DNA of 64,000 nucleotides. Origin: a virus. Lineage: Duplodnaviria > Heunggongvirae > Uroviricota > Caudoviricetes. Shown in pieces: positions 1 through 64,000 of the stretch; position 1 is the first letter of the stretch, and every line of letters begins with the position of its first letter. The notes below the pieces were generated by a model, which saw only the letters and a list, made by a program, of their open reading frames with translations, ran no database searches and was not told the origin of the DNA. Where the stretch lies: IMG/VR virus record IMGVR_UViG_3300032050_000069. The stretch is one strand, 5' to 3'. The position numbers and the translations under genes were made by a program.

Positions 1-222
1 CAAGTTTGTGCCAATTGTGGATACGATGAACCCCGTATAACCGATGGTAAAGTTCCACTTCTTTTGGATTATATGGATGGAAATCGAAAAAATCACAAAT
101 GGGATAATCTTCGAATGTTATGTTACAATTGTTGGTTTCAAATAAATGGAGACCTATTTGGAAAGGCGATGAGGAACGTAAAAAAAGATGCGTGGGATTA
201 TCAATACATACACAAATAAGAT

Positions 223-1032
223 ATGAGTTATTACGGTTACGAAAGGGTTTATATCAATGGTTGTTCTCATTCACAAGGTGGGGGGTTAGAAGGGCCTGAA
301 TTAAGGGATGATTCGGTATTCCCTTTATACAAAGAAAAGTATGGAGTGGAGAAGTGGGATGATAGAACCCGTTTGAATTTTGGACACCACTTATCTGAAT
401 TGATTGGGATTCCACACCTCAATGAAGCGGAGAGTGGTGGTGGAACTGAAAGGGTGGTACGAATGGCGTATAATTGGTTATTAGATAATTGGGAAATTAG
501 GGATAAGGTAATTCTTATATTAGAAAATCCTGATCCATCCCGTTTTGAAGTTTATTATAGACCGGTTGGGGAATACTTTATACTCAATACAAATATAAAT
601 GCGGAGGAGGGTAGTGGCGAATTCGTATCATCTACTCGCAAATACTATGGTAGCGAAACTTCTAATGAGGATAAAATGATAGAACCTATTTTTATGAAGT
701 GGTTTAACAATCATGCAAATATAAGGGAAAATTGGAAAAGAATTGAAAGGGATTTTGTGGGGTTGTATTCGTTTTGTAAGTGGAATGGTATAAAAATTTT
801 TGTAATGACGGGTAATAGTGTTACATTTAAGGAATGTTTTGATAAAGAGGATATAATTAAATTTGGTAATGATGAAAAAAATTACGACATTTGTAGTTGG
901 GCGATTGATAACCGAAAAACTATATCCGATGAATTAGATGGTAAATCCGCAGATAGACATCCAGGTTATTTTGGACACAAAGAATATGCAGAATTATTAA
1001 AAGTGTTTTTAGATAAAAGATTAAATAAATAA
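223..1032 (+). CDS. hypothetical protein; member of a 6-copy paralog family, putative SGNH/GDSL-like hydrolase
   Basis: 269-aa ORF. N-terminal YINGCSHSQGGGL block resembles the GDSFTWGQG / GCSFT blocks of ORFs at 35145, 39725, 41926, 42563, 45964. Hydrolase assignment is motif-level inference only. Confidence 0.35.
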   Translation: MSYYGYERVYINGCSHSQGGGLEGPELRDDSVFPLYKEKYGVEKWDDRTRLNFGHHLSELIGIPHLNEAESGGGTERVVRMAYNWLLDNWEIRDKVILILENPDPSRFEVYYRPVGEYFILNTNINAEEGSGEFVSSTRKYYGSETSNEDKMIEPIFMKWFNNHANIRENWKRIERDFVGLYSFCKWNGIKIFVMTGNSVTFKECFDKEDIIKFGNDEKNYDICSWAIDNRKTISDELDGKSADRHPGYFGHKEYAELLKVFLDKRLNK

Positions 1033-1411
1033 TATATGGAACAGGGATTAAGTTTTATAGCAGTCATTGCCTTATGTATGATAGGGTTATGGTTGGATTC
1101 TCCTCAATGGTTTGGGGTGGCATTTGTTAGCGGTGTAACCTATTTGTTATTGAGAGGTAAGAAAAAAGGTTGGAATTGGAAACGATAAAATTAAAAATTA
1201 TGAAAAAATTATTAGAAAAAATCAGAACCCTATTGGGTATTAAAACAAAGGCCGAAAAGGAGAAAGAAAAGAGAAAGGCTGAATTAGAAGCAGAATTCCA
1301 AAAGAAATTAGAGGAATTAAGAAAAAGAGACCCATTCATTTATCATAACAGATAATTTGGTGGTCTCAAAAATAATTCGTATATTTGAGGAAACAATTTA
1401 AAAACAAAATT

Positions 1412-1633
1412 ATGGCAAAGTTTTTCGAAGTACAGGTTACAGTTCACCACGAAGTTGATGGTGGCAAAGGTGGAACAAAGATTAAGAAAGTAAAAGAAAA
1501 TTATTTAGTAGATGCGATGACAGTTACTGAAGCGGAAGCAAGAGTAGTAAAACAATTTGAAGATTCAGGTGTTCAATTGGATTACGAAGTAACTGGTGCA
1601 AGGGAATCAAAAATTATTCAAGTAATTGATTAA
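1412..1633 (+). CDS. hypothetical small protein
   Basis: ORF track starts at a TTG (1385). First ATG is 1412 (MAKFFEVQ), 25 nt downstream of a TTCGTATATTTG promoter-like motif. Confidence 0.3.
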   Translation: MAKFFEVQVTVHHEVDGGKGGTKIKKVKENYLVDAMTVTEAEARVVKQFEDSGVQLDYEVTGARESKIIQVID

Positions 1634-1884
1634 TGGAAACTGAAATCAAAGAACAAAAGGAACTAATTCTTAAAAGAGTTCCACCTGGTGATAGATGGGT
1701 ATTCGCTAATGCTAATTCAAATAGTATAGTGTATCCATCTCTTACTGATGGTTTAGAAGCTTGGTTTCAGGCTAATGGTCACACTCAATTCTATATCGAT
1801 GCACGAAAGGGAGCTGTGGAAATTGTTCAACAAAAGGAAGTAGAAAAACCTATTACGAAGTATTCTTTATATGGAGAAGACTAA
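1633..1884 (+). CDS. hypothetical protein
   Basis: 83-aa ORF abutting the previous stop (ATGA-type junction), same strand. Confidence 0.3.
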   Translation: METEIKEQKELILKRVPPGDRWVFANANSNSIVYPSLTDGLEAWFQANGHTQFYIDARKGAVEIVQQKEVEKPITKYSLYGED

Positions 1885-2326
1885 AACATTAGTAATTTGT
1901 AGTGGGTATTTTAATCCGATTCATAAGGGACATATAGAATACTTAAAAAGAAGTAAGGAGTTAGGTGATTTTCTTTATGTAATTGTGAATAACGATTACC
2001 AAAGAGAAATGAAAGGTAGTAGACCTTTTATGGAAGCCGATGAAAGAAAACTAATTGTAGAATCTTTGGGATTTGTTGATAGAGCTATGGTGGCGATTGA
2101 TGAAGAAAAAACCGTCAATCGTAGTATCAAATGGATTATGATGAATATTGGAAAAGAATTTAATCGTTATATATTTGCTAATGGAGGTGATCAAAATCGA
2201 AACACAGTTGGTGAAACCAAATTGTGTGAAGAGTTGGGAATAGAATTGGCAGATGGATTGGGTGATAAAATTCAATCTTCATCAAAACTTATAAAAGATT
2301 CAGATGAGTTTTATAATAGGAAATAA
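1871..2326 (+). CDS. cytidylyltransferase-like nucleotidyltransferase (HxGH class, TagD / RfaE-domain-II-like)
   Basis: N-terminal LVICSGYFNPIHKGHIEYL block is the (T/H)xGH signature of the class-I nucleotidyltransferase fold. Size 151 aa fits a stand-alone cytidylyl/adenylyltransferase. Confidence 0.55.
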   Translation: MEKTKTLVICSGYFNPIHKGHIEYLKRSKELGDFLYVIVNNDYQREMKGSRPFMEADERKLIVESLGFVDRAMVAIDEEKTVNRSIKWIMMNIGKEFNRYIFANGGDQNRNTVGETKLCEELGIELADGLGDKIQSSSKLIKDSDEFYNRK

Positions 2327-2618
2327 ATGTGTAGATTGTTTAGATACCAGTTGTGTAAGCGTTTGCCCGATTGATTGTATTCATGGGCCCATTTATACAG
2401 ACCGAATGGGGTGGGAAGTATCTCAAATGAATGATGAAGATAAGAAGGGAAAACAACTATATATTAATCCTGCGGAGTGTATAAATTGTGGAGCGTGTGT
2501 ACCCGAATGCCCGGTTGATGCGATTTATTCCGATGAAAAGGAGGCGATTTCATTAGGAGACGAGGTATCGGTCCACAAAAACTATGAATTCTTTGGACAG
2601 TTTTATCAAAAAAAATAA
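2304..2618 (+). CDS. 2x[4Fe-4S] ferredoxin
   Basis: Two CxxCxxCxxxCP-type clusters: CVDCLDTSCVSVCP and CINCGACVPECP. Confidence 0.7.
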   Translation: MSFIIGNKCVDCLDTSCVSVCPIDCIHGPIYTDRMGWEVSQMNDEDKKGKQLYINPAECINCGACVPECPVDAIYSDEKEAISLGDEVSVHKNYEFFGQFYQKK

Positions 2619-2656
2619 TATATTTATATTTACAATTATAACTTAAAAACACAATT

Positions 2657-2959
2657 ATGACAACGTTTATTTTAATTTTAGTTTTAGTAACAATCGCAGC
2701 AGGTACTGTAATCTTTCTTCAAAAATCTGGTAAAATTGCAGATAAAGATGGTGATTTAATACCTGATGTAGTAGAAGAGAAAGTTGAAGAGGTAAAGGAA
2801 GTTGTTAAAGAAGTAAAGACTAGAGCAAAAAAAGTAGCAACCGAAGTAGGTGATGTAGCCAAAGCTGTAAAAGAAGTGGCGAAACAATCTAAAGATGTAG
2901 TAAATGCTGCAAAAACTTCAACTGGTGCTCGTAGAGGAAGAAAACCTGCTCAAAAATAA
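2657..2959 (+). CDS. small membrane-anchored K/E/V-rich protein
   Basis: N-terminal hydrophobic helix (FILILVLVTIAAGTVIFL) followed by a charged low-complexity tail. Confidence 0.3.
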   Translation: MTTFILILVLVTIAAGTVIFLQKSGKIADKDGDLIPDVVEEKVEEVKEVVKEVKTRAKKVATEVGDVAKAVKEVAKQSKDVVNAAKTSTGARRGRKPAQK

Positions 2960-2976
2960 TAATTTAAATCTATAAG

Positions 2977-4236
2977 GTGGGGTTAGTAAATGAGGCTTTC
3001 TGCCTTGCTCCGTGGATACATACATATAATGGAACATTAGGAGAAAGGAGAGTATGTTGTATTTCATCATTAGAATTAGGAAAGGGTTCAACTCTTTCCG
3101 ATTCCTTTAATGGGGATGAAATAAGACAGCTGAGAAAGGATATGATTGCGGGAAAACAAATAGAATCCTGTAATCTATGTAATAACCAACCTTATGAAAA
3201 CACTTACAAATTTCATTTTAACGGTAATTACAAATACCTAATAGATGAAGTTATAAATAATACAAAAGAAGATGGGACTTATACAGGTCTTCCCATCACA
3301 TTTGATTACCGAAATGATTTATGCAATTTAAAATGTAGAATATGTGGTAGTTCTGCATCATCATCAATCAGAGCAGAATTCACTAAATTCGGTAATTATC
3401 AAAAGGAATCGGAATTACTTTCCGGCACCGAATCCCGCAATCTTTCGGAACTTCAATTAGAAGAAATGTTATTCCTAATTGAAAATACCGATATAAAAGA
3501 AATCTATTGGGCGGGAGGAGAACCTCTTTTCAATATTAATCACTATAAGGTTTTAAACCGTCTTATTGAATTAGGAAAAACCAATGTATTCTTACGATAC
3601 AATACCAATTTTACTAACATTACATTTAGGGAGTTTAATTTTTTAGATATAATTGCTCACTTTGATAGAGTTCACTTTTATTTTTCGCAAGATGGTATAG
3701 GTGAAACTGCTGAGTATTTGAGATATGGACAGAATTTTTCCAAATGGGATTTTAACATTCAGCAAGTAGTAAAAATAAAAAAACCAAAATGGGAATTTTA
3801 TGTTCATTCTGTAATGACAATTCTCACTCTTTTAGATGTTGAAAAGATCATTGAATATGTTCACGAATATGAAAACATAGGAATTAGTTTTTTCAAATGT
3901 TTTTCTGATGAATATAAAGATATACTTACACCTGATTTTTACCCAAAAGAAATTATTACAAAAATAATTGAGGAGAAAATCCAAATTATAGATAATCAAT
4001 ATAGTGGAAGTAGAAAATTAGTTGCAGTAAACTTTTTGGAAAATATGTTAAAAACATTTAATCAAATAGAAAGGAGTGATATACAAACTAAACTTTCATT
4101 TGGTTATATAGATGATTTGGATAAATTGAGACCATACTCAAGAACATTTTCTGATTTTATAAAAGAAGGTAATAATGAACTTTTCCAATATTTAAGTAAA
4201 AGAAAAGCCGAAATTTCAGATAATGATAATAACTGA
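2977..4236 (+). CDS. radical SAM enzyme with N-terminal Cys-rich extension (paralog of 37335..38573)
   Basis: CNLKCRICG is a CxxxCxxC radical-SAM cluster motif. YWAGGEPLF is the glycine-rich SAM-binding motif. N-terminal CLAPW...RRVCC block is shared with the 37335 ORF (CVMPF...KPCC). Confidence 0.6.
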   Translation: MGLVNEAFCLAPWIHTYNGTLGERRVCCISSLELGKGSTLSDSFNGDEIRQLRKDMIAGKQIESCNLCNNQPYENTYKFHFNGNYKYLIDEVINNTKEDGTYTGLPITFDYRNDLCNLKCRICGSSASSSIRAEFTKFGNYQKESELLSGTESRNLSELQLEEMLFLIENTDIKEIYWAGGEPLFNINHYKVLNRLIELGKTNVFLRYNTNFTNITFREFNFLDIIAHFDRVHFYFSQDGIGETAEYLRYGQNFSKWDFNIQQVVKIKKPKWEFYVHSVMTILTLLDVEKIIEYVHEYENIGISFFKCFSDEYKDILTPDFYPKEIITKIIEEKIQIIDNQYSGSRKLVAVNFLENMLKTFNQIERSDIQTKLSFGYIDDLDKLRPYSRTFSDFIKEGNNELFQYLSKRKAEISDNDNN

Positions 4237-4972
4237 TTTCCTTCATAATAATAAGAATCACAAAGAATTAAATCAACTTTGGAATAATTCCACACCATTT
4301 CCTAATTTAGAATTTAAGAATTTTTTGAGTGATGAAATGGTAGTTTCGATGAAAAACGAAATTACAGATTCTTATAGAAAGCATAACCATTTACTCAAAA
4401 ACTTTACCCGAAATGGTTCTCATATGGTTGAGTTATGTGAAGCGGGTGATGTTTGCCCAATAGCACATCAACTTATTGGGGATTTACATTCAAAGTATTT
4501 TATAGATTGGTTGGAAAGAGTTACGGGAATAGATGGATTGATACCCGATCCGTGGCTTGTAGGAGCATCTTATATGAGATGTTATAGAGGTGATTCATTG
4601 CAAGTCCATTCTGATTTTAATTGGAATGAAAAGCTAAAACTTCATAGAAAATTAACATTAGTAATTTACCTAAATCCTGAATGGGAAGAAAATTGGAATG
4701 GTGATATACAATTGTGGGATAAAGATAGAACACACTGCGTTCAAAAATACTATCCTACTAATGGAAACCTCGTTTTATGGGAGTATTCCAAATACGCTTT
4801 TCATGGACACCCACATCCACTAAATTGCCCAGAACACATAACAAGAGATGGAATTAGATTATTTTATTATATATCTGATGCTGAACACAAATCAGATGAC
4901 CCTCCACACCGTTCACTTTATTGGTTCGATGAAAAAACTAAAGAACCTTTCGATAAAAAGAAATCCTTTTAA
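4223..4972 (+). CDS. possible 2OG-Fe(II) oxygenase-like protein
   Basis: LQVHSDF (HxD) and downstream His residues spaced as in the double-stranded beta-helix facial triad. Weak motif-only call. Confidence 0.3.
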   Translation: MIITDFLHNNKNHKELNQLWNNSTPFPNLEFKNFLSDEMVVSMKNEITDSYRKHNHLLKNFTRNGSHMVELCEAGDVCPIAHQLIGDLHSKYFIDWLERVTGIDGLIPDPWLVGASYMRCYRGDSLQVHSDFNWNEKLKLHRKLTLVIYLNPEWEENWNGDIQLWDKDRTHCVQKYYPTNGNLVLWEYSKYAFHGHPHPLNCPEHITRDGIRLFYYISDAEHKSDDPPHRSLYWFDEKTKEPFDKKKSF

Positions 4973-5086
4973 TATTTATTTAAGATAAAGATTATATATT
5001 TATAGTTGTAAGAAATAAGTTTCCTTAAATAGTTTCATAAATTGTTATAGTAATCGGAAAAATAGGTTTCCATAACAAAAATTTAT

Positions 5087-5740
5087 ATGAAACAAAAGGT
5101 CTATTTATTAGTCGATACTCTATCGGATAAATTATTATCAGCATTTTTACGATTAGCCCTACTTTGGGTATTCGTTGCACTCTCAATTCAGGTTTTTTTC
5201 GTTAGTTTAACCTTTATGGGTAAGGATGATTTAATTCGAACTTACTCCAATTGGTTTACTCATACTTTCGATGGTAATTTCAAAAACTCACCCGGTAACA
5301 TTTGGTATAATGAAGATGAGCATATATGGGTTGAGAGCGTTACCAATAATGTTAAGATAGGAAATTTAGCCGGCAATAAAAATTTAGAGTTCGGTGTAAA
5401 GAATATATTAGAAGAGTATTTGCAAGAAAAAGGTTATAACCTATCCCCATCAGCAGTAAACAAATTACAGGTTCAAATTGTATTTTTAGATGTATTAACA
5501 ACTAAAAAGAACATTTCTGTTTTCCACTCCAATGAGGAAGAGGTTGTAATAAGATTAAAAGGTATTTTATTTAAAGATGGTAAGAAGGTAAAAGAAATAG
5601 TGGTTGAGGAATCATCTTCCGAAATTTCAATGTCCACCTTAATTGTAGATCAAGGTGGTAAATTTAACCAAACTTCTTTAAGCAATGCATTGAAGAAAGG
5701 TTGCGATAAACTTGTAACCAAATTATTTTCAACCAAATAA
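5087..5740 (+). CDS. membrane-anchored hypothetical protein
   Basis: 217-aa ORF with one N-terminal TM segment (LALLWVFVALSIQVFFVSL). Confidence 0.3.
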   Translation: MKQKVYLLVDTLSDKLLSAFLRLALLWVFVALSIQVFFVSLTFMGKDDLIRTYSNWFTHTFDGNFKNSPGNIWYNEDEHIWVESVTNNVKIGNLAGNKNLEFGVKNILEEYLQEKGYNLSPSAVNKLQVQIVFLDVLTTKKNISVFHSNEEEVVIRLKGILFKDGKKVKEIVVEESSSEISMSTLIVDQGGKFNQTSLSNALKKGCDKLVTKLFSTK

Positions 5741-5742
5741 AA

Positions 5743-7428
5743 ATGAAAAAAATCGTATTAGGGTTAATATTATTAGTATTAACTTCTCCACTTTTTGCAC
5801 AATTAACCGTTAATAGAACTATTTTACCGACAACTGGCCCATATAGAGTAGGTGATACTTTGACGGTAAAATATGTTATAGATAGAGGAGCTAATCCTGC
5901 AACTACTCCACGTTATTTTTGGTTAAGATACCAATATAGTAATAAGGCATTATTGCTATTACCAAATACTACAATTTATTCGCAGGGTAATTCAGTTCAA
6001 ACATATTCTACTGAATGGGCTAACTTTAAATTTACACCTAATACCGCTAATAGTTTAAGTGCAAATTCACTTTATGCACAATACCAATCATCACCTTGGA
6101 ATTTTGTAGCCAATACTAATTTTAATGTTGGGCAATTAACAATACAAAGAACTGATGCAAGTATTAGTGGTGAATTCGTATCTCAAAAATTTATTATTAA
6201 AGATAATGTATCCTACGAAGATATACATAATTTAATATTAGCATATTCAATAGATGCAAGTTCTGCTTATATATCTCCTATAACAACTACCGGAAATGTT
6301 ATATCGTTAGGTAATGTAGCAGGTGGTTCATCTTCTTTCAAAGTAAAGGTGGCATTCCCTTCTACATATACAACGATTACCGAACATAAAGTTCAGTTAA
6401 TGAAATTGAAAACTGATGGTAGTGGAGGAATAGATTGGTCACAACAACCAATTGCACAATTACCATTAGATGCGACAGGAGAAGCGACGTTTACAACACT
6501 TAAAATTGGTGATTCAGTTGGTGTATTTGTTGGCCCTACCCTTAACAAAACATTTATGAATAATATAGTAACGGTATCAGATGCGTATAAATCATTTTTA
6601 GCCGTTTCTCAAACAGATATAAATGGTAACCCAACATACTTTACTTATCCAAATTTGGAAAAAAATGTTGGAAACATTACTAAAACCGATAATGTATTTA
6701 ATGAATCAGATTCTTACTATATGTTTGCATATATAATGGGAATAAATGTAGATTCAAATGCTATGTTACCTTCAAGTACCGCAACTACTGTAAAATGGCA
6801 AAGTGGATTATTGAATCAAAGTTGGTTAAATGGAGTTCCGACAAATAAAGTATTAATTACATCTAACACTCAAACCGCTAACGCAGTATTTGCTTGGGGT
6901 GGTGATTTAAACTGGTCACACTCAACCGATCCGGCAGTTGTGGCACAAAATATAGCAAACAATACAAATGTAACTAATTCCTTAAACAAAACATCATTTG
7001 GTATTTCATCTATGGCTGTAAATTCAACAAGCAATGTTGGATTATATCAAACAAAAGAATACGAAAAAGCAACATTAAGTGTATCTTCTAAATTGGAAGG
7101 TGGTAAAGTAGTATTAACTACAAACTTAACAAAAGCGGATTTAGCAGGATTGGAAGTGATACTACAATATGATGAAACCAAATTATCGTTGGATAACATA
7201 GTATTTGATGCGGGTTCTACCATTACTAATTTTTCAACAAATAAAGATGGTAGATTAACATTTGGTTCTATTGACCAATTAAAAACTGCAAGAATTAAAA
7301 CTGGAACACCATACAAATTAATTTTTACACCAAAAACTAATTTAACAAATACAGCGGGATTATTCTACTTTGTATTATCAGATGCAGTAGATGCTGCTGG
7401 AAATAAGATAGATTTAATAGTAGAATAA
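5743..7428 (+). CDS. secreted large protein with cohesin-like C-terminal domain (possible virion or host-surface protein)
   Basis: Signal-peptide-like N-terminus MKKIVLGLILLVLTSPLFAQ. C-terminal segment LEVILQYDETKLSLDNIVFDAGSTITNFSTNKDGRLTF resembles cohesin domains and the C-terminus of the next ORF. Confidence 0.35.
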   Translation: MKKIVLGLILLVLTSPLFAQLTVNRTILPTTGPYRVGDTLTVKYVIDRGANPATTPRYFWLRYQYSNKALLLLPNTTIYSQGNSVQTYSTEWANFKFTPNTANSLSANSLYAQYQSSPWNFVANTNFNVGQLTIQRTDASISGEFVSQKFIIKDNVSYEDIHNLILAYSIDASSAYISPITTTGNVISLGNVAGGSSSFKVKVAFPSTYTTITEHKVQLMKLKTDGSGGIDWSQQPIAQLPLDATGEATFTTLKIGDSVGVFVGPTLNKTFMNNIVTVSDAYKSFLAVSQTDINGNPTYFTYPNLEKNVGNITKTDNVFNESDSYYMFAYIMGINVDSNAMLPSSTATTVKWQSGLLNQSWLNGVPTNKVLITSNTQTANAVFAWGGDLNWSHSTDPAVVAQNIANNTNVTNSLNKTSFGISSMAVNSTSNVGLYQTKEYEKATLSVSSKLEGGKVVLTTNLTKADLAGLEVILQYDETKLSLDNIVFDAGSTITNFSTNKDGRLTFGSIDQLKTARIKTGTPYKLIFTPKTNLTNTAGLFYFVLSDAVDAAGNKIDLIVE

Positions 7429-7429
7429 T

Positions 7430-9727
7430 ATGAAAAAACTATTTGTTACAACTATACTTTTATTAATTTCTTTTTTTGGGTTTGGGCAGTCAATAACGAC
7501 ACCCGAACCCAAAACATTTACACTTAATACTGCTGGACAAGATGCTAGTGGTTTTGTGTTAAGTGGATTTGGTGCAACCGAAACTCTATTAGTTGCAATC
7601 GGATTACCAACTGCACCAACCGGCACAACTTTTTATATGACCCGATTTGATGGTATGACACCAGCAACGGGTTTTAATTTTAGTGGTAATAAGACCCGTT
7701 TAGTTTTTACCGGAACAATGGAAGGCATTAACATCGCATTATCTACCTTAAAAATAAACACAACGGGAACTGCCGGTAACATACAAATATCTGTATCAGC
7801 AACCGTAAATCCTTCGGGTTATTTCTACAATCCAAACAATGGACACTTTTATAGACCAATATCAACGGGAGCAACTTATACAAATGCAAAAACATTATCA
7901 TCACAACAAACATTTAAAGGTCAAACTGGATATCTTGTAACAATAACTTCTGCGGATGAAGATGCTTTTATTTTTAATAATGTACCACAAAGTAATATAT
8001 GGTTTGCATTAACAGATGAAGTGACAGAAGCTCAATGGAAAATAGATGCGGGTCCTGAGGCTGGAACTCTTATCAAAACATCAAATGGACAAACCGCAGG
8101 AAACATACAAGGTCAATACAATAACTGGGCAGGTGGTGAACCAAATAACAGTGGTAACGAAGATTACGCTGTAACTAAATGGGGTGGTGGTTCTCAATGG
8201 AACGATTTACCAAACCATTTCAGTTGTGCTTATGTAATTGAATTTGGAACTTGGACAAATCCCGATGACCAGACATTTACTGAATTCGTTTCTAATAGTG
8301 TTATACATTCAAACGGAAACACATTAAGAGCACAATTCACATTTAATTTCGGAAGTAATATAGATGAAACTAAATTTAAATCAAAAATTATAACATCCAC
8401 CGATGATATAACATACAATACAAACAATGCTTTAGTTGCACTTAATGGTATTGGTAGAGTAGATTTAACATCACAAATAGATACCTCAACAATTGTAGGT
8501 AGTGGATTTAAAGCAACAATCAATCCAGGTCAGGTTGAGTATTCATATACAAATCCAAATGCAAGTTGGTTAGGTGGTAATTCTCGATTACTAATTGATA
8601 TGAGAACATTTGGTAGCACTGTTCCTTCAACAATTACAAATGTAAAAATATTTGATGCTTATGATGGACCGGTAACTTTTATAAGTAGTGATGCGGCTTG
8701 GGCTCAGTATAATGTTCCTTCACCACTTACAAAAATAACCGATGGAACATCTGCTTTTAACGCTAATATAAGAAATGTAAATGGATGGAATACCGATTAT
8801 GCTTTTACATCAAATCCAACATTTGGACAAAATCGAATAAACAAATACCATAAAATTTCTATGGAGATTACACAAAGTGATTTACTTACCTTATTGGGAA
8901 GTGTGATTACTGTTGGTGATGTTTATTTGGCATTTAAAGAATTTGCAGATAGGGGTATATTAGGAGATGAAAGTAAGTATTTTACTTCTGGTATTCAATT
9001 TCATAATGCGGATGTAAATGATGATGGGGTATTTGATGAGAGAGATTGTTACACATTATTAACACATTTGCAAGGCACAACTTCTTTATGGCCAAATCCA
9101 CCGGCATTAGGTGATATAATGAAGATTGTAACATCAACGGCGTATGATGGTATTACAAAACAAAATTGGAATACATACACAGGAATTACGAGATATAGAT
9201 ACCCATTCGCGTTTGCAAGTGGTATTCTAAATTCATATAATTTAGATGTTACTTGGAAGGGTGATGTAAACCTTTCTCATTCTTCTCAACCAACAGGATT
9301 TGTAACATCAGCAAATAGTTCAGTTTCAGAAATAAAATCTATGGCTGTATCATCTAATTCAATAGGAGATGTTGAAGCAGAAATTATGATGGAAAAAGTT
9401 GGTGATAGTGTTATTGCAACAATTGAATTAAATCCAAATGGTAATCAAATAGGAGCAACTCAATTTGATATGTTTTTTGATAATTCAGTATTAGAATTTA
9501 GTTCAATACAATTTAGTAATACCAATTCTACAAACTTCGGTAGGAATAACGGCTCAACCATCAGCATTGGTAGTTTAAATACCTCTGGTGGAACGATTTC
9601 TAATATAGGGTATAAAGTTACATTTAAACCAAAGACAACCGTTACAAACCTATTAGGATTGATTTCTGTAAAAAGTGTTGAAACTCTTAATACATCATTA
9701 AATAAAATAAATGTAAAAGTATTGTAA
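7430..9727 (+). CDS. secreted large protein with C-type-lectin-like domain, dockerin-like Ca-binding motif and cohesin-like C-terminal domain
   Basis: Signal peptide. WFALTDE...WKIDAG...NNWAGGEPNNSGNEDYAVTKWGGGSQWNDLPN carries the CTLD WIGL-like / GEPNN / WND motifs. DVNDDGVFDERDCYTLLTHL is dockerin-repeat-like. C-terminus is homologous to the C-terminus of the 5743 ORF. Confidence 0.45.
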   Translation: MKKLFVTTILLLISFFGFGQSITTPEPKTFTLNTAGQDASGFVLSGFGATETLLVAIGLPTAPTGTTFYMTRFDGMTPATGFNFSGNKTRLVFTGTMEGINIALSTLKINTTGTAGNIQISVSATVNPSGYFYNPNNGHFYRPISTGATYTNAKTLSSQQTFKGQTGYLVTITSADEDAFIFNNVPQSNIWFALTDEVTEAQWKIDAGPEAGTLIKTSNGQTAGNIQGQYNNWAGGEPNNSGNEDYAVTKWGGGSQWNDLPNHFSCAYVIEFGTWTNPDDQTFTEFVSNSVIHSNGNTLRAQFTFNFGSNIDETKFKSKIITSTDDITYNTNNALVALNGIGRVDLTSQIDTSTIVGSGFKATINPGQVEYSYTNPNASWLGGNSRLLIDMRTFGSTVPSTITNVKIFDAYDGPVTFISSDAAWAQYNVPSPLTKITDGTSAFNANIRNVNGWNTDYAFTSNPTFGQNRINKYHKISMEITQSDLLTLLGSVITVGDVYLAFKEFADRGILGDESKYFTSGIQFHNADVNDDGVFDERDCYTLLTHLQGTTSLWPNPPALGDIMKIVTSTAYDGITKQNWNTYTGITRYRYPFAFASGILNSYNLDVTWKGDVNLSHSSQPTGFVTSANSSVSEIKSMAVSSNSIGDVEAEIMMEKVGDSVIATIELNPNGNQIGATQFDMFFDNSVLEFSSIQFSNTNSTNFGRNNGSTISIGSLNTSGGTISNIGYKVTFKPKTTVTNLLGLISVKSVETLNTSLNKINVKVL

Positions 9728-10617
9728 TGAGAAAACTAATAATCATATTATCCTTACTTTGTATAACTTTTGTTTCAACCGCACAAATCCAAAAACCGGA
9801 TACATTACAATTATCTCCAAAAGAATTGTTTGGTGAAAGCGATGATTGGAACGATGTGGGTATATTACAATCTTATATTGATTTTTCAAAAGATGTTCTT
9901 TCATCATCAAACCTTTCAGTTGGTATAATTGGAAAGCAGGTATCCACAACTCTTAATTTAGGATATAGTAAATCATCTCTGAATGGTAAGTGGATACATT
10001 CATTCTCAACATCAATAAATCCTATATGGAAATACTACGGTGTTGGTTATGGTTTTAGTAGAAATACCGATAAGAGAACAACTACATTACAAACATTCTA
10101 TTCAACCGATTTTGATTTCCAAAAAGATATTAACTTTTCGTTTATAGATGTATTCAGAACTAAAAAGTGGGGAACATTTGGATATAGCTTAATAGCATCA
10201 AAAACATATTGGGATTCATATCAAGGTGAATGGGAAGGAAAATATACAGTAAATGCAAATGGTGATTTTTTAGATTTGATTTATCCCCAAATGCCAGCAT
10301 CATCCGAAACAACATATAAAGGGATGTTAATGTACACATATACAATTAAAACAAAAAGAGTTAATATATCACCACAAATATTTGCTATGAGTGATGTGTA
10401 TGTAGACTTTAAAGATGGTGAAACTGATTTTGGATATAAAAACGATTTTAATTTAGACCTGTATTATGGAACATCATTTGATTGGAAAATAACTAAAAGG
10501 TTTATATTAAACACCAATATAAGATATAATACAACTTGGGATAAATTAAGTGAATCAGTTGGGTTCAAAAAAAGTAACCCACTATTATTTATGATAGGAA
10601 CAAACTTTCAATTTTAG
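9727..10617 (+). CDS. secreted protein, possible outer-membrane beta-barrel
   Basis: Signal peptide MRKLIIILSLLCITFVSTAQ. Alternating hydrophobic pattern. C-terminal ...MIGTNFQF aromatic end as in OM beta-barrels. Confidence 0.3.
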   Translation: MRKLIIILSLLCITFVSTAQIQKPDTLQLSPKELFGESDDWNDVGILQSYIDFSKDVLSSSNLSVGIIGKQVSTTLNLGYSKSSLNGKWIHSFSTSINPIWKYYGVGYGFSRNTDKRTTTLQTFYSTDFDFQKDINFSFIDVFRTKKWGTFGYSLIASKTYWDSYQGEWEGKYTVNANGDFLDLIYPQMPASSETTYKGMLMYTYTIKTKRVNISPQIFAMSDVYVDFKDGETDFGYKNDFNLDLYYGTSFDWKITKRFILNTNIRYNTTWDKLSESVGFKKSNPLLFMIGTNFQF

Positions 10618-10620
10618 GAT

Positions 10621-10977
10621 ATGAAATGGAGTAAAATTATAATAATGTGTTGTATGGTTTTTATGATTTCTTGTTATAAAGAAGAAATAGAGCCAACTCC
10701 TCAGCCAAAACCTTTGGTAGATATTTTTACATATACTGAAACATCAGTAAATGATGGACAAGAAATTATGTTTAGATTAAATTCAGATAGTTTGTATATA
10801 ATAAAATTAATTGATAAACCAACGAATCAGGTGGTAAGTAAAGAAAAGATTTTTGGTAAAATTGGTGATAATAAAATAAAGATTTACACTAAAACCCTAC
10901 AAAGTAAATATTTATATTTGGTTTTGGAAAATGTTAATAGAAAAGAATTAAAAAAAACAACATTAATACTTAAATAA
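10621..10977 (+). CDS. small lipoprotein with T9SS-CTD-like C-terminal segment
   Basis: Lipobox-like ...MISCYKEE. C-terminal IIKLIDKPTNQVVSKEKIFGKIGDNKIKIYTKTLQSKYLYLVLEN resembles the Por secretion sorting domain pattern. Confidence 0.35.
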   Translation: MKWSKIIIMCCMVFMISCYKEEIEPTPQPKPLVDIFTYTETSVNDGQEIMFRLNSDSLYIIKLIDKPTNQVVSKEKIFGKIGDNKIKIYTKTLQSKYLYLVLENVNRKELKKTTLILK

Positions 10978-10978
10978 A

Positions 10979-11347
10979 ATGAAAAAACTATTTTTAATAG
11001 CAATTGTAACAATAACCTTAACCGGTTGTTTTAAAGAAGATTTGGTTAATCCAATCGTAAATGTTACACCAGATTTAAAAATAGAATCTACTGCTGGTAT
11101 CAAATTAGCATCATCCTTTGTAACCGATGAGGTAAGTATGAATGTAAAATTAGAATCAGCGGGGACTATTAATGTAAAGATTTTAGATATATCTAATAGA
11201 GTAGTATCAAAAGAAACTATGAATGTTAGTGCAGGTGATAATATATTAAAAGTATATACGAGAGCTTTACCATCATCAGCATATAGAATTGCATTATATA
11301 ATAGTAATAATGTATTAATTGGTATAACAGATTTTAACAAACTATAA
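10979..11347 (+). CDS. small lipoprotein with T9SS-CTD-like C-terminal segment (paralog of previous)
   Basis: LTGCFKED lipobox. C-terminal NVKILDISNRVVSKETMNVSAGDNILKVY...YRIALYN matches the T9SS CTD pattern. Confidence 0.35.
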   Translation: MKKLFLIAIVTITLTGCFKEDLVNPIVNVTPDLKIESTAGIKLASSFVTDEVSMNVKLESAGTINVKILDISNRVVSKETMNVSAGDNILKVYTRALPSSAYRIALYNSNNVLIGITDFNKL

Positions 11348-11358
11348 ATTACAATAAA

Positions 11359-11682
11359 ATGTCAGAAGAATTAGAACAAAACAATGATGGAACATGGTCG
11401 GGATTAAAAAAGACCATTATAGGGGTTGCAACGACCGCAGTTATGGGTTTAGGAACTTGGGGAGTAACTCAACTAACAGGTGGGGATAAAGAAGAAGCAC
11501 CTGTGCAACAAGCAGCTCCAGTAATTAACATTACAAACTCAAACCAACAATCTCAGGCAGCAGGTGGTACAACTAAAATTATCGAAAGAGAAAGAGTAGT
11601 AGAAAAGCCAGCAGCTGAAAAAGCTAAACCTGCTAAGAAGAAAGAAGGTGATGAATTTAAAGAAGAAGCTCCTAAATGGTAA
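11359..11682 (+). CDS. hypothetical protein with TM segment and K/E-rich tail
   Basis: 107-aa ORF, one hydrophobic segment (IIGVATTAVMGLGTWGV). Confidence 0.3.
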   Translation: MSEELEQNNDGTWSGLKKTIIGVATTAVMGLGTWGVTQLTGGDKEEAPVQQAAPVINITNSNQQSQAAGGTTKIIERERVVEKPAAEKAKPAKKKEGDEFKEEAPKW

Positions 11683-11688
11683 TAAACT

Positions 11689-12339
11689 ATGAATAATCAA
11701 CAACCGACTGGATTTAAAGATTTATTAAATGCAATGATGAAACGCAGATGGTTCATTACTGCAATTGTTTTGGGTGGCTTTATGGTCATTATTATAGGTA
11801 TTTTTGCATCTATTGTGGGGCAAACTGCAATTAGTGGAGAGTGGAAAGAACTTCTTCTATTATTATTGGGTGCTTTCATTGGTTCTTATGGTAAAATCAT
11901 TGACTATTGGTTTAGTGATACCGATAAGGATAAGATGTTAGTTCAGAAAATGGATGAGGAAGATGGTGTAGCATTAGGTAGTGTTAATGATATAAAAGAA
12001 AGTAACAAACCCGTAACACCACTTATTCCAGATGCATTTGTGCAGGCTGCGAATAATGCACATGAAATCAACCTAATTGAAGCTAATAAAGAAGAATCAG
12101 TAGTATCCCTACCAAAAACTGAAGAAAAACAAACTCCTCAACCTAGAACAGGTATTGAAGTTGATGAAGATGGCGATGGTTCAATGGATGGTATTGATTT
12201 TGATGGCGATGGTAAGATTGATGTATATTTCGCACATAGACAGTGTGAACACATTTGGGGAGATTCCGATAACGATGGTGATTTGGAATGTTTAAAATGT
12301 GGAAAAATAAAAGATGATGATGCTGAAATAGCAGGTTAA
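11689..12339 (+). CDS. membrane protein with Asp-rich Ca-binding-like repeats and C-terminal Cys pair
   Basis: TM segment WFITAIVLGGFMVIIIGIFASIV. DEDGDGSMDGIDFDGDGKIDVYF, then CEH...CLKCG. Confidence 0.3.
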   Translation: MNNQQPTGFKDLLNAMMKRRWFITAIVLGGFMVIIIGIFASIVGQTAISGEWKELLLLLLGAFIGSYGKIIDYWFSDTDKDKMLVQKMDEEDGVALGSVNDIKESNKPVTPLIPDAFVQAANNAHEINLIEANKEESVVSLPKTEEKQTPQPRTGIEVDEDGDGSMDGIDFDGDGKIDVYFAHRQCEHIWGDSDNDGDLECLKCGKIKDDDAEIAG

Positions 12340-12355
12340 TAAAAAAGGTTACTGA

Positions 12356-12664
12356 TTGTTACGATTAATAATTAAATTAAAAAATATGAGTTTTATAAAA
12401 GAATTATTTAAAGATAACAACGATATAAATGAAAAATCAGTCGTAGGTTTTCTTTCTTTTGCAATGATGGTTATTGCATTGTTTGTAGATCTTATAACCG
12501 GTTGGATGGGTAAAGAATTGTTGATTAACGAATACATTTTTAATGGATTTTTAGTAATCACATTAGGTTCATTCGGTATTGCTTCAGTTGATAAGTATAT
12601 CAATAGAAAATCCGAACATGATAAAGCTAAATTAGAAGCGGAACAAGAAGAAGAATTAGGATAA
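12356..12664 (+). CDS. holin candidate
   Basis: 102 aa, two predicted TM helices (VVGFLSFAMMVIALFVDLI and FLVITLGSFGIASV), charged C-terminus, immediately upstream of the endolysin. Confidence 0.4.
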   Translation: MLRLIIKLKNMSFIKELFKDNNDINEKSVVGFLSFAMMVIALFVDLITGWMGKELLINEYIFNGFLVITLGSFGIASVDKYINRKSEHDKAKLEAEQEEELG

Positions 12665-12681
12665 TTTAAACAATAAAAAAT

Positions 12682-13512
12682 ATGTTATTAAAAAGAGGAG
12701 ATAACAACGAAAGTGTAAAACAATTGCAAACCAAATTAGGTTTAGAACCTATTGGTAATTTTGGGCCTAAAACTGAAGAAGCAGTAAAAGCATTTCAATT
12801 AAAAAATGGTTTGACAGCAGACGGTATTGTAGGTGATGGAACTTGGGCAAAAATAATGGGAGGTTCAGCACCTGCACCACAACCAGCTGCTCCGATAGTT
12901 CCTGTTGGTGGATTAAAATTGGATAAATTAAAAGGTAATATTCCTGATGCGGTAATTGCGATGATTCCCGATACGGCAGCTAAATTCCAAATTAATACTC
13001 CATTAAGATTGGCACACTTCTTAGCACAATGTGGGCATGAAAGTGGTGGATTTAGAGCAACACAGGAAAACTTAAACTATTCAGCTAAAGGATTGGCTGG
13101 TATATTTAGAAAGTATTTTCCAACTGAAGCTGCAGCAGCATCTTATGCTAGAAACCCACAAAAGATTGCCAACAAAGTATATGGTAATAGAATGGGTAAC
13201 GGACCTGAATCAAGTGGTGATGGCTACAAATTTAGAGGTAGAGGATATATCCAATTGACAGGTAAAGAAAACTATACTGCATTTGGTAAAGCAATTGGTG
13301 AAGATATATTAGCAAATCCTGATGTAGTGGCATCTAAATACGCATTATTATCAGCAGCTTGGTTCTTCTCTAAAAACGGATTACATAAGATGGCAGATGG
13401 TGGAGCAACTGATGCGGTAGTAACATCAATTACTAAAAGAGTAAATGGAGGAACGATTGGATTGGCAGATAGAATAAAACATTTTAAAGAATATTATCAT
13501 CTATTAGCATAA
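12682..13512 (+). CDS. endolysin: N-terminal peptidoglycan-binding domain plus GH19 (chitinase/lysozyme-like) catalytic domain
   Basis: LQTKLGLEPIGNFGPKTEEAVKAFQLKNGLTADGIVGDGTW is a PG_binding_1 repeat. AHFLAQCGHESGGF and GRGYIQLTG are GH19 signatures. Confidence 0.7.
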   Translation: MLLKRGDNNESVKQLQTKLGLEPIGNFGPKTEEAVKAFQLKNGLTADGIVGDGTWAKIMGGSAPAPQPAAPIVPVGGLKLDKLKGNIPDAVIAMIPDTAAKFQINTPLRLAHFLAQCGHESGGFRATQENLNYSAKGLAGIFRKYFPTEAAAASYARNPQKIANKVYGNRMGNGPESSGDGYKFRGRGYIQLTGKENYTAFGKAIGEDILANPDVVASKYALLSAAWFFSKNGLHKMADGGATDAVVTSITKRVNGGTIGLADRIKHFKEYYHLLA

Positions 13513-13516
13513 GTAA

Positions 13517-13545
13517 AAAGGAGAAGTTTTTCTCCTTTTTTTTAT
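13517..13545 (+). terminator. rho-independent terminator after endolysin gene
   Basis: aaaggagaa-gtt-ttctccttt hairpin followed by a T-run. Confidence 0.6.
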
Positions 13546-13575
13546 ACTTATACATAACTAAACATTCAACTATGT

Positions 13576-14298
13576 ATGAAAAAATTATTCGTATTATTAA
13601 GTTTCTTTTTGTTAAGCAGTGTTGCGGTTGTTGCTCAAACAATAGGAAGCACTAAAACAGAACAATATAAAGCATCCTTTGAAACCGCGATAGATATAGA
13701 AAGATTTTTAGATTATGATGGACCACAAATCCCAATTCAAATTCTAAAAGCCGGTATTAGTGATGAGATGTATGAGATGTATCCTGAATTAAAAGAAAAA
13801 AGGGTAGGTTTGGGTGTTGCTAACATTTCGATGGAATATTTGGAAAACCTTAATCGTTTCAAATTTACCGAAGATAAAACGGAAATTAAGAATAGAATGG
13901 TTAAGCAATTCCAAGCATCGCAAGCTGGCATTTCCGAAAACAAATTAGATGGTAGAGGAAAGATTAACTTAGCAAAATACTTTGTAACAATCGAATGTTA
14001 CGATTATTCGGTATCCGAAGATGAAACTGTAAACCTTAAAGATGGTGTTAAAAACCTTATGGTAACTCGTATCGGTTTGCAAGTTAGATTTACCGATGCA
14101 GAAACAGGTGTAGTATTTGGAGCAAGTGGTTTGGGAGAAGCAAAAACTACTAGAGAATTAACTCTTTTATCAGATGCAACTGTTGATGAAGTTAAATTCA
14201 ATCAATCAACTATATCTATTGCTACTAAAAAAGCATTGGATATTGCGTGTGCTAGAATTTTAGATAGAATGATTAAAAAAGGTATATTCACAAACTAA
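13576..14298 (+). CDS. secreted hypothetical protein (possible periplasmic/OM lysis accessory)
   Basis: Signal peptide MKKLFVLLSFFLLSSVAVVAQ. 240 aa. Position after the lysis genes. Confidence 0.3.
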   Translation: MKKLFVLLSFFLLSSVAVVAQTIGSTKTEQYKASFETAIDIERFLDYDGPQIPIQILKAGISDEMYEMYPELKEKRVGLGVANISMEYLENLNRFKFTEDKTEIKNRMVKQFQASQAGISENKLDGRGKINLAKYFVTIECYDYSVSEDETVNLKDGVKNLMVTRIGLQVRFTDAETGVVFGASGLGEAKTTRELTLLSDATVDEVKFNQSTISIATKKALDIACARILDRMIKKGIFTN

Positions 14299-14303
14299 TA
14301 AAA

Positions 14304-14636
14304 ATGATTAAGTTAAAAGATTTATTGAACGAAGCGAAAGTTAAAACTCCAACCGAAATCGTTACATCCGTTCCTGCGACGGCAATCCCTCAGACTAATA
14401 TAGCCAGAGCAGAGGTTATGTTAGGATTACACATGGGTGGTGTATTAGGTAGGGGAACACTAACTGTTAGAGATTATTCATTGGGCTATTCTGAAGGCAA
14501 GGTTGCGTTGAAACTAACCCGAAATGGAATAATGGCAGTACGGGTTAGAAGTGAAAAAGATCCTGATTATGTGAACCAAATTAAAAAGGTTGCCGATGCT
14601 TTCTTAATTGACTACGTCAAGCAAATAAAAAAGTGA
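14304..14636 (+). CDS. MIKLKDLL-family protein, paralog 1
   Basis: N-terminus MIKLKDLLNEA shared with the next three ORFs and the ORF at 34044. Confidence 0.4.
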   Translation: MIKLKDLLNEAKVKTPTEIVTSVPATAIPQTNIARAEVMLGLHMGGVLGRGTLTVRDYSLGYSEGKVALKLTRNGIMAVRVRSEKDPDYVNQIKKVADAFLIDYVKQIKK

Positions 14637-15034
14637 TTAGATTAAAAGATATATTAAGAGAATCAAAACTTTACTCATTTACCGGAGCTAGTGGCAAACA
14701 GGTTAAACATAAGCACATGTGCCATAAGGTTGCTCGACAAAAATACTTTCAATTAAAAAAGAAAGGAAAAAATATCAAATATATTGAAGGAGAAGTTTAT
14801 GTTCCTTTAGAAGATGGAAAATATAAATGGGTTGAGCATGCATGGAATTTAATTGATGGTAAGCCTGTTGATTTTGCATACGGTGAGAATAATTACAAAT
14901 ATAAAGGGCGTGTTATTAAAGATGACTATATGAATATGTTACCTAAGTGGATGCATACTTTTTTAGGGCCAGAAGATATATGCGATGTGAATATCAGAGT
15001 TGGTGATGAATATGGAAATAAAGCATACGAATAG
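14633..15034 (+). CDS. MIRLKDIL-family protein, paralog 2 (GTG start overlapping previous stop)
   Basis: GTGA overlap with the upstream stop. N-terminus (M)IRLKDILRES. Confidence 0.4.
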   Translation: MIRLKDILRESKLYSFTGASGKQVKHKHMCHKVARQKYFQLKKKGKNIKYIEGEVYVPLEDGKYKWVEHAWNLIDGKPVDFAYGENNYKYKGRVIKDDYMNMLPKWMHTFLGPEDICDVNIRVGDEYGNKAYE

Positions 15035-15035
15035 A

Positions 15036-15584
15036 ATGATACGATTAAAAGATATACTTTCAGAAGTAGATAAGCGATTTGAGATACCACAAAATAAGTG
15101 GACTCCAATAATGCGTTCAGAACTACCCCGTTTCAAAAGAATTATATTTGATTTGATTTCAACTGCGTATCAACCAATTGGAGGACACTCTAATGTGAAA
15201 GATAAAGAAGACCTACCGGATGAGGGTGATTTCTTTGATGTGATAGATGTAGATGGTGATGATGAGATAGATGCAGCTACAATAGCAAAATATAAACCAG
15301 CCGGTAAGAAGTTTGTTGCATTGGGACATGATGGTTCTTCGGCAGGTAAATCGGCAGCAGTAAATCATCAGGTAGATAAATTAAAGAGTGGTGGATACTA
15401 TGTAGAAGTATCCGGTAAAATGAGAGATATATTTATGGGTAAAGGATTGGTGCCTGTTACCGATGAAGATGTTGTTCGCAAGGCCTTAAAAGGAAAAGAA
15501 CTTAAATGGAACGGAGATGGTTCATACGATAGAAAAATCGGTGGAACTATACACACTAAAATGATGTTTGGAAAACCAAGATGA
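15036..15584 (+). CDS. MIRLKDIL-family protein, paralog 3
   Basis: ATG at 15036 directly after the upstream TAG. N-terminus MIRLKDILSEV. ORF-track start 15000 is an upstream in-frame extension. Confidence 0.4.
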   Translation: MIRLKDILSEVDKRFEIPQNKWTPIMRSELPRFKRIIFDLISTAYQPIGGHSNVKDKEDLPDEGDFFDVIDVDGDDEIDAATIAKYKPAGKKFVALGHDGSSAGKSAAVNHQVDKLKSGGYYVEVSGKMRDIFMGKGLVPVTDEDVVRKALKGKELKWNGDGSYDRKIGGTIHTKMMFGKPR

Positions 15585-16150
15585 TAAAATTAGGTAACAT
15601 ATTAAACGAAGGTGTACGAAATCCCGCTAATATAAAAGCGTATTATGAGGCATTGTGTAAAAACGAAAAAGTAACTCCTTTGCCTGTAAAGTTTGGAAAT
15701 GTTGGTAAGGGTGGAGCAGCATTAACGTTCAATCCCAAAACAATGAAACCCCTTTACATTTCATTTGATGTAAATAGAATGATGGATCCTGAGCAAGCGG
15801 TTATACATGAATTGACACATCAGATAAAATTAGAAACTGAAAAGGATGCTTATATTGGAAAGAGAGACCAAACTGCTAAATTTAAGAAATTAGAAAATCG
15901 TTTGTTTGAAAAATATGCATATTCGAAATTTTCTAGCATTCTTTGGAAAGAAAGTAAAGCAATAGATGAAAAGTTATCAGTAGCAGGTTCAGCAGCAAGA
16001 AATATAATTAATACTATATTACCTAAAACAACTTTCGCTAAGGGAGATGAGAAATCACAATCAGACCATCAGAAAATGATTAATGATTTGGTGAAAATTC
16101 TTAATAATTTTTATAAGAAATATAACATAGATAAAACAATAGATTTATAA
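15581..16150 (+). CDS. MIKLGNIL-family protein, paralog 4, with HExxH motif
   Basis: ATGA overlap. N-terminus MIKLGNILNEG. Internal VIHELTHQI (HExxH). Confidence 0.4.
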   Translation: MIKLGNILNEGVRNPANIKAYYEALCKNEKVTPLPVKFGNVGKGGAALTFNPKTMKPLYISFDVNRMMDPEQAVIHELTHQIKLETEKDAYIGKRDQTAKFKKLENRLFEKYAYSKFSSILWKESKAIDEKLSVAGSAARNIINTILPKTTFAKGDEKSQSDHQKMINDLVKILNNFYKKYNIDKTIDL

Positions 16151-16231
16151 TTTCTTAATAATTTGATAATATAAAATTAGGTATAAACACAAAATCGATT
16201 CATAATTATTGGGGAACTAACTTGATAATTT

Positions 16232-18709
16232 ATGAATCGTTTCTTTTTATTGTTGTTACTATTGCCAAATTTATTATTTTCGCAGGTAACAATCAAAGGT
16301 GTTACAAAATCCAAATCGGAAACACTTTATTTCTCCCACATTTCTTTTAAAAACCCAAATAGTGATGTTTTTACAACAATTTCAGACACCGAAGGAAAAT
16401 ACTCTATTGTATTAAAAGAAGGTAAGTATCAAATCAAATCTTCATTCGTTGGATATAAGGAATATACAAATGAGGTGGTGTTTGATAGAGATACTGAATT
16501 TGATATATTATTTCCAGATGATGCCAAACAATTATCCGAAGTTGTCGTAAGAAGTGTTTCTCAAAAGGTAACGGAAGCGGCAGTAGTAAGAACAATACGA
16601 AATAGTAATGTAGTATCGGATGGGTTATCAATTGATTTTATTAAAAAAACACCCGATAGAAATGTGGGCGATGCACTTAAAAGAGTAAGTGGGGTTACGA
16701 TACAAAACGATAAGTTTGTATTAGTAAGAGGATTAGCGGATAGATATAATTCAGCTCTACTTAACAAAACCCAACTACCATCAACCGAACCTGATAGAAG
16801 AGCATTTTCATTTGATATAATACCAACATCTCTAATAGATAACATCATAGTTTCTAAATCAGCATCAGCAAATCAACCAGGCGATTGGGCAGGTGGATTA
16901 GTCCAAATAACTACAAAAGAAGTATCTGATAACTTTTTTAATATATCTTTGGGAAGTGGTTGGGGTTCGGTTTCAACTTTGAGAGATTTCAAGTTAGTTC
17001 AACCTACCGATTTCCCCTCCACATTCCCTTCCACTTACAAATACCGAATAAGTAGTAATGGTGATAAAAGAGCTTACACTAAACTACTTACCAATCCCTC
17101 TACCGATGAATTACAATCTATTCCAAACTTAAATGGTGGATTATCATTTGGATATACAAAAGGTAAATGGAATTCATTATTTAGTTCCACAATACGAAAT
17201 GGATTTACAATAAATAATATTGATAGAAAAGATTATCAATCATCAAGTGAATTGGCGTATAATTACAAAGATGTTTTATTTACAAAAAGATTTTCCACAA
17301 ATGGTTTATTTAATTTCACTTATTTAGGTGAAAATCGATATAGTTGGAAAACATTAGTGAACTACCAAAAGGATGATACATACTTAACCCGTAATGGTGA
17401 TAACTTTGATAATGTTCAGAATGTTTTATCTACTGCATCAAATCACATTAATAATTTAGTAATTAGTTCTCAATTTGATGGTAAAATCGAAACATTAGAT
17501 TTCAATTTAGGATACACATACACTTTTAGAGAGCAACCTGATTATCGAATAAACCCAATTACAAAATCATTAGGAGTAAACGAACCATACCAAACTGCAT
17601 GGAGAGATACCTATCGTTTTTGGAGTGTGATGGATGAGAACTCTTTTAATGGTAATATAAACAAACAAATAGGAGATATAAAAATAGGTGGTGGCTATCT
17701 AAAAAGAATTAGAGGATTTAATGCTAGAATATTCCGTAATCTATCGACTGATATGTTAGATGAGATTACAAACAACACCGATAGATACACAGCCGATTTT
17801 GATTTGGGTTCTCTTTATACAATGTATGATACTGAATTTGGTAAATGGAAACTAAACACCGGATTAAGAGGTGAGTATAACCTATTCAATGTATCAACCG
17901 CAGATTTTAGTGGTCAAAAGGTAAATGTAGATAGAAAATATTTGGATATATTACCATCGCTAAATCTTTCATACAACGAAGAAAAAACAAAGTATAGATT
18001 TTCATTAAGTAAAACATTAGCAAGACCGGAGTTTAGAGAAGTAGCTAATTTTGCTTATTATGATTTCGTTAGAAACGCACAAATATTAGGAAACTCAAAG
18101 TTAGAAAAATCTGACATATATAATGTAGACCTTAAATACGAATGGTATCCAAAGGTGGGTGAGAACATTTCACTTTCTCTATTTGGTAAGAACTTTATCA
18201 AACCAATTGAACAAATCGTAGCAGATGGTTCAGTTCCATCAAACTTATTATTGACTTATACAAACCCTAATTCAGCTATCCTATATGGTGTTGAATTGGA
18301 AGTTCGTAAAAAAATAAACGATTGGTTTGATTTTTACACAAACGCTTCGGTAATGAATTCAGAAGTAGAAGTGAATGGTGTGAAAAGACAATTGCAGGGA
18401 CAATCAAACTATGTGTTAAATAGTGGAGTAAACATTCATAAAAAGAAAAATACTATTAACATAACTTACAATAGAGTTGGCGATAGAATTTCAGCAGTAG
18501 GGTTTCAGGGTTACCCAAACATCTTTGAAAATAGTAGAGATGTATTAGATTTAACCTTTTTACATAAACTTCCAAAAGGAGAAATAAAACTGGCAATAGG
18601 TGATGTATTTGCGCAACCATCGATTTATTACCAAAAGTTACAAAACCGAAATCTAATAAAAACAAACAACGAACAAACAATTTCTTTAACATTAAATTTG
18701 AATTTATGA
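16232..18709 (+). CDS. TonB-dependent receptor-like outer-membrane protein (SusC/RagA-like) with N-terminal carboxypeptidase-regulatory-like domain
   Basis: Signal peptide. ...GVTKSKSETLYFSHISF...TDTEGKYSI matches CarbopepD_reg-like. ...DRNVGDALKRVSGVTIQ...VRGLADRYNSALLNKTQLP is the TonB plug signature. 825 aa. Confidence 0.55.
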   Translation: MNRFFLLLLLLPNLLFSQVTIKGVTKSKSETLYFSHISFKNPNSDVFTTISDTEGKYSIVLKEGKYQIKSSFVGYKEYTNEVVFDRDTEFDILFPDDAKQLSEVVVRSVSQKVTEAAVVRTIRNSNVVSDGLSIDFIKKTPDRNVGDALKRVSGVTIQNDKFVLVRGLADRYNSALLNKTQLPSTEPDRRAFSFDIIPTSLIDNIIVSKSASANQPGDWAGGLVQITTKEVSDNFFNISLGSGWGSVSTLRDFKLVQPTDFPSTFPSTYKYRISSNGDKRAYTKLLTNPSTDELQSIPNLNGGLSFGYTKGKWNSLFSSTIRNGFTINNIDRKDYQSSSELAYNYKDVLFTKRFSTNGLFNFTYLGENRYSWKTLVNYQKDDTYLTRNGDNFDNVQNVLSTASNHINNLVISSQFDGKIETLDFNLGYTYTFREQPDYRINPITKSLGVNEPYQTAWRDTYRFWSVMDENSFNGNINKQIGDIKIGGGYLKRIRGFNARIFRNLSTDMLDEITNNTDRYTADFDLGSLYTMYDTEFGKWKLNTGLRGEYNLFNVSTADFSGQKVNVDRKYLDILPSLNLSYNEEKTKYRFSLSKTLARPEFREVANFAYYDFVRNAQILGNSKLEKSDIYNVDLKYEWYPKVGENISLSLFGKNFIKPIEQIVADGSVPSNLLLTYTNPNSAILYGVELEVRKKINDWFDFYTNASVMNSEVEVNGVKRQLQGQSNYVLNSGVNIHKKKNTINITYNRVGDRISAVGFQGYPNIFENSRDVLDLTFLHKLPKGEIKLAIGDVFAQPSIYYQKLQNRNLIKTNNEQTISLTLNLNL

Positions 18710-19908
18710 AAAAACTATTAGTAGCTATTTTAGCATTTGGATTATTAAGTTGCGAAAAAGAATTAGGTGGAGAAGATGGACCTATTAACATCCCAACTTC
18801 AACAACACTTTCAGGCAACATCAACGCAACAACAACTTTAACTGCGGATAAAGTTTGGACATTAAAAGGATATGTGTATGTAACCGATGGTGCAAAACTT
18901 ATCATTCAACCTGGTACAACAATCGTATCTGATATTGCTGAAAAGGGAGCATTGTGTATCGAAAGAGGAGCACAAATAATTGCGGAAGGAACTGCAACAA
19001 AACCAATTGTATTTACATCAGGTAGAGCAAATGGTGAAAAGGCACCTGGAGATTGGGGTGGTATTGTAATATTGGGTAGAGCAAAAACCAATAGAACATC
19101 AGAACCAACAATAGAAGGTGGTATTGGTAGACCTTATGGGGGAACAAACGATTTAGATAATAGTGGTGTTCTTCGTTTTGTAAGAATAGAATATGCTGGT
19201 ATTGCAGCAATGCCGAATTCAGAAATCAACGCACTAACATTAGGTGGTGTTGGTAGCGGAACAATTATTGAAAATGTTCAAACAATTTATGCTAACGATG
19301 ATGCATTTGAATTCTTTGGTGGAACTGTATCACCCAAAAATCTATACGCATATGCAACCGCAGATGATGACTATGATTTTGATTTTGGATATACTGGCAC
19401 CGTATTAAATAGTGTAGCAAAGAGAGACCCACAATTTGTAGATAATGGTGATGCTGGAAATGGAGTGGAGTGTGATAATGATGGAACAGGTTCTCCTGCG
19501 CAACCTTTTACACACCCTAAATTGAATGGTATGATACTAATCGGACCATTTGATGTGGCATCTTTGACAAATCATAATTTAGGGTTAAGATGGAGAAGAG
19601 CGACACAATTTACAATTACTAATTCAAAGGTATTGGGTTATCAAAAGGGTTCATTCTCTATTGAAAGTAATGAAACGGCAACTGCATACAAAGATGGGAT
19701 TTCGAAGTTCTTAAACAACGAAATTCAGGCATTTGACCCATTATTAAATTTCAAATCTACATCAACACTTTTCACCGCAGCTCAAATGAAAGAGAAAGCA
19801 TTGGGTGAGGGAAATGTGGAAAAGAACTACACAAAAGCGGAATTAGAAACACTTTCTAAACCTATATGGAGTAATGGATGGACTAGATTCCCATCGAAAG
19901 GTAATTAA
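18706..19908 (+). CDS. lipoprotein, partner of the TonB-dependent-receptor-like gene
   Basis: ATGA overlap with the upstream gene. Lipobox LLSCEKE. 400 aa. Confidence 0.35.
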   Translation: MKKLLVAILAFGLLSCEKELGGEDGPINIPTSTTLSGNINATTTLTADKVWTLKGYVYVTDGAKLIIQPGTTIVSDIAEKGALCIERGAQIIAEGTATKPIVFTSGRANGEKAPGDWGGIVILGRAKTNRTSEPTIEGGIGRPYGGTNDLDNSGVLRFVRIEYAGIAAMPNSEINALTLGGVGSGTIIENVQTIYANDDAFEFFGGTVSPKNLYAYATADDDYDFDFGYTGTVLNSVAKRDPQFVDNGDAGNGVECDNDGTGSPAQPFTHPKLNGMILIGPFDVASLTNHNLGLRWRRATQFTITNSKVLGYQKGSFSIESNETATAYKDGISKFLNNEIQAFDPLLNFKSTSTLFTAAQMKEKALGEGNVEKNYTKAELETLSKPIWSNGWTRFPSKGN

Positions 19909-19926
19909 TAATTTAATAATGAAATA

Positions 19927-19955
19927 ACCCTCACTTAAAAGTGGGGGTTTATTAT
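19927..19955 (+). terminator. rho-independent terminator
   Basis: accctcac-ttaaaa-gtgggggt hairpin plus T-run. Confidence 0.55.
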
Positions 19956-19963
19956 TTATATCT

Positions 19964-20659
19964 ATGAAAGATTTACTAACTATTGTAATCCCTTGTAAAA
20001 ACGAAAAAGATAACATTTATGAATGTATTTCATTTATTGCAAAGCAAGTTGGAAGTGCAGGACTTAAAGTTATTATTGCAGATACTTCCGATGAGGGAGA
20101 TAGTTTAGATTTTATTGAATATACGAAAAGAGACTACCGATATTCATTAGATATTGAACTAATTGAAGGTGGATTTCCTGCAAAAGCCCGTTTAGAGGCT
20201 AGTAAATTAGTAACCACTCCTTACATACTATTTTTGGATGCTGATATAATGTTAAGAGATAAATCTGTTTTGAAAAAATGTTTAGAGTATAATACGGATT
20301 TAGTTACTGTTCCATTTCAAACTGAAACGGGATTTAATTGGATATTTAGGTTATTCGATATTCAACAAAGATTGAGTAATTGGTTGGGCACTCCATTTGC
20401 AGTTGGTGGATTTCAATTGTGGAAAACCGAAGCATATTGGAAGACCGGTGGATATGATGAAACACATTTATTCGCAGAAGATTATTGGGTTTCACAAAAA
20501 GTAGATGTAATGAAAATACACAAAACAAAAGGTGTATGGACATCTGCAAGAAGATTTAGGAATAAAGGATTTTTTTATATGTTTTGGTTGAGTATTAAAT
20601 GTTACTTTAATAGAAACAATTCTGAATTTTTTAAACAACATCACAATTATTGGAATTAA
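19964..20659 (+). CDS. family-2 (GT-A fold) glycosyltransferase
   Basis: N-terminal LTIVIPCKNEKDNI is a typical GT2 start. DAD-like LFLDADIML (DxD). Confidence 0.5.
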   Translation: MKDLLTIVIPCKNEKDNIYECISFIAKQVGSAGLKVIIADTSDEGDSLDFIEYTKRDYRYSLDIELIEGGFPAKARLEASKLVTTPYILFLDADIMLRDKSVLKKCLEYNTDLVTVPFQTETGFNWIFRLFDIQQRLSNWLGTPFAVGGFQLWKTEAYWKTGGYDETHLFAEDYWVSQKVDVMKIHKTKGVWTSARRFRNKGFFYMFWLSIKCYFNRNNSEFFKQHHNYWN

Positions 20660-20758
20660 AAATGGGCACTATATTTCCTTGGATTTTCTCAATTGCTATC
20701 GTTGTATCTTTGTGTATAATTGGATTGATTGTAGATAATATAACTAAAAAAAGATAAT

Positions 20759-21481
20759 ATGAATTATCAGGCTATTATAGTATCAGATTTACATTTAGGA
20801 ACTAAAGATTCTAAAGCAGAAGAATTTATAGAATTTTTGGAAACACATCCAACTGATTTACTAATTCTTAATGGAGATATAGTCGATGGGTGGGCTTTGA
20901 ATAGAGGAACTAAATGGAAAAAACAACATACTAAAGTTATATCTAAATTATTACAATTATCAAATACAACCAGAATTATCTGGATAAGGGGGAATCATGA
21001 CGAATTTATACAAGAATTTATCGGAACACATTTGGGTTCGATTGAAATTAGAGAAGATTATAAGTTGGACATCAATAATACTATGGAGAGTTACTATATT
21101 TTCCACGGAGATGTTATTGATGTTTTTATAACCAAATACAAATGGTTATCAAAGATAGGTGCGGTAGGATATGATTTTGCACTTTGGTTAAATAGAGTAT
21201 ATAATTCATATCGTAAATGGAGAAAGTTACCCTATATATCCATATCCCAAAAAATTAAAGAAAGTGTTAAGGTGGCAACAAATTATGTAAACGATTTTGA
21301 AGTTACCGCATTGAGCATGGCCACTAAAAAAGGGTGTAATGGAGTTATTTGTGGGCATATCCATCAACCAGCTGATAGAATGATTGCTGGAAAACGATAT
21401 TTTAATAGTGGGGATTGGATTGAAAATATGAGTGCTATTTGTATAAATAATGCCGGAAAGGTATATTTATATCAAAGATAA
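20759..21481 (+). CDS. calcineurin-like metallophosphoesterase
   Basis: IIVSDLHLG, LNGDIVDGW, RGNHDE, CGHIHQP are the ordered metallophosphatase motifs. Confidence 0.6.
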   Translation: MNYQAIIVSDLHLGTKDSKAEEFIEFLETHPTDLLILNGDIVDGWALNRGTKWKKQHTKVISKLLQLSNTTRIIWIRGNHDEFIQEFIGTHLGSIEIREDYKLDINNTMESYYIFHGDVIDVFITKYKWLSKIGAVGYDFALWLNRVYNSYRKWRKLPYISISQKIKESVKVATNYVNDFEVTALSMATKKGCNGVICGHIHQPADRMIAGKRYFNSGDWIENMSAICINNAGKVYLYQR

Positions 21482-21485
21482 CACT

Positions 21486-22319
21486 ATGAAAAATTTAATT
21501 ATATTATTGTGTTTAGTTCCAAGTTTAACTTTTTCACAAGTTAGTAATTGGAGAAGTAATCCACCACAACCACAAAGAAGTACACCATCAGTACAACAAT
21601 CAATTCCACAAAGAAACGATGTTAGTAGTTGGAGAAACGAATCACCTAGAGAGTATAATAGACCGAACAGAACAAGACCTGGTTCTAATATTATTATTAG
21701 AGACCCATATTGGGGTATGAACAATTGGGGTTGGGGTTGGAATAGATGGGATATGTGGGGTGCACCTGCATTTGGTTGGAACTTTTGGCAACCATCTTGG
21801 TATTGGAACGATTGGGGATACCGTCAACCACAAAGAATTTATGTTTATGATGATGGTAAAAGAGATACCATTAGAGGTAAAAAACCTGTAATTAGTTTTG
21901 GTATTCAGAAAACAACTGATAAACAAATTGGAGGATTTTTTACAATAGGAAATAAGGGATACTTTATAATGGAATACAATTCAAGTGTTGAAAGAGATAA
22001 TTCAACATTCTTCCCATATGGTAATATAACACAAATTGATTTTCCATTGGTAAATGATTTAGTTCAACGAAATAGTTTTTACATCGGTGCAGGTAAAAGA
22101 ATAAAGAGAACGGGTATTCACTTTATGGTTGGAACTGTTTCTGAAGATGTGAAATGGAGAGGTAGAGATGATTTGGGATACATTACTTTTCCAAAATATT
22201 TAGATAGATTTACTACATTCAAAATAGGTGGGTTACATGATTATAAAAATTTCACAATAAAGGGTGATTATGACCCTATAATTAATACCGGAACTTTTGG
22301 TTTTGGTGTGAATTTCTAA
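21486..22319 (+). CDS. secreted Trp-rich low-complexity protein with C-terminal beta-barrel-like segment
   Basis: Signal peptide MKNLIILLCLVPSLTFSQ. WGMNNWGWGWNRWDMWGAPAFGWNFWQPSWYWNDWGY block. C-terminus ...FGFGVNF. Confidence 0.35.
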   Translation: MKNLIILLCLVPSLTFSQVSNWRSNPPQPQRSTPSVQQSIPQRNDVSSWRNESPREYNRPNRTRPGSNIIIRDPYWGMNNWGWGWNRWDMWGAPAFGWNFWQPSWYWNDWGYRQPQRIYVYDDGKRDTIRGKKPVISFGIQKTTDKQIGGFFTIGNKGYFIMEYNSSVERDNSTFFPYGNITQIDFPLVNDLVQRNSFYIGAGKRIKRTGIHFMVGTVSEDVKWRGRDDLGYITFPKYLDRFTTFKIGGLHDYKNFTIKGDYDPIINTGTFGFGVNF

Positions 22320-23750
22320 ATGAAAAAATGGATACTACCTTTACTGATAATTGTTATATGTCTATTCGCTGAAAATGCGATTGGGCAGACTTATACACAA
22401 ACTTATATCGATAAATGTACCGGCGAGGTTAAGGTTGCAACTACAACTTTTATTAATGGTAATGCAGTAGTTTCTTTTTATAATGAAGTAAGAAGTTTTT
22501 CACCATTTGAAGTTCAGAGTGGAGCTACACAAGTTTGGATTAAAGCCATACAATTAAAATACCAACAAATGGGATGCCCAACTGCTGTTGTAGTTCAACA
22601 AACAGTTCAGCAAGCCGTTTCACAAGCAGCATCACAGGCTGCAAGTGCCGCAGCTTCACAGGCGGCAAGTTCAGCGGCCTCATCAGCGGCGAGTAGTGCT
22701 GCTAGTGGTGCAGCAAGTTCTGCGGCATCATCATCAGCGAGTTCTGCTGCAAGTTCTTCGGCTTCAACCGCCGCGAGTTCATCTGCATCAACTCCACCAC
22801 CCACATCATCTTCAACATCATCTACACCGCCTGCAAGTTCATCTTCGAGCAGTAATAGTTCATCATCTTCATCATCGAGTAGTAGTTCATCTTCATCATC
22901 AGAAACCAAAACTGAAACGAAGGCAGAAACTAAATCAGAAACAAAGAGTGAATCTAAAACCGAAGAGAAGAAAACTGAAACTAAAAGTGAGGAAAAGAAA
23001 GAGGAGAGCAAATCTGAAAGCAAAGAAGAAAAAAAGGAAGAATCTAAATCCGAAGAAAAGAAAGAAGAGAAAAAGGAAACAAAAAAGCAACAAAATCTAA
23101 ACCCACTATTAGTAGCTTCTGATTTAACGGTGGCAGATGATCAGGAAGGTAAATTTACAACCATTGCATCAGTAGGTGTTTCTAAATCATCTCTAATGGG
23201 TGATAAATCTTATAGTGCTAACCTAATGGTGTGGAGCACTCTTAATCAATTTGCACTTACTACCGGAACTACAAAGATGGATTTTAAAGATGGTAAGTTA
23301 AATTCAATCAGTTCGTATTCTTCTACCGGTGCGTATCTTAAAGGTAATTGGATGGGTTTATTGGGATACACTTGGATTAAACCACACCCTAAATGGGGAA
23401 CATATGGATATAATGTTGGTGCGATAGTATTGTTGTTAAAAAATGCTGAAAACAAATTCACAACATCTCTATCAACATCAGCAGTTGTATTTTGGACAAA
23501 ACCTTATTCATTCAGCAAAAAACTTACACTATCTCCACAAGTATTTATTATGAATTCCCCTATAAATTATGATACTTATAATGGAACTACTTTAGTAAAT
23601 AGACATTTTGGTGGATTAGTTGGAACATCTTTTGATTATAGAATAAGTAAAAGATTTGGATTTAGTGCAAACTACAAATTAAATGTGAATACTATGGGGG
23701 GTATTAAGGCTACCCATATGTTTATGATAGGAAGCCGAATGATACTTTAG
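22320..23750 (+). CDS. secreted protein with long S/A-rich and K/E/T-rich low-complexity linkers and a C-terminal beta-barrel-like domain
   Basis: Signal peptide. SAAS repeats and ETKTETKAETKSETKSE repeats. C-terminal ~250 aa with alternating pattern ending ...FMIGSRMIL (compare 9727 ORF ...FMIGTNFQF). Confidence 0.35.
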   Translation: MKKWILPLLIIVICLFAENAIGQTYTQTYIDKCTGEVKVATTTFINGNAVVSFYNEVRSFSPFEVQSGATQVWIKAIQLKYQQMGCPTAVVVQQTVQQAVSQAASQAASAAASQAASSAASSAASSAASGAASSAASSSASSAASSSASTAASSSASTPPPTSSSTSSTPPASSSSSSNSSSSSSSSSSSSSSSETKTETKAETKSETKSESKTEEKKTETKSEEKKEESKSESKEEKKEESKSEEKKEEKKETKKQQNLNPLLVASDLTVADDQEGKFTTIASVGVSKSSLMGDKSYSANLMVWSTLNQFALTTGTTKMDFKDGKLNSISSYSSTGAYLKGNWMGLLGYTWIKPHPKWGTYGYNVGAIVLLLKNAENKFTTSLSTSAVVFWTKPYSFSKKLTLSPQVFIMNSPINYDTYNGTTLVNRHFGGLVGTSFDYRISKRFGFSANYKLNVNTMGGIKATHMFMIGSRMIL

Positions 23751-24009
23751 ATTTCCTTATCTAATTGTAAAGGTTGTGTGTGTTGCCTTTGTTTCTTTAC
23801 ACCAGATTCGGTTTGATTTTTAGAAATAAAGATACCAAATGAGCTACAAATTGCTAGAATACCAAAAATTAAGTTTATCATATATTATATTATTTTAATA
23901 TATATATTTGTAAAAAAATTGAAAATATAACAAAAATTGTATTTTCCTAAGAAGTTGATAAAAGTTCATAAAATTATACAATTACATATTTATACACAAA
24001 AATAGAATT

Positions 24010-24663
24010 ATGAAAAAGTACTTGAACATTAAAAATATCGCTATTGCGGTTTTAGTAATTATCATCTTATTACAATTTATCAACCCAAATGGAATTATAC
24101 CGGGTAGAACAATTAAAATAGATGGAAAGAAATACGAAGTTGTGAAACATGAAATTGATACTGTGGAAGTTGAGAAAGTAAAAGTTGTAACTAAACAAGG
24201 TAAAGACATTGTGCATGAAGTTGTGGATGTTGATACATTAGTTTTAAAAGAACTACAATCAGTTGATAGTTTGGCAATCCTTAAAGACTATTTAGCAAAA
24301 GTAACTTACAAAGATGTATTAGTATTGCCTGATTCATTAGGAACTGTGGCGGTAACTGATATAATCCATAAAAACCGAATCGAAAGTAGAACCTTTGATG
24401 CGAAAGTAAAGGAAAGAACAATAAAAGAAACTACAATTGTTAAGGAATTACCAAAGAACCAATTATATTTTGGATTTGATGGCGGATTTAACAAAGCAGA
24501 TGTTGTATCACATATTGGAACAGGATTGGTTCTTAAAACTAAAAAAGATAAATTGTATCAGTTAGGAGTAGGTGTGGCAAATAGAACAATCGATGGAACA
24601 AATGGTTCTTTATCACCATATATTGGAGCCGGAGTTTATTGGAAGATTAAATTAAAAAAATAA
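24010..24663 (+). CDS. membrane-anchored hypothetical protein
   Basis: N-terminal TM helix IAIAVLVIIILLQFI. 217 aa. Confidence 0.3.
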   Translation: MKKYLNIKNIAIAVLVIIILLQFINPNGIIPGRTIKIDGKKYEVVKHEIDTVEVEKVKVVTKQGKDIVHEVVDVDTLVLKELQSVDSLAILKDYLAKVTYKDVLVLPDSLGTVAVTDIIHKNRIESRTFDAKVKERTIKETTIVKELPKNQLYFGFDGGFNKADVVSHIGTGLVLKTKKDKLYQLGVGVANRTIDGTNGSLSPYIGAGVYWKIKLKK

Positions 24664-24683
24664 CAAAGAACAAAATAATTTAA

Positions 24684-24714
24684 ATGGCTATTAACAAATA
24701 GCCATTTTTTTTTA
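24684..24714 (+). terminator. rho-independent terminator
   Basis: atggctat-taacaa-atagccat hairpin followed by a T9 run. Confidence 0.6.
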
Positions 24715-24902
24715 TTTTTATAATATATAGATATAAAATTGAATTATTATGTTAGATAAACTAAACAAAATTTTAATAGCATTAGAAGATGCCGTAGATT
24801 CCGAAGATTGGTCTTTGGTTCAACATGCAATTGGTAAGTTGGAAGAATTGTATGAAAAATTAGAAATGGAAGATCAATTTGGTGATTACGAAGATTAAAC
24901 AA

Positions 24903-26069
24903 ATGAAAAACATCTTAATCCACTGTGAAAAGAAGTTCGTTGATGCCCTTCTAAATAATTCTCCATTTTTAGAAAAAGATTATTACTCTTATTCAACTGA
25001 TGAAATAACAAATTTATTAGAAGGGTATAACATTAAAATCGCAAGTGGGAAAAAGATAGAGAACGAAAGTGAGTATAGTGTTATAATAATTGATGAGTTA
25101 TCCGATTATAATATACACAATACAACATCGGTTTATTATTTTATACCTCCCATAGATTTTAACATTTCCGACCCATTCATAATGAGTAGGTGGCCAGAAT
25201 CAACATTAGATTCAAAAAGTGAAAATAAAGTTAAATGGGCAGAATCATTATATCCTAATCTAAAGTTTTTGGGTTCTAATTTATATCAAAGCGAAAATCA
25301 GATATTTGATTTATCATTGGTTTTAAATTTGAATAATCATAGCGGTAATTGGGGTAAGTATCATTTTGCAGCAGATAGATTATTTAAAGCAATTAATCAA
25401 AAAGCGTATAGATTGGATTATACCTTTAGAGAAGTTAAAAAAGAAAATAGAGTAAAATTTTTATTTGATTTAATAAATACATTAGATGAAAAGGAGATAG
25501 AGGAAATAAAAGTTTCTATGCATGGTGGATTTTTAAATAACGAAACTTATTATAAAGATGTTGAAGAGTTTTTTAAATCACAACAAAATTACTCTCTTTT
25601 TTTAGAATTGATAAAGTTAGATAGAAGATTTTTTAGTTTTGATGAATTATTAAATCCAAAAGCTGGATACGAAGCATGGCCGGTAAACAAATTAATTTAT
25701 AACACCCTTTCATCCGACATAGCAATCTATTTTGAAACTGCTAGGGAAAAGCCTGGCATTCTTAATACTATGAATCATTTGATTACCGAAAAAACTATCG
25801 ATTTATTAAATGTTAGAAAACCATTCATTCATATGACAAAAAATGTTGATGAATTTTTAGAACGATTTGGATTTTATAATTACAATAAGGAAATTTTTGA
25901 TAGTATTGAGGTGGATAAGCCTAAATTGATTAAAAAGATACTCAATATGGAAATTCAGTATTTTGAGGTTTTAATCGAAAAATTGAAGAATCTGGCCGAT
26001 AAAAATAAGGATATATTGGATTCATATTACAAAAAAAATACATTTTTATACAATTTAGTTCATAACTAA
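24903..26069 (+). CDS. hypothetical protein
   Basis: ORF-track start 24879 overlaps an upstream 49-aa ORF. ATG at 24903 (MKNILIHC) is the first non-overlapping start. Confidence 0.3.
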   Translation: MKNILIHCEKKFVDALLNNSPFLEKDYYSYSTDEITNLLEGYNIKIASGKKIENESEYSVIIIDELSDYNIHNTTSVYYFIPPIDFNISDPFIMSRWPESTLDSKSENKVKWAESLYPNLKFLGSNLYQSENQIFDLSLVLNLNNHSGNWGKYHFAADRLFKAINQKAYRLDYTFREVKKENRVKFLFDLINTLDEKEIEEIKVSMHGGFLNNETYYKDVEEFFKSQQNYSLFLELIKLDRRFFSFDELLNPKAGYEAWPVNKLIYNTLSSDIAIYFETAREKPGILNTMNHLITEKTIDLLNVRKPFIHMTKNVDEFLERFGFYNYNKEIFDSIEVDKPKLIKKILNMEIQYFEVLIEKLKNLADKNKDILDSYYKKNTFLYNLVHN

Positions 26070-26154
26070 TTGATTTTCAATATAAAAGTTTTTTAGAAAA
26101 AGCTTGTTTTTTTCGATTATTTTTCATAATTTAGACGTATAAAGTTTGAGAGTT

Positions 26155-28221
26155 ATGAAAAAATACAACAACTACCACTCCTCCTTCTGGTTAGAGGAAC
26201 ATGATTTTGATGAGGATATCGTTTTCTCATCCCTTTCCGAACAAAGTGTAGATACTATTAAAAAATATCGTTTATCTTCTGCTCGTAAGGCCATCTCCAA
26301 TTTCGTTTCAATTGCTACTGGAAAAAACATTCCGGTCACATTTGCTACTAACAACTCCTATACCGATGGTAAATCGGTTGTTATTAGTGGTGACATTGAT
26401 AAGGCAGAGAAATTTGACATTGGTGTTGGTTTGGCATTGCATGAGGGTTCTCACATTCTTCTTTCGGATTTTGAATTACTTCGAAATTTGGATTCTAAAA
26501 TTCCAACTTCGTTGTTTGAATTGGCGGCTACTAAAAATTTAGGTAGATACCAAGTGATTGATATGGTGAAGAATTTAGGTAACATTGTAGAAGATAGAAG
26601 AATTGACAACTATATCTACAAAAATGCACCTGGATATAGAGAGTATTACCTTAAACTTTACGAACATTACTTTGGTGATAAGGCCATCGAAAAGGGTTTG
26701 GAAAGTGATGATTTCAAAAAAGAGAATTGTGAATCATATATGTTTAGGTTGATTAACCTAATGAATAAAAAATCAGATTTGACTTCTCTTAAAGGTTTAA
26801 AAGAGATTTGGAAACTATTGGATTTGAAAAACATAGATAGATTAAAAAACTCTATCGATACACATAATGTGGCCTTAGAAATCGCTAGCGTAATCTTTAC
26901 AAACATCGATGTGGTTGAGAATCAAAATAATAATCAATCTGCCGGACAGGGTGAGCCTGATGAGCAGGGTGAGGGTAATCAACAAGATGGTGATGCTGGG
27001 GATATGAAAGGTGATGAAAATGAAACACCCTCTTCAAATGGGCCTTCAATGAGTTCTGACGCTGATGGTGGTAATAGTATGAGTGAATCTTCCGAAGGTG
27101 AATCTTCCGAAGGTGAATCCGATTCTAATGAAGGAAAATCATCTAATTCACTTTCAGATAGTGCTTTGAAGAAACTTAATAGAATCATCAAACAACAAAA
27201 AGAGTTTTTAGATGGTGATGTTAAGAAAAAGAAAATCACTAAAACATTAGAGAATGAGATTACTTCGGTTGAATCGCAGGGTGCTGAGATTGTGCATGTT
27301 GGTGAGGGACTTCATAACTCCAAAGGTTGTGATGTAATCGTTCTTAAAAACCTTACCAAAAAAATGCTTGAAGATGATTCTTTCGGTATGGCATACGCAT
27401 ATCAAGATTGGAAGACAGGTAAAAAGAGTTTAAATCAAGTAATCAAATCTGATGATTTTTCAAAGGCAGAGATGATGGGAACCGTAATGGGTAAAAAATT
27501 GCAGGTTCGTAACGAATCCCGTAACACCATCTTTAATCGCCAGAAAAATGGTAAGATTGATGGTAGAATGATTGCTACTTTGGGATTCGATAATGAAAAT
27601 GTTTTCTCACAAACATTTGTTGATAAGTTTAAGAAAGCTAACATTCACCTTTCTATCGATGCTAGTGGCTCAATGGGAGGTAGAAAATGGAGAGAAACGA
27701 TGATTAACGCAATTGCACTCGCAAAGGCTACCTCAATGATTTCGAATTTAGAATTACAAATTACATTTAGGTATTCAGATAATGATTTGCCGGTAATTGT
27801 ATTCGCTTACGATAGTAGAAAAGATTCATTTCAGAAAATCAAAAGTATCTTCCCTTATCTTAAAGAGTGTGGGACTACGCCAGAGGGATTGACATTCGAA
27901 GCAATCCAAAAGATGTTAGTTCCGGCATCAAACGATGTGGATTCATTCTTTGTAAATATATCAGATGGTGAACCTACCTTTGGTAATAGAAACATTCAGT
28001 ATGGTGGAATGGCAGCCTGTGAGCACACTAAGAAGCAGGTTAATAAGATTAAAGCAAATGGTATTGGAGTTCTTTCTTACTTCGTTTCAGATAACGATTA
28101 CTACTCCGAAGGTTCTAAAACTAAGTTTAAAACGATGTATGGGGCTGATGCGAGGTTTATTAACATCAACTCAATCGGTGAAGTAACCACCACGCTAAAT
28201 AAAATGTTCCTTTCTAAATAA
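26155..28221 (+). CDS. VWA-domain protein with acidic central region (CobT / MoxR-partner-like)
   Basis: Acidic S/E/G-rich low-complexity middle. C-terminal IHLSIDASGSMGG is a MIDAS DxSxS motif. Conserved leader gtttgagagtt-ATG shared with the next gene. Confidence 0.55.
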   Translation: MKKYNNYHSSFWLEEHDFDEDIVFSSLSEQSVDTIKKYRLSSARKAISNFVSIATGKNIPVTFATNNSYTDGKSVVISGDIDKAEKFDIGVGLALHEGSHILLSDFELLRNLDSKIPTSLFELAATKNLGRYQVIDMVKNLGNIVEDRRIDNYIYKNAPGYREYYLKLYEHYFGDKAIEKGLESDDFKKENCESYMFRLINLMNKKSDLTSLKGLKEIWKLLDLKNIDRLKNSIDTHNVALEIASVIFTNIDVVENQNNNQSAGQGEPDEQGEGNQQDGDAGDMKGDENETPSSNGPSMSSDADGGNSMSESSEGESSEGESDSNEGKSSNSLSDSALKKLNRIIKQQKEFLDGDVKKKKITKTLENEITSVESQGAEIVHVGEGLHNSKGCDVIVLKNLTKKMLEDDSFGMAYAYQDWKTGKKSLNQVIKSDDFSKAEMMGTVMGKKLQVRNESRNTIFNRQKNGKIDGRMIATLGFDNENVFSQTFVDKFKKANIHLSIDASGSMGGRKWRETMINAIALAKATSMISNLELQITFRYSDNDLPVIVFAYDSRKDSFQKIKSIFPYLKECGTTPEGLTFEAIQKMLVPASNDVDSFFVNISDGEPTFGNRNIQYGGMAACEHTKKQVNKIKANGIGVLSYFVSDNDYYSEGSKTKFKTMYGADARFININSIGEVTTTLNKMFLSK

Positions 28222-28314
28222 TTGATTATCAACGGCTATAAACCGTTGATTCTCAATAAGAAAATTTTCAAAATAATTGATAAATTGCTTGGAAAATTCA
28301 GAATTATTTCGTAG

Positions 28315-28328
28315 TTTTACTATGTAAT
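28315..28328 (+). promoter_or_regulatory. class-II upstream motif TTTACTATGTAAT (with CTTGGAAAATTC element about 25 nt upstream)
   Basis: Same composite motif precedes genes at 50544, 51331, 61583. Confidence 0.4.
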
Positions 28329-28359
28329 CAGTTTGAGAGTTAAAAACAAAAATAGAGTT

Positions 28360-29574
28360 ATGAAAAAATCACAAAAAGTTTATGAGGCAGGTTTCACTAA
28401 TGAAATCTACAAAATCGAAAAAGTTGGAAATCGATACCTTTTGGTAAATACCGAAGGTGAATACTCCAATACATTTGTTGGCTCGGTAATGAGACGTGAA
28501 GCAGGTGAAAATGGTAAAGCAATTAGAGGCTATGTAAATTCAAAGGGTAGTAATTCTTTTAGAATGGTTGAGATGGCCGAATACAATATGCTTGTTAAAC
28601 CATTAAAAGAAAATGGTGAGGTGAACATTGAGGCCACAAGTGAGCACTCTGAATTACTTCGTATTATCCACGAGGATTCAATCAAATTAAAACCTGATAA
28701 TCTAATTATCAAGGATATAAAATGGAAATACCTTATTCGTTCTGCCGTTAGAGGTAAGAACATTATGATGACAGGGCCGGCGGGTTGTGGTAAAACTATG
28801 GCGGCTAAATTCTTAGTTACCCAATTACAACGACCTGATTTTTACTTCAACTTAGGTTCAACGCAAGACCCGCGAGCAACTTTGGTTGGTAATACCCAAT
28901 TCAATAAAGAGACAGGAACTTACTTCTCTGAATCGGCTTTCGTTAAGGCAATTAAAACTCCTAACGCAATTATCCTTTTGGATGAGTTAAGTAGAGCTCA
29001 CCCTGATGCTTGGAACATTTTGATGACAGTATTAGACCAAAACCAACGATACCTTCGTTTGGATGAGGCAGAGGGTTCACCGATTGTAAAGGTGGCAGAA
29101 GGTGTTACTTTCATCGCTACCGCAAACATCGGTAATGAATACACCGCGACTAGGGTATTGGATAGAGCTATCTTAGACCGTTTTGTTACAATTGAAATGG
29201 ATGTGTTGAATAGTGAAGAAGAATTCACACTACTTAAAAAGATGTATCCTGAGGTGAGTGATGATGACCTTAAAGCGATTGGTGAGATTGCTCACAACAC
29301 AAGAGAGGTGAGCCGTTCAGAGGTTGCTAAGTTGAGTAATATGGTTTCAACGAGAGCATCGGTAGAAATGGCAGGATTACTTTACGATGGATTCTCCCTT
29401 ATGGAGGCCGCAGAGGTTGCTATCTTACCTTTCTTCTCTAATGATGGAGGATTGGAAAGTGAGAGAACTTATGTGAAGCAGTTGGTTCAGAAATACATCA
29501 AAACAACTGACCAAAATCTTTTCAATGAAATGAAAGATGAGAAGGTAGAAAATGAAGAAACTATTGTGTGGTAA
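28360..29574 (+). CDS. MoxR-type AAA+ ATPase (CobS-like)
   Basis: Walker A IMMTGPAGCGKT. Walker B AIILLDELSRAHP. Sensor/arginine region ATANIGNEY...RFV. ATG at 28360 follows the conserved leader. Confidence 0.65.
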   Translation: MKKSQKVYEAGFTNEIYKIEKVGNRYLLVNTEGEYSNTFVGSVMRREAGENGKAIRGYVNSKGSNSFRMVEMAEYNMLVKPLKENGEVNIEATSEHSELLRIIHEDSIKLKPDNLIIKDIKWKYLIRSAVRGKNIMMTGPAGCGKTMAAKFLVTQLQRPDFYFNLGSTQDPRATLVGNTQFNKETGTYFSESAFVKAIKTPNAIILLDELSRAHPDAWNILMTVLDQNQRYLRLDEAEGSPIVKVAEGVTFIATANIGNEYTATRVLDRAILDRFVTIEMDVLNSEEEFTLLKKMYPEVSDDDLKAIGEIAHNTREVSRSEVAKLSNMVSTRASVEMAGLLYDGFSLMEAAEVAILPFFSNDGGLESERTYVKQLVQKYIKTTDQNLFNEMKDEKVENEETIVW

Positions 29575-29594
29575 TTTTTCATAACTCGGGAATT

Positions 29595-29619
29595 GGGGGG
29601 AGTAATCCCCTCTTTTCTT
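29595..29619 (+). terminator. possible rho-independent terminator
   Basis: gggg-agtaat-cccc hairpin followed by tcttttctt. Confidence 0.4.
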
Positions 29620-29632
29620 ATAAACCCAACCT

Positions 29633-30232
29633 ATGATTAAAACTAAAAAGGAATTACAATTTATTCAGTTTGTAAAAGATGAGTGTAAAAAACATAATGT
29701 AAAATGTTCGCTCCGACCTTCAAAGTATGTTATAATGGATGGAAATGTAAAATGTAGTGGTTGGTTTGATGAAGAAGTACCGGAATTAGTTGTTGCTACA
29801 AATAGACCCGATTGGATTGAAATACTTGCACATGAATATGGGCATCTAACACAATGGGTAGAACAAGTTCCGATATGGAAAAAGGCAGAAGTTTCATTAG
29901 GGAAAGTGTGGGAGTGGTTAGATGGTAAAAATTGCAGAAGTATCCAAAAGCATATTGGGGTTGCGAGAGATTTGGAATTGGATAATGAAAAAAGGGCAGT
30001 AAAGATAATTAAGAAATTTGGATTGAAGGTTGATTTAGAACATTATGTAAAAAAGGCAAATGCTTATGTTCAGTTTTACAATTGGATGTTGATAACTAGA
30101 AGGTGGAGTAAACCTAAAAATTCTCCATATAAGAATAAAAATTTGGTAAACGCAATGAGTAGTAAGTTTAATATGAAATACGACTCACTAACTCCTAAAT
30201 TGGAAAAAATATTCCAAACCGAAAACATTTAA
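29633..30232 (+). CDS. hypothetical protein with HExxH motif (possible Zn-metallopeptidase-like)
   Basis: LAHEYGHLTQW contains HEYGH. Confidence 0.3.
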   Translation: MIKTKKELQFIQFVKDECKKHNVKCSLRPSKYVIMDGNVKCSGWFDEEVPELVVATNRPDWIEILAHEYGHLTQWVEQVPIWKKAEVSLGKVWEWLDGKNCRSIQKHIGVARDLELDNEKRAVKIIKKFGLKVDLEHYVKKANAYVQFYNWMLITRRWSKPKNSPYKNKNLVNAMSSKFNMKYDSLTPKLEKIFQTENI

Positions 30233-30233
30233 A

Positions 30234-30896
30234 ATGATACTAATAGATTATAAAATAATAGAAGTAAAACCCAAACTATTCGCGGTAATTGTGCCAGATG
30301 ATTATCATAGGCCAATGCTATTTTGTAGAGTGCAGGAATACTATGAATCACCTAATCCGCAATTTAAGGGAAAGAGTTTCGATATGTGGGATTATATTGA
30401 ATGGTATAGTAGAAATCACAGCGATGCCTTTACATACGCATTTGATTGGGGTGGGTTCAATATACCATTAGAAATTGCATACACCTGCTATGATACTCTT
30501 ACCGAACCATATACACCATATGATAATATAATGGAGGAGATAGTTCAAAAGGTATATGAAATGAATGATTATAGTTGTGATGGGTATATCATTGGGGCAG
30601 GAGATTTAGTAGGAGAAACATTTAAGCATGAAGTTTGTCATGGTCTTTATTCAACTAATCCTTTATATAAAGAATTAGCAGATGAAATAACGCAAATGAT
30701 ACCTACAAAATTATATAATCAATTTGTAACCAATTTGGTTGATTATGGTTATACATTAGAAGTTATGGATGATGAAATTCAGGCATACCTAATGACTAAT
30801 TGGGAAACCACTTCATTCAGTAAAAAAACAAATAAAAAAGAAATAACAAAATTTAGTAAACTTTATAAACAAACTTTAAATTCATTTTTAAATTAA
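30234..30896 (+). CDS. hypothetical protein with HExxH motif
   Basis: FKHEVCHGLYS contains HEVCH. Adjacent to another HExxH protein. Confidence 0.3.
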   Translation: MILIDYKIIEVKPKLFAVIVPDDYHRPMLFCRVQEYYESPNPQFKGKSFDMWDYIEWYSRNHSDAFTYAFDWGGFNIPLEIAYTCYDTLTEPYTPYDNIMEEIVQKVYEMNDYSCDGYIIGAGDLVGETFKHEVCHGLYSTNPLYKELADEITQMIPTKLYNQFVTNLVDYGYTLEVMDDEIQAYLMTNWETTSFSKKTNKKEITKFSKLYKQTLNSFLN

Positions 30897-30901
30897 TAAC
30901 A

Positions 30902-31438
30902 ATGCAAACATTAAAAAAATACAAAACCGCAATTTTCAACTTCATTACAATTTTTCTAATTATAGAATTTGTAATTTTTCCTGGTCTTACAACTGCTAAT
31001 ACTTTTTTAAATATTATGGCAGGAATAGGCACTTTACTATTAGTTTTATGGGGTGGTATTTCTCTTTATGAATATGTAAAGAATTCGGAAGGATTAGTTG
31101 ATTCCGAAGAATTAAAAGAGGCAAAGCAAATGATGGAACAATCCAATGAAGAATTTGCTCAAAAAGATGAATTTCAAATTAAAGCAGGTATTAAGGGAGA
31201 TTTTTATAAATCAAAAAATATACCACCTGAAATATTAAAAGAAATGGCGGATAGCTGGAGAGAGAAATTAGAAGATGCTGATCCATTGGCTGCAATTCCA
31301 ATGAGTAGAGTATCAGATGAAACAAAAAAATTGATTGCTCAAATGGCTAAGGATGATATTCAGAGGCAATTGGAAAAAAATGAAGTAAACTTTTCAAAAA
31401 TTAAAAATATTGCAGTGAATAAAACTAAAACAAAGTAA
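30902..31438 (+). CDS. membrane protein (2 TM) with coiled-coil tail; possible partner of the downstream SPFH protein
   Basis: FNFITIFLIIEFVIFPGL and GIGTLLLVLWGGISL hydrophobic helices. Confidence 0.3.
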   Translation: MQTLKKYKTAIFNFITIFLIIEFVIFPGLTTANTFLNIMAGIGTLLLVLWGGISLYEYVKNSEGLVDSEELKEAKQMMEQSNEEFAQKDEFQIKAGIKGDFYKSKNIPPEILKEMADSWREKLEDADPLAAIPMSRVSDETKKLIAQMAKDDIQRQLEKNEVNFSKIKNIAVNKTKTK

Positions 31439-31543
31439 TATGATAGATAGTATAATGGTGTGGGTTATTTCAATTTCTGTATTAGTATTTTTTGGTAAGT
31501 TGATATACGATAGAGAACAAAGAAAAAATAAATAATATAATAT

Positions 31544-32464
31544 ATGGAATCATTTGAAGAAAGGTATGCTCGCCAAACTAAAGAACGCGAGGAACAACAA
31601 TTAAAACAACAATTAAAAATCAAAAAAATGGTCAAAACAACAATCATTGGAATCGGAGTATTCCTATTATCAATTATCTTTTTTAAATCTTGTGAAAGAA
31701 TTGATGCAGGGCATGTGGGTGTCAAAGTAAATCTTTATGGTGATAACAAAGGTGTGGATGATGTAGTAGCAGTTACGGGAATGGTATTTTATAATCCAAT
31801 CACAACTGCAATTTATGAGTTCCCTACATTTATTCAACACAAAGAATATAGAAAGACAGAGGATGAGGATAATTCATTCATTGTAAACTCAAAGGATGGT
31901 TCGGAGTTTAGTGTATCGCCTATTATGAACTATTCAGTACAAAGAGAAAAAGTACCGGCTATATTTAGTAAGTATCGTAGACCATTGGTTGATATTGAGG
32001 AAGGATTCTTAAAGACAGCAGTATATGATGCATTCAGATTAGCAACTAACAAATATACGGCAGATGAATTGATTAGTAATAGAGCAGTATTCGAAATCGA
32101 AGTTCGTAGATTATTAGATGCACAATTACTAAAAGAAGGATTTGTTATCAATCAGTTCACATCGAATTTGATTTATCCTGAAACATTTAAGAAATCAATT
32201 GAAGCTAAGAATAATGCAGTTCAGGCAGCATTAAGAGCAGAGAACGAAGTTAAAACGGCAGAAGCACAGGCTAAGATTAAGGTGGCAACTGCGGAAGGTA
32301 ACGCTCAGGCTATGTTGACATCAGCAAAAGCAGAAGCTGAATCAAATAGAATGAAGCAACAAACATTGACACCATTGTTGTTACAATTAGAGTACATTAA
32401 CAAATGGGATGGTAAGTTACCGGTATATGGACAAGTTCCTCAGTTATTCAAAAATCTCCAATAA
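31544..32464 (+). CDS. SPFH/band-7 (stomatin/prohibitin/HflK-C-like) membrane protein
   Basis: N-terminal TM anchor, then SPFH-like core and a C-terminal AEAQAKIKVATAEGNAQAMLTSAKAEAE coiled-coil typical of band-7 proteins. Confidence 0.55.
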   Translation: MESFEERYARQTKEREEQQLKQQLKIKKMVKTTIIGIGVFLLSIIFFKSCERIDAGHVGVKVNLYGDNKGVDDVVAVTGMVFYNPITTAIYEFPTFIQHKEYRKTEDEDNSFIVNSKDGSEFSVSPIMNYSVQREKVPAIFSKYRRPLVDIEEGFLKTAVYDAFRLATNKYTADELISNRAVFEIEVRRLLDAQLLKEGFVINQFTSNLIYPETFKKSIEAKNNAVQAALRAENEVKTAEAQAKIKVATAEGNAQAMLTSAKAEAESNRMKQQTLTPLLLQLEYINKWDGKLPVYGQVPQLFKNLQ

Positions 32465-32498
32465 TTTCATAACTCTAACTCTCAAATGGAGGTTTTTA

Positions 32499-32527
32499 GG
32501 GGGGTAGAAATACCCCCTTTTTTATTT
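32499..32527 (+). terminator. rho-independent terminator
   Basis: gggggta-gaaa-taccccc hairpin plus T7. Confidence 0.6.
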
Positions 32528-32544
32528 GGTAAATTGCCATTTTT

Positions 32545-32556
32545 TTCGTATATTTA
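32545..32556 (+). promoter_or_regulatory. class-I promoter-like motif TTCGTATATTTA
   Basis: Variant of the recurring TTCGTATATTTG element, about 20 nt upstream of the 32576 start. Confidence 0.4.
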
Positions 32557-32575
32557 ACCTATAATTAAATCACTT

Positions 32576-32836
32576 ATGAAAACATTTAAAGATTTACAAT
32601 TTGGAACTCATCCTATGGGTATGGGTATCCTAGCGAGAGAAGATTTCGATAATGGTTTTGGGGTTACTGTTGTAATGACACCTTACACCTATGGTGGTGA
32701 TAAAGGGTTGTATGAATTAGCCGTTTGGAAAGATGGGGAAATTCATTATGATAATTCGGTTGCAAATGGAGATGTTGTTGGTTATTTGAGAGAGGAAGAT
32801 GTAACCGATGCGATGTTAGTAATACAAAAATTTTAA
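32576..32836 (+). CDS. hypothetical protein
   Basis: 86-aa ORF downstream of promoter-like motif. Confidence 0.3.
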   Translation: MKTFKDLQFGTHPMGMGILAREDFDNGFGVTVVMTPYTYGGDKGLYELAVWKDGEIHYDNSVANGDVVGYLREEDVTDAMLVIQKF

Positions 32837-32838
32837 TT

Positions 32839-33330
32839 ATGGGATATAATCCGTATAGATGGTGGACAAAAGGTAGACCTAATAAACCACTAAAAGCAGA
32901 TGCTCCTTTACTATTGAAGATACGAAATGGTGACTTTGATTATTCTTATATGTTTAGTGAAGCTAAAAGTGTTAGGAAATCGGCAGAGAAGGCGTATTCT
33001 GAGGCTTATTCTAACTATGGTGGAACTGATGAAAAGAATAGGGAACAGGCGGCATTAGAAGCCGGTAGAATGAAAAGAGTAAAAGCACTCAAATTGGAAA
33101 TGGAAGCTGCAAGAGATGAGGAAATGATTTTGTGGAGGCTGAGGGGTGAGTTAAAAAAAGAATTCGAAAAGGATTTGTGGGATAAAGCAATGGAAAGACA
33201 GAGAGGAAAGGGAACGTTAGAAGACCTATATGTGTGGTATAAAAAGCAGGTAAAACAAGGAACAACCACATCAGAATTTGATATAAAATACCGAAGACCA
33301 AACACTATTGGATTGGAACATCTTATCTAA
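32839..33330 (+). CDS. hypothetical basic coiled-coil protein
   Basis: 163 aa, K/E/R-rich. Confidence 0.3.
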   Translation: MGYNPYRWWTKGRPNKPLKADAPLLLKIRNGDFDYSYMFSEAKSVRKSAEKAYSEAYSNYGGTDEKNREQAALEAGRMKRVKALKLEMEAARDEEMILWRLRGELKKEFEKDLWDKAMERQRGKGTLEDLYVWYKKQVKQGTTTSEFDIKYRRPNTIGLEHLI

Positions 33331-33366
33331 AAAATTCATACTTATATATGAATTTAAATACATAAG

Positions 33367-34026
33367 ATGAGTTATTTAGTAGCGAACATCCCACCAATTG
33401 AGGTTTTAGTAGATAAAAGGTTTCTTTACGATTTTCAAACCGATTCCAAAGGTAAATTATTGGGAGAGGGGGAATATGAGAAAGGGCATTGGGTGACAGT
33501 TAAATCCATACCGAATAGGGCCTTACTATTTGAAACCTACATAGATAAGTTCGGTGCGGTATATGATAAGCTACCATTACACGCTTTCCGTTGGAGAGAA
33601 TTAGAATCAAACGACAGGGTGTTTCCGTTGGATTTCTTACAACTTTGGGATTGTCTATCATATAACATATCAGTAATAGAGAAAAGGGTGCTAAGGGGTT
33701 CTAAAACGATTACAACACTCAAAGACCAGACAACTATTGAAGGGGAATACCTATTTACAGTAGATACTGCACATTCAGACCCGAATGAAATAGATGCGGG
33801 TTGGAGTGAAACCCCAAATGAACACAAATCATACAACATTTCTAAGCTAACAAACGGTCAATTCTCTGCCCAACCTAATAATCGTACAAGATGGTATCAA
33901 CCGAGTAGAACCGAATCAATCACCGAAATCCCATACTTTAGGTATTCCACGAAAATTTGGAGATGTGAAGATTTTGGTAAATGGAGACCATCCGAAACAA
34001 ATTGGGATTACACACTAAATAAATAA
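33367..34026 (+). CDS. hypothetical protein
   Basis: 219-aa ORF, same-strand compact spacing. Confidence 0.3.
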   Translation: MSYLVANIPPIEVLVDKRFLYDFQTDSKGKLLGEGEYEKGHWVTVKSIPNRALLFETYIDKFGAVYDKLPLHAFRWRELESNDRVFPLDFLQLWDCLSYNISVIEKRVLRGSKTITTLKDQTTIEGEYLFTVDTAHSDPNEIDAGWSETPNEHKSYNISKLTNGQFSAQPNNRTRWYQPSRTESITEIPYFRYSTKIWRCEDFGKWRPSETNWDYTLNK

Positions 34027-34043
34027 TCATATATTTATAGAAG

Positions 34044-34547
34044 ATGATACGATTAAAAAGCATATTAAAAGAAGGAAATGCCGATACTGCTATGGTAAAT
34101 GGCGTTGCTGACATTTTAACTAAAGTGGATGATAAAGAAAATCGTAAAGATATAGCAAATCAAATGATGGATAAATTCGATTTAGAAGATGTTGAATTTG
34201 ATAAAGATTCATTTCTTAAATTAAGTGGTATAAACGAAGGTGGGTATCCAGAAGACCTTTCATTCGAAGAATTTGCAGCAAAAAGATTAGAAGGAGCAAC
34301 TAAAATTTCAGGTGATGCGAAAGAAAAGGGTGGAGCCGCTCTACTAACATATCACCACTTTGTAGTTAAACTACCATACTATAAAAAAGCATCGGAAGGT
34401 AGCTTTAATTTAGATGAAGCCCAAATCGAATTAAAAAAATATTTGGATGAATTATGTAGCGTTTCCGATGATATGGGGCCGATTCATTTCCAAAGATTAG
34501 TTGGTCTAATTGAAGTATTAGGTGAATTAATCATTAAATTTAAATAG
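34044..34547 (+). CDS. MIRLKSIL-family protein, dispersed paralog 5
   Basis: N-terminus MIRLKSILKEGNAD matches the 14304-16150 array. Confidence 0.4.
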   Translation: MIRLKSILKEGNADTAMVNGVADILTKVDDKENRKDIANQMMDKFDLEDVEFDKDSFLKLSGINEGGYPEDLSFEEFAAKRLEGATKISGDAKEKGGAALLTYHHFVVKLPYYKKASEGSFNLDEAQIELKKYLDELCSVSDDMGPIHFQRLVGLIEVLGELIIKFK

Positions 34548-34865
34548 TTATATTTTTCAACTAAATAAACCACAGATGGACGAAGGTGATAGTAGAAACA
34601 ATCAACAAATTAAAAAACAAGCAAAACAGAATAATGCTGTACAAGGATATGGCCTTAATGATGGCTCTATTCTTCAATCCATTTGGATTCGATGCCGTGC
34701 AGTATTCCCTTATATTACTGACAGGAAGTTTATGGAAAGCGAACTTCGTTTTGTATTGTATAGCGGGATGTTTTTTTGGTTTTTATATATACTTTTCGAA
34801 ATTGTTAGATAAAAAGTAAAATCTCTGTATTTATATAAAATAGTGTTTCAACAAAAGTTATAAAA

Positions 34866-35138
34866 ATGGAAAATCTTATTAATCGCAATGGTGAAGAAAG
34901 AACCATAGAGCGAATTTCACATGATAGAGTTAGAGTTATGGGAAACTCTGCTTTCATCAGAAAATCCTCCGATAGTGAGGGAATCACAATGTTTGATTTT
35001 GAGGGTGGACCTTGTTTAAACGTTGGGGGTAAAATTAAATTTGAAAAATTGGATTGGTATATTCACAACATTATACAAGAAGATACCCAATATAAAGACT
35101 TCGCATCAGTCCAATTATTTGTTTCACCAATCTATTAA
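34866..35138 (+). CDS. hypothetical protein
   Basis: 90-aa ORF. Confidence 0.25.
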   Translation: MENLINRNGEERTIERISHDRVRVMGNSAFIRKSSDSEGITMFDFEGGPCLNVGGKIKFEKLDWYIHNIIQEDTQYKDFASVQLFVSPIY

Positions 35139-35144
35139 TTTTTA

Positions 35145-36164
35145 ATGAGAGAGATAATTTGTGCAGGGTGTTCCTTCACTAATTTTAATACTCTTAATGA
35201 GGATATGGTTTTAAATGGGATGACACCTGATATAGATGGTGTATCTCCATTAGGTTCGTATCCGGAAGCAATTCATCGTAATTATAGAAATAAAGTATAT
35301 AATGCGGGAATGGCTGGTAATAATATATCTACTTCGGTATTATCTATATTATCGATTGCAGATAGATTACTAAAAGAAGGTAAGAAAATTTCTATTATCT
35401 TACAATGCACCGAATTCACAAGAAAATCACATTATTTTCCAACCTCTTTTCAGATTATTAAAAACATTGCAAGTGATAATAGTTCAGTTCGCAATAATAA
35501 TTATTTATTTGATGGAAGTGAAAACGGATTTTTTCAATTCGGAACATTAAGTGACGTATCGCCAAATTTTTCAACAAATAAAAATTTAGTAGAGATAGCG
35601 AAAAGTATCGGAGAAAATTTGTTTAGCATTGAATCAACTTATATAGATTCAATTATACACATATTATTACTACAAAATTATTGTAAGGCTAACAAAATAC
35701 CATATAAAGTATTTTGCAAAACTGAATCATTTAGTTTGCCATTTGCCCCTCTATTCTATATTGATGATACAACAATAGATTCACAATTTAGATCTATTTT
35801 TATTAATAAACAATTTGCCACTAAAAAAAGATTATCGTTTGTAAATTCGGATCCATATATTAAGAATTTATTTGGATTATTGGATTTAGATAATTTTTGG
35901 TTTTTAGATGATGAAAATTGTAAATATGGTGGAATAACGGAATGGGTTTATCTGAAAAACATTTATAGAAATGGTGATAGTGAATATACACCATTAGTGG
36001 TTGAGGATATAGATGGAACTCCTACCCAAATAAAACCTATGTATCCAATAGAAAGAGTATTTGAGAAATTAGAAAACAATACATTCAATCCAAATGGCCA
36101 TCCCTCTTATTTTTATTGGGATTATTTTGTAAAATCTGAAATCGTAAAATGGGAAATATTATAA
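35145..36164 (+). CDS. SGNH/GDSL-like hydrolase family paralog
   Basis: MREIICAGCSFTNF N-terminal block of the paralog family. Confidence 0.35.
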   Translation: MREIICAGCSFTNFNTLNEDMVLNGMTPDIDGVSPLGSYPEAIHRNYRNKVYNAGMAGNNISTSVLSILSIADRLLKEGKKISIILQCTEFTRKSHYFPTSFQIIKNIASDNSSVRNNNYLFDGSENGFFQFGTLSDVSPNFSTNKNLVEIAKSIGENLFSIESTYIDSIIHILLLQNYCKANKIPYKVFCKTESFSLPFAPLFYIDDTTIDSQFRSIFINKQFATKKRLSFVNSDPYIKNLFGLLDLDNFWFLDDENCKYGGITEWVYLKNIYRNGDSEYTPLVVEDIDGTPTQIKPMYPIERVFEKLENNTFNPNGHPSYFYWDYFVKSEIVKWEIL

Positions 36165-37342
36165 ACATATATCCAATAGATTTTGATGAAAATGCAAATG
36201 GTAAATTTGTAAAGACAACCGATTTTAAAGATAAAGATTGGGTGTTAGGCAACATTTATTGGTATCCATTTTTAGAAAAGATATACAACTTTACATTTAA
36301 TTATTCCGAAGATAATACCATATTGTTTCTTACATATAATGGTATGGCCGAATCATTAATTTCTGAAAGGCAATGGTTTTTAGATGTTAAGAGGCAATTA
36401 GATAGTGGTAATTATAAAAAGGTTGTAGTTTATCAAAATGAAGTAAATTGGGATACTTTTCATAAAATACTGGAAATAGAAGATTTTTTTTACGAAATTT
36501 TTGGAGATGATGAAAGATTTGTATTTGTTAGAAACATTTTCAAATCTAGATTTAACTTCACTAAAATAAATGCTACATATACATTTGGATGTTTTCCATT
36601 TCAATTATTCCATAACTATTCGGAAACTTTAGATTTTAATTATGAGATAGAAAAGCAGTTTCATTTATTTTCAGCAAATTGTAATGTAAAAGAAGAAAGA
36701 CTCCATTTTTATCAATTTTTACAAAAGGGGAATTATTGGGATAAAGTAAATACATCGTTTTTTCTTCCATTATATAATAGGAATAAAAAAAGGTTTGAAA
36801 TTTCAGATTTTGTAAATGAAAAATTTTTACATGCAAATACCGGAAATACGAACTCTTTTGTTTCTCATTTGGGAGAATTGGATTTAAGTATTGGGTATCA
36901 TCCCAAAAAATTAAAATATGATGATTTCAATCAAGTAAAAAACTTAGCATTAAATGATAGTGTTGAATCTTTATTTCAAGTAATTTTTGAAACCCGTTAT
37001 CATTCTCCTTGTGGCATTGTATTAAGTGAAAAGATTTTTAAGGGTTTTTGTTACAAGTCTCCATTTATAGTTTTTGCTCAATATGGTGTAATTAAATTAC
37101 TCAAAGAATTTGGGTTTAAAACATTTGATTGGTTGGTAGATGAGAGTTATGATAATGAATTGGATGATAAGAAAAGATTTGAAATGGTTTTAGCGGAAAC
37201 TAAAAAATTATTAGATACACCATTCGATGAACTTAAATCTAAAATAGAAAAAAATTATGATGTATTAGAGCATAATCATAAAATGGTAAATGAATTTGCC
37301 TTATCAGAAATAGATAAAATATATAAATTATTCGATGTATAA
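36149..37342 (+). CDS. putative glycosyltransferase, GT10 fucosyltransferase-like (paralog of 40707..41933)
   Basis: FQVIFETRYHSPCGIVLSEKIFKG resembles the GT10 FxxxFEN(S/T)...(T/S)EK motif. C-terminal ~120 aa alignable with the 40707 ORF. Confidence 0.35.
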   Translation: MGNIINIYPIDFDENANGKFVKTTDFKDKDWVLGNIYWYPFLEKIYNFTFNYSEDNTILFLTYNGMAESLISERQWFLDVKRQLDSGNYKKVVVYQNEVNWDTFHKILEIEDFFYEIFGDDERFVFVRNIFKSRFNFTKINATYTFGCFPFQLFHNYSETLDFNYEIEKQFHLFSANCNVKEERLHFYQFLQKGNYWDKVNTSFFLPLYNRNKKRFEISDFVNEKFLHANTGNTNSFVSHLGELDLSIGYHPKKLKYDDFNQVKNLALNDSVESLFQVIFETRYHSPCGIVLSEKIFKGFCYKSPFIVFAQYGVIKLLKEFGFKTFDWLVDESYDNELDDKKRFEMVLAETKKLLDTPFDELKSKIEKNYDVLEHNHKMVNEFALSEIDKIYKLFDV

Positions 37343-38573
37343 TAAAGAAACATTTTGTGTGATGCCGTTTATGCACTTTTCCGTTTTTCAGGATGGAAAG
37401 GTAAAGCCGTGTTGTATGGCAAGTGATTTCTTTGAAGAGAACTTTAATGATTATGTTGATTTTGAACAATTTTATAAAAACGAATCTTATGAAAAATTAA
37501 GAGAGGATTTAAAAAGTGGAATAAAGAATAAGATATGTGATGCCTGTTGGAAAACCGAAGAAAGAGGTGGGAGAAGTTTTAGGCAAGAAAAGAATACACA
37601 TTTTCAAAAACAATATGATAAACTTATAAAAGGTGAATCTGATAAAAACGAATTGGTATTTTTAGATGTAAGATTTTCTAATCAATGTAATTTTAAATGC
37701 CGAATGTGTGGAGAGAGGGATTCTACAAGTTGGTATGATGAAAGAGCTGAGTATTGGGAAAAGGAAGTTGTAGATCCTGTGAGAGAAAAACTTAAACAAT
37801 GGAAATTAGACCACAGAGTATATGAACACATTGCTCCATTTAATAAAAAGAAACTTCACATTCTTAAAAATGATTTTAATAAAGAAGAATTAGAGCATTT
37901 GGAATATGTTTATTTAGCAGGAGGAGAACCATTGTACACAAGAAAAGTATGGGATTTCATAGAAATTATACCACATCCTAAAAATGTGACACTACAATTT
38001 CAAACAAACTTTTCTATATTAGAATACAAAGATACTTCTATTTTTGAATTCACAAAAGGATTTAAAAATGTAGTTTATTCTATATCATTAGATGGATTGT
38101 TTGAGACGGGGGAATTTCAAAGAACTAATTTTAAAACACAAAACTTCTTATCTAATCTAAAAAAATTAAACGAAGAGGTAAAGAATAATCCTAACATTAG
38201 CTATGATTTTACCTTTACCGCAACTTTATTAAATGTATTTCAATTTTTTGAAACCTATGATTACCTAATTGATAATGGGTATATAGCAGATTATTCTAAC
38301 ATTAGATTACAAATAGTAAGTTGGCCGAAACATTTAGATGCTAAAAACTTTGGATTAGAAGCTGAAATAGAAGAGTATTTTAGTAGAACTGAAATAAAAG
38401 GAGTTGAAAAGAATCCTTATTTATTGGGAGATATAAAAAATTACTTATTACATATTAAACAAGGGATAGAGGGTGATAAAGAAGAACACTTAACAAATCT
38501 AAAAAATTACTTAAATTGGTCTTCACTTTACAATAACCTACCGATACCAAAACATTTACATAAATTTTTATAA
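37335..38573 (+). CDS. radical SAM enzyme, paralog of 2977..4236
   Basis: CNFKCRMCG (CxxxCxxC), YLAGGEPLY, N-terminal CVMPFMHF...KPCC. Confidence 0.6.
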   Translation: MYNKETFCVMPFMHFSVFQDGKVKPCCMASDFFEENFNDYVDFEQFYKNESYEKLREDLKSGIKNKICDACWKTEERGGRSFRQEKNTHFQKQYDKLIKGESDKNELVFLDVRFSNQCNFKCRMCGERDSTSWYDERAEYWEKEVVDPVREKLKQWKLDHRVYEHIAPFNKKKLHILKNDFNKEELEHLEYVYLAGGEPLYTRKVWDFIEIIPHPKNVTLQFQTNFSILEYKDTSIFEFTKGFKNVVYSISLDGLFETGEFQRTNFKTQNFLSNLKKLNEEVKNNPNISYDFTFTATLLNVFQFFETYDYLIDNGYIADYSNIRLQIVSWPKHLDAKNFGLEAEIEEYFSRTEIKGVEKNPYLLGDIKNYLLHIKQGIEGDKEEHLTNLKNYLNWSSLYNNLPIPKHLHKFL

Positions 38574-38575
38574 CT

Positions 38576-38980
38576 ATGGAACAAAGAAAGTATTTACCAA
38601 CATTGGCTGAACTAATTGATAGATTGAGTATAATTCAGTTAAAGGAAGTTTTCATTACCGAACATAAGGAAGAATATGCAAAAGAAATTGCAGACATTGT
38701 GCATGATATAAACCTATGTTTGAAAGAAAGTAAAGAGGAATTGACGGGGGAAACGATAAGAGCAATAGTTGTTTTATCACAAATGAATCTACACATATGG
38801 ACAAACGAAACTAATGTGAGAAATGGTTCGGAAGGGCCAAATAAGTTAGCTCTAACGCATGGCTTAAATGGTATTCGAAACACCGCTAAGAATCGGATAC
38901 AAGAAGTAGTAGGTGGTAGAAAGGATTATAAGATTGATTGTTTAGCATCAGAATTTAAAGACTGGGAAATCAGTTGGTAA
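38576..38980 (+). CDS. hypothetical protein
   Basis: 134-aa ORF inside the modification cluster. Confidence 0.3.
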   Translation: MEQRKYLPTLAELIDRLSIIQLKEVFITEHKEEYAKEIADIVHDINLCLKESKEELTGETIRAIVVLSQMNLHIWTNETNVRNGSEGPNKLALTHGLNGIRNTAKNRIQEVVGGRKDYKIDCLASEFKDWEISW

Positions 38981-38993
38981 AATATATATCATT

Positions 38994-39728
38994 ATGAGAA
39001 TTTTAGTTATAGGAGATAGTTGCACCGATATATTCATTTATGGAAACGCAACTCGTTTATGTCCAGAAGCACCTGCACCAGTATTTGAGCCATCAAGAAC
39101 GGTAACAAACGATGGTATGGCCGGAAACGTTAGGGCAAATTTAGAATCATTAGGAGCAAAGGTTGAGTTAATTACCAACAAAGAGCAAATCACTAAAACT
39201 AGGTATGTAGATGTTAAATCAAACCAAATGTTTATTAGAGTGGATACATTGGATAAGGTGAAATCTGCATTTGACATTAATAGAGTAAATTGGGATGTTG
39301 ATGCTGTGGTGGTATCAGATTACGATAAAGGATTCTTAACCGAAAGTGATATACACTCAATAAGTGGAAGGCATCCTCTTACATTTATTGATACAAAAAA
39401 GCCGATAAACCTACAAACCTTTTCAGATTACACTTATATAAAAATGAATGAATTTGAATGGGAGTTGTGTGAAAAGAAAGGAGCTAAGTATGTTGATTGG
39501 GCAGATAAACTTATTATAACAATGAGTGAGAGAGGTTGCCTTTATCAAAATGAAGTGTTTCCGGTAAATAGAGATATAGAGGTAAGAGATTTAAGTGGTG
39601 CGGGTGATACATTTATGGCATCATTAGTATTCAAATATGTGGAAACAAAGGATTTAAAGGAATCAATTAAATTCGCTAATGAGTGTGCAACGAAAGTTGT
39701 TCAAAAAAGAGGTGTCACCACAATATGA
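38994..39728 (+). CDS. PfkB-family carbohydrate kinase (ribokinase / RfaE-domain-I-like)
   Basis: N-terminal MRILVIGDSCTDIF. C-terminal DLSGAGDTF (the PfkB GAGD anion-hole motif). Confidence 0.55.
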   Translation: MRILVIGDSCTDIFIYGNATRLCPEAPAPVFEPSRTVTNDGMAGNVRANLESLGAKVELITNKEQITKTRYVDVKSNQMFIRVDTLDKVKSAFDINRVNWDVDAVVVSDYDKGFLTESDIHSISGRHPLTFIDTKKPINLQTFSDYTYIKMNEFEWELCEKKGAKYVDWADKLIITMSERGCLYQNEVFPVNRDIEVRDLSGAGDTFMASLVFKYVETKDLKESIKFANECATKVVQKRGVTTI

Positions 39729-40705
39729 AACAAATAGATTTTTTTGGTTGTAGTTTCACCGAAGCACCAATGTGGGAAATGAATCCCAAATTAGGTGAGT
39801 TGGATATACTACTATATTCAATGCATACTCAATCTACAAAGCCGGTAAGTAATTTTTTAGAATTTGATTTGGCTTATAATAATCAAAGTGGATACAAAGT
39901 AAATAATTTTGGGGGAGGTAGTTTTGGAAATCATGTTATAAAAGAGATTCTTAAAAATAGAATTAAAAACTCCAATACAAAGGAAGGGGTAGCTATTGTT
40001 CAATTAAGTGCTTTATTAAGAAATACACAAAGTTATGAAAATATATTTACCTCACCATACTCCTCTTTGACCAAATCCCAAAAGTATGGCATTACTGAAT
40101 TTAATATAATAGGAGGAAATGTCCGAAATGATTATTTTGTTGAAACTGATAATTTAGAAGATTACTATAATTTACATATAAAAAATATAGAAGAAATTGT
40201 AGATTTATTAAAAACAAATTATTCAAATTATTTTATACATTTTGGTTGGGATGTTTCAACAAAAGAATTTGAAAGGTTATGGGGAAAATCTGATATAAAA
40301 AATTATGTTCAAACTTATGAATATGAATACCCTATTAATCATCTAGCATATTTTGAAAATCAATCAAAATACAGCATAGTTACGAAAAAATGTAAAGGTA
40401 ATATGGGGGGGATGTTAGATTATTCCGCAAACCATTTGGAAGAATCTTTAAGATATGTCCATCTGACATTAGACCATCATCCATCATACTTTTCTAATAA
40501 AATCTTTTATAAAGGTGTTATAAAACCATTTTTATCAAAACTAATAAATTTAGAAAAGGATTATTTTGAAGAAGATAATTTATTAAAATTTGAAGAATTC
40601 TTAAAAGTTTTATTGCCTACAAAAGAAAGCACCGATGGTAAGATTTATGGAGAGATGCAGGTAAAAATAGTAAATTACATTAAAAATTCTATCACAAATA
40701 AGTAA
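39725..40705 (+). CDS. SGNH/GDSL-like hydrolase family paralog
   Basis: ATG at 39725 overlaps the kinase stop (ATGA). MKQIDFFGCSFTEAPMW. Confidence 0.35.
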   Translation: MKQIDFFGCSFTEAPMWEMNPKLGELDILLYSMHTQSTKPVSNFLEFDLAYNNQSGYKVNNFGGGSFGNHVIKEILKNRIKNSNTKEGVAIVQLSALLRNTQSYENIFTSPYSSLTKSQKYGITEFNIIGGNVRNDYFVETDNLEDYYNLHIKNIEEIVDLLKTNYSNYFIHFGWDVSTKEFERLWGKSDIKNYVQTYEYEYPINHLAYFENQSKYSIVTKKCKGNMGGMLDYSANHLEESLRYVHLTLDHHPSYFSNKIFYKGVIKPFLSKLINLEKDYFEEDNLLKFEEFLKVLLPTKESTDGKIYGEMQVKIVNYIKNSITNK

Positions 40706-40706
40706 T

Positions 40707-41933
40707 ATGAAAAATTTGGTATTTTACAAATATGCACCTAATCATAATGAAAATTTAGAATTTGATGATTTTCATTTAGATTCCATCCATCAACCAGAGA
40801 GAGAATTTTTTAAAGCAAGAAAAGATTATTTTTATTCTTTTTTATCTGATTACAATATTATAGAAAATGAAAAAGAAATAAATGGGTTAGATAAATTCTA
40901 TTTAATTATAGGCTTTGATGATTCATTTAGGCAATTATTTTCATTACCAAATAGAAAAGATTTTACTGATTTAGTTTCAAATAATATAACCAAAATAAAA
41001 AAGGTAATATTTTGGGAAATGGATACTGATTGGACAAATTATACTTTAATGGAGTATAAAGAAAATTTTGTTAAATTTAATAGTTATTTTTCAGAATTAA
41101 AATTACCATATAAATTATTTTCAACTGTTTTTAAATTTAAATATGATAGTGATGTGGGTTATTTTGCAGCTCAGAATGCTATGACAATTGAAAAATTAGA
41201 TAATGAGTTATTGAAAAATGATTACTTTGATGCTAACTATAATAAAGAAAAAACAAAGTATTTCTATTCTGCGGCTAATAGTATAAACACCGATAGAATG
41301 CATTACTATAAATTTGTAGATGATAATAATCTATGGGATAAAAATAATTTGGCATTCTTTTCAACTTATAGAAATAATGAATTAGGGCAAGGATTTAACT
41401 ACTCACAAATTGTATATGATTACAATAGAGGTAAGGGTGGATTGGTGGAAATCGATGATTCATATATCTTTAAGCCAAAACCATTTGATGATGAAGAGTT
41501 TAAAACGATGGAGTATTCGTTATTAACCAATCTAAATAGATATAGTGATTCTCTTTTTGAAATGGTTTTTGAAACTATGTATGAATCATGTGAAGGGCAA
41601 ATTATACAAACATCGGAAAAAACTTTAAAACCATTTATTCAAAAAAAACCATTTCTTACATTCTCATATACTAATATGTTAAGTGAATTAAAAAAGTTAG
41701 GTTTTAAAACTTTTGATTTTATTTTTGATGAGAGCTATGATGAATTGGCAGACCATACAAATCGTCTTTATTACATATTAGACGAATATAAAACTATTTG
41801 TGATAGAGATATAAAAGAATTACATAATATAGTGAAGGAGAACTATGATGTTTTAGACCATAATTATAATAATATGATTACGATTTTAAATAAATTCAAA
41901 TCAGATTTCATAAACGAAATAGAAAATGGGTAA
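40707..41933 (+). CDS. putative glycosyltransferase, GT10-like paralog
   Basis: FEMVFETMYESCEGQIIQTSEKTLK motif. C-terminal homology with the 36149 ORF. Confidence 0.35.
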   Translation: MKNLVFYKYAPNHNENLEFDDFHLDSIHQPEREFFKARKDYFYSFLSDYNIIENEKEINGLDKFYLIIGFDDSFRQLFSLPNRKDFTDLVSNNITKIKKVIFWEMDTDWTNYTLMEYKENFVKFNSYFSELKLPYKLFSTVFKFKYDSDVGYFAAQNAMTIEKLDNELLKNDYFDANYNKEKTKYFYSAANSINTDRMHYYKFVDDNNLWDKNNLAFFSTYRNNELGQGFNYSQIVYDYNRGKGGLVEIDDSYIFKPKPFDDEEFKTMEYSLLTNLNRYSDSLFEMVFETMYESCEGQIIQTSEKTLKPFIQKKPFLTFSYTNMLSELKKLGFKTFDFIFDESYDELADHTNRLYYILDEYKTICDRDIKELHNIVKENYDVLDHNYNNMITILNKFKSDFINEIENG

Positions 41934-42609
41934 AATACTTTTTTTAGGTGATAGTTTTACTTGGGGACAGGGTTTGTATTTTTACAAATGGAAAGAGGAG
42001 GGTAGAGAACTACCAACTAATATAGGAGGTATGTATCCTAGTCATTCCGATTTAATTAGAGAGCAGGATTTAGTATATAAAGATAAATTATCCTTTACAG
42101 GTTTAGTATCCGATTACTATAATTTAGAACCAATAAAAAGAAATAAAAATGGCGGTAGTAATACCGATATATTATTAGATACTATCCCTTTAATAGATAC
42201 TTATAATAATTCTATACAAAAATTAGTATTTCAATTTACAACTATAAGTAGATACCAATTTAGAGATTTAAACATCGTTGATGATGATTCAATAAACCCA
42301 TCGTTTAATGATATGTTTGAGCAAAGGGCATTTAACTTTTATAAATTTATCGATGGGATACTAAAATACTATTCAGAGCTATATAAATTTCAATACTGTT
42401 TTATGGATTGGTTGGGTGATTTTTACAAATTCCAACCACATAAATTTGTTAAGTATTTATATAATGAAAAAAATCATTATTGTTTCAATCCATTATTAAA
42501 TGAGTATAAAATAGATATCGATATTAATAATCATAAAATTATTGATTTACATTTAAATAAAGATGCACAACATATATTATCAACTTCAATTATCAAACAC
42601 TTCGGATAA
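41926..42609 (+). CDS. SGNH/GDSL-like hydrolase paralog
   Basis: MGKILFLGDSFTWGQGLYF. Confidence 0.4.
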   Translation: MGKILFLGDSFTWGQGLYFYKWKEEGRELPTNIGGMYPSHSDLIREQDLVYKDKLSFTGLVSDYYNLEPIKRNKNGGSNTDILLDTIPLIDTYNNSIQKLVFQFTTISRYQFRDLNIVDDDSINPSFNDMFEQRAFNFYKFIDGILKYYSELYKFQYCFMDWLGDFYKFQPHKFVKYLYNEKNHYCFNPLLNEYKIDIDINNHKIIDLHLNKDAQHILSTSIIKHFG

Positions 42610-43348
42610 CTCAAAAGAAATAGTCTTTATAGGAGATAGTTTCACTTGGGGACAGGGCCTATATTTAGACTATTGGAAAGAAAATAGACCAGAACTATTT
42701 GAAAAGTTTTATGCTAATACAATAGAAAATGAAACACACTTACAGTGGATTGATCAGCAAGAATTTATTGGAAAAGAAGAAATGATTATTAAAGATAATT
42801 TATCATTTACCAATAAAGTAGGTGAATCGTTGGGTAGAAAAGTATATAAGAAAAAATATAATGGTGGGAGTATAACATCGAATAGACAGCTTTTAGAAAA
42901 CTTTTATAAATTAGAATCTGAAAAAAGAGATGTTATTTTAATTTTCCAATTTACATCTTTGGGGAGAGAGGATTTTGGTATAATTACTGATGAAGAATTC
43001 AGTAGGTATAATTTACTAATACATCGGCCTGATTCTGTTGTAAGAGAAATATTAAAAGATAGAATATACTCAATTTATAAATCCATAGATTCAATTATTG
43101 ATAATTTAGAAACTGAATTGGGTTGGAGATGCTACTATTTGGATTGGTTAGGAGATTTCTCTGAATTTGATGAAAAAAATAGATTTATTAAAATAAATGA
43201 TAATACATCCTTTTTTAATTTGGTTTTAAACAATCCAATAAAAATTGAATACAAAGATAAAATTTTCTATGATTATCATTTAAATAGAAAAGGAAATATA
43301 ATACTCGCGGAATCTATCTTAAAAAAAATAAATTTGGAAAATTCATAA
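42563..43348 (+). CDS. SGNH/GDSL-like hydrolase paralog (tandem duplicate, overlaps previous gene by 47 nt in another frame)
   Basis: KEIVFIGDSFTWGQGLYL. Own start codon upstream of the GDS block. Confidence 0.4.
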   Translation: MHNIYYQLQLSNTSDNSKEIVFIGDSFTWGQGLYLDYWKENRPELFEKFYANTIENETHLQWIDQQEFIGKEEMIIKDNLSFTNKVGESLGRKVYKKKYNGGSITSNRQLLENFYKLESEKRDVILIFQFTSLGREDFGIITDEEFSRYNLLIHRPDSVVREILKDRIYSIYKSIDSIIDNLETELGWRCYYLDWLGDFSEFDEKNRFIKINDNTSFFNLVLNNPIKIEYKDKIFYDYHLNRKGNIILAESILKKINLENS

Positions 43349-43369
43349 TTATTTTGTATATTTGAATAA

Positions 43370-43702
43370 ATGTTTTTTATTATGAAAGAATGGATAAGTA
43401 AATACCAAAAGGCGATAGTTGGAACTGGTGCAGTATCAGTTTTATTAATTTGTTATTTTCAACAACAACAAATGGCCAAATTACGAAGTGAATTAAAAGA
43501 GCTACGATATCTTAATGGGGGTGATATAGTAAAGGGAAGATATATCGATTCATTGCAGAATGTAACTGATAGTTTAAGTGGTGATAATTTCCATTTAAAC
43601 ACTATAATTTTTAGATATGAATTGACTTTGGAGAATCTTAAAGAGGAGAACCCAAATGCCGCCAAAGAATTTGAAAACTTTTTTAACACACAAACAGAAT
43701 AG
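43370..43702 (+). CDS. membrane-anchored hypothetical protein
   Basis: TM segment AIVGTGAVSVLLICYF. Confidence 0.3.
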   Translation: MFFIMKEWISKYQKAIVGTGAVSVLLICYFQQQQMAKLRSELKELRYLNGGDIVKGRYIDSLQNVTDSLSGDNFHLNTIIFRYELTLENLKEENPNAAKEFENFFNTQTE

Positions 43703-43828
43703 AACAATGAAAAATTTATTAAAAAAGATTGAAAAATGGTATGATTTAAATGTTGTTTATTTCTTATTTAATGGAAATAAAACTTACCGTTATCATGCAT
43801 ACCTAAAAAATAAATACGGAAACGATTT

Positions 43829-44305
43829 ATGAAAAAAGAAAAAATATATCTTTATCTAGATGATGTAAGGATACCAACTGAATTGAGTTGGGAAGTGGTT
43901 AGGAATTATGATGAGTTCGTTGCTCATATTCGTCTAAATGGTTTAGAGAATTATGAAGTTATTTCCCTAGATCATGATTTAGGTGAAGGTGCTATGCAGG
44001 AATACTATACTAATGTAAAACCAAACTACGAATTGGATTACAAAAGGATTGAAGAAAAGACAGGTATGGATTGTGCACGATTTTTAGTGGCGGAAAGCAT
44101 TACTAGAGGCATACCATTACCACAAATTTATGTTCATTCTGCTAATCCAATTGGAACTCACAATATATTAGGATATGTAAACAATTATTTGAGAAATCAA
44201 AGATTGCCAGAAACTTGTATAAAGGCAAAAATCGAACATACATATACTGAATTCCTTACCGAAGAAGAGAGAGTAAGAAGGTATAAAATAATGAAAGGAG
44301 AATAA
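43829..44305 (+). CDS. hypothetical protein with conserved acidic DD...DHD motifs
   Basis: IYLYLDDVRIPT ... VISLDHDLG. Possibly a receiver/phosphoesterase-like fold, unverified. Confidence 0.25.
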   Translation: MKKEKIYLYLDDVRIPTELSWEVVRNYDEFVAHIRLNGLENYEVISLDHDLGEGAMQEYYTNVKPNYELDYKRIEEKTGMDCARFLVAESITRGIPLPQIYVHSANPIGTHNILGYVNNYLRNQRLPETCIKAKIEHTYTEFLTEEERVRRYKIMKGE

Positions 44306-44608
44306 ATGGCTACTAAACCTAAACCAATACCCGGTATATTCCATTTAGGAGATGGAGCACATCTAACCGTAAAAAGTTCGACTGTGGTAGAAATGCGTGA
44401 CCATTTAAAACTTATGGTTGCGGATAATAAAAGTGTGGATTTAGATGTGGTTATAAGAGCAGATTTTGAAAAGATACCACCAAACTATCACCACCTATTT
44501 ATGCAGATGATGTCGGTAAGATATGGTGGGATTGTAAATATTTGGGATAACTCACATCCATTTTCTAAACCGGTTGAAAAAAAGAAATGGTGGCAGTTTT
44601 GGAAATGA
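44306..44608 (+). CDS. hypothetical protein
   Basis: 100-aa ORF, ATGG-adjacent to the previous stop. Confidence 0.3.
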   Translation: MATKPKPIPGIFHLGDGAHLTVKSSTVVEMRDHLKLMVADNKSVDLDVVIRADFEKIPPNYHHLFMQMMSVRYGGIVNIWDNSHPFSKPVEKKKWWQFWK

Positions 44609-44640
44609 TAGTAGTATATATTTAATAGTAAATAAACTTT

Positions 44641-45243
44641 ATGAAACATTTGCTATTAATTTCGTTATTATCCTTCTTTACAACTGTTGGTTATTCACAA
44701 GATGTAAGGATTAAAAATAATGTGTTTGAAACACTTTATTCTCAATCATTAGAACAACCATTATGGATTAGGTATCGTTCTATAAATCGACCTACAAATG
44801 TGAATAGGGGAACTATGGATTTCTATAAAGAACCTAATGTTAAAACATCGGATGCGGAAGATTATGTGAAGAACATTTATGATAAGGGACATGGAGCACC
44901 AGCCGCATCGTTCTCCGATAATATGGAGAACTTAAAGCAAACATTCTCTTATTTGAATTGTATATTACAGGATCAATATCTTAATAGAGGAGAGTGGAGA
45001 TTGTTAGAGGAGCAAGAAAGAAAGTGGGATGATGTTGAAAATCTGACGGTGTTAATAACATTACACTTTGATAATCCTGTTAGAAGAATCGCAACAAACG
45101 CTGCAATTCCAGCTTATTTAGAAAAACACATATATTTTGAAAAATCAGGTAAATGGAGATGTTTTGTGTTTTTGAATGAAAGGCCTAAATATAAGTGGGA
45201 ACAATTGGAAAAACTTTGCGAAACAAAAGAACATAATAAATAA
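44641..45243 (+). CDS. secreted DNA/RNA non-specific endonuclease (beta-beta-alpha-Me, DRGH-type)
   Basis: Signal peptide MKHLLLISLLSFFTTVGYSQ. DKGHGAPAASFSDN matches the DRGH active-site block. Downstream N (LNCILQDQYLNRGEW). Confidence 0.55.
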   Translation: MKHLLLISLLSFFTTVGYSQDVRIKNNVFETLYSQSLEQPLWIRYRSINRPTNVNRGTMDFYKEPNVKTSDAEDYVKNIYDKGHGAPAASFSDNMENLKQTFSYLNCILQDQYLNRGEWRLLEEQERKWDDVENLTVLITLHFDNPVRRIATNAAIPAYLEKHIYFEKSGKWRCFVFLNERPKYKWEQLEKLCETKEHNK

Positions 45244-45641
45244 TGGCGTATAGTCAAAAAGTGCTTGGGCACTATGAAAACCCAAAGAATGTAGGAACGT
45301 TAGATAAGAGTAAATCAAATGTTGGAACGGGATTGGTTGGAGCACCGGAATGTGGTGATGTAATGAGATTGCAGATTGAAGTAAATGATGGTGTAATAAC
45401 TGATGCTAAGTTTAAAACTTTTGGATGTGGTTCGGCGATTGCAGCTTCATCATTAGCCACCGAATGGTTAAAAGGTAAATCAATTGATGAGGCACTTACA
45501 ATTGATAATATGGATTTAGTTGAAGAATTGGCCTTACCACCTGTAAAAATCCATTGCAGTGTTTTGGCGGAGGATGCAATTAAATCTGCGATAAATGATT
45601 ATAGAGTTAAACAAGGATTAGAACAATTAAATTTTGAATAA
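45243..45641 (+). CDS. iscU: Fe-S cluster assembly scaffold IscU/NifU-like
   Basis: YSQKVLGHYENPKNVG, GAPECGDVMRLQ, TFGCGSAIAASS, HCSVLAEDAIKSAI contain the three conserved Cys and the LPPVK-HC motif. Confidence 0.8.
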   Translation: MAYSQKVLGHYENPKNVGTLDKSKSNVGTGLVGAPECGDVMRLQIEVNDGVITDAKFKTFGCGSAIAASSLATEWLKGKSIDEALTIDNMDLVEELALPPVKIHCSVLAEDAIKSAINDYRVKQGLEQLNFE

Positions 45642-45964
45642 TGATTACGGTTACAGAAAACGCTTCTAAAAAAGTTAAATCACTTATTGAAGAAAGTGGT
45701 AATACGACACCTTATTTAAGAGTTGCTGTAAAAGGTGGTGGATGTAGTGGATTATCATATGACCTTTCGTTTGATGATGATGTTAAACCATCGGATATGC
45801 AGTTTGAGGATAAAGATGTAAAAATTTTAGTAGATGGTAAATCGTTTATGTATTTGTTTGGAACTGAATTAGATTTTTCTGATGGATTAAATGGAAAAGG
45901 ATTTGAATTTAAGAATCCAAATGCAAGTAGAACCTGTGGATGTGGTGAATCATTCTCTTTGTAA
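45641..45964 (+). CDS. iscA: A-type Fe-S carrier IscA/HesB-like
   Basis: KGGGCSGLSYDL ... CGCGESF C-terminal CxC motif of the HesB/IscA family. Confidence 0.75.
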   Translation: MITVTENASKKVKSLIEESGNTTPYLRVAVKGGGCSGLSYDLSFDDDVKPSDMQFEDKDVKILVDGKSFMYLFGTELDFSDGLNGKGFEFKNPNASRTCGCGESFSL

Positions 45965-46836
45965 TGAATAAATACACTCAATTATATATTAATGGAAGTA
46001 GTCTAAGCTGTGGAGGGGCATTGGGATACCAATCGGCAGCGTGGAGGTATTATACAACTGAATTAGATATAGAAAATTGGGCTACTCAAAAAGAACTATC
46101 CTATGGAAACATATTAGGTTCGATGATGAATTTAGAAGTTATTAACGAAGCAAAAGAGGGTGGTGGGTTAGATAGATTGATAAGAAAAACATATGATTTC
46201 ATCAGCACTAAAACATTAGAAGAGCTATCTAAAATCCTTTTCATATTTGATATACCATTACAACCTGCCAGATTTGAGGTCTATTCCCGAAAACATAGCG
46301 ATTATTTTGCCGTTTCCATTTCTTACAAAGGAGGTAGTGATGTAAATCAATATGATGAAATTGAAATTAGTAGAGATTGGCATGATTCCTGGTTTTCAAA
46401 AGTATCATTCAGTAGAGATTTTTCTAGCCTACATTCAACCATAACATTTGAGGAACTAAAAGAGAATGATGAATTACTAAATAAGATTGTTGATTTCTAT
46501 ATTGATTATGATGTAGAGACGAAAAGATTATTAAGACAATTAACAATGTTTTATTCATTTTTAGATAAATTAAAAATCTCATACATTAGAGACCCAAATG
46601 AAACTATTTTTGCAAGTTCTATTAATTTTGGGGATAGAAACAATACGGCTGAGCTAATTAAAAAACTAAAACTATTTGATTCCACAAATGAAAATGTAAT
46701 TAATTTACCTACCATATGGAATTTAGCAGAAAAGAAAAAGTGGAGAATATTGGATGAAACGCCAGTTTATGATGCCCATTTAGGTTATTTTGGTAATAAA
46801 AAATATGCTGAGTATTTATATGAAAAATTAAAATAA
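45964..46836 (+). CDS. SGNH-like paralog family member (most divergent)
   Basis: YINGSSLSCGGALGY N-terminal block. Confidence 0.3.
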   Translation: MNKYTQLYINGSSLSCGGALGYQSAAWRYYTTELDIENWATQKELSYGNILGSMMNLEVINEAKEGGGLDRLIRKTYDFISTKTLEELSKILFIFDIPLQPARFEVYSRKHSDYFAVSISYKGGSDVNQYDEIEISRDWHDSWFSKVSFSRDFSSLHSTITFEELKENDELLNKIVDFYIDYDVETKRLLRQLTMFYSFLDKLKISYIRDPNETIFASSINFGDRNNTAELIKKLKLFDSTNENVINLPTIWNLAEKKKWRILDETPVYDAHLGYFGNKKYAEYLYEKLK

Positions 46837-46945
46837 TGGCACAAACAAAAAGACAAAAGGTAAATGCAAATCGTAAAAGGATTGCTAAAAAGACCCGTAG
46901 AGAACAACAAAGAAAAGGAATCTTTAAAAAGAAAACTTAATAATC

Positions 46946-46975
46946 AACCCCTTAATTATATAGGGGTTTTTTATT
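46946..46975 (+). terminator. rho-independent terminator
   Basis: aacccct-taattatat-aggggtt hairpin plus T-run. Confidence 0.55.
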
Positions 46976-46993
46976 TGGAATTTACACTTTTTT

Positions 46994-47005
46994 TTCGTAT
47001 ATTTG
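46994..47005 (+). promoter_or_regulatory. class-I promoter-like motif TTCGTATATTTG
   Basis: Recurring element, about 21 nt upstream of the 47027 start. Confidence 0.45.
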
Positions 47006-47026
47006 TAATTACTTAAAAGTATTAGT

Positions 47027-47287
47027 ATGAGTAGATGGCCTGAAAAATCAACTGAAAAACCTCGTAAGTTTCAGCATATCTATAAAGATGATGATGGGGT
47101 AGAATCAATATGGAAATACGATTTAGATAAGTTTCCAAATGGGCCTATTTCGGTAGAAAATAAATTCCCCCCTCACTATGAAAAGGCTTTCCAAAAGAGG
47201 CAAAAGGAAGCTAAGTTGGAAAAAACTAAATCAACATTAGAATTGGCGAAAGAGGGTAAGTTAGGAGTTAATAAAAAGTTTTGGTAA
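47027..47287 (+). CDS. hypothetical protein
   Basis: 86-aa ORF. Confidence 0.3.
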   Translation: MSRWPEKSTEKPRKFQHIYKDDDGVESIWKYDLDKFPNGPISVENKFPPHYEKAFQKRQKEAKLEKTKSTLELAKEGKLGVNKKFW

Positions 47288-47299
47288 AATCAAATATTT

Positions 47300-47311
47300 T
47301 TCGTATATTTG
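47300..47311 (+). promoter_or_regulatory. class-I promoter-like motif TTCGTATATTTG
   Basis: About 14 nt upstream of ATG 47326. Confidence 0.45.
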
Positions 47312-47325
47312 ATAAATTATTTGGC

Positions 47326-47466
47326 ATGAAGGGATTTATTTTTGTGTTTATTTTGTTATGGATTTGGATAGCATACGAAATGTGGAGAGCACCCCATATG
47401 GATGAACAAACGGGAAAAATAATAAAAAAGGCCAAAAGATTTAAAGATTTATTAAAAAAACAATAA
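47326..47466 (+). CDS. small membrane protein
   Basis: MKGFIFVFILLWIWIAYEMW hydrophobic N-terminus. ORF-track start 47281 lies upstream of the promoter motif. Confidence 0.3.
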   Translation: MKGFIFVFILLWIWIAYEMWRAPHMDEQTGKIIKKAKRFKDLLKKQ

Positions 47467-48032
47467 TGGATATAAAAATTACTGATTCGTTTACACATTC
47501 ATTGAGAAGATTAATGTGGCATGAACATTGGTTATATCGTTTTTATGCAACTTTTAGATATGATATACCACTATTCTTTAAGAATGTATGGAGATTTCGT
47601 AGGGAGTTATATAATCACCAATGGTGGGATTATCGATACACTCTAAATATGTTAGAAAAATCACTTTCAATTTTAGAAAAGGGGATTAGGGAAAAGGGTA
47701 TTGAGGCCCATCAGAGTAGAGAATCAAAGTTGGTAGCTATGCAAAGGGCATTAGAGCTACTTCGTAATAATAGAGAAGATAATTATTTGGATAGAGCACA
47801 GGCTGAATTGGGAAATTTAAGTGAGTGGGAGTGGGAAGTTGATGAAAATGGATTACTGATTGATAAGGATACTCCGGAACAAAAGGAACATAACAAAGCG
47901 GTTTTCAAAAGAGCAAATGAAATTCAGGAAAAAGAATGGAAAGAGCTTTGGGAAATAATTAAAGGAACTAAAAATTCAAAGAAATTTGGATGGGCATACG
48001 ATGGAACTGATATGAGGGGTTGGTGGGATTAA
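47466..48032 (+). CDS. hypothetical protein
   Basis: 188 aa, W-rich. Confidence 0.3.
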   Translation: MDIKITDSFTHSLRRLMWHEHWLYRFYATFRYDIPLFFKNVWRFRRELYNHQWWDYRYTLNMLEKSLSILEKGIREKGIEAHQSRESKLVAMQRALELLRNNREDNYLDRAQAELGNLSEWEWEVDENGLLIDKDTPEQKEHNKAVFKRANEIQEKEWKELWEIIKGTKNSKKFGWAYDGTDMRGWWD

Positions 48033-48135
48033 AACAAATAAAAAATGAAAAACTATAAAACAAAATTCTTAGCACTTACAGCAGCAATACTATTTTGGGT
48101 ATTGTGTTATTCTTGCACAGTTTAAATTTAATTAA

Positions 48136-48561
48136 ATGAATGTAAAAATTAAAAGATTAGATAAAGATGCAGTAATCCCAAAATACTCTAAAATAGGAGA
48201 TGCGGGTTTAGATTTGGTAGCAACGAACATTAAAGAAAATACTACATTTCAAATTACTTATGGATTGGGTATTGCTTTGGAAATACCCGAAGGGTTTGTT
48301 GGACTAGTATTCCCTCGTTCTTCAATACGAAATACAGAACTCACATTAAGTAATTGTGTGGGGGTAATTGATAGTGGATATAGAGGAGAACTGCAAGCAA
48401 CTTTTAATAAATCAAATGGTCTTGATTCTATTTCTTATAATATAGGTGATAGAGTTTGCCAAATTCTTATTATCCCATATCCTCCTATTGAATTCGTTGA
48501 AGTTGATGAATTATCGAATACTGAAAGAGGTGAGGGTGGTTTCGGTTCAACAGGAAAATAA
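48136..48561 (+). CDS. dut: dUTP diphosphatase
   Basis: AGLDL, FPRSS, GVIDSGYRGE, GDRVCQILI, RGEGGFGSTG correspond to dUTPase motifs I-V. Confidence 0.7.
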   Translation: MNVKIKRLDKDAVIPKYSKIGDAGLDLVATNIKENTTFQITYGLGIALEIPEGFVGLVFPRSSIRNTELTLSNCVGVIDSGYRGELQATFNKSNGLDSISYNIGDRVCQILIIPYPPIEFVEVDELSNTERGEGGFGSTGK

Positions 48562-48751
48562 CTTATATCAAAAATGGAATACTTACCGGCTTTCGCAATT
48601 ATTTTAACTATTGTAGCAATAATCTCTTGGAGATGGGTTAAGGCAATAGATTATATGAAAGAAAACCATCCTGATTATAAAGGTGAAGATTTCTTAAATT
48701 GGGGAGAAAACAAAGATGAAAACGAAAATGATAAAAATCAAATAATGTAAT

Positions 48752-49063
48752 ATGGAAAAATCAATTATTATCGACTACATCGAATACAAATGTAGTGATG
48801 CTGAAATTACTCTTAACGATGAGGAAGTAATCTTTGAAATCCTCGATAGACATGGTAGAATAAATTATGCAATTGCATCACCTACTGATTTATTAGGAGA
48901 TTGTATTCAAAAAGTTTGGAAGATTGAATCAGTAGAAGACCTTTCCGAAAGTTTATTTGTGGAAGATGTAGTATATGATGATGAATACTATAAATCAACT
49001 TATTTCCCAACAGCGGAAGAGGAAGAAGAAGCTAGAAAATTATTTAACGAAAACATAGATTAA
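48752..49063 (+). CDS. hypothetical acidic protein
   Basis: 103-aa ORF. Confidence 0.3.
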   Translation: MEKSIIIDYIEYKCSDAEITLNDEEVIFEILDRHGRINYAIASPTDLLGDCIQKVWKIESVEDLSESLFVEDVVYDDEYYKSTYFPTAEEEEEARKLFNENID

Positions 49064-49283
49064 ATGGAAGAAAACAATTTTTACCCATTAGAGGTGTTGC
49101 AAAAAGCGGAAAGTGTTTTAATGCAAAGAATACGAAAAATGAAAGATGGAGAACCTAAATGGGCTGCATCACAAAGATTAAGAGAGGTTAGAGATGTAAT
49201 GGTATCGGTGAAAAAACAATTCATTAAACCCATCGAAGAATAATCCTTTCTTTTTTATATTATATTTATAGAAAAGATAATAA

Positions 49284-50129
49284 ATGGAATTACTTAAAGA
49301 GTTTAAGAATATTGTAGATGAAGTGGCTTTATTAGAGGCTGAACTTTTAGAGCAGTTAGTATTGGAGGGAGTTGATGATCCTGGTATACTTAAATGTATC
49401 TTTATGGCAGGTGGACCTGGTAGTGGTAAATCATTTGTAGCACAAGAAATTTTTGGAATAGATAAAAATCTTCGAACATCAGTTGCGGCATCCGGTCTTA
49501 AAGTAGTCAATTCAGACCCTGCATTTGAAGCCCAACTTAAAAAGCATGGAATTAATCCAAAAGATTTAGCAAAAATAGAAAAGGAAGAACCCGAATTATG
49601 GGATTTTATTACAAAGAATCCACAAGGGCCAAGAGAAACCGCTAAAAAACAAGTAGCTAAATTTAAGGAATTTTATGAAGCCGGTAGATTGGGTATGATT
49701 ATCGATGGAACTGGTGACAACTATGATAAAGTTGCAAGACAAAAGAAAGAAGCAGAAGCATTAGGATATGATACCTATATGGTATTCGTAAATACATCAT
49801 TAGAAGTAGCTCTTATTAGAAATTCAGAAAGAGGTAGAACTTTGGGTGAGGAATTAGTAACTCAAAGTTGGAAAGAGTGCCAGGAAAATTTAGGTAAGTT
49901 TCAACAATTATTCGGAGGTGGTAATAAATTTATGATTGTTGATAATACTGAATATAAAAAAGGTAACTACACTTTCAAACATAAGAAAACTGGAAAAACA
50001 GTAGCAGCGGCTAAACCATTACAACCAGAGGTTAGAAAGGCTATTGATACATTTTTAAGATTACCAATTTACAATCCCATCGGAAAAAAATGGATAGAGG
50101 GAGCAAGATTAATAAAGAAATATTTTTAA
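49284..50129 (+). CDS. P-loop NTPase, nucleotide/nucleoside-monophosphate-kinase-like
   Basis: FMAGGPGSGKSF Walker A. 281 aa. Confidence 0.45.
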   Translation: MELLKEFKNIVDEVALLEAELLEQLVLEGVDDPGILKCIFMAGGPGSGKSFVAQEIFGIDKNLRTSVAASGLKVVNSDPAFEAQLKKHGINPKDLAKIEKEEPELWDFITKNPQGPRETAKKQVAKFKEFYEAGRLGMIIDGTGDNYDKVARQKKEAEALGYDTYMVFVNTSLEVALIRNSERGRTLGEELVTQSWKECQENLGKFQQLFGGGNKFMIVDNTEYKKGNYTFKHKKTGKTVAAAKPLQPEVRKAIDTFLRLPIYNPIGKKWIEGARLIKKYF

Positions 50130-50458
50130 TGTATAAACTAAAATCTCTCATAGAATCATTACACTTTCCCTTATGGATTATAAAGGATTTTGCTTGGTTT
50201 TTGGGGTTTGGTTGGATTAGTCTCTTATTCGCCATTCCAACAATTCTTATTTCCCTAATTTTGGTAGGATATACATCGGGAATTAAGAAGATAGAAAACA
50301 TCATATTAGGGTGTTGGTTGAGTGGGAATACATTTTGGATGGCTTCTGAGTTATTCGAAACTAATACCAGATGGTTAGCTATCCTATTGTTTATTATTGG
50401 ATTAGGGCTTTGTTTTAAAATCATACCATCAGTTATAAAAAAATACATAAGTAACTGA
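50129..50458 (+). CDS. small multi-pass membrane protein
   Basis: ATG overlaps upstream stop (TAATG). Three hydrophobic helices. Confidence 0.35.
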   Translation: MYKLKSLIESLHFPLWIIKDFAWFLGFGWISLLFAIPTILISLILVGYTSGIKKIENIILGCWLSGNTFWMASELFETNTRWLAILLFIIGLGLCFKIIPSVIKKYISN

Positions 50459-50492
50459 TAATCAATTATTTAATTTTTTAAAATAATTACAA

Positions 50493-50523
50493 AAAGACTT
50501 GGAATTTCCAAGTCTTTTTTTTA
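50493..50523 (+). terminator. rho-independent terminator (also contains class-II CTTGGAA element)
   Basis: aagacttgga-attt-ccaagtctt hairpin plus T9. Confidence 0.55.
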
Positions 50524-50524
50524 T

Positions 50525-50538
50525 CTTTACTATGTAAT
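50525..50538 (+). promoter_or_regulatory. class-II upstream motif CTTTACTATGTAAT
   Basis: Identical or near-identical motif at 28315, 51300, 61556. Confidence 0.4.
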
Positions 50539-50543
50539 AAAAA

Positions 50544-50783
50544 ATGAGAGATATGACTATTAGAGAATTTTATTTGAACAACTACCCAACTGATGAATTG
50601 GGTGTAGAAATTAATGAAAACGCTACTTTTGCTGGTTTAGTTACCGAATTATTTGGTGGACATGATGTTTACGAATATATTGGTGTTAGTGATAGTGTTA
50701 TCAGAGAAAGATGTTTTGAAGAATTAGCAACTCAACTAAACAAACCTTATGATTTTGTTTACGATATGTGGTTAAACTCTTAA
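50544..50783 (+). CDS. hypothetical protein
   Basis: 79-aa ORF downstream of class-II motif. Confidence 0.3.
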   Translation: MRDMTIREFYLNNYPTDELGVEINENATFAGLVTELFGGHDVYEYIGVSDSVIRERCFEELATQLNKPYDFVYDMWLNS

Positions 50784-50794
50784 AATCCGAAAAT

Positions 50795-51226
50795 ATGGAA
50801 AATTTAATTGGTCAAATGGTTCACGTGGTAGTTTCCAAAGATGGTAAAAAGGGAACTAAAATCCTTAAAGTTTGTAAGGTTAAGGCACGCTCGGTATTGT
50901 TTATTGAGGTAGATAGAGAGAACCGCAAAAACATCTTCCGTAAGGTTTCTAATAAAGATATAACCACAACAGGAATGATTGGGGATTCACCCTTTGTTTA
51001 CATCAAAGAAGGGGTATTACCTGAGAAATGGGAGAGTTATTGGGATAGTATGGGTAACCCATCCCCAATGAGTATAAACAATAGAATTAAACCCTATTTC
51101 AGTAATCACTCCAAAGGATGGGCTCCTGTAATCAAAGCACCTATGGGGGCATCTATGGATGCATTAGCAGTTTCGGTATCAAATCGTTCAACCACTAATT
51201 CAGCCGCTGGATTTCCAATGGTCTAA
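50795..51226 (+). CDS. hypothetical protein
   Basis: First ATG after the upstream stop (MENLIGQ). Confidence 0.3.
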   Translation: MENLIGQMVHVVVSKDGKKGTKILKVCKVKARSVLFIEVDRENRKNIFRKVSNKDITTTGMIGDSPFVYIKEGVLPEKWESYWDSMGNPSPMSINNRIKPYFSNHSKGWAPVIKAPMGASMDALAVSVSNRSTTNSAAGFPMV

Positions 51227-51299
51227 CTCATTGATAATCAATAAAAAATTTTCAAAGAATTATTCAAAAAGGCTTGGAAAATCCAAATTTATTTACTAC

Positions 51300-51313
51300 C
51301 TTTATTATGTAAT
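51300..51313 (+). promoter_or_regulatory. class-II upstream motif TTTATTATGTAAT
   Basis: Preceded by GGCTTGGAAAATCC. Confidence 0.4.
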
Positions 51314-51330
51314 CAAAAGAGATAGAAACT

Positions 51331-51690
51331 ATGAGTTTACCGTTCAACCTTAATTCAGTATTAGCATCGGCTTCGTTAATCGAAGGATTCGATGTAGTTA
51401 GAAACGCTTTTCCCGTTGAGGGACAGTTTACAAAGAGAGTAATTACTTACTCCGATGCAGTGTATGAGGCCCTTAATGATGTGGCTGAAGATTATTCGGA
51501 TTGGCCAGAGGATCAAGGGTTTGGTTCATCAGATATGACATATGTTCGTAAATCGTTCATTGATTCAATGATTAGTTTCGCTAACCTTAGAGGTTATTAT
51601 GAAACTAAATTTCAACCTTACCTTAAAGTGGTAGAGTATTCGGAAATCGAAAAGGAAGAATATGATTTGCGTAGAGAGCAAGGATTGTAA
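51331..51690 (+). CDS. hypothetical protein
   Basis: 119-aa ORF. Confidence 0.3.
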   Translation: MSLPFNLNSVLASASLIEGFDVVRNAFPVEGQFTKRVITYSDAVYEALNDVAEDYSDWPEDQGFGSSDMTYVRKSFIDSMISFANLRGYYETKFQPYLKVVEYSEIEKEEYDLRREQGL

Positions 51691-51725
51691 TAAATAAATT
51701 TTTTAAAATATAAAATATAAAAGTT

Positions 51726-52097
51726 ATGGGATGTTTCAGTTTTATTTGTAAAGAGAGTGGTTTGCCAGTTGCTTCATCTTCGTTTGATGGTGATGCGGTT
51801 CGCATGTACTTACTGAAAAATGGTAAGGTATTGGAAGAAATGCGAGGCCATTATGATTCGTATGGTAGAGTGTTCACCGCTGATAAAGAAGATTCATTTG
51901 AGTGGAAAATGGATTGGAATGAAGTATGTGATTTAATGTTCACCAAAAATGAAGGTGATGGAATCGCGGTGATTTTAGAAAAGTATTTCACCGGCAATAT
52001 ACCAACGACTCGAAGTGAAGGAGACCCTGATCAAGGTTGGGGGAAACGAAATGGTGGGCGCAAGAAGATTAAAGAACCAATTCATATTATTTACTAA
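51726..52097 (+). CDS. hypothetical protein
   Basis: 123-aa ORF. Confidence 0.3.
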   Translation: MGCFSFICKESGLPVASSSFDGDAVRMYLLKNGKVLEEMRGHYDSYGRVFTADKEDSFEWKMDWNEVCDLMFTKNEGDGIAVILEKYFTGNIPTTRSEGDPDQGWGKRNGGRKKIKEPIHIIY

Positions 52098-52109
52098 AAT
52101 ATAAAAGTT

Positions 52110-52457
52110 ATGTTATACGATTCTTATGATGTTGAAGTTTTGGCAGATAGGTTAGAGGAAGAAATGGAAGTAATAAACGAAATGAATAAAATTATGGATA
52201 TAAGAGAACAATGTAGAGAGCGAGCAATTGAATTTGCTAAAGAGTGGGGATATGAGGAAGTTAGTTCCCACATTTTAGATATAATGGTATCGATTATGTG
52301 TACCAGAGATAAATCCTCTTACGCCGGTGGTGGTTTTGTGGAGGCAGTTGTGGCTAACAATTTGTATTTGGCAATGAATAGAGCCGATACCCAATGTAGA
52401 AACCACATCTTTTTATTAACTATGTGTAAGGCAAATTGCTACCTTAACCAATTTTAA
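52110..52457 (+). CDS. hypothetical protein
   Basis: 115-aa ORF. Confidence 0.3.
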   Translation: MLYDSYDVEVLADRLEEEMEVINEMNKIMDIREQCRERAIEFAKEWGYEEVSSHILDIMVSIMCTRDKSSYAGGGFVEAVVANNLYLAMNRADTQCRNHIFLLTMCKANCYLNQF

Positions 52458-52467
52458 AAAAATAATT

Positions 52468-52701
52468 ATGGCAAGTATTGACATTGACATTGATGACATC
52501 CTATGTGGGATGATGAGTTATGAAAAGCAACAACTCGCAGATGAACTTTATCAAGAGGGGTATGTAGCTAAAAAAGATAGTGAAGCTAGAAATACCGATG
52601 ATGAGTGGAATGAGCAAGTGAATAAGCTGTTCAATAACAAATGGAGATTATCCAAAGAAGATGAAGAAACAATTTTAAAAATAACAAATAAATTAGTTTA
52701 A
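52468..52701 (+). CDS. hypothetical acidic protein
   Basis: 77-aa ORF. Confidence 0.25.
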   Translation: MASIDIDIDDILCGMMSYEKQQLADELYQEGYVAKKDSEARNTDDEWNEQVNKLFNNKWRLSKEDEETILKITNKLV

Positions 52702-52702
52702 G

Positions 52703-53161
52703 ATGGGACTAGACATGTATCTGTATAAAAAGAACTACATTTGGAGTGGTGATTGGGTAAAGCCCGAACATAAACAAGAAGTTATTGTAAAGAAGGGCGG
52801 TGAAGTAGATAGTTCAGTAAAGCCTGAAAAGATTAGGTATGTAATTGAAGAGGCGGGTTATTGGCGTAAAGCGAATCAGATTCACCAATGGTTTGTTGAT
52901 ACGGTACAACAAGGTGAAGATGATTGTGGCAACTATTATGTAAGTAGAGAGCAGTTATCATCATTATTAGAGATTTGTAAAAAAATCAAAGCTGATAATT
53001 CTTTGGCCGAATCATTATTACCTACTCAAAGTGGTTTCTTCTTTGGAGGAACTGAATATGATGAATACTATTATCAGGATATAGATAATACTATTGAAAT
53101 TTTGGAAGATTGCCTTTCAGATGAATCAGCAGATGATTTTGAATACCATTCTAGTTGGTAG
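52703..53161 (+). CDS. hypothetical protein
   Basis: 152-aa ORF. Confidence 0.3.
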   Translation: MGLDMYLYKKNYIWSGDWVKPEHKQEVIVKKGGEVDSSVKPEKIRYVIEEAGYWRKANQIHQWFVDTVQQGEDDCGNYYVSREQLSSLLEICKKIKADNSLAESLLPTQSGFFFGGTEYDEYYYQDIDNTIEILEDCLSDESADDFEYHSSW

Positions 53162-53164
53162 TAA

Positions 53165-54265
53165 ATGAAAAAGCTACTAATACCATTATCACTACTTTTA
53201 TTTAGTTGTGAGAAAAGTGATGTTTTACCAATACAACCTCCTTTAATTAATTCAGTTAAACCAAAGGAATTCCGATACGATACTCTTACATCAAACGAAG
53301 TTAGATTAACATCGACTAGATGGGATAATTTTAATGGTAAGGGATTGATTGGTTATGCGGATTTGAATAATGATGGTGAGGATGATGTAATTTATATTGA
53401 TGGAGATGTATTCATTAGGATATACAAAAAAGGCATATATGAATCATACAAAATACCAAATGTTTCATTCATCTTTGCCCGTTCAATTATACCTTTCGAT
53501 ATTAATGGTGATAATCTTTTAGATTTCGTTGTATTGGCCCACAACGATGAGCGATTACAATTTAATCCTGGTGAAGTTCCCTATGTTTTTATCAATAGAG
53601 GGAATAATCAATTTGAAACTAAAAAACTAAATACTAAGCAAGATTTCTGGCATTTAGGAACTGCTGGTGATTTAGATGGAGATGGTGATAATGATTTAAT
53701 TATTTGCACAGCGGGTTCAGTATCTTATTTTAAAAATGTTGGAGGAGAGTTAATAGAAACTCCAAATGTAATTCCTTCTTCATATAAAGATTCACATTAT
53801 GTAGGTGCATTGATTGATGATTTCAATAGTGATGGTATAAATGATGTAATCTTCTTTGGACATGAATACGCTATATTAAAAGATAAATCACAAATTGCAT
53901 TGACAAGGATTATGTATGGTAGCAAAAGTGGAATCTTTACCGAAGAAAACTCTATTACTTTAAATGAAGATAAAATTGGATTCGGTGTAATCATAGATGC
54001 ATTGTGTTATGATTTAAATAACGATGGGAAAGAAGAGTTAATACTAATTAGAACCGGAGACCCAATTAATTTTTCATTCTACAAAGGTTACCGCGTTCAA
54101 ATACTAAATCAAACAACCGATGTAACATCTCAATTTATAGATAATCCGTATTCATATACCGAAGGTTGGATTTGTATGATTAAATTAGTAGATGTAAATA
54201 AAGATGGGAAAAGGGATATAGTGGAATTGGATAAAAGGCGGGAAAAACATTTTATTCAAAAGTAA
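53165..54265 (+). CDS. lipoprotein with FG-GAP/VCBS-like Ca-binding repeats (beta-propeller-like)
   Basis: Lipobox LLFSCEKSD. Six repeats of the form D(L/I/V)N(N/G/S)DG(x)(D/N)D(V/L/F): DLNNDGEDDVIY, DINGDNLLDFVV, DLDGDGDNDLII, DFNSDGINDVIF, DLNNDGKEELIL, VDVNKDGKRDIV. Confidence 0.5.
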   Translation: MKKLLIPLSLLLFSCEKSDVLPIQPPLINSVKPKEFRYDTLTSNEVRLTSTRWDNFNGKGLIGYADLNNDGEDDVIYIDGDVFIRIYKKGIYESYKIPNVSFIFARSIIPFDINGDNLLDFVVLAHNDERLQFNPGEVPYVFINRGNNQFETKKLNTKQDFWHLGTAGDLDGDGDNDLIICTAGSVSYFKNVGGELIETPNVIPSSYKDSHYVGALIDDFNSDGINDVIFFGHEYAILKDKSQIALTRIMYGSKSGIFTEENSITLNEDKIGFGVIIDALCYDLNNDGKEELILIRTGDPINFSFYKGYRVQILNQTTDVTSQFIDNPYSYTEGWICMIKLVDVNKDGKRDIVELDKRREKHFIQK

Positions 54266-54321
54266 AAAAAATAACGTTTTATAAAAAAAACTTATATATA
54301 TGTATATAAGGTTTTAAAAAG

Positions 54322-54624
54322 ATGTTTGAAAAATTGAGTGTATCAATGTTATTATTTTTTAATAGTATTGGAATTGGGTTAGACCCTTCGATAATGAATG
54401 AAACCAAATCAATTGAATTATTTAAAAATGAAATAAAAGTTTTAAATAGAAAAATTGAATGGGTAGAAGTAATTGAAGATGACCCGGCTTCTAAGCATTT
54501 ATTAGTTGAAAAGTATAACAAAAAAATTGAAAAGTTGAATAATAAAATTATTGCTTTCAAAAAGGTTTCAGATTTAAAATTAAAGTGGGCAAAAGAGGAT
54601 TCTTTGGGTTCACCTATCAAATGA
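54322..54624 (+). CDS. hypothetical coiled-coil protein
   Basis: 100-aa ORF. Confidence 0.25.
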   Translation: MFEKLSVSMLLFFNSIGIGLDPSIMNETKSIELFKNEIKVLNRKIEWVEVIEDDPASKHLLVEKYNKKIEKLNNKIIAFKKVSDLKLKWAKEDSLGSPIK

Positions 54625-55028
54625 AAAAATTATTAGTAGTGGCTTTGGTACTCGGAATAAGTATCAATGCGAAAGCGCAGGAGGTATTTGCTTCTGCAAC
54701 AAACAAAGCGGTAGATGGTTACCTAACTTTGGGTTACATTAAAAATGGTTGGGGAGTTTTTATCGGAAGTAAATACAACGATAATAACCTTATATCACCA
54801 AAAAGTGGAACGATTTCCAACCAAATGAAATACGGTGTGATTAAAACTATCGCACAAGATAAATGGATGGCGGGAGCAGGTGTTCAACCGACATCAGATG
54901 GGCATAAGGTAAATGCCTTCATAGGGTATAACCCACTAAAATCTAAAGACCTAAAACTTTGGATGATAGGAAACATTGTAGGAGATACTTTTACACCTGG
55001 TTTAGGTTTATCTTACAAATTAAAATAA
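54621..55028 (+). CDS. small secreted outer-membrane beta-barrel-like protein
   Basis: ATG 54621 (MKKLLVVALVLGISINAKAQ signal peptide). Alternating amphipathic strands. C-terminus ...GLGLSYKLK. Confidence 0.35.
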   Translation: MKKLLVVALVLGISINAKAQEVFASATNKAVDGYLTLGYIKNGWGVFIGSKYNDNNLISPKSGTISNQMKYGVIKTIAQDKWMAGAGVQPTSDGHKVNAFIGYNPLKSKDLKLWMIGNIVGDTFTPGLGLSYKLK

Positions 55029-55075
55029 AAAAGCTTGGAAGTTTGGAAAAACTTTCTTATATTTGAAGAATAATA
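55028..55075 (+). promoter_or_regulatory. promoter cassette copy 1 (GCTTGGAA ... TTCTTATATTTG)
   Basis: First of four about 45-nt cassettes repeated at 55246-55293, 55400-55437, 55497-55537. Confidence 0.45.
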
Positions 55076-55245
55076 AAATAAGTTCTTTAAAATAGCAGGC
55101 GGGAGGTGAGGTATCTCGTTGGTCTCATAAGCCAAATTAACTAGGTTCGATTCCTAGGCGTTGCAACAAATCTACACTACTAGATTTTTGTGAGAGTAGT
55201 ATTCAGACGGTATCCTTAACAGGGCTTGGATGAGGTTCACAAAAA
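55076..55245 (+). ncRNA. small RNA 1 with isolated tRNA-like T-arm
   Basis: CTAGG-TTCGATT-CCTAG T-arm-like hairpin, but no foldable acceptor/anticodon arms. Downstream ACTACT...AGTAGT hairpin. Lies between promoter cassettes 1 and 2. Confidence 0.3.
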
Positions 55246-55278
55246 AAATTACAAAAATGCTTGAAACTTTGAAAAAAC

Positions 55279-55291
55279 TTCCGTATATTTG
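55279..55291 (+). promoter_or_regulatory. class-I promoter motif TTCCGTATATTTG (cassette copy 2)
   Basis: Preceded by ATGCTTGAAACTTTG -33-like element. Confidence 0.45.
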
Positions 55292-55307
55292 TAATAACAA
55301 AATGAGA

Positions 55308-55400
55308 TAGTGGTTGAAGCCAACATCTAATAAAACCGAATGTGTAACTACCCGGCGCGTGGTAGGATAAAGCCGGACACCACTACTTCATTTTGTTAAA
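55308..55400 (+). ncRNA. small structured RNA 2
   Basis: Nested hairpins: AGTGGT...ACCACT, GTTG-aagc-CAAC, CTACC-cggcgcgt-GGTAG. Ends in a T-rich stretch. No ORF. Confidence 0.35.
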
Positions 55401-55424
55401 AAAGATTTGGAAATACGAAAAAAG

Positions 55425-55437
55425 TTTCGTATATTTG
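55425..55437 (+). promoter_or_regulatory. class-I promoter motif TTTCGTATATTTG (cassette copy 3)
   Basis: Preceded by GATTTGGAAATACG. Confidence 0.45.
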
Positions 55438-55449
55438 TTAAAGTTTGAA

Positions 55450-55500
55450 ACTTATAGGTGATGAAAGATACTCGGTTTCAAATGGAAAAAAAAGTTGTTA
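55450..55500 (+). ncRNA. short hairpin RNA 3
   Basis: TTTGAAAC ... GTTTCAAA 8-bp stem followed by an A-rich tail. Confidence 0.25.
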
Positions 55501-55524
55501 AAATGCTTGGAAATTAAAAAAAAC

Positions 55525-55537
55525 TTCCGTATATTTG
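55525..55537 (+). promoter_or_regulatory. class-I promoter motif TTCCGTATATTTG (cassette copy 4)
   Basis: Preceded by ATGCTTGGAAATT. Drives the large structured region. Confidence 0.45.
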
Positions 55538-55559
55538 TAACAACAAAGAAAAGTTCTTT

Positions 55560-56790
55560 AAATTATTGAAACTAATTTCTATATAGTAACTTTGTGTTAC
55601 ATAATAGAGTGGCCGCATATGGTCGTTAAATAAACTTCGAAAGAAGGATAAAGTGAATCGGTTTGGTTTAATCGATTTGCGGCTCCTCCCCCGTAAGGGA
55701 GATGAGCTCGAGTATGCAAGTGAGGTATCACAAATGCTTAGTATCTGAGGGTAACACTTTAGGAGAGGAGTAGAGGTGACTGGGCAAGTGTAGATTGTTC
55801 AGTTGAGGTAGGAATACCAATAAGAATAACTCATAGAATTAATGCAAGAAGTAAAGACTTAATCTCTCTTTATCATTGCGTGATTCAATACCAAAGTTAT
55901 CTTAAAATCAAATTAGGGAAACCTTTTGAGATAAGATAGTGTACAGGTGGTGCTGTTACCATCCTTTTATAGAGTGTACCAACACCTATAAATGAAGATG
56001 ACTTAAAGTATGACGATAGGGATATCGTATCGGGTAGTAAAGTATTCCGTTGTTCAAAAGATAACGGAGCTTAAGGCAAACCACTACCTGAAACCATCTA
56101 CAAACCAAACTCATTTTTACTTCGGTGTAAAAACTATAAATAAAAATAAGAAAAAGAGTTTGCCAGTTACATCCGAAAGGTGTCTACATAGTAGTGAGTT
56201 GTTCACTGCCACAGACCTCCTCAAGGGGAATGTGATTCATTTGAAAGGTTTCTAACACCGCAAGTGTGAATCTGCTCGGCAGAGTAGAAGAAAATGAGTA
56301 TGATGAGAGTAAGATGTAACTCTAAGATTGGTTGGCTATACCAACCGACATTGAATTGGTACTTCTCAAAAGGAAGTGGAAACGAAAGGAAACAAATAAT
56401 CTTTCAAAAGCTGGTTCACAATATGGAGTATTCTCATCCTTATTTTATTATCATAATGGTTAATGTTGGTTCGATTCCAATGATGATAGCTTCGTAGTGG
56501 TTTCCGGCAGAAAGTTAGATGTATCTTCTAGACAACTGAAAGTTCCACTTTAATAAAAAATGAAAAAATGTATGATGGTATGGTTTTCCGTAGGGGATTT
56601 TCGCCTTAAACAATCTCAACAAAGCGAATTTAATTGATGGTAAAAACGGCTGTAGCTAGGCCTTTTGAAAGAACCACCCTACAAATCTTTCATTTTTATG
56701 AGTAACTTGTCGAGGCGGGTATTAACCAGAGCATGACTTGGATGGAGTATTTTGAAGACCGGTTACTTATTTTTTAGCTAAATTGATTTA
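55560..56790 (+). ncRNA. large GC-enriched structured non-coding RNA candidate (about 1.2 kb)
   Basis: No credible ORF. The 81-aa and 67-aa ORFs inside have no start context and arise because local GC is much higher than the flanks. Dense local stems: CTCCC-ccgtaa-GGGAG, GGTAGT...TCCGTT-gttcaaaagat-AACGGA...ACTACC, GGTTGG-ctata-CCAACC. Sits directly upstream of the tRNA array and directly downstream of a promoter cassette. Confidence 0.4.
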
Positions 56791-57016
56791 AAAAGAAATA
56801 GTGTTATACTTATATTAGAAGAAAATGAAAACTCTTAACTTACATACAGATTATCAACTGCCTACACAGAGATGTGAATGGACGGGGATTAGTATGTTTA
56901 GTGCGATAGAGAATCCGTCATTCTTGAATTTAGGCAAGGTGGATTATATTAGCACGAATAAGTTAGAGGATACCGATGTGGGATAAAATATAGATTTTTG
57001 AACAATATTAGAAGAA

Positions 57017-57047
57017 CCCTCTAACTGAAAAAGTTAGGGGGTTTTTT
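57017..57047 (+). terminator. rho-independent terminator ending the large ncRNA transcription unit
   Basis: ccctctaac-tgaaaaa-gttaggggg hairpin plus T6. Confidence 0.6.
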
Positions 57048-57054
57048 AGTTTAT

Positions 57055-57126
57055 GTTGGTGTGGCGCAGTGGTAGCGCAGTAGACTGTTAATCTATTGGT
57101 CGTAGGTTCGAATCCTACCATCAACG
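57055..57126 (+). tRNA. tRNA-Asn (anticodon GTT)
   Basis: Cloverleaf folded by hand: acceptor gttggtg/catcaac, D GCGC-agtggta-GCGC, anticodon stem gtaga/tctat loop ctGTTaa, T gtagg-ttcgaat-cctac. Confidence 0.7.
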
Positions 57127-57157
57127 CAAGAAAGGTTCTTTGACATTGTGGGAAAAT

Positions 57158-57231
57158 AGAAGATTAGCTCAGTTGGTTAGAGCATTTGGTTTACATCCAA
57201 AGGGTCATAGGTTCGAATCCTATATCTTCTA
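57158..57231 (+). tRNA. tRNA-Val (anticodon TAC)
   Basis: Acceptor agaagat/atcttct, anticodon stem tttgg/ccaaa loop ttTACat, T atagg-ttcgaat-cctat. Confidence 0.7.
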
Positions 57232-57239
57232 CAATTTAT

Positions 57240-57321
57240 GCCTGTATCGCATAGTGGCAATTGCTGGAGACTGTAAATCTCCTCTCTTCGGAGTTCGGTG
57301 GTTCGAGTCCATCTGCAGGCA
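57240..57321 (+). tRNA. tRNA-Tyr (anticodon GTA), type II
   Basis: Acceptor gcctgta/tgcaggc, anticodon stem ggaga/tctcc loop ctGTAaa, long variable arm ctc-ttcg-gag, T ggtgg-ttcgagt-ccatc. Confidence 0.65.
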
Positions 57322-57326
57322 CAATT

Positions 57327-57399
57327 GGAGCTTTCGTATAGCTGGTGCGTACGTCCGCCTGAAGAGCGGAAGGATGCGGTTCGATTCCTCAAGGCTCCA
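57327..57399 (+). tRNA. tRNA-Phe (anticodon GAA)
   Basis: Acceptor ggagctt/aggctcc, anticodon stem tccgc/gcgga loop ctGAAga, T-loop ttcgatt. Confidence 0.65.
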
Positions 57400-57406
57400 C
57401 ACAATG

Positions 57407-57481
57407 AACTCGTAGCTCAGTTGGTTAGAGCTTCTCACTTTTAATGAGAAAGTCAATGGTTCGAGTCCATTCGGGTTCACA
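57407..57481 (+). tRNA. tRNA-Lys (anticodon TTT)
   Basis: Acceptor gaactcg/cgggttc, D tagctcagttggttagagc, anticodon stem tctca/tgaga loop ctTTTaa, T aatgg-ttcgagt-ccatt. Confidence 0.7.
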
Positions 57482-57539
57482 AAATAGTTTACTTCGGCAA
57501 CGTTCTATACAAAAATCGGAGCCGGCCATATAGATGTAG

Positions 57540-57615
57540 AGGAGGCAGGTTTATCTCGCCACTTTTGGGAAGTGGAACACGTTGGTTCGAATCCAACCAT
57601 CTATACAAAATTGGA
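57540..57615 (+). tRNA. tRNA-Pro (anticodon TGG)
   Basis: Acceptor atagatg/catctat, anticodon stem ccact/agtgg loop ttTGGga, T gttgg-ttcgaat-ccaac. Enlarged D-loop. Confidence 0.55.
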
Positions 57616-57621
57616 ATATAA

Positions 57622-57695
57622 CTCAATTGGTTAGAGTGTCATCCTGATACGGTGAAAGTTGAAAGTTCGAGTCTTTCTATTCCAACAAATAAGGT
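57622..57695 (+). tRNA. tRNA-Ile (anticodon GAT)
   Basis: Acceptor tggaata/tattcca, anticodon stem tcatc/ggtga loop ctGATac, T gaaag-ttcgagt-ctttc. Confidence 0.65.
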
Positions 57696-57776
57696 AATCG
57701 TTCCCAGAGTTGGTGTGGCCACATCCGGACTCAAAAAAAGTAAAGTTACAGATGGATGCGTAACGCCTTATTAACT

Positions 57777-57848
57777 ATCTCCTTGGTGCAATGGCTAGCA
57801 TACCGGTCTCCAAAACCGTTGATAAAAGTTCGAATCTTTTAGGGGGTG
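57777..57848 (+). tRNA. tRNA-Trp (anticodon CCA)
   Basis: Acceptor atctcct/agggggt (two G-U), D gtgc-aatggcta-gcat, anticodon loop ctCCAaa, T aaaag-ttcgaat-ctttt. Confidence 0.55.
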
Positions 57849-58051
57849 CTAAATGAATAAAACTATGAAAATAAACTTTGATTTAAAAAACAATTATCCA
57901 AGTATAGAATTTTGCTACAACAATAAATGTGTTATTATAAGGTATTGGGGTGGATTAAAATTTGATAAAGTTGTTATTTACGGCGGTGAATAATATAAAT
58001 GTAAAACTATGAAACAATTATTTGACAAGCATTAGTTAAACCTAATGCAAA

Positions 58052-58243
58052 ATGAAAGAAGAAAGAGTAAAACAAATGAATCAAATCTACAACTATTGTA
58101 TGATTTGTAACAAACGAAATGGAAGTTGGTATTATGATTGTCATCCATCATCGTTCAGAGCAAAAAGACATGGTAGTGGTAAGGTTGTAAGAGTAAGAGA
58201 GTGTAGAAGTTGGAAACACAGCCGAAAGACTCAATGGAAATAA
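58052..58243 (+). CDS. small basic Cys/His-rich protein (possible Zn ribbon) embedded in the tRNA array
   Basis: 63 aa. CMICNKRNGSWYYDCH ... CRSWKH. Confidence 0.3.
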   Translation: MKEERVKQMNQIYNYCMICNKRNGSWYYDCHPSSFRAKRHGSGKVVRVRECRSWKHSRKTQWK

Positions 58244-58247
58244 CGAT

Positions 58248-58319
58248 GGCTCTTTGGTGTAACGGATAGCACACAACACTACGGATGTTGGAGTAAGGGT
58301 TCGAATCCTTTAGGGGCTA
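58248..58319 (+). tRNA. tRNA-Arg (anticodon ACG)
   Basis: Anticodon stem caaca/tgttg loop ctACGga, T aaggg-ttcgaat-ccttt, acceptor ggctctt/aggggct with G-U pairs. Confidence 0.6.
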
Positions 58320-58325
58320 CAATAG

Positions 58326-58396
58326 GGTGGATTGTCCGAGAGGCGAGGAGGTGGTCTGCAAAACCATTCACATTGGTTCAAATCCAATATCCACCT
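58326..58396 (+). tRNA. tRNA-Cys (anticodon GCA)
   Basis: Acceptor ggtggat/atccacc, anticodon stem gtggt/accat loop ctGCAaa, T attgg-ttcaaat-ccaat. Confidence 0.6.
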
Positions 58397-58401
58397 CAAA
58401 C

Positions 58402-58471
58402 TGCGTGGCTTAGTGGAAAAGAGTTATCTCTCATAAGGATGACCAATTGAGTTCAAACCTCAAACACGCAA
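58402..58471 (+). tRNA. tRNA-Met-like (anticodon CAT), atypical D-arm
   Basis: Acceptor tgcgtgg/acacgca (one mismatch), anticodon stem tatct/ggatg (two G-U) loop ctCATaa, T ttgag-ttcaaac-ctcaa. Could be elongator Met, initiator, or Ile2. Confidence 0.45.
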
Positions 58472-58479
58472 CTTAATAT

Positions 58480-58551
58480 GGTGTTTATTGTGTAAGGGTA
58501 GCACGACAGATTGTGGTTCTGTTAGTATGGGTTCGAATCCCATTATTCACC
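58480..58551 (+). tRNA. tRNA-His (anticodon GTG) with extra 5' G(-1)
   Basis: Anticodon stem acaga/tctgt loop ttGTGgt, T atggg-ttcgaat-cccat, discriminator C and an additional 5' G consistent with His identity. Acceptor has two T-T mismatches. Confidence 0.5.
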
Positions 58552-58616
58552 CCCAACCCCGAGTTCTGGAGCTGGTATCTCCTCTTACCCGAATTGAGAT
58601 TAAAAACTACCAAAAT

Positions 58617-58702
58617 AGAGAGTTACCCAAGTTGGTGAAGGGGCCTGTTTGCTAAACAGGTAGGATGTAAAAGTCGCAAGAGTTCGAACCTCTTACTCTC
58701 TA
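58617..58702 (+). tRNA. tRNA-Ser (anticodon GCT), type II
   Basis: Acceptor agagagt/actctct, anticodon stem cctgt/acagg loop ttGCTaa, about 17-nt variable arm, T aagag-ttcgaac-ctctt. Confidence 0.6.
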
Positions 58703-58710
58703 CTCAAAAT

Positions 58711-58785
58711 GCCCGTATGGCGGAATTGGCATACGCAATGGTCTTAGAAGCCATCCAATTGAAGGTTCGAATCCTTCTATGGGCA
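58711..58785 (+). tRNA. tRNA with anticodon TAG (Leu decoding) but type-I (short variable arm) architecture
   Basis: Acceptor gcccgta/tatgggc, anticodon stem atggt/gccat loop ctTAGaa, variable region only 6 nt, T gaagg-ttcgaat-ccttc. Confidence 0.5.
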
Positions 58786-58806
58786 CAAAACTAAAAAAGT
58801 AATAAT

Positions 58807-59262
58807 ATGGAATACAAACGGCTATACGATGGAGAAAAAGTTAGTTTGATTGATTATCTAAATGATTATCTTCAAACGAATAATGATGTAGATATACTTA
58901 TCGGATGTGATTCACAAAACTATGTTGATAAGACAATATATGCCATTGTAGTTGCCTTATATCATAGAGGTAAAGGTGCGCATGTTCTTTATAGAAGATG
59001 GAATACACAAAGAGAAAGAGTAAGGGCAACCAGATTATTAAATGAAGTTTGGTATGCTATTGAAGTTGCTGAAAGTATTAAAAATGCAGGATTACCGAAG
59101 GTTAAATGGATTGATATTGATTTGAATCCTGATCCTCGATATAAATCAAACGAAGTGTTCAGACAAGCAGTTGGTATGGTGGAAGGAATGGGGTATGCGG
59201 TTAGATATAAAACATTAGGCCCAATTGCTACATACGCTGCTGACCATATCGTAAAGGGTTAA
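58807..59262 (+). CDS. hypothetical protein
   Basis: 151-aa ORF between tRNA sub-clusters. Confidence 0.3.
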   Translation: MEYKRLYDGEKVSLIDYLNDYLQTNNDVDILIGCDSQNYVDKTIYAIVVALYHRGKGAHVLYRRWNTQRERVRATRLLNEVWYAIEVAESIKNAGLPKVKWIDIDLNPDPRYKSNEVFRQAVGMVEGMGYAVRYKTLGPIATYAADHIVKG

Positions 59263-59288
59263 ACTTTTTTTGGATATATCAGATATTT

Positions 59289-59300
59289 TTCGTATATTTG
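59289..59300 (+). promoter_or_regulatory. class-I promoter motif TTCGTATATTTG
   Basis: 6 nt upstream of ATG 59307 (possibly leaderless or near-leaderless). Confidence 0.45.
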
Positions 59301-59306
59301 TAAACG

Positions 59307-59729
59307 ATGAAGATAATCAATTGGGATAAGTTAAGGTATAAGTTTATTATATTAGCAGGTATGGATTTGGCTATTGATACAACATATACCACCGAAGATG
59401 AATTGGGTAAAACTACCTATTGCTTTACTATGTGTGATAGTGATTCGGTTGGGGAAACTTTTATAGAAGTGTTTCTTAAAGAAGGTGAGTTTGATGAATT
59501 TTTAATGAGTGTTAATTTACCTCAACAACAAATCACTCCGAATATAAAAAGAGTATTTAGAAGAAAAGACCTTTTAGATATAAATGAATTTATGAAACAA
59601 ATGGGAAGCGAATTAGTTAAAAATAGTATGGTAAATAGTTATTTAAATTTTTTAAGTGGTCTTAAACAAACTAAATTAAAAGCATCTAATAATACATTTG
59701 CATCCCATTCAATAAATTTACCATTTTAA
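59307..59729 (+). CDS. hypothetical protein
   Basis: 140-aa ORF. Confidence 0.3.
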   Translation: MKIINWDKLRYKFIILAGMDLAIDTTYTTEDELGKTTYCFTMCDSDSVGETFIEVFLKEGEFDEFLMSVNLPQQQITPNIKRVFRRKDLLDINEFMKQMGSELVKNSMVNSYLNFLSGLKQTKLKASNNTFASHSINLPF

Positions 59730-59730
59730 T

Positions 59731-59802
59731 GCTCGGTTGGACTAGGGGTTAGGTCACATCCCTTTCACGGATGTAGCACGGGTTCGAATCCCGTACCGAG
59801 TA
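59731..59802 (+). tRNA. tRNA-Glu (anticodon TTC)
   Basis: Acceptor gctcggt/accgagt, anticodon stem catcc/ggatg loop ctTTCac, T acggg-ttcgaat-cccgt. Confidence 0.65.
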
Positions 59803-59810
59803 CATAATAG

Positions 59811-59884
59811 GCCTCCGTAGCTCAGTTGGCCAGAGCTCCTGATTTGTAATCAGGTTGTCGTTGGTTCGAATCCGACCGGAGGCT
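59811..59884 (+). tRNA. tRNA-Thr (anticodon TGT)
   Basis: Acceptor gcctccg/cggaggc perfect, D gctc-agttggcca-gagc, anticodon stem cctga/tcagg loop ttTGTaa. Confidence 0.7.
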
Positions 59885-59889
59885 CAAAA

Positions 59890-59961
59890 GGTCTATTAGT
59901 GAAGTAGTTATCATATCACACTGTCACTGTGAAGTAAAGGGAGCGTAACCCTTATAGACCG
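59890..59961 (+). tRNA. tRNA-Asp-like (anticodon GTC) with non-canonical T-loop AGCGTAA
   Basis: Acceptor ggtctat/atagacc perfect, anticodon stem tcaca/tgtga loop ctGTCac. T-stem aaggg/ccctt but loop agcgtaa lacks the T54-Psi55-C56 consensus. Confidence 0.45.
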
Positions 59962-59965
59962 CAAT

Positions 59966-60039
<74 letters not shown>

Positions 60040-60053
60040 CAAACAAATAAAAT

Positions 60054-60509
60054 ATGAAAATAACAATTACGAAATTATTGATTTTGTTTATCATAACAAT
60101 TGCCTTTATTCCACATAATAATGAAGTGGTAAAAAGTGAAGAGCAAATTGTAGATGACATAATTGAAAGGAAAAGACCAGATTATCATTTGGTAACGGCG
60201 ACGACATATTCAATTACCGAAGAAGAAACTGATTCAACTCCATTAATTACCGCAAGTGGTTACAAATTGGATAGTATAAATCCAAAGAAACAAAAGGTAA
60301 TAGCAGTTAGTAGAGACCTTAAACGAAAGTTAAAATTTGGGGAAAAAGTAAGAATTAAAGGAGCAGGTAATTTAGATGGTATTTACTATGTAAGGGATTT
60401 GATGAATAAACGATTCCGAAATAAGATAGATATACTTATTAATCCTGATGAAGATGGGAATAAGTTTACGAAAGTAAAATTGTATGCTGTAAATAAAATT
60501 TTAAAATAG
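60054..60509 (+). CDS. secreted or membrane-anchored hypothetical protein
   Basis: Hydrophobic N-terminus LLILFIITIAFIP. 151 aa. Confidence 0.3.
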   Translation: MKITITKLLILFIITIAFIPHNNEVVKSEEQIVDDIIERKRPDYHLVTATTYSITEEETDSTPLITASGYKLDSINPKKQKVIAVSRDLKRKLKFGEKVRIKGAGNLDGIYYVRDLMNKRFRNKIDILINPDEDGNKFTKVKLYAVNKILK

Positions 60510-60529
60510 CTTGTTTTCTTTCAATCGTT

Positions 60530-60541
60530 TTCGTACATTTG
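60530..60541 (+). promoter_or_regulatory. class-I promoter motif variant TTCGTACATTTG
   Basis: 11 nt upstream of tRNA-Leu(TAA). Confidence 0.4.
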
Positions 60542-60552
60542 ATTTAAATAAT

Positions 60553-60636
60553 GCCGGAGTGTTGGAATGGTAGACAAGATTGACTTAAAATCAATTGAGC
60601 TGAAAGCTCGTGTGGGTTCGAGTCCCACCTCTGGTA
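60553..60636 (+). tRNA. tRNA-Leu (anticodon TAA), type II
   Basis: Acceptor gccggag/ctctggt, anticodon stem attga/tcaat loop ctTAAaa, variable arm gagc-tgaaa-gctc, T gtggg-ttcgagt-cccac. Confidence 0.65.
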
Positions 60637-60648
60637 CGTGAATTTTAA

Positions 60649-60722
60649 GGGGGATTAGCTCAGTTGGCTAGAGCGTTTGATTTGCATTCAAAAGGCCACA
60701 GGTTCGACTCCTGTATTCTCCA
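60649..60722 (+). tRNA. tRNA-Ala (anticodon TGC)
   Basis: Acceptor gggggat/attctcc (G-U pairs), anticodon stem tttga/tcaaa loop ttTGCat, T acagg-ttcgact-cctgt. Confidence 0.65.
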
Positions 60723-60737
60723 CCAAAATAAAACAAT

Positions 60738-60929
60738 ATGAAAAGATTTACAATTACAGGCGTAAGAACAATCGATGAGTATGTTACTTACACCGTTGAA
60801 GCAGAAACCGAAGATGATGCAATTGAATTGGTAGAGAGTGGTGAGATTGAAGATAATGGTGATTTCTGGCAAAAGGAAACATCAGGTGGTGAGGATTTCA
60901 CTATAACTGAAGTAGAAGATATTGATTAA
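60738..60929 (+). CDS. small acidic hypothetical protein
   Basis: 63-aa ORF, highly acidic C-terminus. Confidence 0.3.
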   Translation: MKRFTITGVRTIDEYVTYTVEAETEDDAIELVESGEIEDNGDFWQKETSGGEDFTITEVEDID

Positions 60930-60937
60930 AGATATAT

Positions 60938-61056
60938 GCCGGTGTGGCGGAATGAATGGGTTTGAATTCGAATAGAAACCATTAGACGTCCTGAATTCTA
61001 GATAGGGGGTGTATCCGAAATGGACATCGTATAGGTAACCAATCCTTTCACCGGCA
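60938..61056 (+). ncRNA. unknown structured small RNA (about 119 nt) closed by a tRNA-like acceptor stem
   Basis: Perfect 7-bp closing stem gccggtg/caccggc followed by a discriminator-like A. Internal hairpin aatgGTTTgaattcgaatagAAACcatt. Long-range gacgtcc/ggacatc stem. No anticodon or T-arm could be folded. Confidence 0.35.
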
Positions 61057-61115
61057 CCTTTATTTATCGTTGAAAGAAAAGATAATTCATTTTATCATCA
61101 GATTAAACGATGTTA

Positions 61116-61189
61116 GGGCTTGTAGCTCATTCGGTTAGAGCAACGCACTCATAATGCGGAGGTAATAGGTTCGATTCCTATCTGGCCCA
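61116..61189 (+). tRNA. tRNA-Met (anticodon CAT), second copy (initiator or elongator or Ile2 unresolved)
   Basis: Acceptor gggcttg/ctggccc, D tagctcattcggttagagca, anticodon loop ctCATaa, T atagg-ttcgatt-cctat. Confidence 0.6.
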
Positions 61190-61203
61190 CCAAACAAACA
61201 AAA

Positions 61204-61275
61204 GCGGATGTCGTATAATGGTTATTACTCCATCCTTCCAAGTTGGAGACGTAGGTTCGATTCCTATCATCCGCT
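61204..61275 (+). tRNA. tRNA-Gly (anticodon TCC)
   Basis: Acceptor gcggatg/catccgc perfect, anticodon stem ccatc/gttgg (one T-T) loop ctTCCaa, T gtagg-ttcgatt-cctat. Confidence 0.55.
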
Positions 61276-61410
61276 CAAGTGGGCCATTGTGGATAGGCCA
61301 GAAGAAAAATAGATGTTTTTCGTTCACAGAAACTCAAGTACCCATACCGCTAACGATGGGCTAAGTAAGATACAATTCCGTACTGCGGGGAGTAGAATGC
61401 TTGAGATTAT
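61276..61410 (+). ncRNA. structured small RNA candidate between tRNA-Gly and tRNA-Gln
   Basis: GGCC-attgtggata-GGCC hairpin. Then a roughly 90-nt element closed by ctcaag/cttgag containing hairpins cccat-accgctaacg-atggg and tact-gcgggg-agta. Confidence 0.3.
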
Positions 61411-61481
61411 TGCCCGATGGTGTAGCGGTAGCACAAATGTTTTTGGTGCATTTAGGGTTGGTTCGAATCCAGCTCGGGTAA
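61411..61481 (+). tRNA. tRNA-Gln (anticodon TTG)
   Basis: Acceptor tgcccga/tcgggta (U1-A72 as in bacterial tRNA-Gln), D gtgt-agcggta-gcac, anticodon stem aatgt/gcatt loop ttTTGgt, T gttgg-ttcgaat-ccagc. Confidence 0.6.
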
Positions 61482-61555
61482 CATTTTTATAAACGATTGA
61501 TTTCCAATGGCTTATTTTCTCCCTTTTTCTTGGAAAATTCAACAATTTTTACTAT

Positions 61556-61569
61556 CTTTATTATGTAAT
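61556..61569 (+). promoter_or_regulatory. class-II upstream motif CTTTATTATGTAAT
   Basis: Preceded by TTCTTGGAAAATTC. 14 nt upstream of ATG 61583. Confidence 0.4.
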
Positions 61570-61582
61570 AAAAACAAAAGAT

Positions 61583-62209
61583 ATGAATAATTGGATTACC
61601 CCTAATGAAATTTTAAGTGAAATTAAGGAGATTGGTTCTTATGTAGGTCATTTAGATTCTCGAAGTGGAACTTTGGAATGGTATGATAAGGAAAGAGAAA
61701 TCTCCATTTACGCCACACCAAATTGGGAAACCGATGGTGAAGTTCCATTTGATGTGAATAGAGATGATGAGAATGGTTATCATCATATTTGTACTATTAA
61801 AATGGTAAAAGGTGAAAAATCTACACAACTTACCCATTACCTTAATGTTTTAATGATGGTTATGAATCATTATTCTGAATTTGGAAAATATGAGGTAACT
61901 GATGTGTATTCATTTAAAACTTTGAACCTACCTTCTTTTGGAAATGGTGTTGTTAATGAAACAATTAAAAATTCAAAAGGTATTACACAATCAATTTTAG
62001 ATTTTGTTGAAAAAAATGGAAATGCTAGTTTTACCAAAATGAATGAATTTTATAAGAAATCATTTGGTTCAAATAGCTTTGTTCATATTTTAAAATCTCT
62101 TCAAATACCATACAAAAATCGATTAACTAAAAGATACTTAATTAAAGTAGGTAGGAACTATGAAGTGAGATTGGCTAATCCTTCAAATTGGATTGTAAAA
62201 GAGTATTAA
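61583..62209 (+). CDS. hypothetical protein
   Basis: 208-aa ORF. Confidence 0.3.
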   Translation: MNNWITPNEILSEIKEIGSYVGHLDSRSGTLEWYDKEREISIYATPNWETDGEVPFDVNRDDENGYHHICTIKMVKGEKSTQLTHYLNVLMMVMNHYSEFGKYEVTDVYSFKTLNLPSFGNGVVNETIKNSKGITQSILDFVEKNGNASFTKMNEFYKKSFGSNSFVHILKSLQIPYKNRLTKRYLIKVGRNYEVRLANPSNWIVKEY

Positions 62210-62237
62210 AACATAAGATAAGTTTAAACTAAAAGTT

Positions 62238-62435
62238 ATGAAAAATTATCAAATTATATTAACTTCAATTCTTTCCATTTCGATTGGAGTTGCAATTCTA
62301 AATGGTTCAATCCCACAGCGTTATTTTGCCGGTGAGTTAAATGAATTAGGTTGTGCAGTAATCGCATTATCTATGGGAACATTATCTCTATTTGCATTAG
62401 ATTGGAAAGGATTAGTAAATTGGTTAGTAAAATAA
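62238..62435 (+). CDS. small membrane protein (2 TM)
   Basis: YQIILTSILSISIGVAILNG and GCAVIALSMGTLSLFALDW. Confidence 0.3.
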   Translation: MKNYQIILTSILSISIGVAILNGSIPQRYFAGELNELGCAVIALSMGTLSLFALDWKGLVNWLVK

Positions 62436-62438
62436 AAT

Positions 62439-63032
62439 ATGAAAGTAATTTTTTTAGACCACGATGGTGTGATATGTTTATCAACTGAATGGGGTAGTAG
62501 GCATAAAAAACAAAGAGAGTTTGGCCGTAAGATGAGCCAGGGTATTAAAGAGATGCCCGTTGAAATGCGGTTTGATAATTTTAACAAGAAAGCGGTTAAG
62601 ATACTAAATGAAATTTTAGAAGAAACTGATGCTGAAATTGTTATATCATCTGATTGGAAAAGATGGGCAAATGTTGAGGAGATGGGTGAGTATTATGAAT
62701 CAAAGGGAATCAAAAAGAAACCGATTGCCTTTACTCCTAATTTGGGTAATTGTACTTGGTATATTGATGCTTATCCAGCGGGATTCATTTGGAGTAGAGC
62801 TTGGGAATTGGAACAAACTAGAACTATTGAAATTAAACAATACCTAAACGATCATCCTGAAATTACACATTGGGTTTCAGTTGATGATTTGAGAATGGGG
62901 AAGAGTGGAATGGATTATTCAGTTCCATATGAGCATGAATGGGGGTTGGATAACTTTGTAGAAACACCGCGTAGCACCGAAGGTATTAAACAAACTGGAA
63001 TTAAAGAAAAGATACTAAACTTTTTAAAATGA
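62439..63032 (+). CDS. HAD-superfamily phosphatase
   Basis: MKVIFLDHDGVICL carries the DxDG(T/V) HAD motif I. Confidence 0.5.
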   Translation: MKVIFLDHDGVICLSTEWGSRHKKQREFGRKMSQGIKEMPVEMRFDNFNKKAVKILNEILEETDAEIVISSDWKRWANVEEMGEYYESKGIKKKPIAFTPNLGNCTWYIDAYPAGFIWSRAWELEQTRTIEIKQYLNDHPEITHWVSVDDLRMGKSGMDYSVPYEHEWGLDNFVETPRSTEGIKQTGIKEKILNFLK

Positions 63033-63682
63033 GAATAGCATTAAATAAAGGGCAAAGATTATGGTTTACAAGTGATACCCATTATAACCACGCTAATATA
63101 TGTAGTGCAACAACAAAATGGAAAGACCCGGTAACTTTAAGGGAATTCAAAACATTAGAACATATGAATTCACATTTAGTTGGGAACATTAATGAAGTTG
63201 TAAGACAAGATGATATATTAATCCATTTGGGCGATTGGAGTTTTGGTGGATTTGAACAAATACAAAAGTTTAGAGAACAAATTGTATGTAATAACATTCA
63301 TATCATTACAGGTAATCACGACCATCATATTGAAAACAATAGAGATAATTGTCAAACATTATTTAATTCGGTAAACAAATATGTTGAATTAAATGTGAAG
63401 TGGAATGTTGGAACTCCTCTAATGGGTGAACAAAACTTTGTATTAATGCACTTCCCAATTGCCAGTTGGAACAATATGGCAAGAGGGGCAATTCATTTGC
63501 ATGGGCATGTTCATTTCAATCCTAATTTGAGATTGCAAGTGGGTAAGATGATGGATGTTGGCTGTGATGGTAATATGTTATATCCTATTCAAATGCAAGA
63601 AGTATTGAGGATAATGGAGAACAGGCCGGTCAAATCTATATTCAATTTTGACCATCACGAGATTGTAGAAAATTATAAATAA
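63029..63682 (+). CDS. calcineurin-like metallophosphoesterase
   Basis: ILIHLGDWSFGG, ITGNHDHH, GHVHFN motifs. Confidence 0.6.
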   Translation: MRIALNKGQRLWFTSDTHYNHANICSATTKWKDPVTLREFKTLEHMNSHLVGNINEVVRQDDILIHLGDWSFGGFEQIQKFREQIVCNNIHIITGNHDHHIENNRDNCQTLFNSVNKYVELNVKWNVGTPLMGEQNFVLMHFPIASWNNMARGAIHLHGHVHFNPNLRLQVGKMMDVGCDGNMLYPIQMQEVLRIMENRPVKSIFNFDHHEIVENYK

Positions 63683-63687
63683 AAATT

Positions 63688-63945
63688 ATGAAAACAATTT
63701 ATAAATACACATTAGATTCACAGGATTGTACTTTACAATTACCTAAAGGTTCAGAACTTCTAACGGTGAAATTACAAAATCAAATGCCAACTCTTTGGGC
63801 TTTGGTAAATCCTAATACATCCGAATCGGAAGAAAGGCATATTTGTATTGTAGGTACTGGGTGGCAGGTTGAAGATAATATGAAATATATCACAACCTAT
63901 ATGGATGGATATTTTGTATGGCATGTATTTGAATTAATAAAATAA
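63688..63945 (+). CDS. hypothetical protein
   Basis: 85-aa ORF. Confidence 0.3.
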   Translation: MKTIYKYTLDSQDCTLQLPKGSELLTVKLQNQMPTLWALVNPNTSESEERHICIVGTGWQVEDNMKYITTYMDGYFVWHVFELIK

Positions 63946-63948
63946 ATT

Positions 63949-64000
63949 ATGATACCAAAAACATTAGTGTTATTAAGAGGATTACCAGGAAGTGGTAAAA
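63949..64000 (+). CDS. P-loop kinase, 5' fragment (polynucleotide-kinase-like), continues beyond window
   Basis: MIPKTLVLLRGLPGSGK Walker A at the window edge. Confidence 0.4.
   Translation, partial: MIPKTLVLLRGLPGSGK

Follow-up and report, generated by a model that had tools for sequence, protein, structure and literature searches.

In the 64,000-nt phage contig analyzed here (the whole of this stretch is called the window), four tandem predicted promoters, two boxA-like elements, and small structured RNAs precede a GOLLD RNA, and we consider it probable, at roughly 60%, that this region is one long untranslated operon served by redundant tandem promoters and by antitermination at boxA, as in the rRNA operons of the host. 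This reading is built on direct observations, namely the motifs and how well they are conserved, the structures of the RNAs, and the likeness to host rRNA leaders. The operon would be ordered P1, boxA, tRNA(CAU), and 80-nt element; P2 and 104-nt RNA; P3 and hairpin; P4, boxA, and GOLLD (table 1), and the first block of a downstream tRNA array is probably part of it. We infer that transcripts from upstream promoters read through the downstream promoters, that Nus factors bound at boxA prevent termination by Rho, and that processing releases the tRNA, the small structured RNAs, and GOLLD, the 3' ends of which are likewise predicted; the transcripts would be stabilized by 5'-terminal hairpins that begin where P2 and P3 are predicted to initiate.

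Table 1. Positions of the promoter cassettes, leader elements, and structured RNAs in the window
Feature	Position	Strand	Description
Promoter cassette P1	55027..55066	+	TTG 55035-55037; -7 box TATATTTG 55058-55065; predicted +1 ~55070
boxA-like element 1, GTTCTTTAAA	55082..55091	+	P1 leader; kept after P1 in relatives
Atypical tRNA(CAU), 71 nt	55095..55165	+	Rfam tRNA match; cloverleaf minimum-energy fold; CCA not encoded
80-nt structured element	55166..55245	+	Hairpin 55169-55186, U-run, long hairpin 55187-55243 (fold)
Promoter cassette P2	55253..55292	+	TTG 55261-55263; -7 box 55284-55291; predicted +1 ~55296
P2 RNA, 104 nt	55295..55398	+	20-bp closing stem starting at predicted +1; inverted repeat
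Promoter cassette P3	55399..55438	+	TTG 55407-55409; -7 box 55430-55437; predicted +1 ~55442
Leader hairpin, 41 nt	55443..55483	+	Fold; conserved loop UAUAGGUGAUGAAAGAUACUC
Promoter cassette P4	55499..55538	+	TTG 55507-55509; -7 box 55530-55537; predicted +1 ~55542
boxA-like element 2, GTTCTTTAAA	55553..55562	+	GOLLD leader after P4; extended motif GTTCTTTAAATTATTGAAAC
GOLLD RNA	55600..56440	+	5' domain from roughly 55600; conserved 3' domain 56030-56440
Terminator-like hairpin	57011..57047	+	16 pairs, then T-run; ends 8 nt before first tRNA
22-tRNA array	57055..61482	+	ARAGORN and Rfam; three ORFs interspersed; internal promoter sites 59270, 60511

Tandem Promoter Cassettes Upstream of GOLLD

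The four direct repeats share 78–88% pairwise identity over 40 nt, so that an earlier sequence-only reading, which reported four tandem copies near-identical over about 45 nt, was correct as to the repeats and slightly generous as to their likeness. The cassettes are all co-directional with the genes, lie within about 510 nt, and have irregular start-to-start spacings of 226, 146, and 100 nt. Each contains the motif TTG-N20-TAnnTTTG with a spacer of exactly 20 nt and the -7 box TATATTTG, and the Poisson probability of finding four such sites in one 510-nt single-strand stretch is approximately 3e-10. The -7 element TAnnTTTG is the sigma-A consensus that was mapped by TSS sequencing in Flavobacterium psychrophilum (PMC9723704), and the cassettes fit the Bacteroidota sigma-A form (-33 TTG, 20-nt spacer, -7 TAnnTTTG). 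We thus agree with the proposal that they resemble host sigma promoters and regard them as predicted Bacteroidota sigma-A promoters with putative activity and with start sites derived from the -12 to -5 placement of the -7 box in Flavobacterium (PMC9723704).

The same motif occurs at 11 sites in the window compared with 2.26 ± 1.57 in shuffled sequences, none of 100 shuffles reaching 11, and 10 of the 11 sites are on the + strand, which is the strand of all genes. Outside the battery, the six + strand sites also have a spacer of exactly 20 nt; five of them precede an ORF start codon by 1–20 nt, and the sixth precedes a tRNA-Leu by 7 nt. Because six of the seven other sites are located just upstream of an ORF or tRNA, we conclude that the motif defines a phage-wide promoter class and not a mobile repeat. 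The possibility that the cassettes are degenerate copies of a mobile repeat present throughout the genome is therefore right only in that the core motif recurs across the window. MITE-like features were not found: only the promoter core recurs outside the cluster, dispersed full-length copies of the cassette are absent from the window, a 61-nt similarity is confined to the P2/P4 pair, and no terminal inverted repeats or target duplications were noted around the cassettes. An exact search with the cassette in viral contigs gave no matches, and a subsequent metagenome scan yielded 14 loci.

Comparison with related phages showed that the cassettes and the small RNAs are conserved, with the exception of P4, in ten relatives with 76–83% identity. 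In these relatives, the -7 boxes of P1 and P2 are invariant while spacer bases differ (around P1, TTGGAAG and TATATTTG are unchanged), and spacer length is fixed at 20 nt, or 19 nt in some P3 copies. The final G of the P3 -7 box is replaced by A in L180, L174, and L177; we considered this as promoter decay and dropped the argument because other GOLLD phages have TATATTTA at all their promoters. A fifth match to the motif, TTG-N18-TAACTTTG at approximately 55559-55594, is not conserved in relatives and was excluded from the promoter count. More broadly, two to four tandem and mutually similar cassettes precede GOLLD in ten other loci (L001, L002, L004, L006, L008, L009, L011, L014, L022, and L029), and cassettes within one genome are more alike than cassettes between genomes.

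Likeness of P1–P4 to the promoters of host rRNA operons is modest. With a position weight matrix of host rRNA promoters, P1–P4 score -14 to +4 and the six + strand sites elsewhere in the window score -12 to -24, compared with 26 ± 9 for the host distribution and -32 ± 10 for random window positions; this modest likeness counts against the operon. The phage class has a fixed YCG directly upstream of the -7 box (TTCGTATATTTG) that host promoters lack, and its initially transcribed region is A-rich (TAAYAACAAA), whereas the host has a C-rich CACCC there. Host rRNA promoters have an A-rich upstream flank and an A-tract within the spacer.

boxA-Like Elements and Host rRNA Leaders

Both boxA-like elements match GTTCTTTRAA and start 12–13 nt past the predicted +1 of P1 and P4. 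The boxA of rRNA operons recruits NusB/NusE and other Nus factors, which keeps Rho from halting RNA polymerase on ribosome-free RNA. In each of the ten loci retrieved by means of a GOLLD 5' motif, a boxA-like motif precedes that 5' motif by 77–109 nt. Among the upstream regions of 95 Bacteroidota 16S genes, GYTCTTTRA is found in 50, with a peak at -75 to -200, and in 1 of 95 antisense regions; the presence of the exact boxA pattern in only 50 of 95 host leaders counts against the operon. Host rRNA leaders carry RAGTTCTTTRAAnnATTGAA, and the extended phage motif AGTTCTTTAAATTATTGAA agrees with them at 18 of 22 positions. On the basis of the promoter and boxA motifs only, Bacteroidota is the likely host phylum.

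The host leaders also resemble the phage region in their promoters. At least one such promoter was found in 88 of the 95 host 16S leaders and at least two in 45, compared with one in 4 of 95 antisense regions; the boxA-bearing leaders have one to three tandem promoters, and spacings are mostly 95–150 nt. A set of 158 host rRNA promoter sites, matched with the spacer restricted to 19–21 nt, has spacers of 19, 20, and 21 nt in 72, 61, and 25 cases, respectively. Thus, tandem promoters, an early boxA-like GTTCTTTRAA, and a downstream structured untranslated RNA with tRNAs are common to the phage locus and the rRNA control region, on which NusB/NusE/NusG/NusA/SuhB act. The phage element differs in that it precedes GOLLD and tRNAs rather than rRNA, contains two boxA copies (after P1 and P4), holds conserved RNAs including a tRNA gene between its promoters, and has a discriminator region unlike that of the host. 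In three other loci (L001, L004, and L008), a small hairpin lies just before boxA; in the rrn leaders of E. coli, the boxB hairpin is likewise located just before boxA.

boxA is also known to guard long noncoding arrays (CRISPR) from premature Rho termination in Proteobacteria, Bacteroidetes, and Cyanobacteria (Stringer 2020, PMC7665894). The position at the head of a long noncoding array is the same here; by contrast, the cargo consists of GOLLD and tRNAs, and a phage carries the element together with tandem promoters. Two further observations bear on read-through. A scan of the + strand identified no terminator-like sites between the cassettes, and the presence of boxA right after P1 favors read-through because a boxA makes little sense for a lone 70-nt tRNA transcript.

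Structured RNAs between the Promoters and in GOLLD

What was previously described as a lone T-arm, and possibly a processing signal, after P1 proved to be a cloverleaf tRNA(CAU) followed by the 80-nt element. The tRNA matches the Rfam tRNA model (RF00005) with 31.3 bits (threshold 29). ARAGORN does not detect it in the window or in five other loci (L008, L012, L014, L017, and L027) and calls a tRNA-Met at this position only in L013 and L021. Among 14 distinct homologous sequences from 40 loci, pairing holds in 98.6% of cells, and eight pairs have changes on both sides, compared with at most three in slid controls; the 7-nt anticodon loop CUCAUAA is invariant in a set for which the search pattern itself imposed the loop. 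In all 14 sequences, the acceptor has 6 nt in the 5' strand and 7 nt in the 3' strand, that is, a conserved 1-nt bulge in place of a regular 7-bp stem. Because the acceptor is irregular and ARAGORN mostly misses the gene, we class it as an atypical tRNA or tRNA-like RNA. The 80-nt element has 94% column identity among relatives that are 76–83% identical overall, includes one compensatory change of an A-U to a U-A pair in L172, and is cleanly missing from L169 and L177. Its hairpin and U-run at 55169-55191 could be a weak terminator, which counts against the operon.

The 104-nt P2 RNA and the 41-nt leader hairpin are both conserved in the ten relatives. The structured RNA after P2 had been recognized from sequence with a size of about 95 nt and as multiple hairpins; its actual extent is 104 nt, bounded by the long closing stem. 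Its fold has a z score of -3.55, none of 200 shuffles being as stable; in a comparison with 68 host inter-promoter spacers, its z score is about -3.1, and only 7% of the spacers are below -3. A stretch of approximately 50 nt at the 5' end hardly varies, whereas the inner hairpin is swapped for unrelated hairpins in relatives, and the consensus structure of eight sequences includes C-to-U changes opposite G for which pairing is kept only in the + strand RNA. Because of the strong fold and the nearly invariant 50 nt, we suggest that the P2 RNA has a function of its own and is not a mere spacer; the same two properties count against the operon, and the U-rich 3' strand of the closing stem could likewise be a weak terminator. 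A covariance model of the P2 RNA retrieved 15 loci with 116–133 bits, all from this lineage, and had no match in L001–L047. The small elements at 55166-55560 did not match any Rfam family at E <= 1, including the 6S families, and the fold of the P2 RNA lacks a large central bubble of the open-promoter type.

In other GOLLD phages, a promoter followed by a 35–75 nt end-paired hairpin is found at the same place, and one such hairpin RNA is common to L006, L009, and L022 despite differing promoters. A leader hairpin with two UUGUAAAG internal-loop motifs precedes boxA and GOLLD in L006, L009, L014, L021, and L027. We considered homology between this hairpin and the P2 RNA; the two have a similar topology and resemble each other in their first 15 nt, but the covariance model is negative, leaving the homology unproven.

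After P3, the hairpin expected from the sequence is present, with 41 nt instead of 50 nt. It is unremarkable by energy alone (z score of -1.65), and compensatory changes in the stem (A-U to G-C in the L179 group and U-A to G-C in L180) surround a loop that was called invariant. In the ten relatives, P3, the hairpin, boxA, and GOLLD are contiguous and there is no fourth promoter, so that the hairpin is part of the GOLLD leader. Two further roles of the hairpin were rejected. The loop sequence UUAUAGGUG (55452-55460) is perfectly complementary to 55985-55993 within GOLLD (duplex of -18.8 kcal/mol, z score of -2.3); however, where the loop differs, in L172 and L180, GOLLD has no matching change at this site, which argues against a kissing interaction. 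Duplexes of GOLLD with the single-stranded region of the P2 RNA or with the 80-nt element were no better than those with shuffled sequences. A candidate leader peptide (MKDTR...) extends from the hairpin loop to the TAA of boxA and stays in frame in relatives despite a 3-nt indel in L180; codons 2–4 have no synonymous changes and later codons alter the amino acid freely, and we therefore rejected the peptide in favor of RNA constraint.

P4 is 85% identical to P2 over 61 nt. It was found only in the window and in four contigs that are 99.5–100% identical to it (L168, L170, L171, and L175) and is missing in all ten relatives. Judging by this distribution, P4 is a recent lineage-specific duplicate of the P2 cassette, the putative inserted block spanning roughly 55485-55552.

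The large structured region that P4 was proposed to drive consists of a boxA-like leader and GOLLD, which matches Rfam RF02032 over the entire model (1-416 of 416, at 56030-56440) with 303.4 bits and an E value of 1.3e-86 (threshold 150). We placed its 5' boundary on the basis of the 420-nt 5' domain of GOLLD env-38 (PMC12286853) and similarity to L001. GOLLD is among the largest noncoding RNAs of bacteria and phages and forms a 14-mer nanocage (PMC12286853), and GOLLD loci are known in phages and prophages adjoining tRNA arrays (RF02032; Weinberg 2009; Kretsch 2025, PMC12286853). GOLLD env-38 is described as being "downstream of Met-tRNA", and GOLLD in the window is likewise located 3' of tRNA(CAU) and adjoins an array of 22 tRNAs. 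In favor of read-through, no TAnnTTTG promoter is present between 55587 and 59270, though 13 tRNAs lie there; the strong terminator-like hairpin at 57011-57047 between GOLLD and the first tRNA counts against the operon. We found no literature linking GOLLD to antitermination; to the extent of that search, there is thus no earlier description of the promoters stacked before GOLLD, of the boxA leader, or of the small RNAs that go with them.

Alternative Readings and Significance

The cassettes could instead form a battery of independent short units, each producing its own stable small RNA and only P4 producing GOLLD, an arrangement that we regard as possible but doubtful. Consistent with it, the P2 RNA and the P3 hairpin each have a stem that runs from the predicted +1 to just before the next cassette, so that both ends are base-paired, as they are in stable small RNAs; conservation of the P2 RNA fits such an RNA (a nearly invariant stretch, strand-specific changes compatible with G-U pairing, and exchange of the inner hairpin), its fold ranks among the top 7% when set against host spacers, and other phages have similar promoter-hairpin units, of which one RNA is common to three genomes. 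However, none of the three units is followed by a terminator-like site, each ending in an A-run rather than a U-run, and the inter-promoter spacers of host rRNA operons likewise begin with small hairpins. The suggestion that the locus encodes a battery of small phage RNAs thus holds in that the pieces are conserved and structured, but a separate RNA for each cassette is not ancestral because the hairpin is the 5' leader of the GOLLD transcript in the ten relatives, and a rule of one promoter for one RNA is not conserved because P4 is a recent duplication. Moreover, the same small RNAs could be yielded by processing of read-through transcripts, which makes them compatible with the operon.

It is improbable that the repeats are binding sites of a kind other than promoters, for example iterons of a replication origin, targets of a phage regulator, or what is left of a mobile repeat. 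In favor of this, they are directly repeated within AT-rich noncoding DNA, copies within a genome are more alike, as expected from local duplication or a genome-specific binding protein, and the -7 box of related phages is immediately preceded by a TTCG not seen in host rRNA promoters; yet the copies are irregularly spaced, all point along the direction of the genes, are conserved exactly at the -33 and -7 elements with fixed spacing, have no terminal inverted repeats or target duplications noted around them, and share their motif with the sites just upstream of ORFs and a tRNA elsewhere in the window. That the clustered promoters, multiplied by phage replication, act as decoys or a sigma sponge that titrates the host RNA polymerase holoenzyme would account for the very high density of four consensus promoters in 510 bp and for a copy number of two to four among relatives, but it is very improbable given that the downstream products (tRNA, hairpin, P2 RNA, and GOLLD) are conserved with covariation, that boxA implies productive elongation, that no 6S-like RNA was detected at 55166-55560 (E <= 1), and that host rRNA operons, which combine tandem promoters with boxA, show the same stacking for high expression and so explain it without decoys or sponges.

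Under the operon reading, the locus shows how one group of large environmental phages probably expresses GOLLD, and it supplies promoter and leader sequences for expressing GOLLD in tractable Flavobacterium or Bacteroides, as well as a short list of co-transcribed RNAs as candidate GOLLD partners. The promoter stack alone is ordinary biology; in the proposed reading, the locus would plainly illustrate how a phage takes over the host's way of transcribing a long untranslated RNA past Rho. A more far-reaching and rather unlikely idea is that large Bacteroidota phages have copied the rRNA-operon program of the host, in the form of stacked rrn-like promoters with Nus/boxA antitermination, with the GOLLD nanocage RNA and a full tRNA set as a "pseudo-ribosomal" transcript and the co-transcribed RNAs as possible partners of GOLLD. 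If so, the bulged tRNA(CAU), the 80-nt element, the P2 RNA, and the leader hairpin could be GOLLD cargo, assembly cofactors, or regulators and not leader debris.

A PHROGs scan of ten proteins encoded in the window recognized almost nothing. The tRNA cluster of phage T4 encodes two small stable RNAs, species 1 and 2, that are processed from a common transcript. Those RNAs and the ones described here are small, structured, and encoded with phage tRNA genes, a likeness by description only, and the host phylum and the promoter type differ.

Predicted promoter cassettes at the head of the GOLLD locus

The sequence-only reading had described four tandem copies of a promoter cassette, and all four are present where it placed them, at the head of the locus of GOLLD, a large non-coding RNA (Rfam RF02032). 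Over 40 nt, these cassettes (P1–P4) share 78–88% identity, and P2 and P4 share 85% over a longer stretch of 61 nt. In each, a 20-nt spacer separates TTG from TAnnTTTG. In the window, the pattern TTG-N20-TAnnTTTG occurs 11 times compared with 2.26 ± 1.57 times in dinucleotide shuffles, none of which (0 of 100) reached 11, and 10 of the 11 sites are on the + strand, where every long ORF and every tRNA is also encoded. Four sites inside 510 nt on one strand have a Poisson probability of ~3e-10. TAnnTTTG is the −7 box of the Bacteroidota housekeeping sigma factor, and genome-wide start-site sequencing in Flavobacterium psychrophilum places it at −12 to −5 (PMC9723704).

Features of the GOLLD locus in the window
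Feature	Position	Strand	Remarks
Cassette P1	55027-55066	+	repeat copy 1
tRNA, anticodon CAU	55095-55165	+	cloverleaf, also as minimum-energy fold; Rfam tRNA 31.3 bits, barely over threshold
80-nt structured element	55166-55245	+	directly after tRNA(CAU)
Cassette P2	55253-55292	+	repeat copy 2
P2 RNA, 104 nt	55295-55398	+	20-bp closing stem from predicted start site
Cassette P3	55399-55438	+	repeat copy 3
Hairpin, 41 nt	55443-55483	+	after P3
Cassette P4	55499-55538	+	repeat copy 4
GOLLD conserved 3' domain	56030-56440	+	Rfam model end to end, 303.4 bits, E = 1e-86
Terminator-like hairpin	57011-57047	+	strong, 16 pairs and T-run; ends 8 nt before first tRNA
Array of 22 tRNA genes	57055-61482	+	3' of GOLLD

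Outside this battery, six + strand sites have the common core TTGG-N15-TTCGTATATTTG; five lie 1–20 nt before an ORF start and the sixth lies 7 nt before tRNA-Leu. The cassette thus belongs to a class of promoters used throughout the phage and is not a mobile repeat, a possibility that had been raised earlier. Ten metagenomic relatives that are 76–83% identical over the region retain the TTG(G) box, the TATATTTG box, and the length of the spacer but vary in the spacer bases. Judged by sequence, the cassettes are probably promoters.

Leaderless mRNAs are predicted at 43334-43372 and 59270-59309, where the ORF start codon lies 1–2 nt past the predicted transcription start. A second group of GOLLD phages (L003, L005, L007, and L010) has TTGG-N15-TTCGTATATTTA at every promoter, the GOLLD promoter included. 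TTCGTATATTTA ends in A, in contrast to the G conserved elsewhere, which hints at a different host clade or an altered sigma specificity; one such site is present in the window, at 32526.

A boxA-like motif and comparison with host rRNA leaders

Transcription from P1–P4 is predicted to start at about 55070, 55296, 55442, and 55542, respectively. The motif GTTCTTTAAA, at 55082 and 55553, follows the starts predicted for P1 and P4 by 12–13 nt. It resembles boxA, an element of rRNA leader transcripts through which NusB/NusE are loaded and RNA polymerase becomes Rho-resistant. In all ten related loci retrieved by means of a GOLLD 5' motif, one of them a 635-kb phage genome, GTTCTTTAAA stands 77–109 nt upstream of that 5' motif, and it also follows other promoters preceding tRNA genes in these loci.

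For the presumed host phylum, we used 95 upstream regions of Bacteroidota 16S rRNA genes as a test set. GYTCTTTRA is present in 50 of the 95 in the sense orientation compared with one in antisense, concentrated 75–200 nt before the 16S gene, and the best matches between the extended host motif RAGTTCTTTRAAnnATTGAA and the phage leader AAGTTCTTTAAATTATTGAAAC agree at 18 of 22 positions. At least one TTG-N18-21-TAnnTTTG occurs in 88 of the 95 host leaders and two or three occur in 45, whereas the antisense strand has one in 4 of 95. Spacings between host promoters are mostly 95–150 nt; those in the window are 226, 146, and 100 nt. The A-rich upstream flank and the spacer A-tract of host rRNA promoters are also features of the four cassettes, whereas the start region is A-rich in the phage and C-rich in the host. 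Scored against the host rRNA promoter profile, the cassettes (−14 to +4) are nearer to it than the six outside + strand sites (−12 to −24; random positions, −32 ± 10) but well under host promoters (26 ± 9). Host inter-promoter spacers also tend to open with small hairpins (mean z −0.96, 7% below −3).

RNAs following the first three cassettes

What had been taken for a lone T-arm after P1 turned out to be a whole cloverleaf tRNA(CAU), on the basis of the Rfam match and the minimum-energy fold. A pattern made from three copies retrieved 39 viral loci with 13 further distinct sequences; in the alignment, 98.6% of cells pair, and eight pairs have changed on both sides compared with at most three when partners are slid. 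All copies have six nt on the 5' strand of the acceptor stem and seven on the 3' strand, so that one nt is bulged, and ARAGORN overlooks most copies because of this bulge. Close relatives have a canonical initiator-type tRNA-Met (C1xA72, A11:U24) in the position after P1; the bulged allele replaces it in the window and in L173. Homing-endonuclease genes of several families adjoin the bulged allele in other loci (GIY-YIG/NUMOD3 in L006 and L022; HNH in the L017 and L012 groups), and this allele may resist the endonucleases and have been spread by homing. In L173, the adjoining ORF has repeats similar to those genes. The 80-nt element next to the tRNA matches no Rfam family; it is 94% conserved among relatives compared with 76–83% in its surroundings, one of its base pairs shows a compensatory change, and two relatives (L169 and L177) lack it through a clean deletion.

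The first ~50 nt of the P2 RNA are almost invariant in relatives, its inner hairpin is swapped there for unrelated hairpins, and at several positions C has changed to U opposite G, which keeps the pairing only in RNA of the + strand. A covariance model of this RNA matched 15 loci of the window's lineage and none of 47 other phage loci. In relatives, the stem of the 41-nt hairpin after P3 carries two compensatory changes, and its loop is invariant.

Other loci carry further RNAs between tRNA(CAU) and the GOLLD promoter: a common ~65-nt end-paired RNA (UUGACRAC...CCGAARUCAAAUCUCAYUAUCGG...GUUGUCAA) in L006/L009 and L022, whose promoter cassettes differ, and one of ~170 nt in L011. A conserved leader hairpin lies between the GOLLD promoter and boxA in L006, L009, L014, L021, and L027. 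It has an internal loop in which two UUGUAAAG motifs are opposite one another, a U-rich run follows it, and it could be an attenuator or a protein-binding site.

Origin and proposed transcription of the locus

P1, boxA, tRNA(CAU), P2, and the 104-nt RNA are present in all ten moderately diverged relatives, and the 80-nt element in all but two. These relatives run from P3 through the hairpin and boxA to GOLLD without a fourth promoter, and P4 is restricted to the window and four contigs 99.5–100% identical to it; the near-identical contigs come from samples Ga0315904, Ga0222712, and JACCDJ/JACCDT. Given this restriction and its likeness to the P2 cassette, P4 arose by a recent local duplication, which placed it between the hairpin and boxA. 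In other GOLLD phages, the two to four cassettes are near-identical within a genome and differ between genomes, which points to repeated local duplication as their probable source.

As had been proposed, the fourth cassette heads the large structured region: a short leader separates P4 from GOLLD, which was identified by its Rfam model. The 5' domain is ~420 nt in the solved GOLLD env-38 (PMC12286853), and the predicted start of GOLLD in the window is therefore near 55600.

The best explanation, to which we give a probability of roughly 60%, is that the cassettes are redundant tandem promoters. P1–P4 would all feed a single long untranslated operon, boxA would render the polymerase Rho-resistant as in the arrangement upstream of host rRNA genes, and the small structured pieces would be leader and spacer RNAs and a tRNA, freed by processing. 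Protection of long untranslated arrays via boxA is established for CRISPR arrays, Bacteroidetes included (PMC7665894). Read-through is favored because a terminator scan of the + strand found no terminator-like site between the cassettes, because relatives have the hairpin, boxA, and GOLLD in direct succession, because boxA follows P1, and because the first 13 tRNAs have no promoter motif before them. Against this explanation, the cassettes resemble host rRNA promoters only modestly, the P2 RNA has an unusually good fold and a constrained sequence, possible weak terminators are present, and a strong terminator-like hairpin stands just before the first tRNA, with no promoter motif between the two.

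That each cassette drives an independent small RNA, as the sequence-only reading suggested, is doubtful. Such a battery agrees with the P2 RNA, which is conserved and has paired ends, and with comparable hairpin RNAs of other phages, but the 41-nt hairpin, the recent origin of P4, and the lack of terminators between cassettes do not fit it; it partly overlaps the tandem-promoter explanation should these RNAs arise by processing. Conservation falls exactly on the promoter boxes and selection acts on the products encoded downstream, so two further proposals are without support: that the cassettes are non-promoter binding sites or iterons is very improbable, and that they are decoys or sigma sponges, as also suggested initially, is hardly credible.

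GOLLD, its linkage to tRNA arrays, the Bacteroidota promoter consensus, tandem rRNA promoters, and boxA antitermination are already known, and GOLLD has been described adjoining tRNA islands and downstream of Met-tRNA. Our search of the GOLLD literature found no paper tying GOLLD to antitermination or describing its promoters, so the rrn-like head of the phage GOLLD/tRNA operon, like the companion RNAs, appears undescribed. For GOLLD research, these findings indicate a probable host phylum and supply defined signals for expression, together with RNAs that are candidates for partners.

Between GOLLD and the terminator-like hairpin lies a 53-aa ORF (56825-56986) with no Pfam match. Within the tRNA array, one ORF (58807-59262) matches RNaseH_like (PF04308, E = 2e-18), and two others have no Pfam match. 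In L001, long odd tRNA-like genes, for some of which ARAGORN left the anticodon undetermined, lie on either side of GOLLD (3661-3750, 4857-4950, and 5036-5125). In the window, the sequence immediately 3' of GOLLD contains only a T-arm with an acceptor-like minihelix (56448-56490), and L002 has a full tRNA in this position (4455-4527).

Follow-up and report, generated by a model that had tools for sequence, protein, structure and literature searches.

The DNA analysed here, which we call the window, is a whole stretch of 64,000 nt from a virus of the Caudoviricetes (IMG/VR record IMGVR_UViG_3300032050_000069). It carries a run of 22 tRNA genes, all on the + strand and representing all 20 amino acids, with a GOLLD RNA just upstream. 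Within this run we studied a tRNA-Leu-like element that is closed by an acceptor-type stem and has many homologues. Genes for an RNaseH_like protein, for HAD_SAK_2 (one of the “Swiss army knife” RNA-repair proteins) and for a metallophosphatase lie near the element; all three recur in element-bearing loci, and this company suggests a tRNA island engaged in conflicts over tRNA integrity. Almost nothing informative came from PHROGs annotation of ten large window proteins, and the window has weak similarity to the uncultured phages LR756502 and LR745206 (630-640 kb). The features and their coordinates are collected in Table 1.

Table 1. Features of the tRNA-Leu-like element and of its surroundings in the window.
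Feature	Position	Strand	Basis or remark
GOLLD RNA	56030-56440		
tRNA run	57055-61482	+	
RNaseH_like protein (Pfam PF04308)	58807-59262		Near element
tRNA-Leu-like element	60938-61056 (encoded CC to 61058)	+	Acceptor-type closing stem and family covariation
Acceptor stem, 5′ strand GCCGGUG	60938-60944	+	Pairs with 61049-61055
U8, G9, D stem 5′ strand GCG (60947-60949), D loop 5′ part GAAUG	60945-60954	+	As in genuine tRNA-Leu
Hairpin inserted in D loop at the G18-G19 position	60955-60983	+	AATGGGTTT/GAAACCATT, 8 pairs and one G.A mismatch
D loop 3′ part AGA, D stem 3′ strand CGU	60984-60989	+	AGACG invariant
Former anticodon arm: short stem CCU/GGG and G.A pair, large loop	60990-61007	+	
Palindromic hexamer UCUAGA	60997-61002	+	Proposed kissing-loop dimerisation site
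Variable arm: outer stem GGUGU/ACAUC, inner stem CC/GG, loop GAAAU	61008-61028	+	Covariation and RNAalifold
T arm AUAGG / UAACCAAU / CCUUU	61031-61048	+	5-bp stem, non-canonical 8-nt loop
Acceptor stem 3′ strand CACCGGC, discriminator A (61056), encoded CC (61057-61058)	61049-61058	+	
Spacer from element to tRNA-Met(CAU)	61059-61115	+	Conserved, 76-100% identity in at least 40 loci
Sigma-70-like site TTGAAA-17-TATCAT	61070-61098		Within the spacer 3′ of the element
Second conserved structured RNA	61277-61410	+	Between tRNA-Gly and tRNA-Gln; conserved in at least 35 loci
Second RNA, 3′ module	61333-61405	+	Closing stem, two hairpins, loop-loop pseudoknot
HAD_SAK_2 protein	62439-63032		Near element
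Metallophosphatase	63029-63682		Near element

The same setting is found beyond the window. Among the matches listed, every copy of the element is inside a phage tRNA array and on the strand of the tRNAs, and of the at least 1513 tRNAs within 3 kb of a copy, all are on its strand. In the same set the upstream tRNA is at most 10 nt away for 88 of 146 copies, and tRNA-Met(CAU) is the downstream neighbour of 118; spacers to neighbouring tRNAs can be as short as about 5 nt. A GOLLD RNA is present in 42 element loci, including 16 of the 23 for which at least 5.5 kb of upstream sequence is available, and the parent IMG/VR contigs of the copies reach 251 kb.

A second structured RNA, already pointed out in a preliminary description made from the letters of the window, turned out to be conserved. 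Its 3′ module is closed by the stem CTCAAG/CTTGAG, which is accompanied by a first hairpin CCCAT/ATGGG; across 19 sequences, the pseudoknot CCGC/GCGG and the hairpin TCC/GGA are each 100% paired with two covarying pairs. This RNA has no Rfam match (Rfam 15, E <= 10).

Copies of the tRNA-Leu-like element were collected by exact-pattern scans of IMG/VR and of metagenome contigs, which yielded at least 161 copies and at least 119 distinct sequences; the 119 sequences analysed are 93-134 nt long. The 17-mer at the 5′ end of the element retrieved from IMG/VR both ordinary tRNA-Leu genes with an exact match and true homologues of the element, and patterns from other conserved segments brought in further members from the same collections. 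The later patterns required GGCACC and other family motifs; the earlier ones did not require GGCACC. Using blastn, no homologue was found in 50,697 GenBank phage records. In bacterial genomes a single match was obtained; it lies on a contig of 558 nt that had been binned into an Algoriphagus MAG, and the element is therefore not a host gene.

Known families do not account for these sequences. The element matches no family in Rfam 15, either at the gathering threshold or at E <= 10, and the tRNA model RF00005 gives no match at E <= 10 even for a family member without the D-loop insert. ARAGORN with default settings called none of the 119 family sequences a tRNA. With its intron options nothing consistent was obtained in the element or in the family, and we accordingly rejected an intron-containing tRNA. 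Likewise, ARAGORN -m found no tmRNA in the element, and Rfam at E <= 10 gave no match to tmRNA or Y RNA. We found no published description of the family, although it may be present, unnamed, in a 2023 catalogue (PMC10690425) that lists about 10,000 candidate RNAs from viruses. The family thus apparently has not been described so far.

Next we examined whether the family shares a fold. Folding of the single element sequence is no better than that of shuffled sequences (z = -0.45), and the sequence of the element alone therefore cannot prove a structure; the support comes from the 119 homologues. We aligned all 119 distinct sequences with MAFFT (alignment A2) and counted pairs for a tRNA-like cloverleaf. 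We found that 93.2% of the cloverleaf cells are paired, compared with 84.5% in column shuffles, a statistic that overstates independence because the family sequences are related and recombining, and with 40-53% once partners are displaced by 1-3 columns. Fifteen cloverleaf pairs change on both sides. Furthermore, RNAalifold independently found the acceptor, D, variable and T stems and left the anticodon region unpaired.

The acceptor stem is the firmest part of this fold. The preliminary description had proposed an acceptor-like closing stem, and GCCGGTG does pair perfectly with CACCGGC, followed by an A; in the family 99.8% of the acceptor cells are paired, and three of the seven pairs change on both sides (GC/AU, AU/UA, GC/UA). 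The D stem of 3 bp is 100% paired without changes on both sides, pair 10-25 being GU in 104 sequences and GC in 15. In the region of U8, the D stem 5′ strand and the 5′ part of the D loop, TGGCGGAA is the same in all members; this invariance of motif positions is partly a product of the search, because the later scans demanded those motifs. The D loop retains G13-A14-A15 and A-G-A21, with a hairpin instead of G18-G19.

In the variable arm the outer stem is 89.6% paired, with three covarying pairs (for example GU57/GC34/CG17/AU10 and UA84/AU18/GC4), and the inner stem is 100% paired with one covarying pair. The T arm had been reported as missing, but it is present (ATAGG / TAACCAAT / CCTTT in DNA letters) and its stem covaries strongly across the family: it is 89.4% paired, four of its five pairs change on both sides (GC71/AU47 and GC81/AU38 among them), and the second pair is U.U in the window copy and in 62 of the 119 members. 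The 8-nt T loop has the consensus UA..CA.. and is without the TΨC motif. A long-range helix gacgtcc/ggacatc, also proposed previously, dissolves into parts of two different arms, since GACGT is made up of D-loop and D-stem nucleotides and GGACATC is the 3′ half of the covarying variable-arm hairpin.

The ends of the element are also characteristic. The base after ACC is T in 105, G in 11, C in 3 and A in none of the 119 distinct sequences. Out of 971 neighbouring tRNAs, 101 (10%) encode CCA and 6 (0.6%) encode CC followed by another base than A. The ACC + non-A end was also obtained with the earlier patterns, which did not require GGCACC. On the 5′ side, 87 of the 119 sequences have the leader ATAT, and most have U at -1.

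From alignment A2 we derived a covariance model (R1), which scores the element at 109.4 bits (E = 7e-26) in the window. Its only other matches there are two tRNA-Leu genes (35.3 and 21.3 bits), both aligned end to end. As the model recognises the element and tRNA-Leu genes, we conclude that the element derives from a class II tRNA-Leu. This agrees with the earlier suggestion of a remodelled tRNA gene, as does the resemblance of the 5′ end to tRNA-Leu that had been noticed: many genuine tRNA-Leu genes begin with exactly the same 17 nt as the element. Covariation across related phages, named in the preliminary description as a check, revealed that changes on one side of the acceptor, T, variable and D-insert helices are compensated on the other, and the element is not a drifting pseudogene. 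Collectively, the family is a real and large set of non-decoding, tRNA-Leu-derived RNAs in the tRNA clusters of large aquatic phages.

The hairpin in the D loop had been called perfect; it is present, with one G.A mismatch, and one G had been dropped from its sequence as then given. D inserts comprise 64 distinct sequences among the 119, in which the stems covary and the loops are kept. The loop classes are UGUACA, UUCGAA (the class of the window), UGGCCA/GGCC, GUAC, CUGACGAG and a few others, and the loops of the three largest classes are conserved palindromes. The loop in the window, GAAUUCGAAUAG, contains the palindromes GAAUUC and UUCGAA. Three members are without a D insert, and UUU/AAU can occupy the G18-G19 site.

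The decisive feature, absent from the preliminary description, is a palindromic and covarying hexamer in the loop at the anticodon position. The stem below this loop has two solid pairs (CG 99, UG 11) and a variable third or fourth pair (G.A, U.U, C-G); the loop itself is mostly 11-13 nt long, with a range of 9-14 nt. The hexamer occurs as UCUAGA, UCCGGA, CCUAGG, ACUAGU and UUCGAA, some of them in identical flanks, and UCUAGG forms a U.G wobble intermediate between UCUAGA and CCUAGG. A purine follows the hexamer on its 3′ side in 96 of the 119 sequences. In the window such words are avoided: TCTAGA is seen 4 times against 20.7 expected from base composition, and CTAG, with 45 occurrences against 181, is 4-fold under-represented.

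We scored positions 1-6, 2-5 and 3-4 of the hexamer as pairs in a MAFFT alignment made blind to palindromy. We found that 91.3% of the cells self-pair and that all three self-pairs change on both sides (1-6: UA84/CG10/AU6/UG3; 2-5: CG97/UA15/UG4; 3-4: UA83/CG21/GU3). These changes amount to 55 cells, compared with 11.8±2.9 in shuffles (0 of 500); here, too, shuffling overstates independence, as the sequences are related and recombine. Similarly, a Watson-Crick palindrome of at least 6 nt is present in the loop of 92 of 107 members (shuffles: mean 18.5, maximum 31), and at least 32 switches between hexamer states are required on a tree from which the anticodon-position arm was left out. The covariation thus indicates that the self-complementary loop is maintained by selection.

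Positions 3 and 4 are neighbours and pair 2-5 encloses only two nucleotides, so that the pairing is not intramolecular. It is best read as a homodimer, formed by a kissing loop or a duplex, in which two copies of the RNA most likely pair through the hexamer. In a crude cofold estimate on isolated arms, the dimer is favoured with -7.8 kcal/mol compared with -5.0 kcal/mol for shuffled interiors, and a 6-bp A/U-rich kissing helix is computed to be weak alone (-4 to -9 kcal/mol). Self-pairing is not universal, as three members (L110, L119 and L152) have a plain GUAA- or GUAG-capped hairpin in place of the palindromic loop and about ten more keep the CUAG core only.

We looked for a partner of these loops in the linked GOLLD RNA and found no loop-loop complementarity between the two RNAs. 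A TGTACA at -90 was rejected as it lies in a GOLLD stem, and a site at +155 was rejected because its palindromy is not kept and it does not track the D-insert class. For the anticodon-loop hexamer, no GOLLD site follows its changes.

We then considered what else could explain these observations. If the element were an unusual tRNA that nevertheless decodes, such as an amber suppressor inserting leucine through the anticodon CUA (loop UUCUAGA) in TAG-recoding phages, the reading U-U-CUA-G-A found in the loop of many members, with a U33-like U and a purine at 37, would be accommodated together with the retained A73. LeuRS recognises A73 but not the anticodon, and recoding of stop codons is known from large phages. 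We nevertheless give this possibility hardly any credence: the stem has 2-3 pairs and the loop 9-14 nt of variable length, the triplet CUA becomes CCG or UCG elsewhere while palindromy stays, three members end in a 4-nt capped hairpin, the TΨC loop and G18-G19 are missing, and tRNA finders fail on 119 of 119 sequences. Furthermore, of 75 long ORFs 9 end with TAG, and coding coverage hardly grows when TAG is read through. An amber-suppressor tRNA was accordingly rejected, as the ORFs are dense under code 11, with TAG serving as a stop codon, and the “anticodon” is unconserved. It is also very unlikely, if a little less so, that the element is a decaying tRNA-Leu pseudogene or a spacer kept as RNase P/RNase Z “punctuation” of a polycistronic tRNA transcript. 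Compensatory changes keep four helices and several loop sequences across 119 variants, the neighbouring tRNAs already provide processing sites, and processing does not require the palindrome, the variable-arm loop or the D-insert loops, all of which are conserved. What speaks for such a spacer is its position between tRNAs (with spacers of about 5 nt at the shortest), an unremarkable folding energy and the retained acceptor/T minihelix, the smallest structure that RNase P accepts as a substrate. The compensatory changes exclude decay, as a near-identical phage contig (L129, 95-98% identity) illustrates: the 250 nt downstream of its element are 100% identical to the window, and the substitutions that set its element apart from that of the window fall in pairs in the variable and T stems, alongside a D insert that is not the same.

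Alternatively, the palindromes could work at the DNA level, with a tRNA-like gene harbouring operator, recombination or restriction-type sites or cruciforms. Every motif is a classical DNA palindrome of 6 bp, the D insert comes close to a perfect inverted repeat and a promoter-like site lies just downstream; yet the sequence of the hexamer changes freely while complementarity alone is kept, the TCTAGG (U.G) intermediate is neutral in RNA and breaks the DNA palindrome, and the site invariably caps an RNA arm of a cloverleaf that covaries. We therefore consider a role in DNA extremely improbable. Binding of the hexamer by a symmetric homodimeric protein or by another RNA, with the element as a monomeric tRNA mimic or scaffold, deserves more weight than any of these, although we regard it as unlikely. 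Self-complementarity alone was measured, the linked genes are RNA-repair and RNase H-like genes, and the loop nucleotides flanking the hexamer and the D-insert loops are conserved in sequence, as protein contacts would be. A sequence-specific protein, however, would not accept UCUAGA, UCCGGA, CCUAGG and UUCGAA in identical flanks, and an RNA partner of a palindrome must itself carry the same palindrome, whereas the linked GOLLD RNA has no matching covarying site.

We hypothesize that the element is a tRNA-Leu-derived, non-decoding RNA of about 119-121 nt that homodimerises via the hexamer and acts as a mimic of tRNA-Leu, an explanation that, taken as a whole, we hold to be reasonably probable. 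Judging from its position, the RNA would be co-transcribed with the surrounding phage tRNAs, RNase P would free its 5′ end after the conserved AUAU leader, and its 3′ end would be trimmed, possibly with addition of an A. The fold, which the covariation supports, retains the acceptor/T minihelix, the D stem, the U8/A14/A21 core, A73 and the long variable arm, and the decoding and canonical elbow parts are swapped for the inserted hairpin, the 8-mer T loop and the palindromic large loop. Covariation of the hexamer points to a kissing loop between two molecules, which could convert to an extended duplex and so give the homodimer. In the weakest step of this scheme, the dimer might mimic tRNA-Leu toward a tRNA-binding factor during infection, candidates being a synthetase, a CCA or 3′-end enzyme and a tRNA-targeting nuclease or toxin. 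Mimicry of tRNA-Leu is suggested by the retention of A73, of the acceptor/T minihelix and of the tRNA-Leu core, and it would fit a tRNA conflict because RNA-repair genes adjoin; the cellular role as a mimic or decoy is speculative.

Palindromes also recur across D-insert classes that cannot be aligned with one another, and on this recurrence, and not on covariation, we base the proposal of two self-complementary loops per molecule. Under this hypothesis the RNA would be a self-assembling, tRNA-shaped block that is bivalent and could form chains, rings or cages beyond dimers. The hexamer at the anticodon position and UGUACA, UUCGAA or UGGCCA at the tip of the elbow hairpin may lie at opposite ends of the tRNA “L”. 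We regard such assembly as a tentative and rather improbable extension of the dimer. Polyhedra have been engineered from tRNA-based tectoRNAs, and GOLLD is a nanocage RNA; if the proposal is true, the element would be a natural counterpart of the former, and it shares phage tRNA islands with the latter.

The family provides at least 119 natural variants for the prediction that a tRNA-shaped RNA associates with itself in a palindrome-dependent manner. Given its linkage to GOLLD and to RNA-repair genes, its function may bear on the management or protection of the phage tRNA pool, and the element may also bear on the joint action of the RNAs of phage “tRNA islands”. It further illustrates that a tRNA gene can be repurposed by exchanging only its decoding and elbow modules. 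Functional RNA homodimers are rare in nature (PMC7357161).

By descent, the closest relative of the element is tRNA-Leu. With the bacterial-type class II tRNA-Leu it has in common the 7-bp acceptor, U8, the 3-bp D stem GCG/CGY, A14, A21, the long variable arm, the “GU” before the 5-bp T stem, A73 and a first stretch of 17 nt found unchanged in many tRNA-Leu genes. It differs in having neither the 5-bp anticodon stem nor the 7-nt loop, in the hairpin that takes the place of G18-G19, in its 8-nt T loop and in encoding CC followed by a base other than A. tmRNA and Y RNA-like RNAs carry an mRNA-like or a Ro-binding module, which the element lacks, and they keep a canonical T loop, which the element does not. 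The tRNA-like domain of tmRNA and the YrlA/Y RNA-like RNAs are non-decoding, contain an acceptor/T-arm module and occur in bacteria and phages (PMC4201824).

By genomic position, the closest analogues are species 1 and 2 of phage T4 (rnaC, 139 nt, and rnaD, 119 nt), with which the preliminary description had compared the element. Like the element, these are small RNAs in a phage tRNA cluster, on the tRNA strand and beside tRNA genes; they are stable RNAs with tRNA-like 3′ parts, and to our knowledge such small non-tRNA RNAs of phage tRNA clusters have never been assigned a function. Unlike the element, rnaC has a T arm of canonical type (GGTTCGAATCC) and the gene for rnaD includes the terminal CCA, and no cloverleaf with a palindromic loop was seen in either. 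With filters off, the covariance model R1 run on T4 positions 66000-76000 matched only tRNA-Leu, Ser, Thr, Arg and Gly and missed rnaC and rnaD. The comparison therefore holds for the kind of place that these RNAs occupy, and it does not extend to homology.

For the proposed mechanism, parallels come from palindromic kissing loops. In the HIV-1 DIS and in the kissing loop of the oskar 3′ UTR, an apical six-nucleotide palindrome with flanking purines, of which the complementarity and not the sequence matters, gives a dimer by kissing or by extended duplex (PMC7357161). The self-complementary hexamer in an apical loop and the 3′ flanking purine are common to these RNAs and the element. The DIS and oskar loops belong to long viral genomes or mRNAs, where they function in packaging or transport. 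In the element, a small tRNA-shaped RNA from a DNA phage, the loop stands in for the anticodon loop, and dimerisation is deduced from covariation alone. The A3243G (A14G) mutant of human mitochondrial tRNA-Leu(UUR) has a six-nucleotide palindrome in its D stem-loop, forms a homodimer and shows reduced aminoacylation (PMC7357161). That dimer is a pathogenic accident of one mutation, whereas selection maintains the palindromic loops of the element across the family, at the anticodon position and possibly also in the D insert. Taken together, the palindromic kissing loops of HIV-1 DIS and oskar and the dimer of the A3243G tRNA-Leu(UUR) would be the closest mechanistic analogues of the element.

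A mosaic boundary lies at the 3′ end of the tRNA-like element. In the phage contig L129, which is 95-98% identical to the window, the copy of the element (4545-4654, minus strand; window 60938-61058) differs from the window copy in its D insert, the variable hairpin in the D loop, and carries compensated stem changes. Downstream of the element, the two sequences are 100% identical over more than 250 nt, and it is this identical stretch next to a differing element that argues for the boundary. The conserved spacer that follows the element contains a sigma-70-like site (TTGAAA-17-TATCAT), which suggests that a transcription unit may stop with the element.

Next to these differences between the two copies, we found D-insert classes defined by their loops. 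In one class the palindrome is replaced by a conserved loop motif, CUGACGAG, and another is marked by a mini-hairpin, CCCUUUGGG; the members behind these two classes are the contigs L074, L075, L076, L095, L124, L168 and L176. Across the window (1-64000), CTAG is 4-fold rarer than expected (45 observed, 181 expected), and palindromic hexamers overall reach about 55% of expectation (755 observed, 1370 expected).

Features around the element in the window
Feature	Position	Strand	Details
GOLLD RNA	56030-56440	+	Rfam RF02032, 303 bits
tRNA-Leu(UAG)	58711-58786	+	76 nt, variable loop 5 nt
RNaseH_like gene	58807-59262	+	Pfam PF04308; again in 36 member loci
Spacer following the element	61059-61115	+	76-100% identity, at least 40 loci
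Second conserved non-tRNA RNA	61277-61410	+	between tRNA-Gly and tRNA-Gln
HAD_SAK_2 gene	62439-63032	+	again in 19 member loci
Calcineurin-like phosphoesterase gene	63029-63682	+	again in 15 member loci

The three protein genes flanking the tRNA island are of kinds typical of RNA repair or processing. GOLLD stands at the head of the island, 4.5 kb upstream of the element, and is present in 42 member loci. The region upstream of GOLLD holds several repeated promoter-like units (TTGGAA-17-TATATT; 55035-55547, plus strand), an internal repeat (55241-55301 and 55487-55547) and a marginal tRNA-like match of 31.3 bits (55095-55165). The second conserved RNA, for which Rfam gave no match, has a 3′ module (61333-61405) with a covarying loop-loop pseudoknot, CCGC/GCGG.

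Among 971 distinct tRNAs from the arrays of the member loci (L006-L201, the contigs carrying copies of the element), CCA is encoded by only 10%, and CA(A/T) follows the discriminator base in about 64%, a trailer that could serve this lineage as its own signal for 3′ processing. The short tRNA-Leu(UAG) of the window has a class-I-like shape that is unusual among bacterial-type tRNA-Leu.
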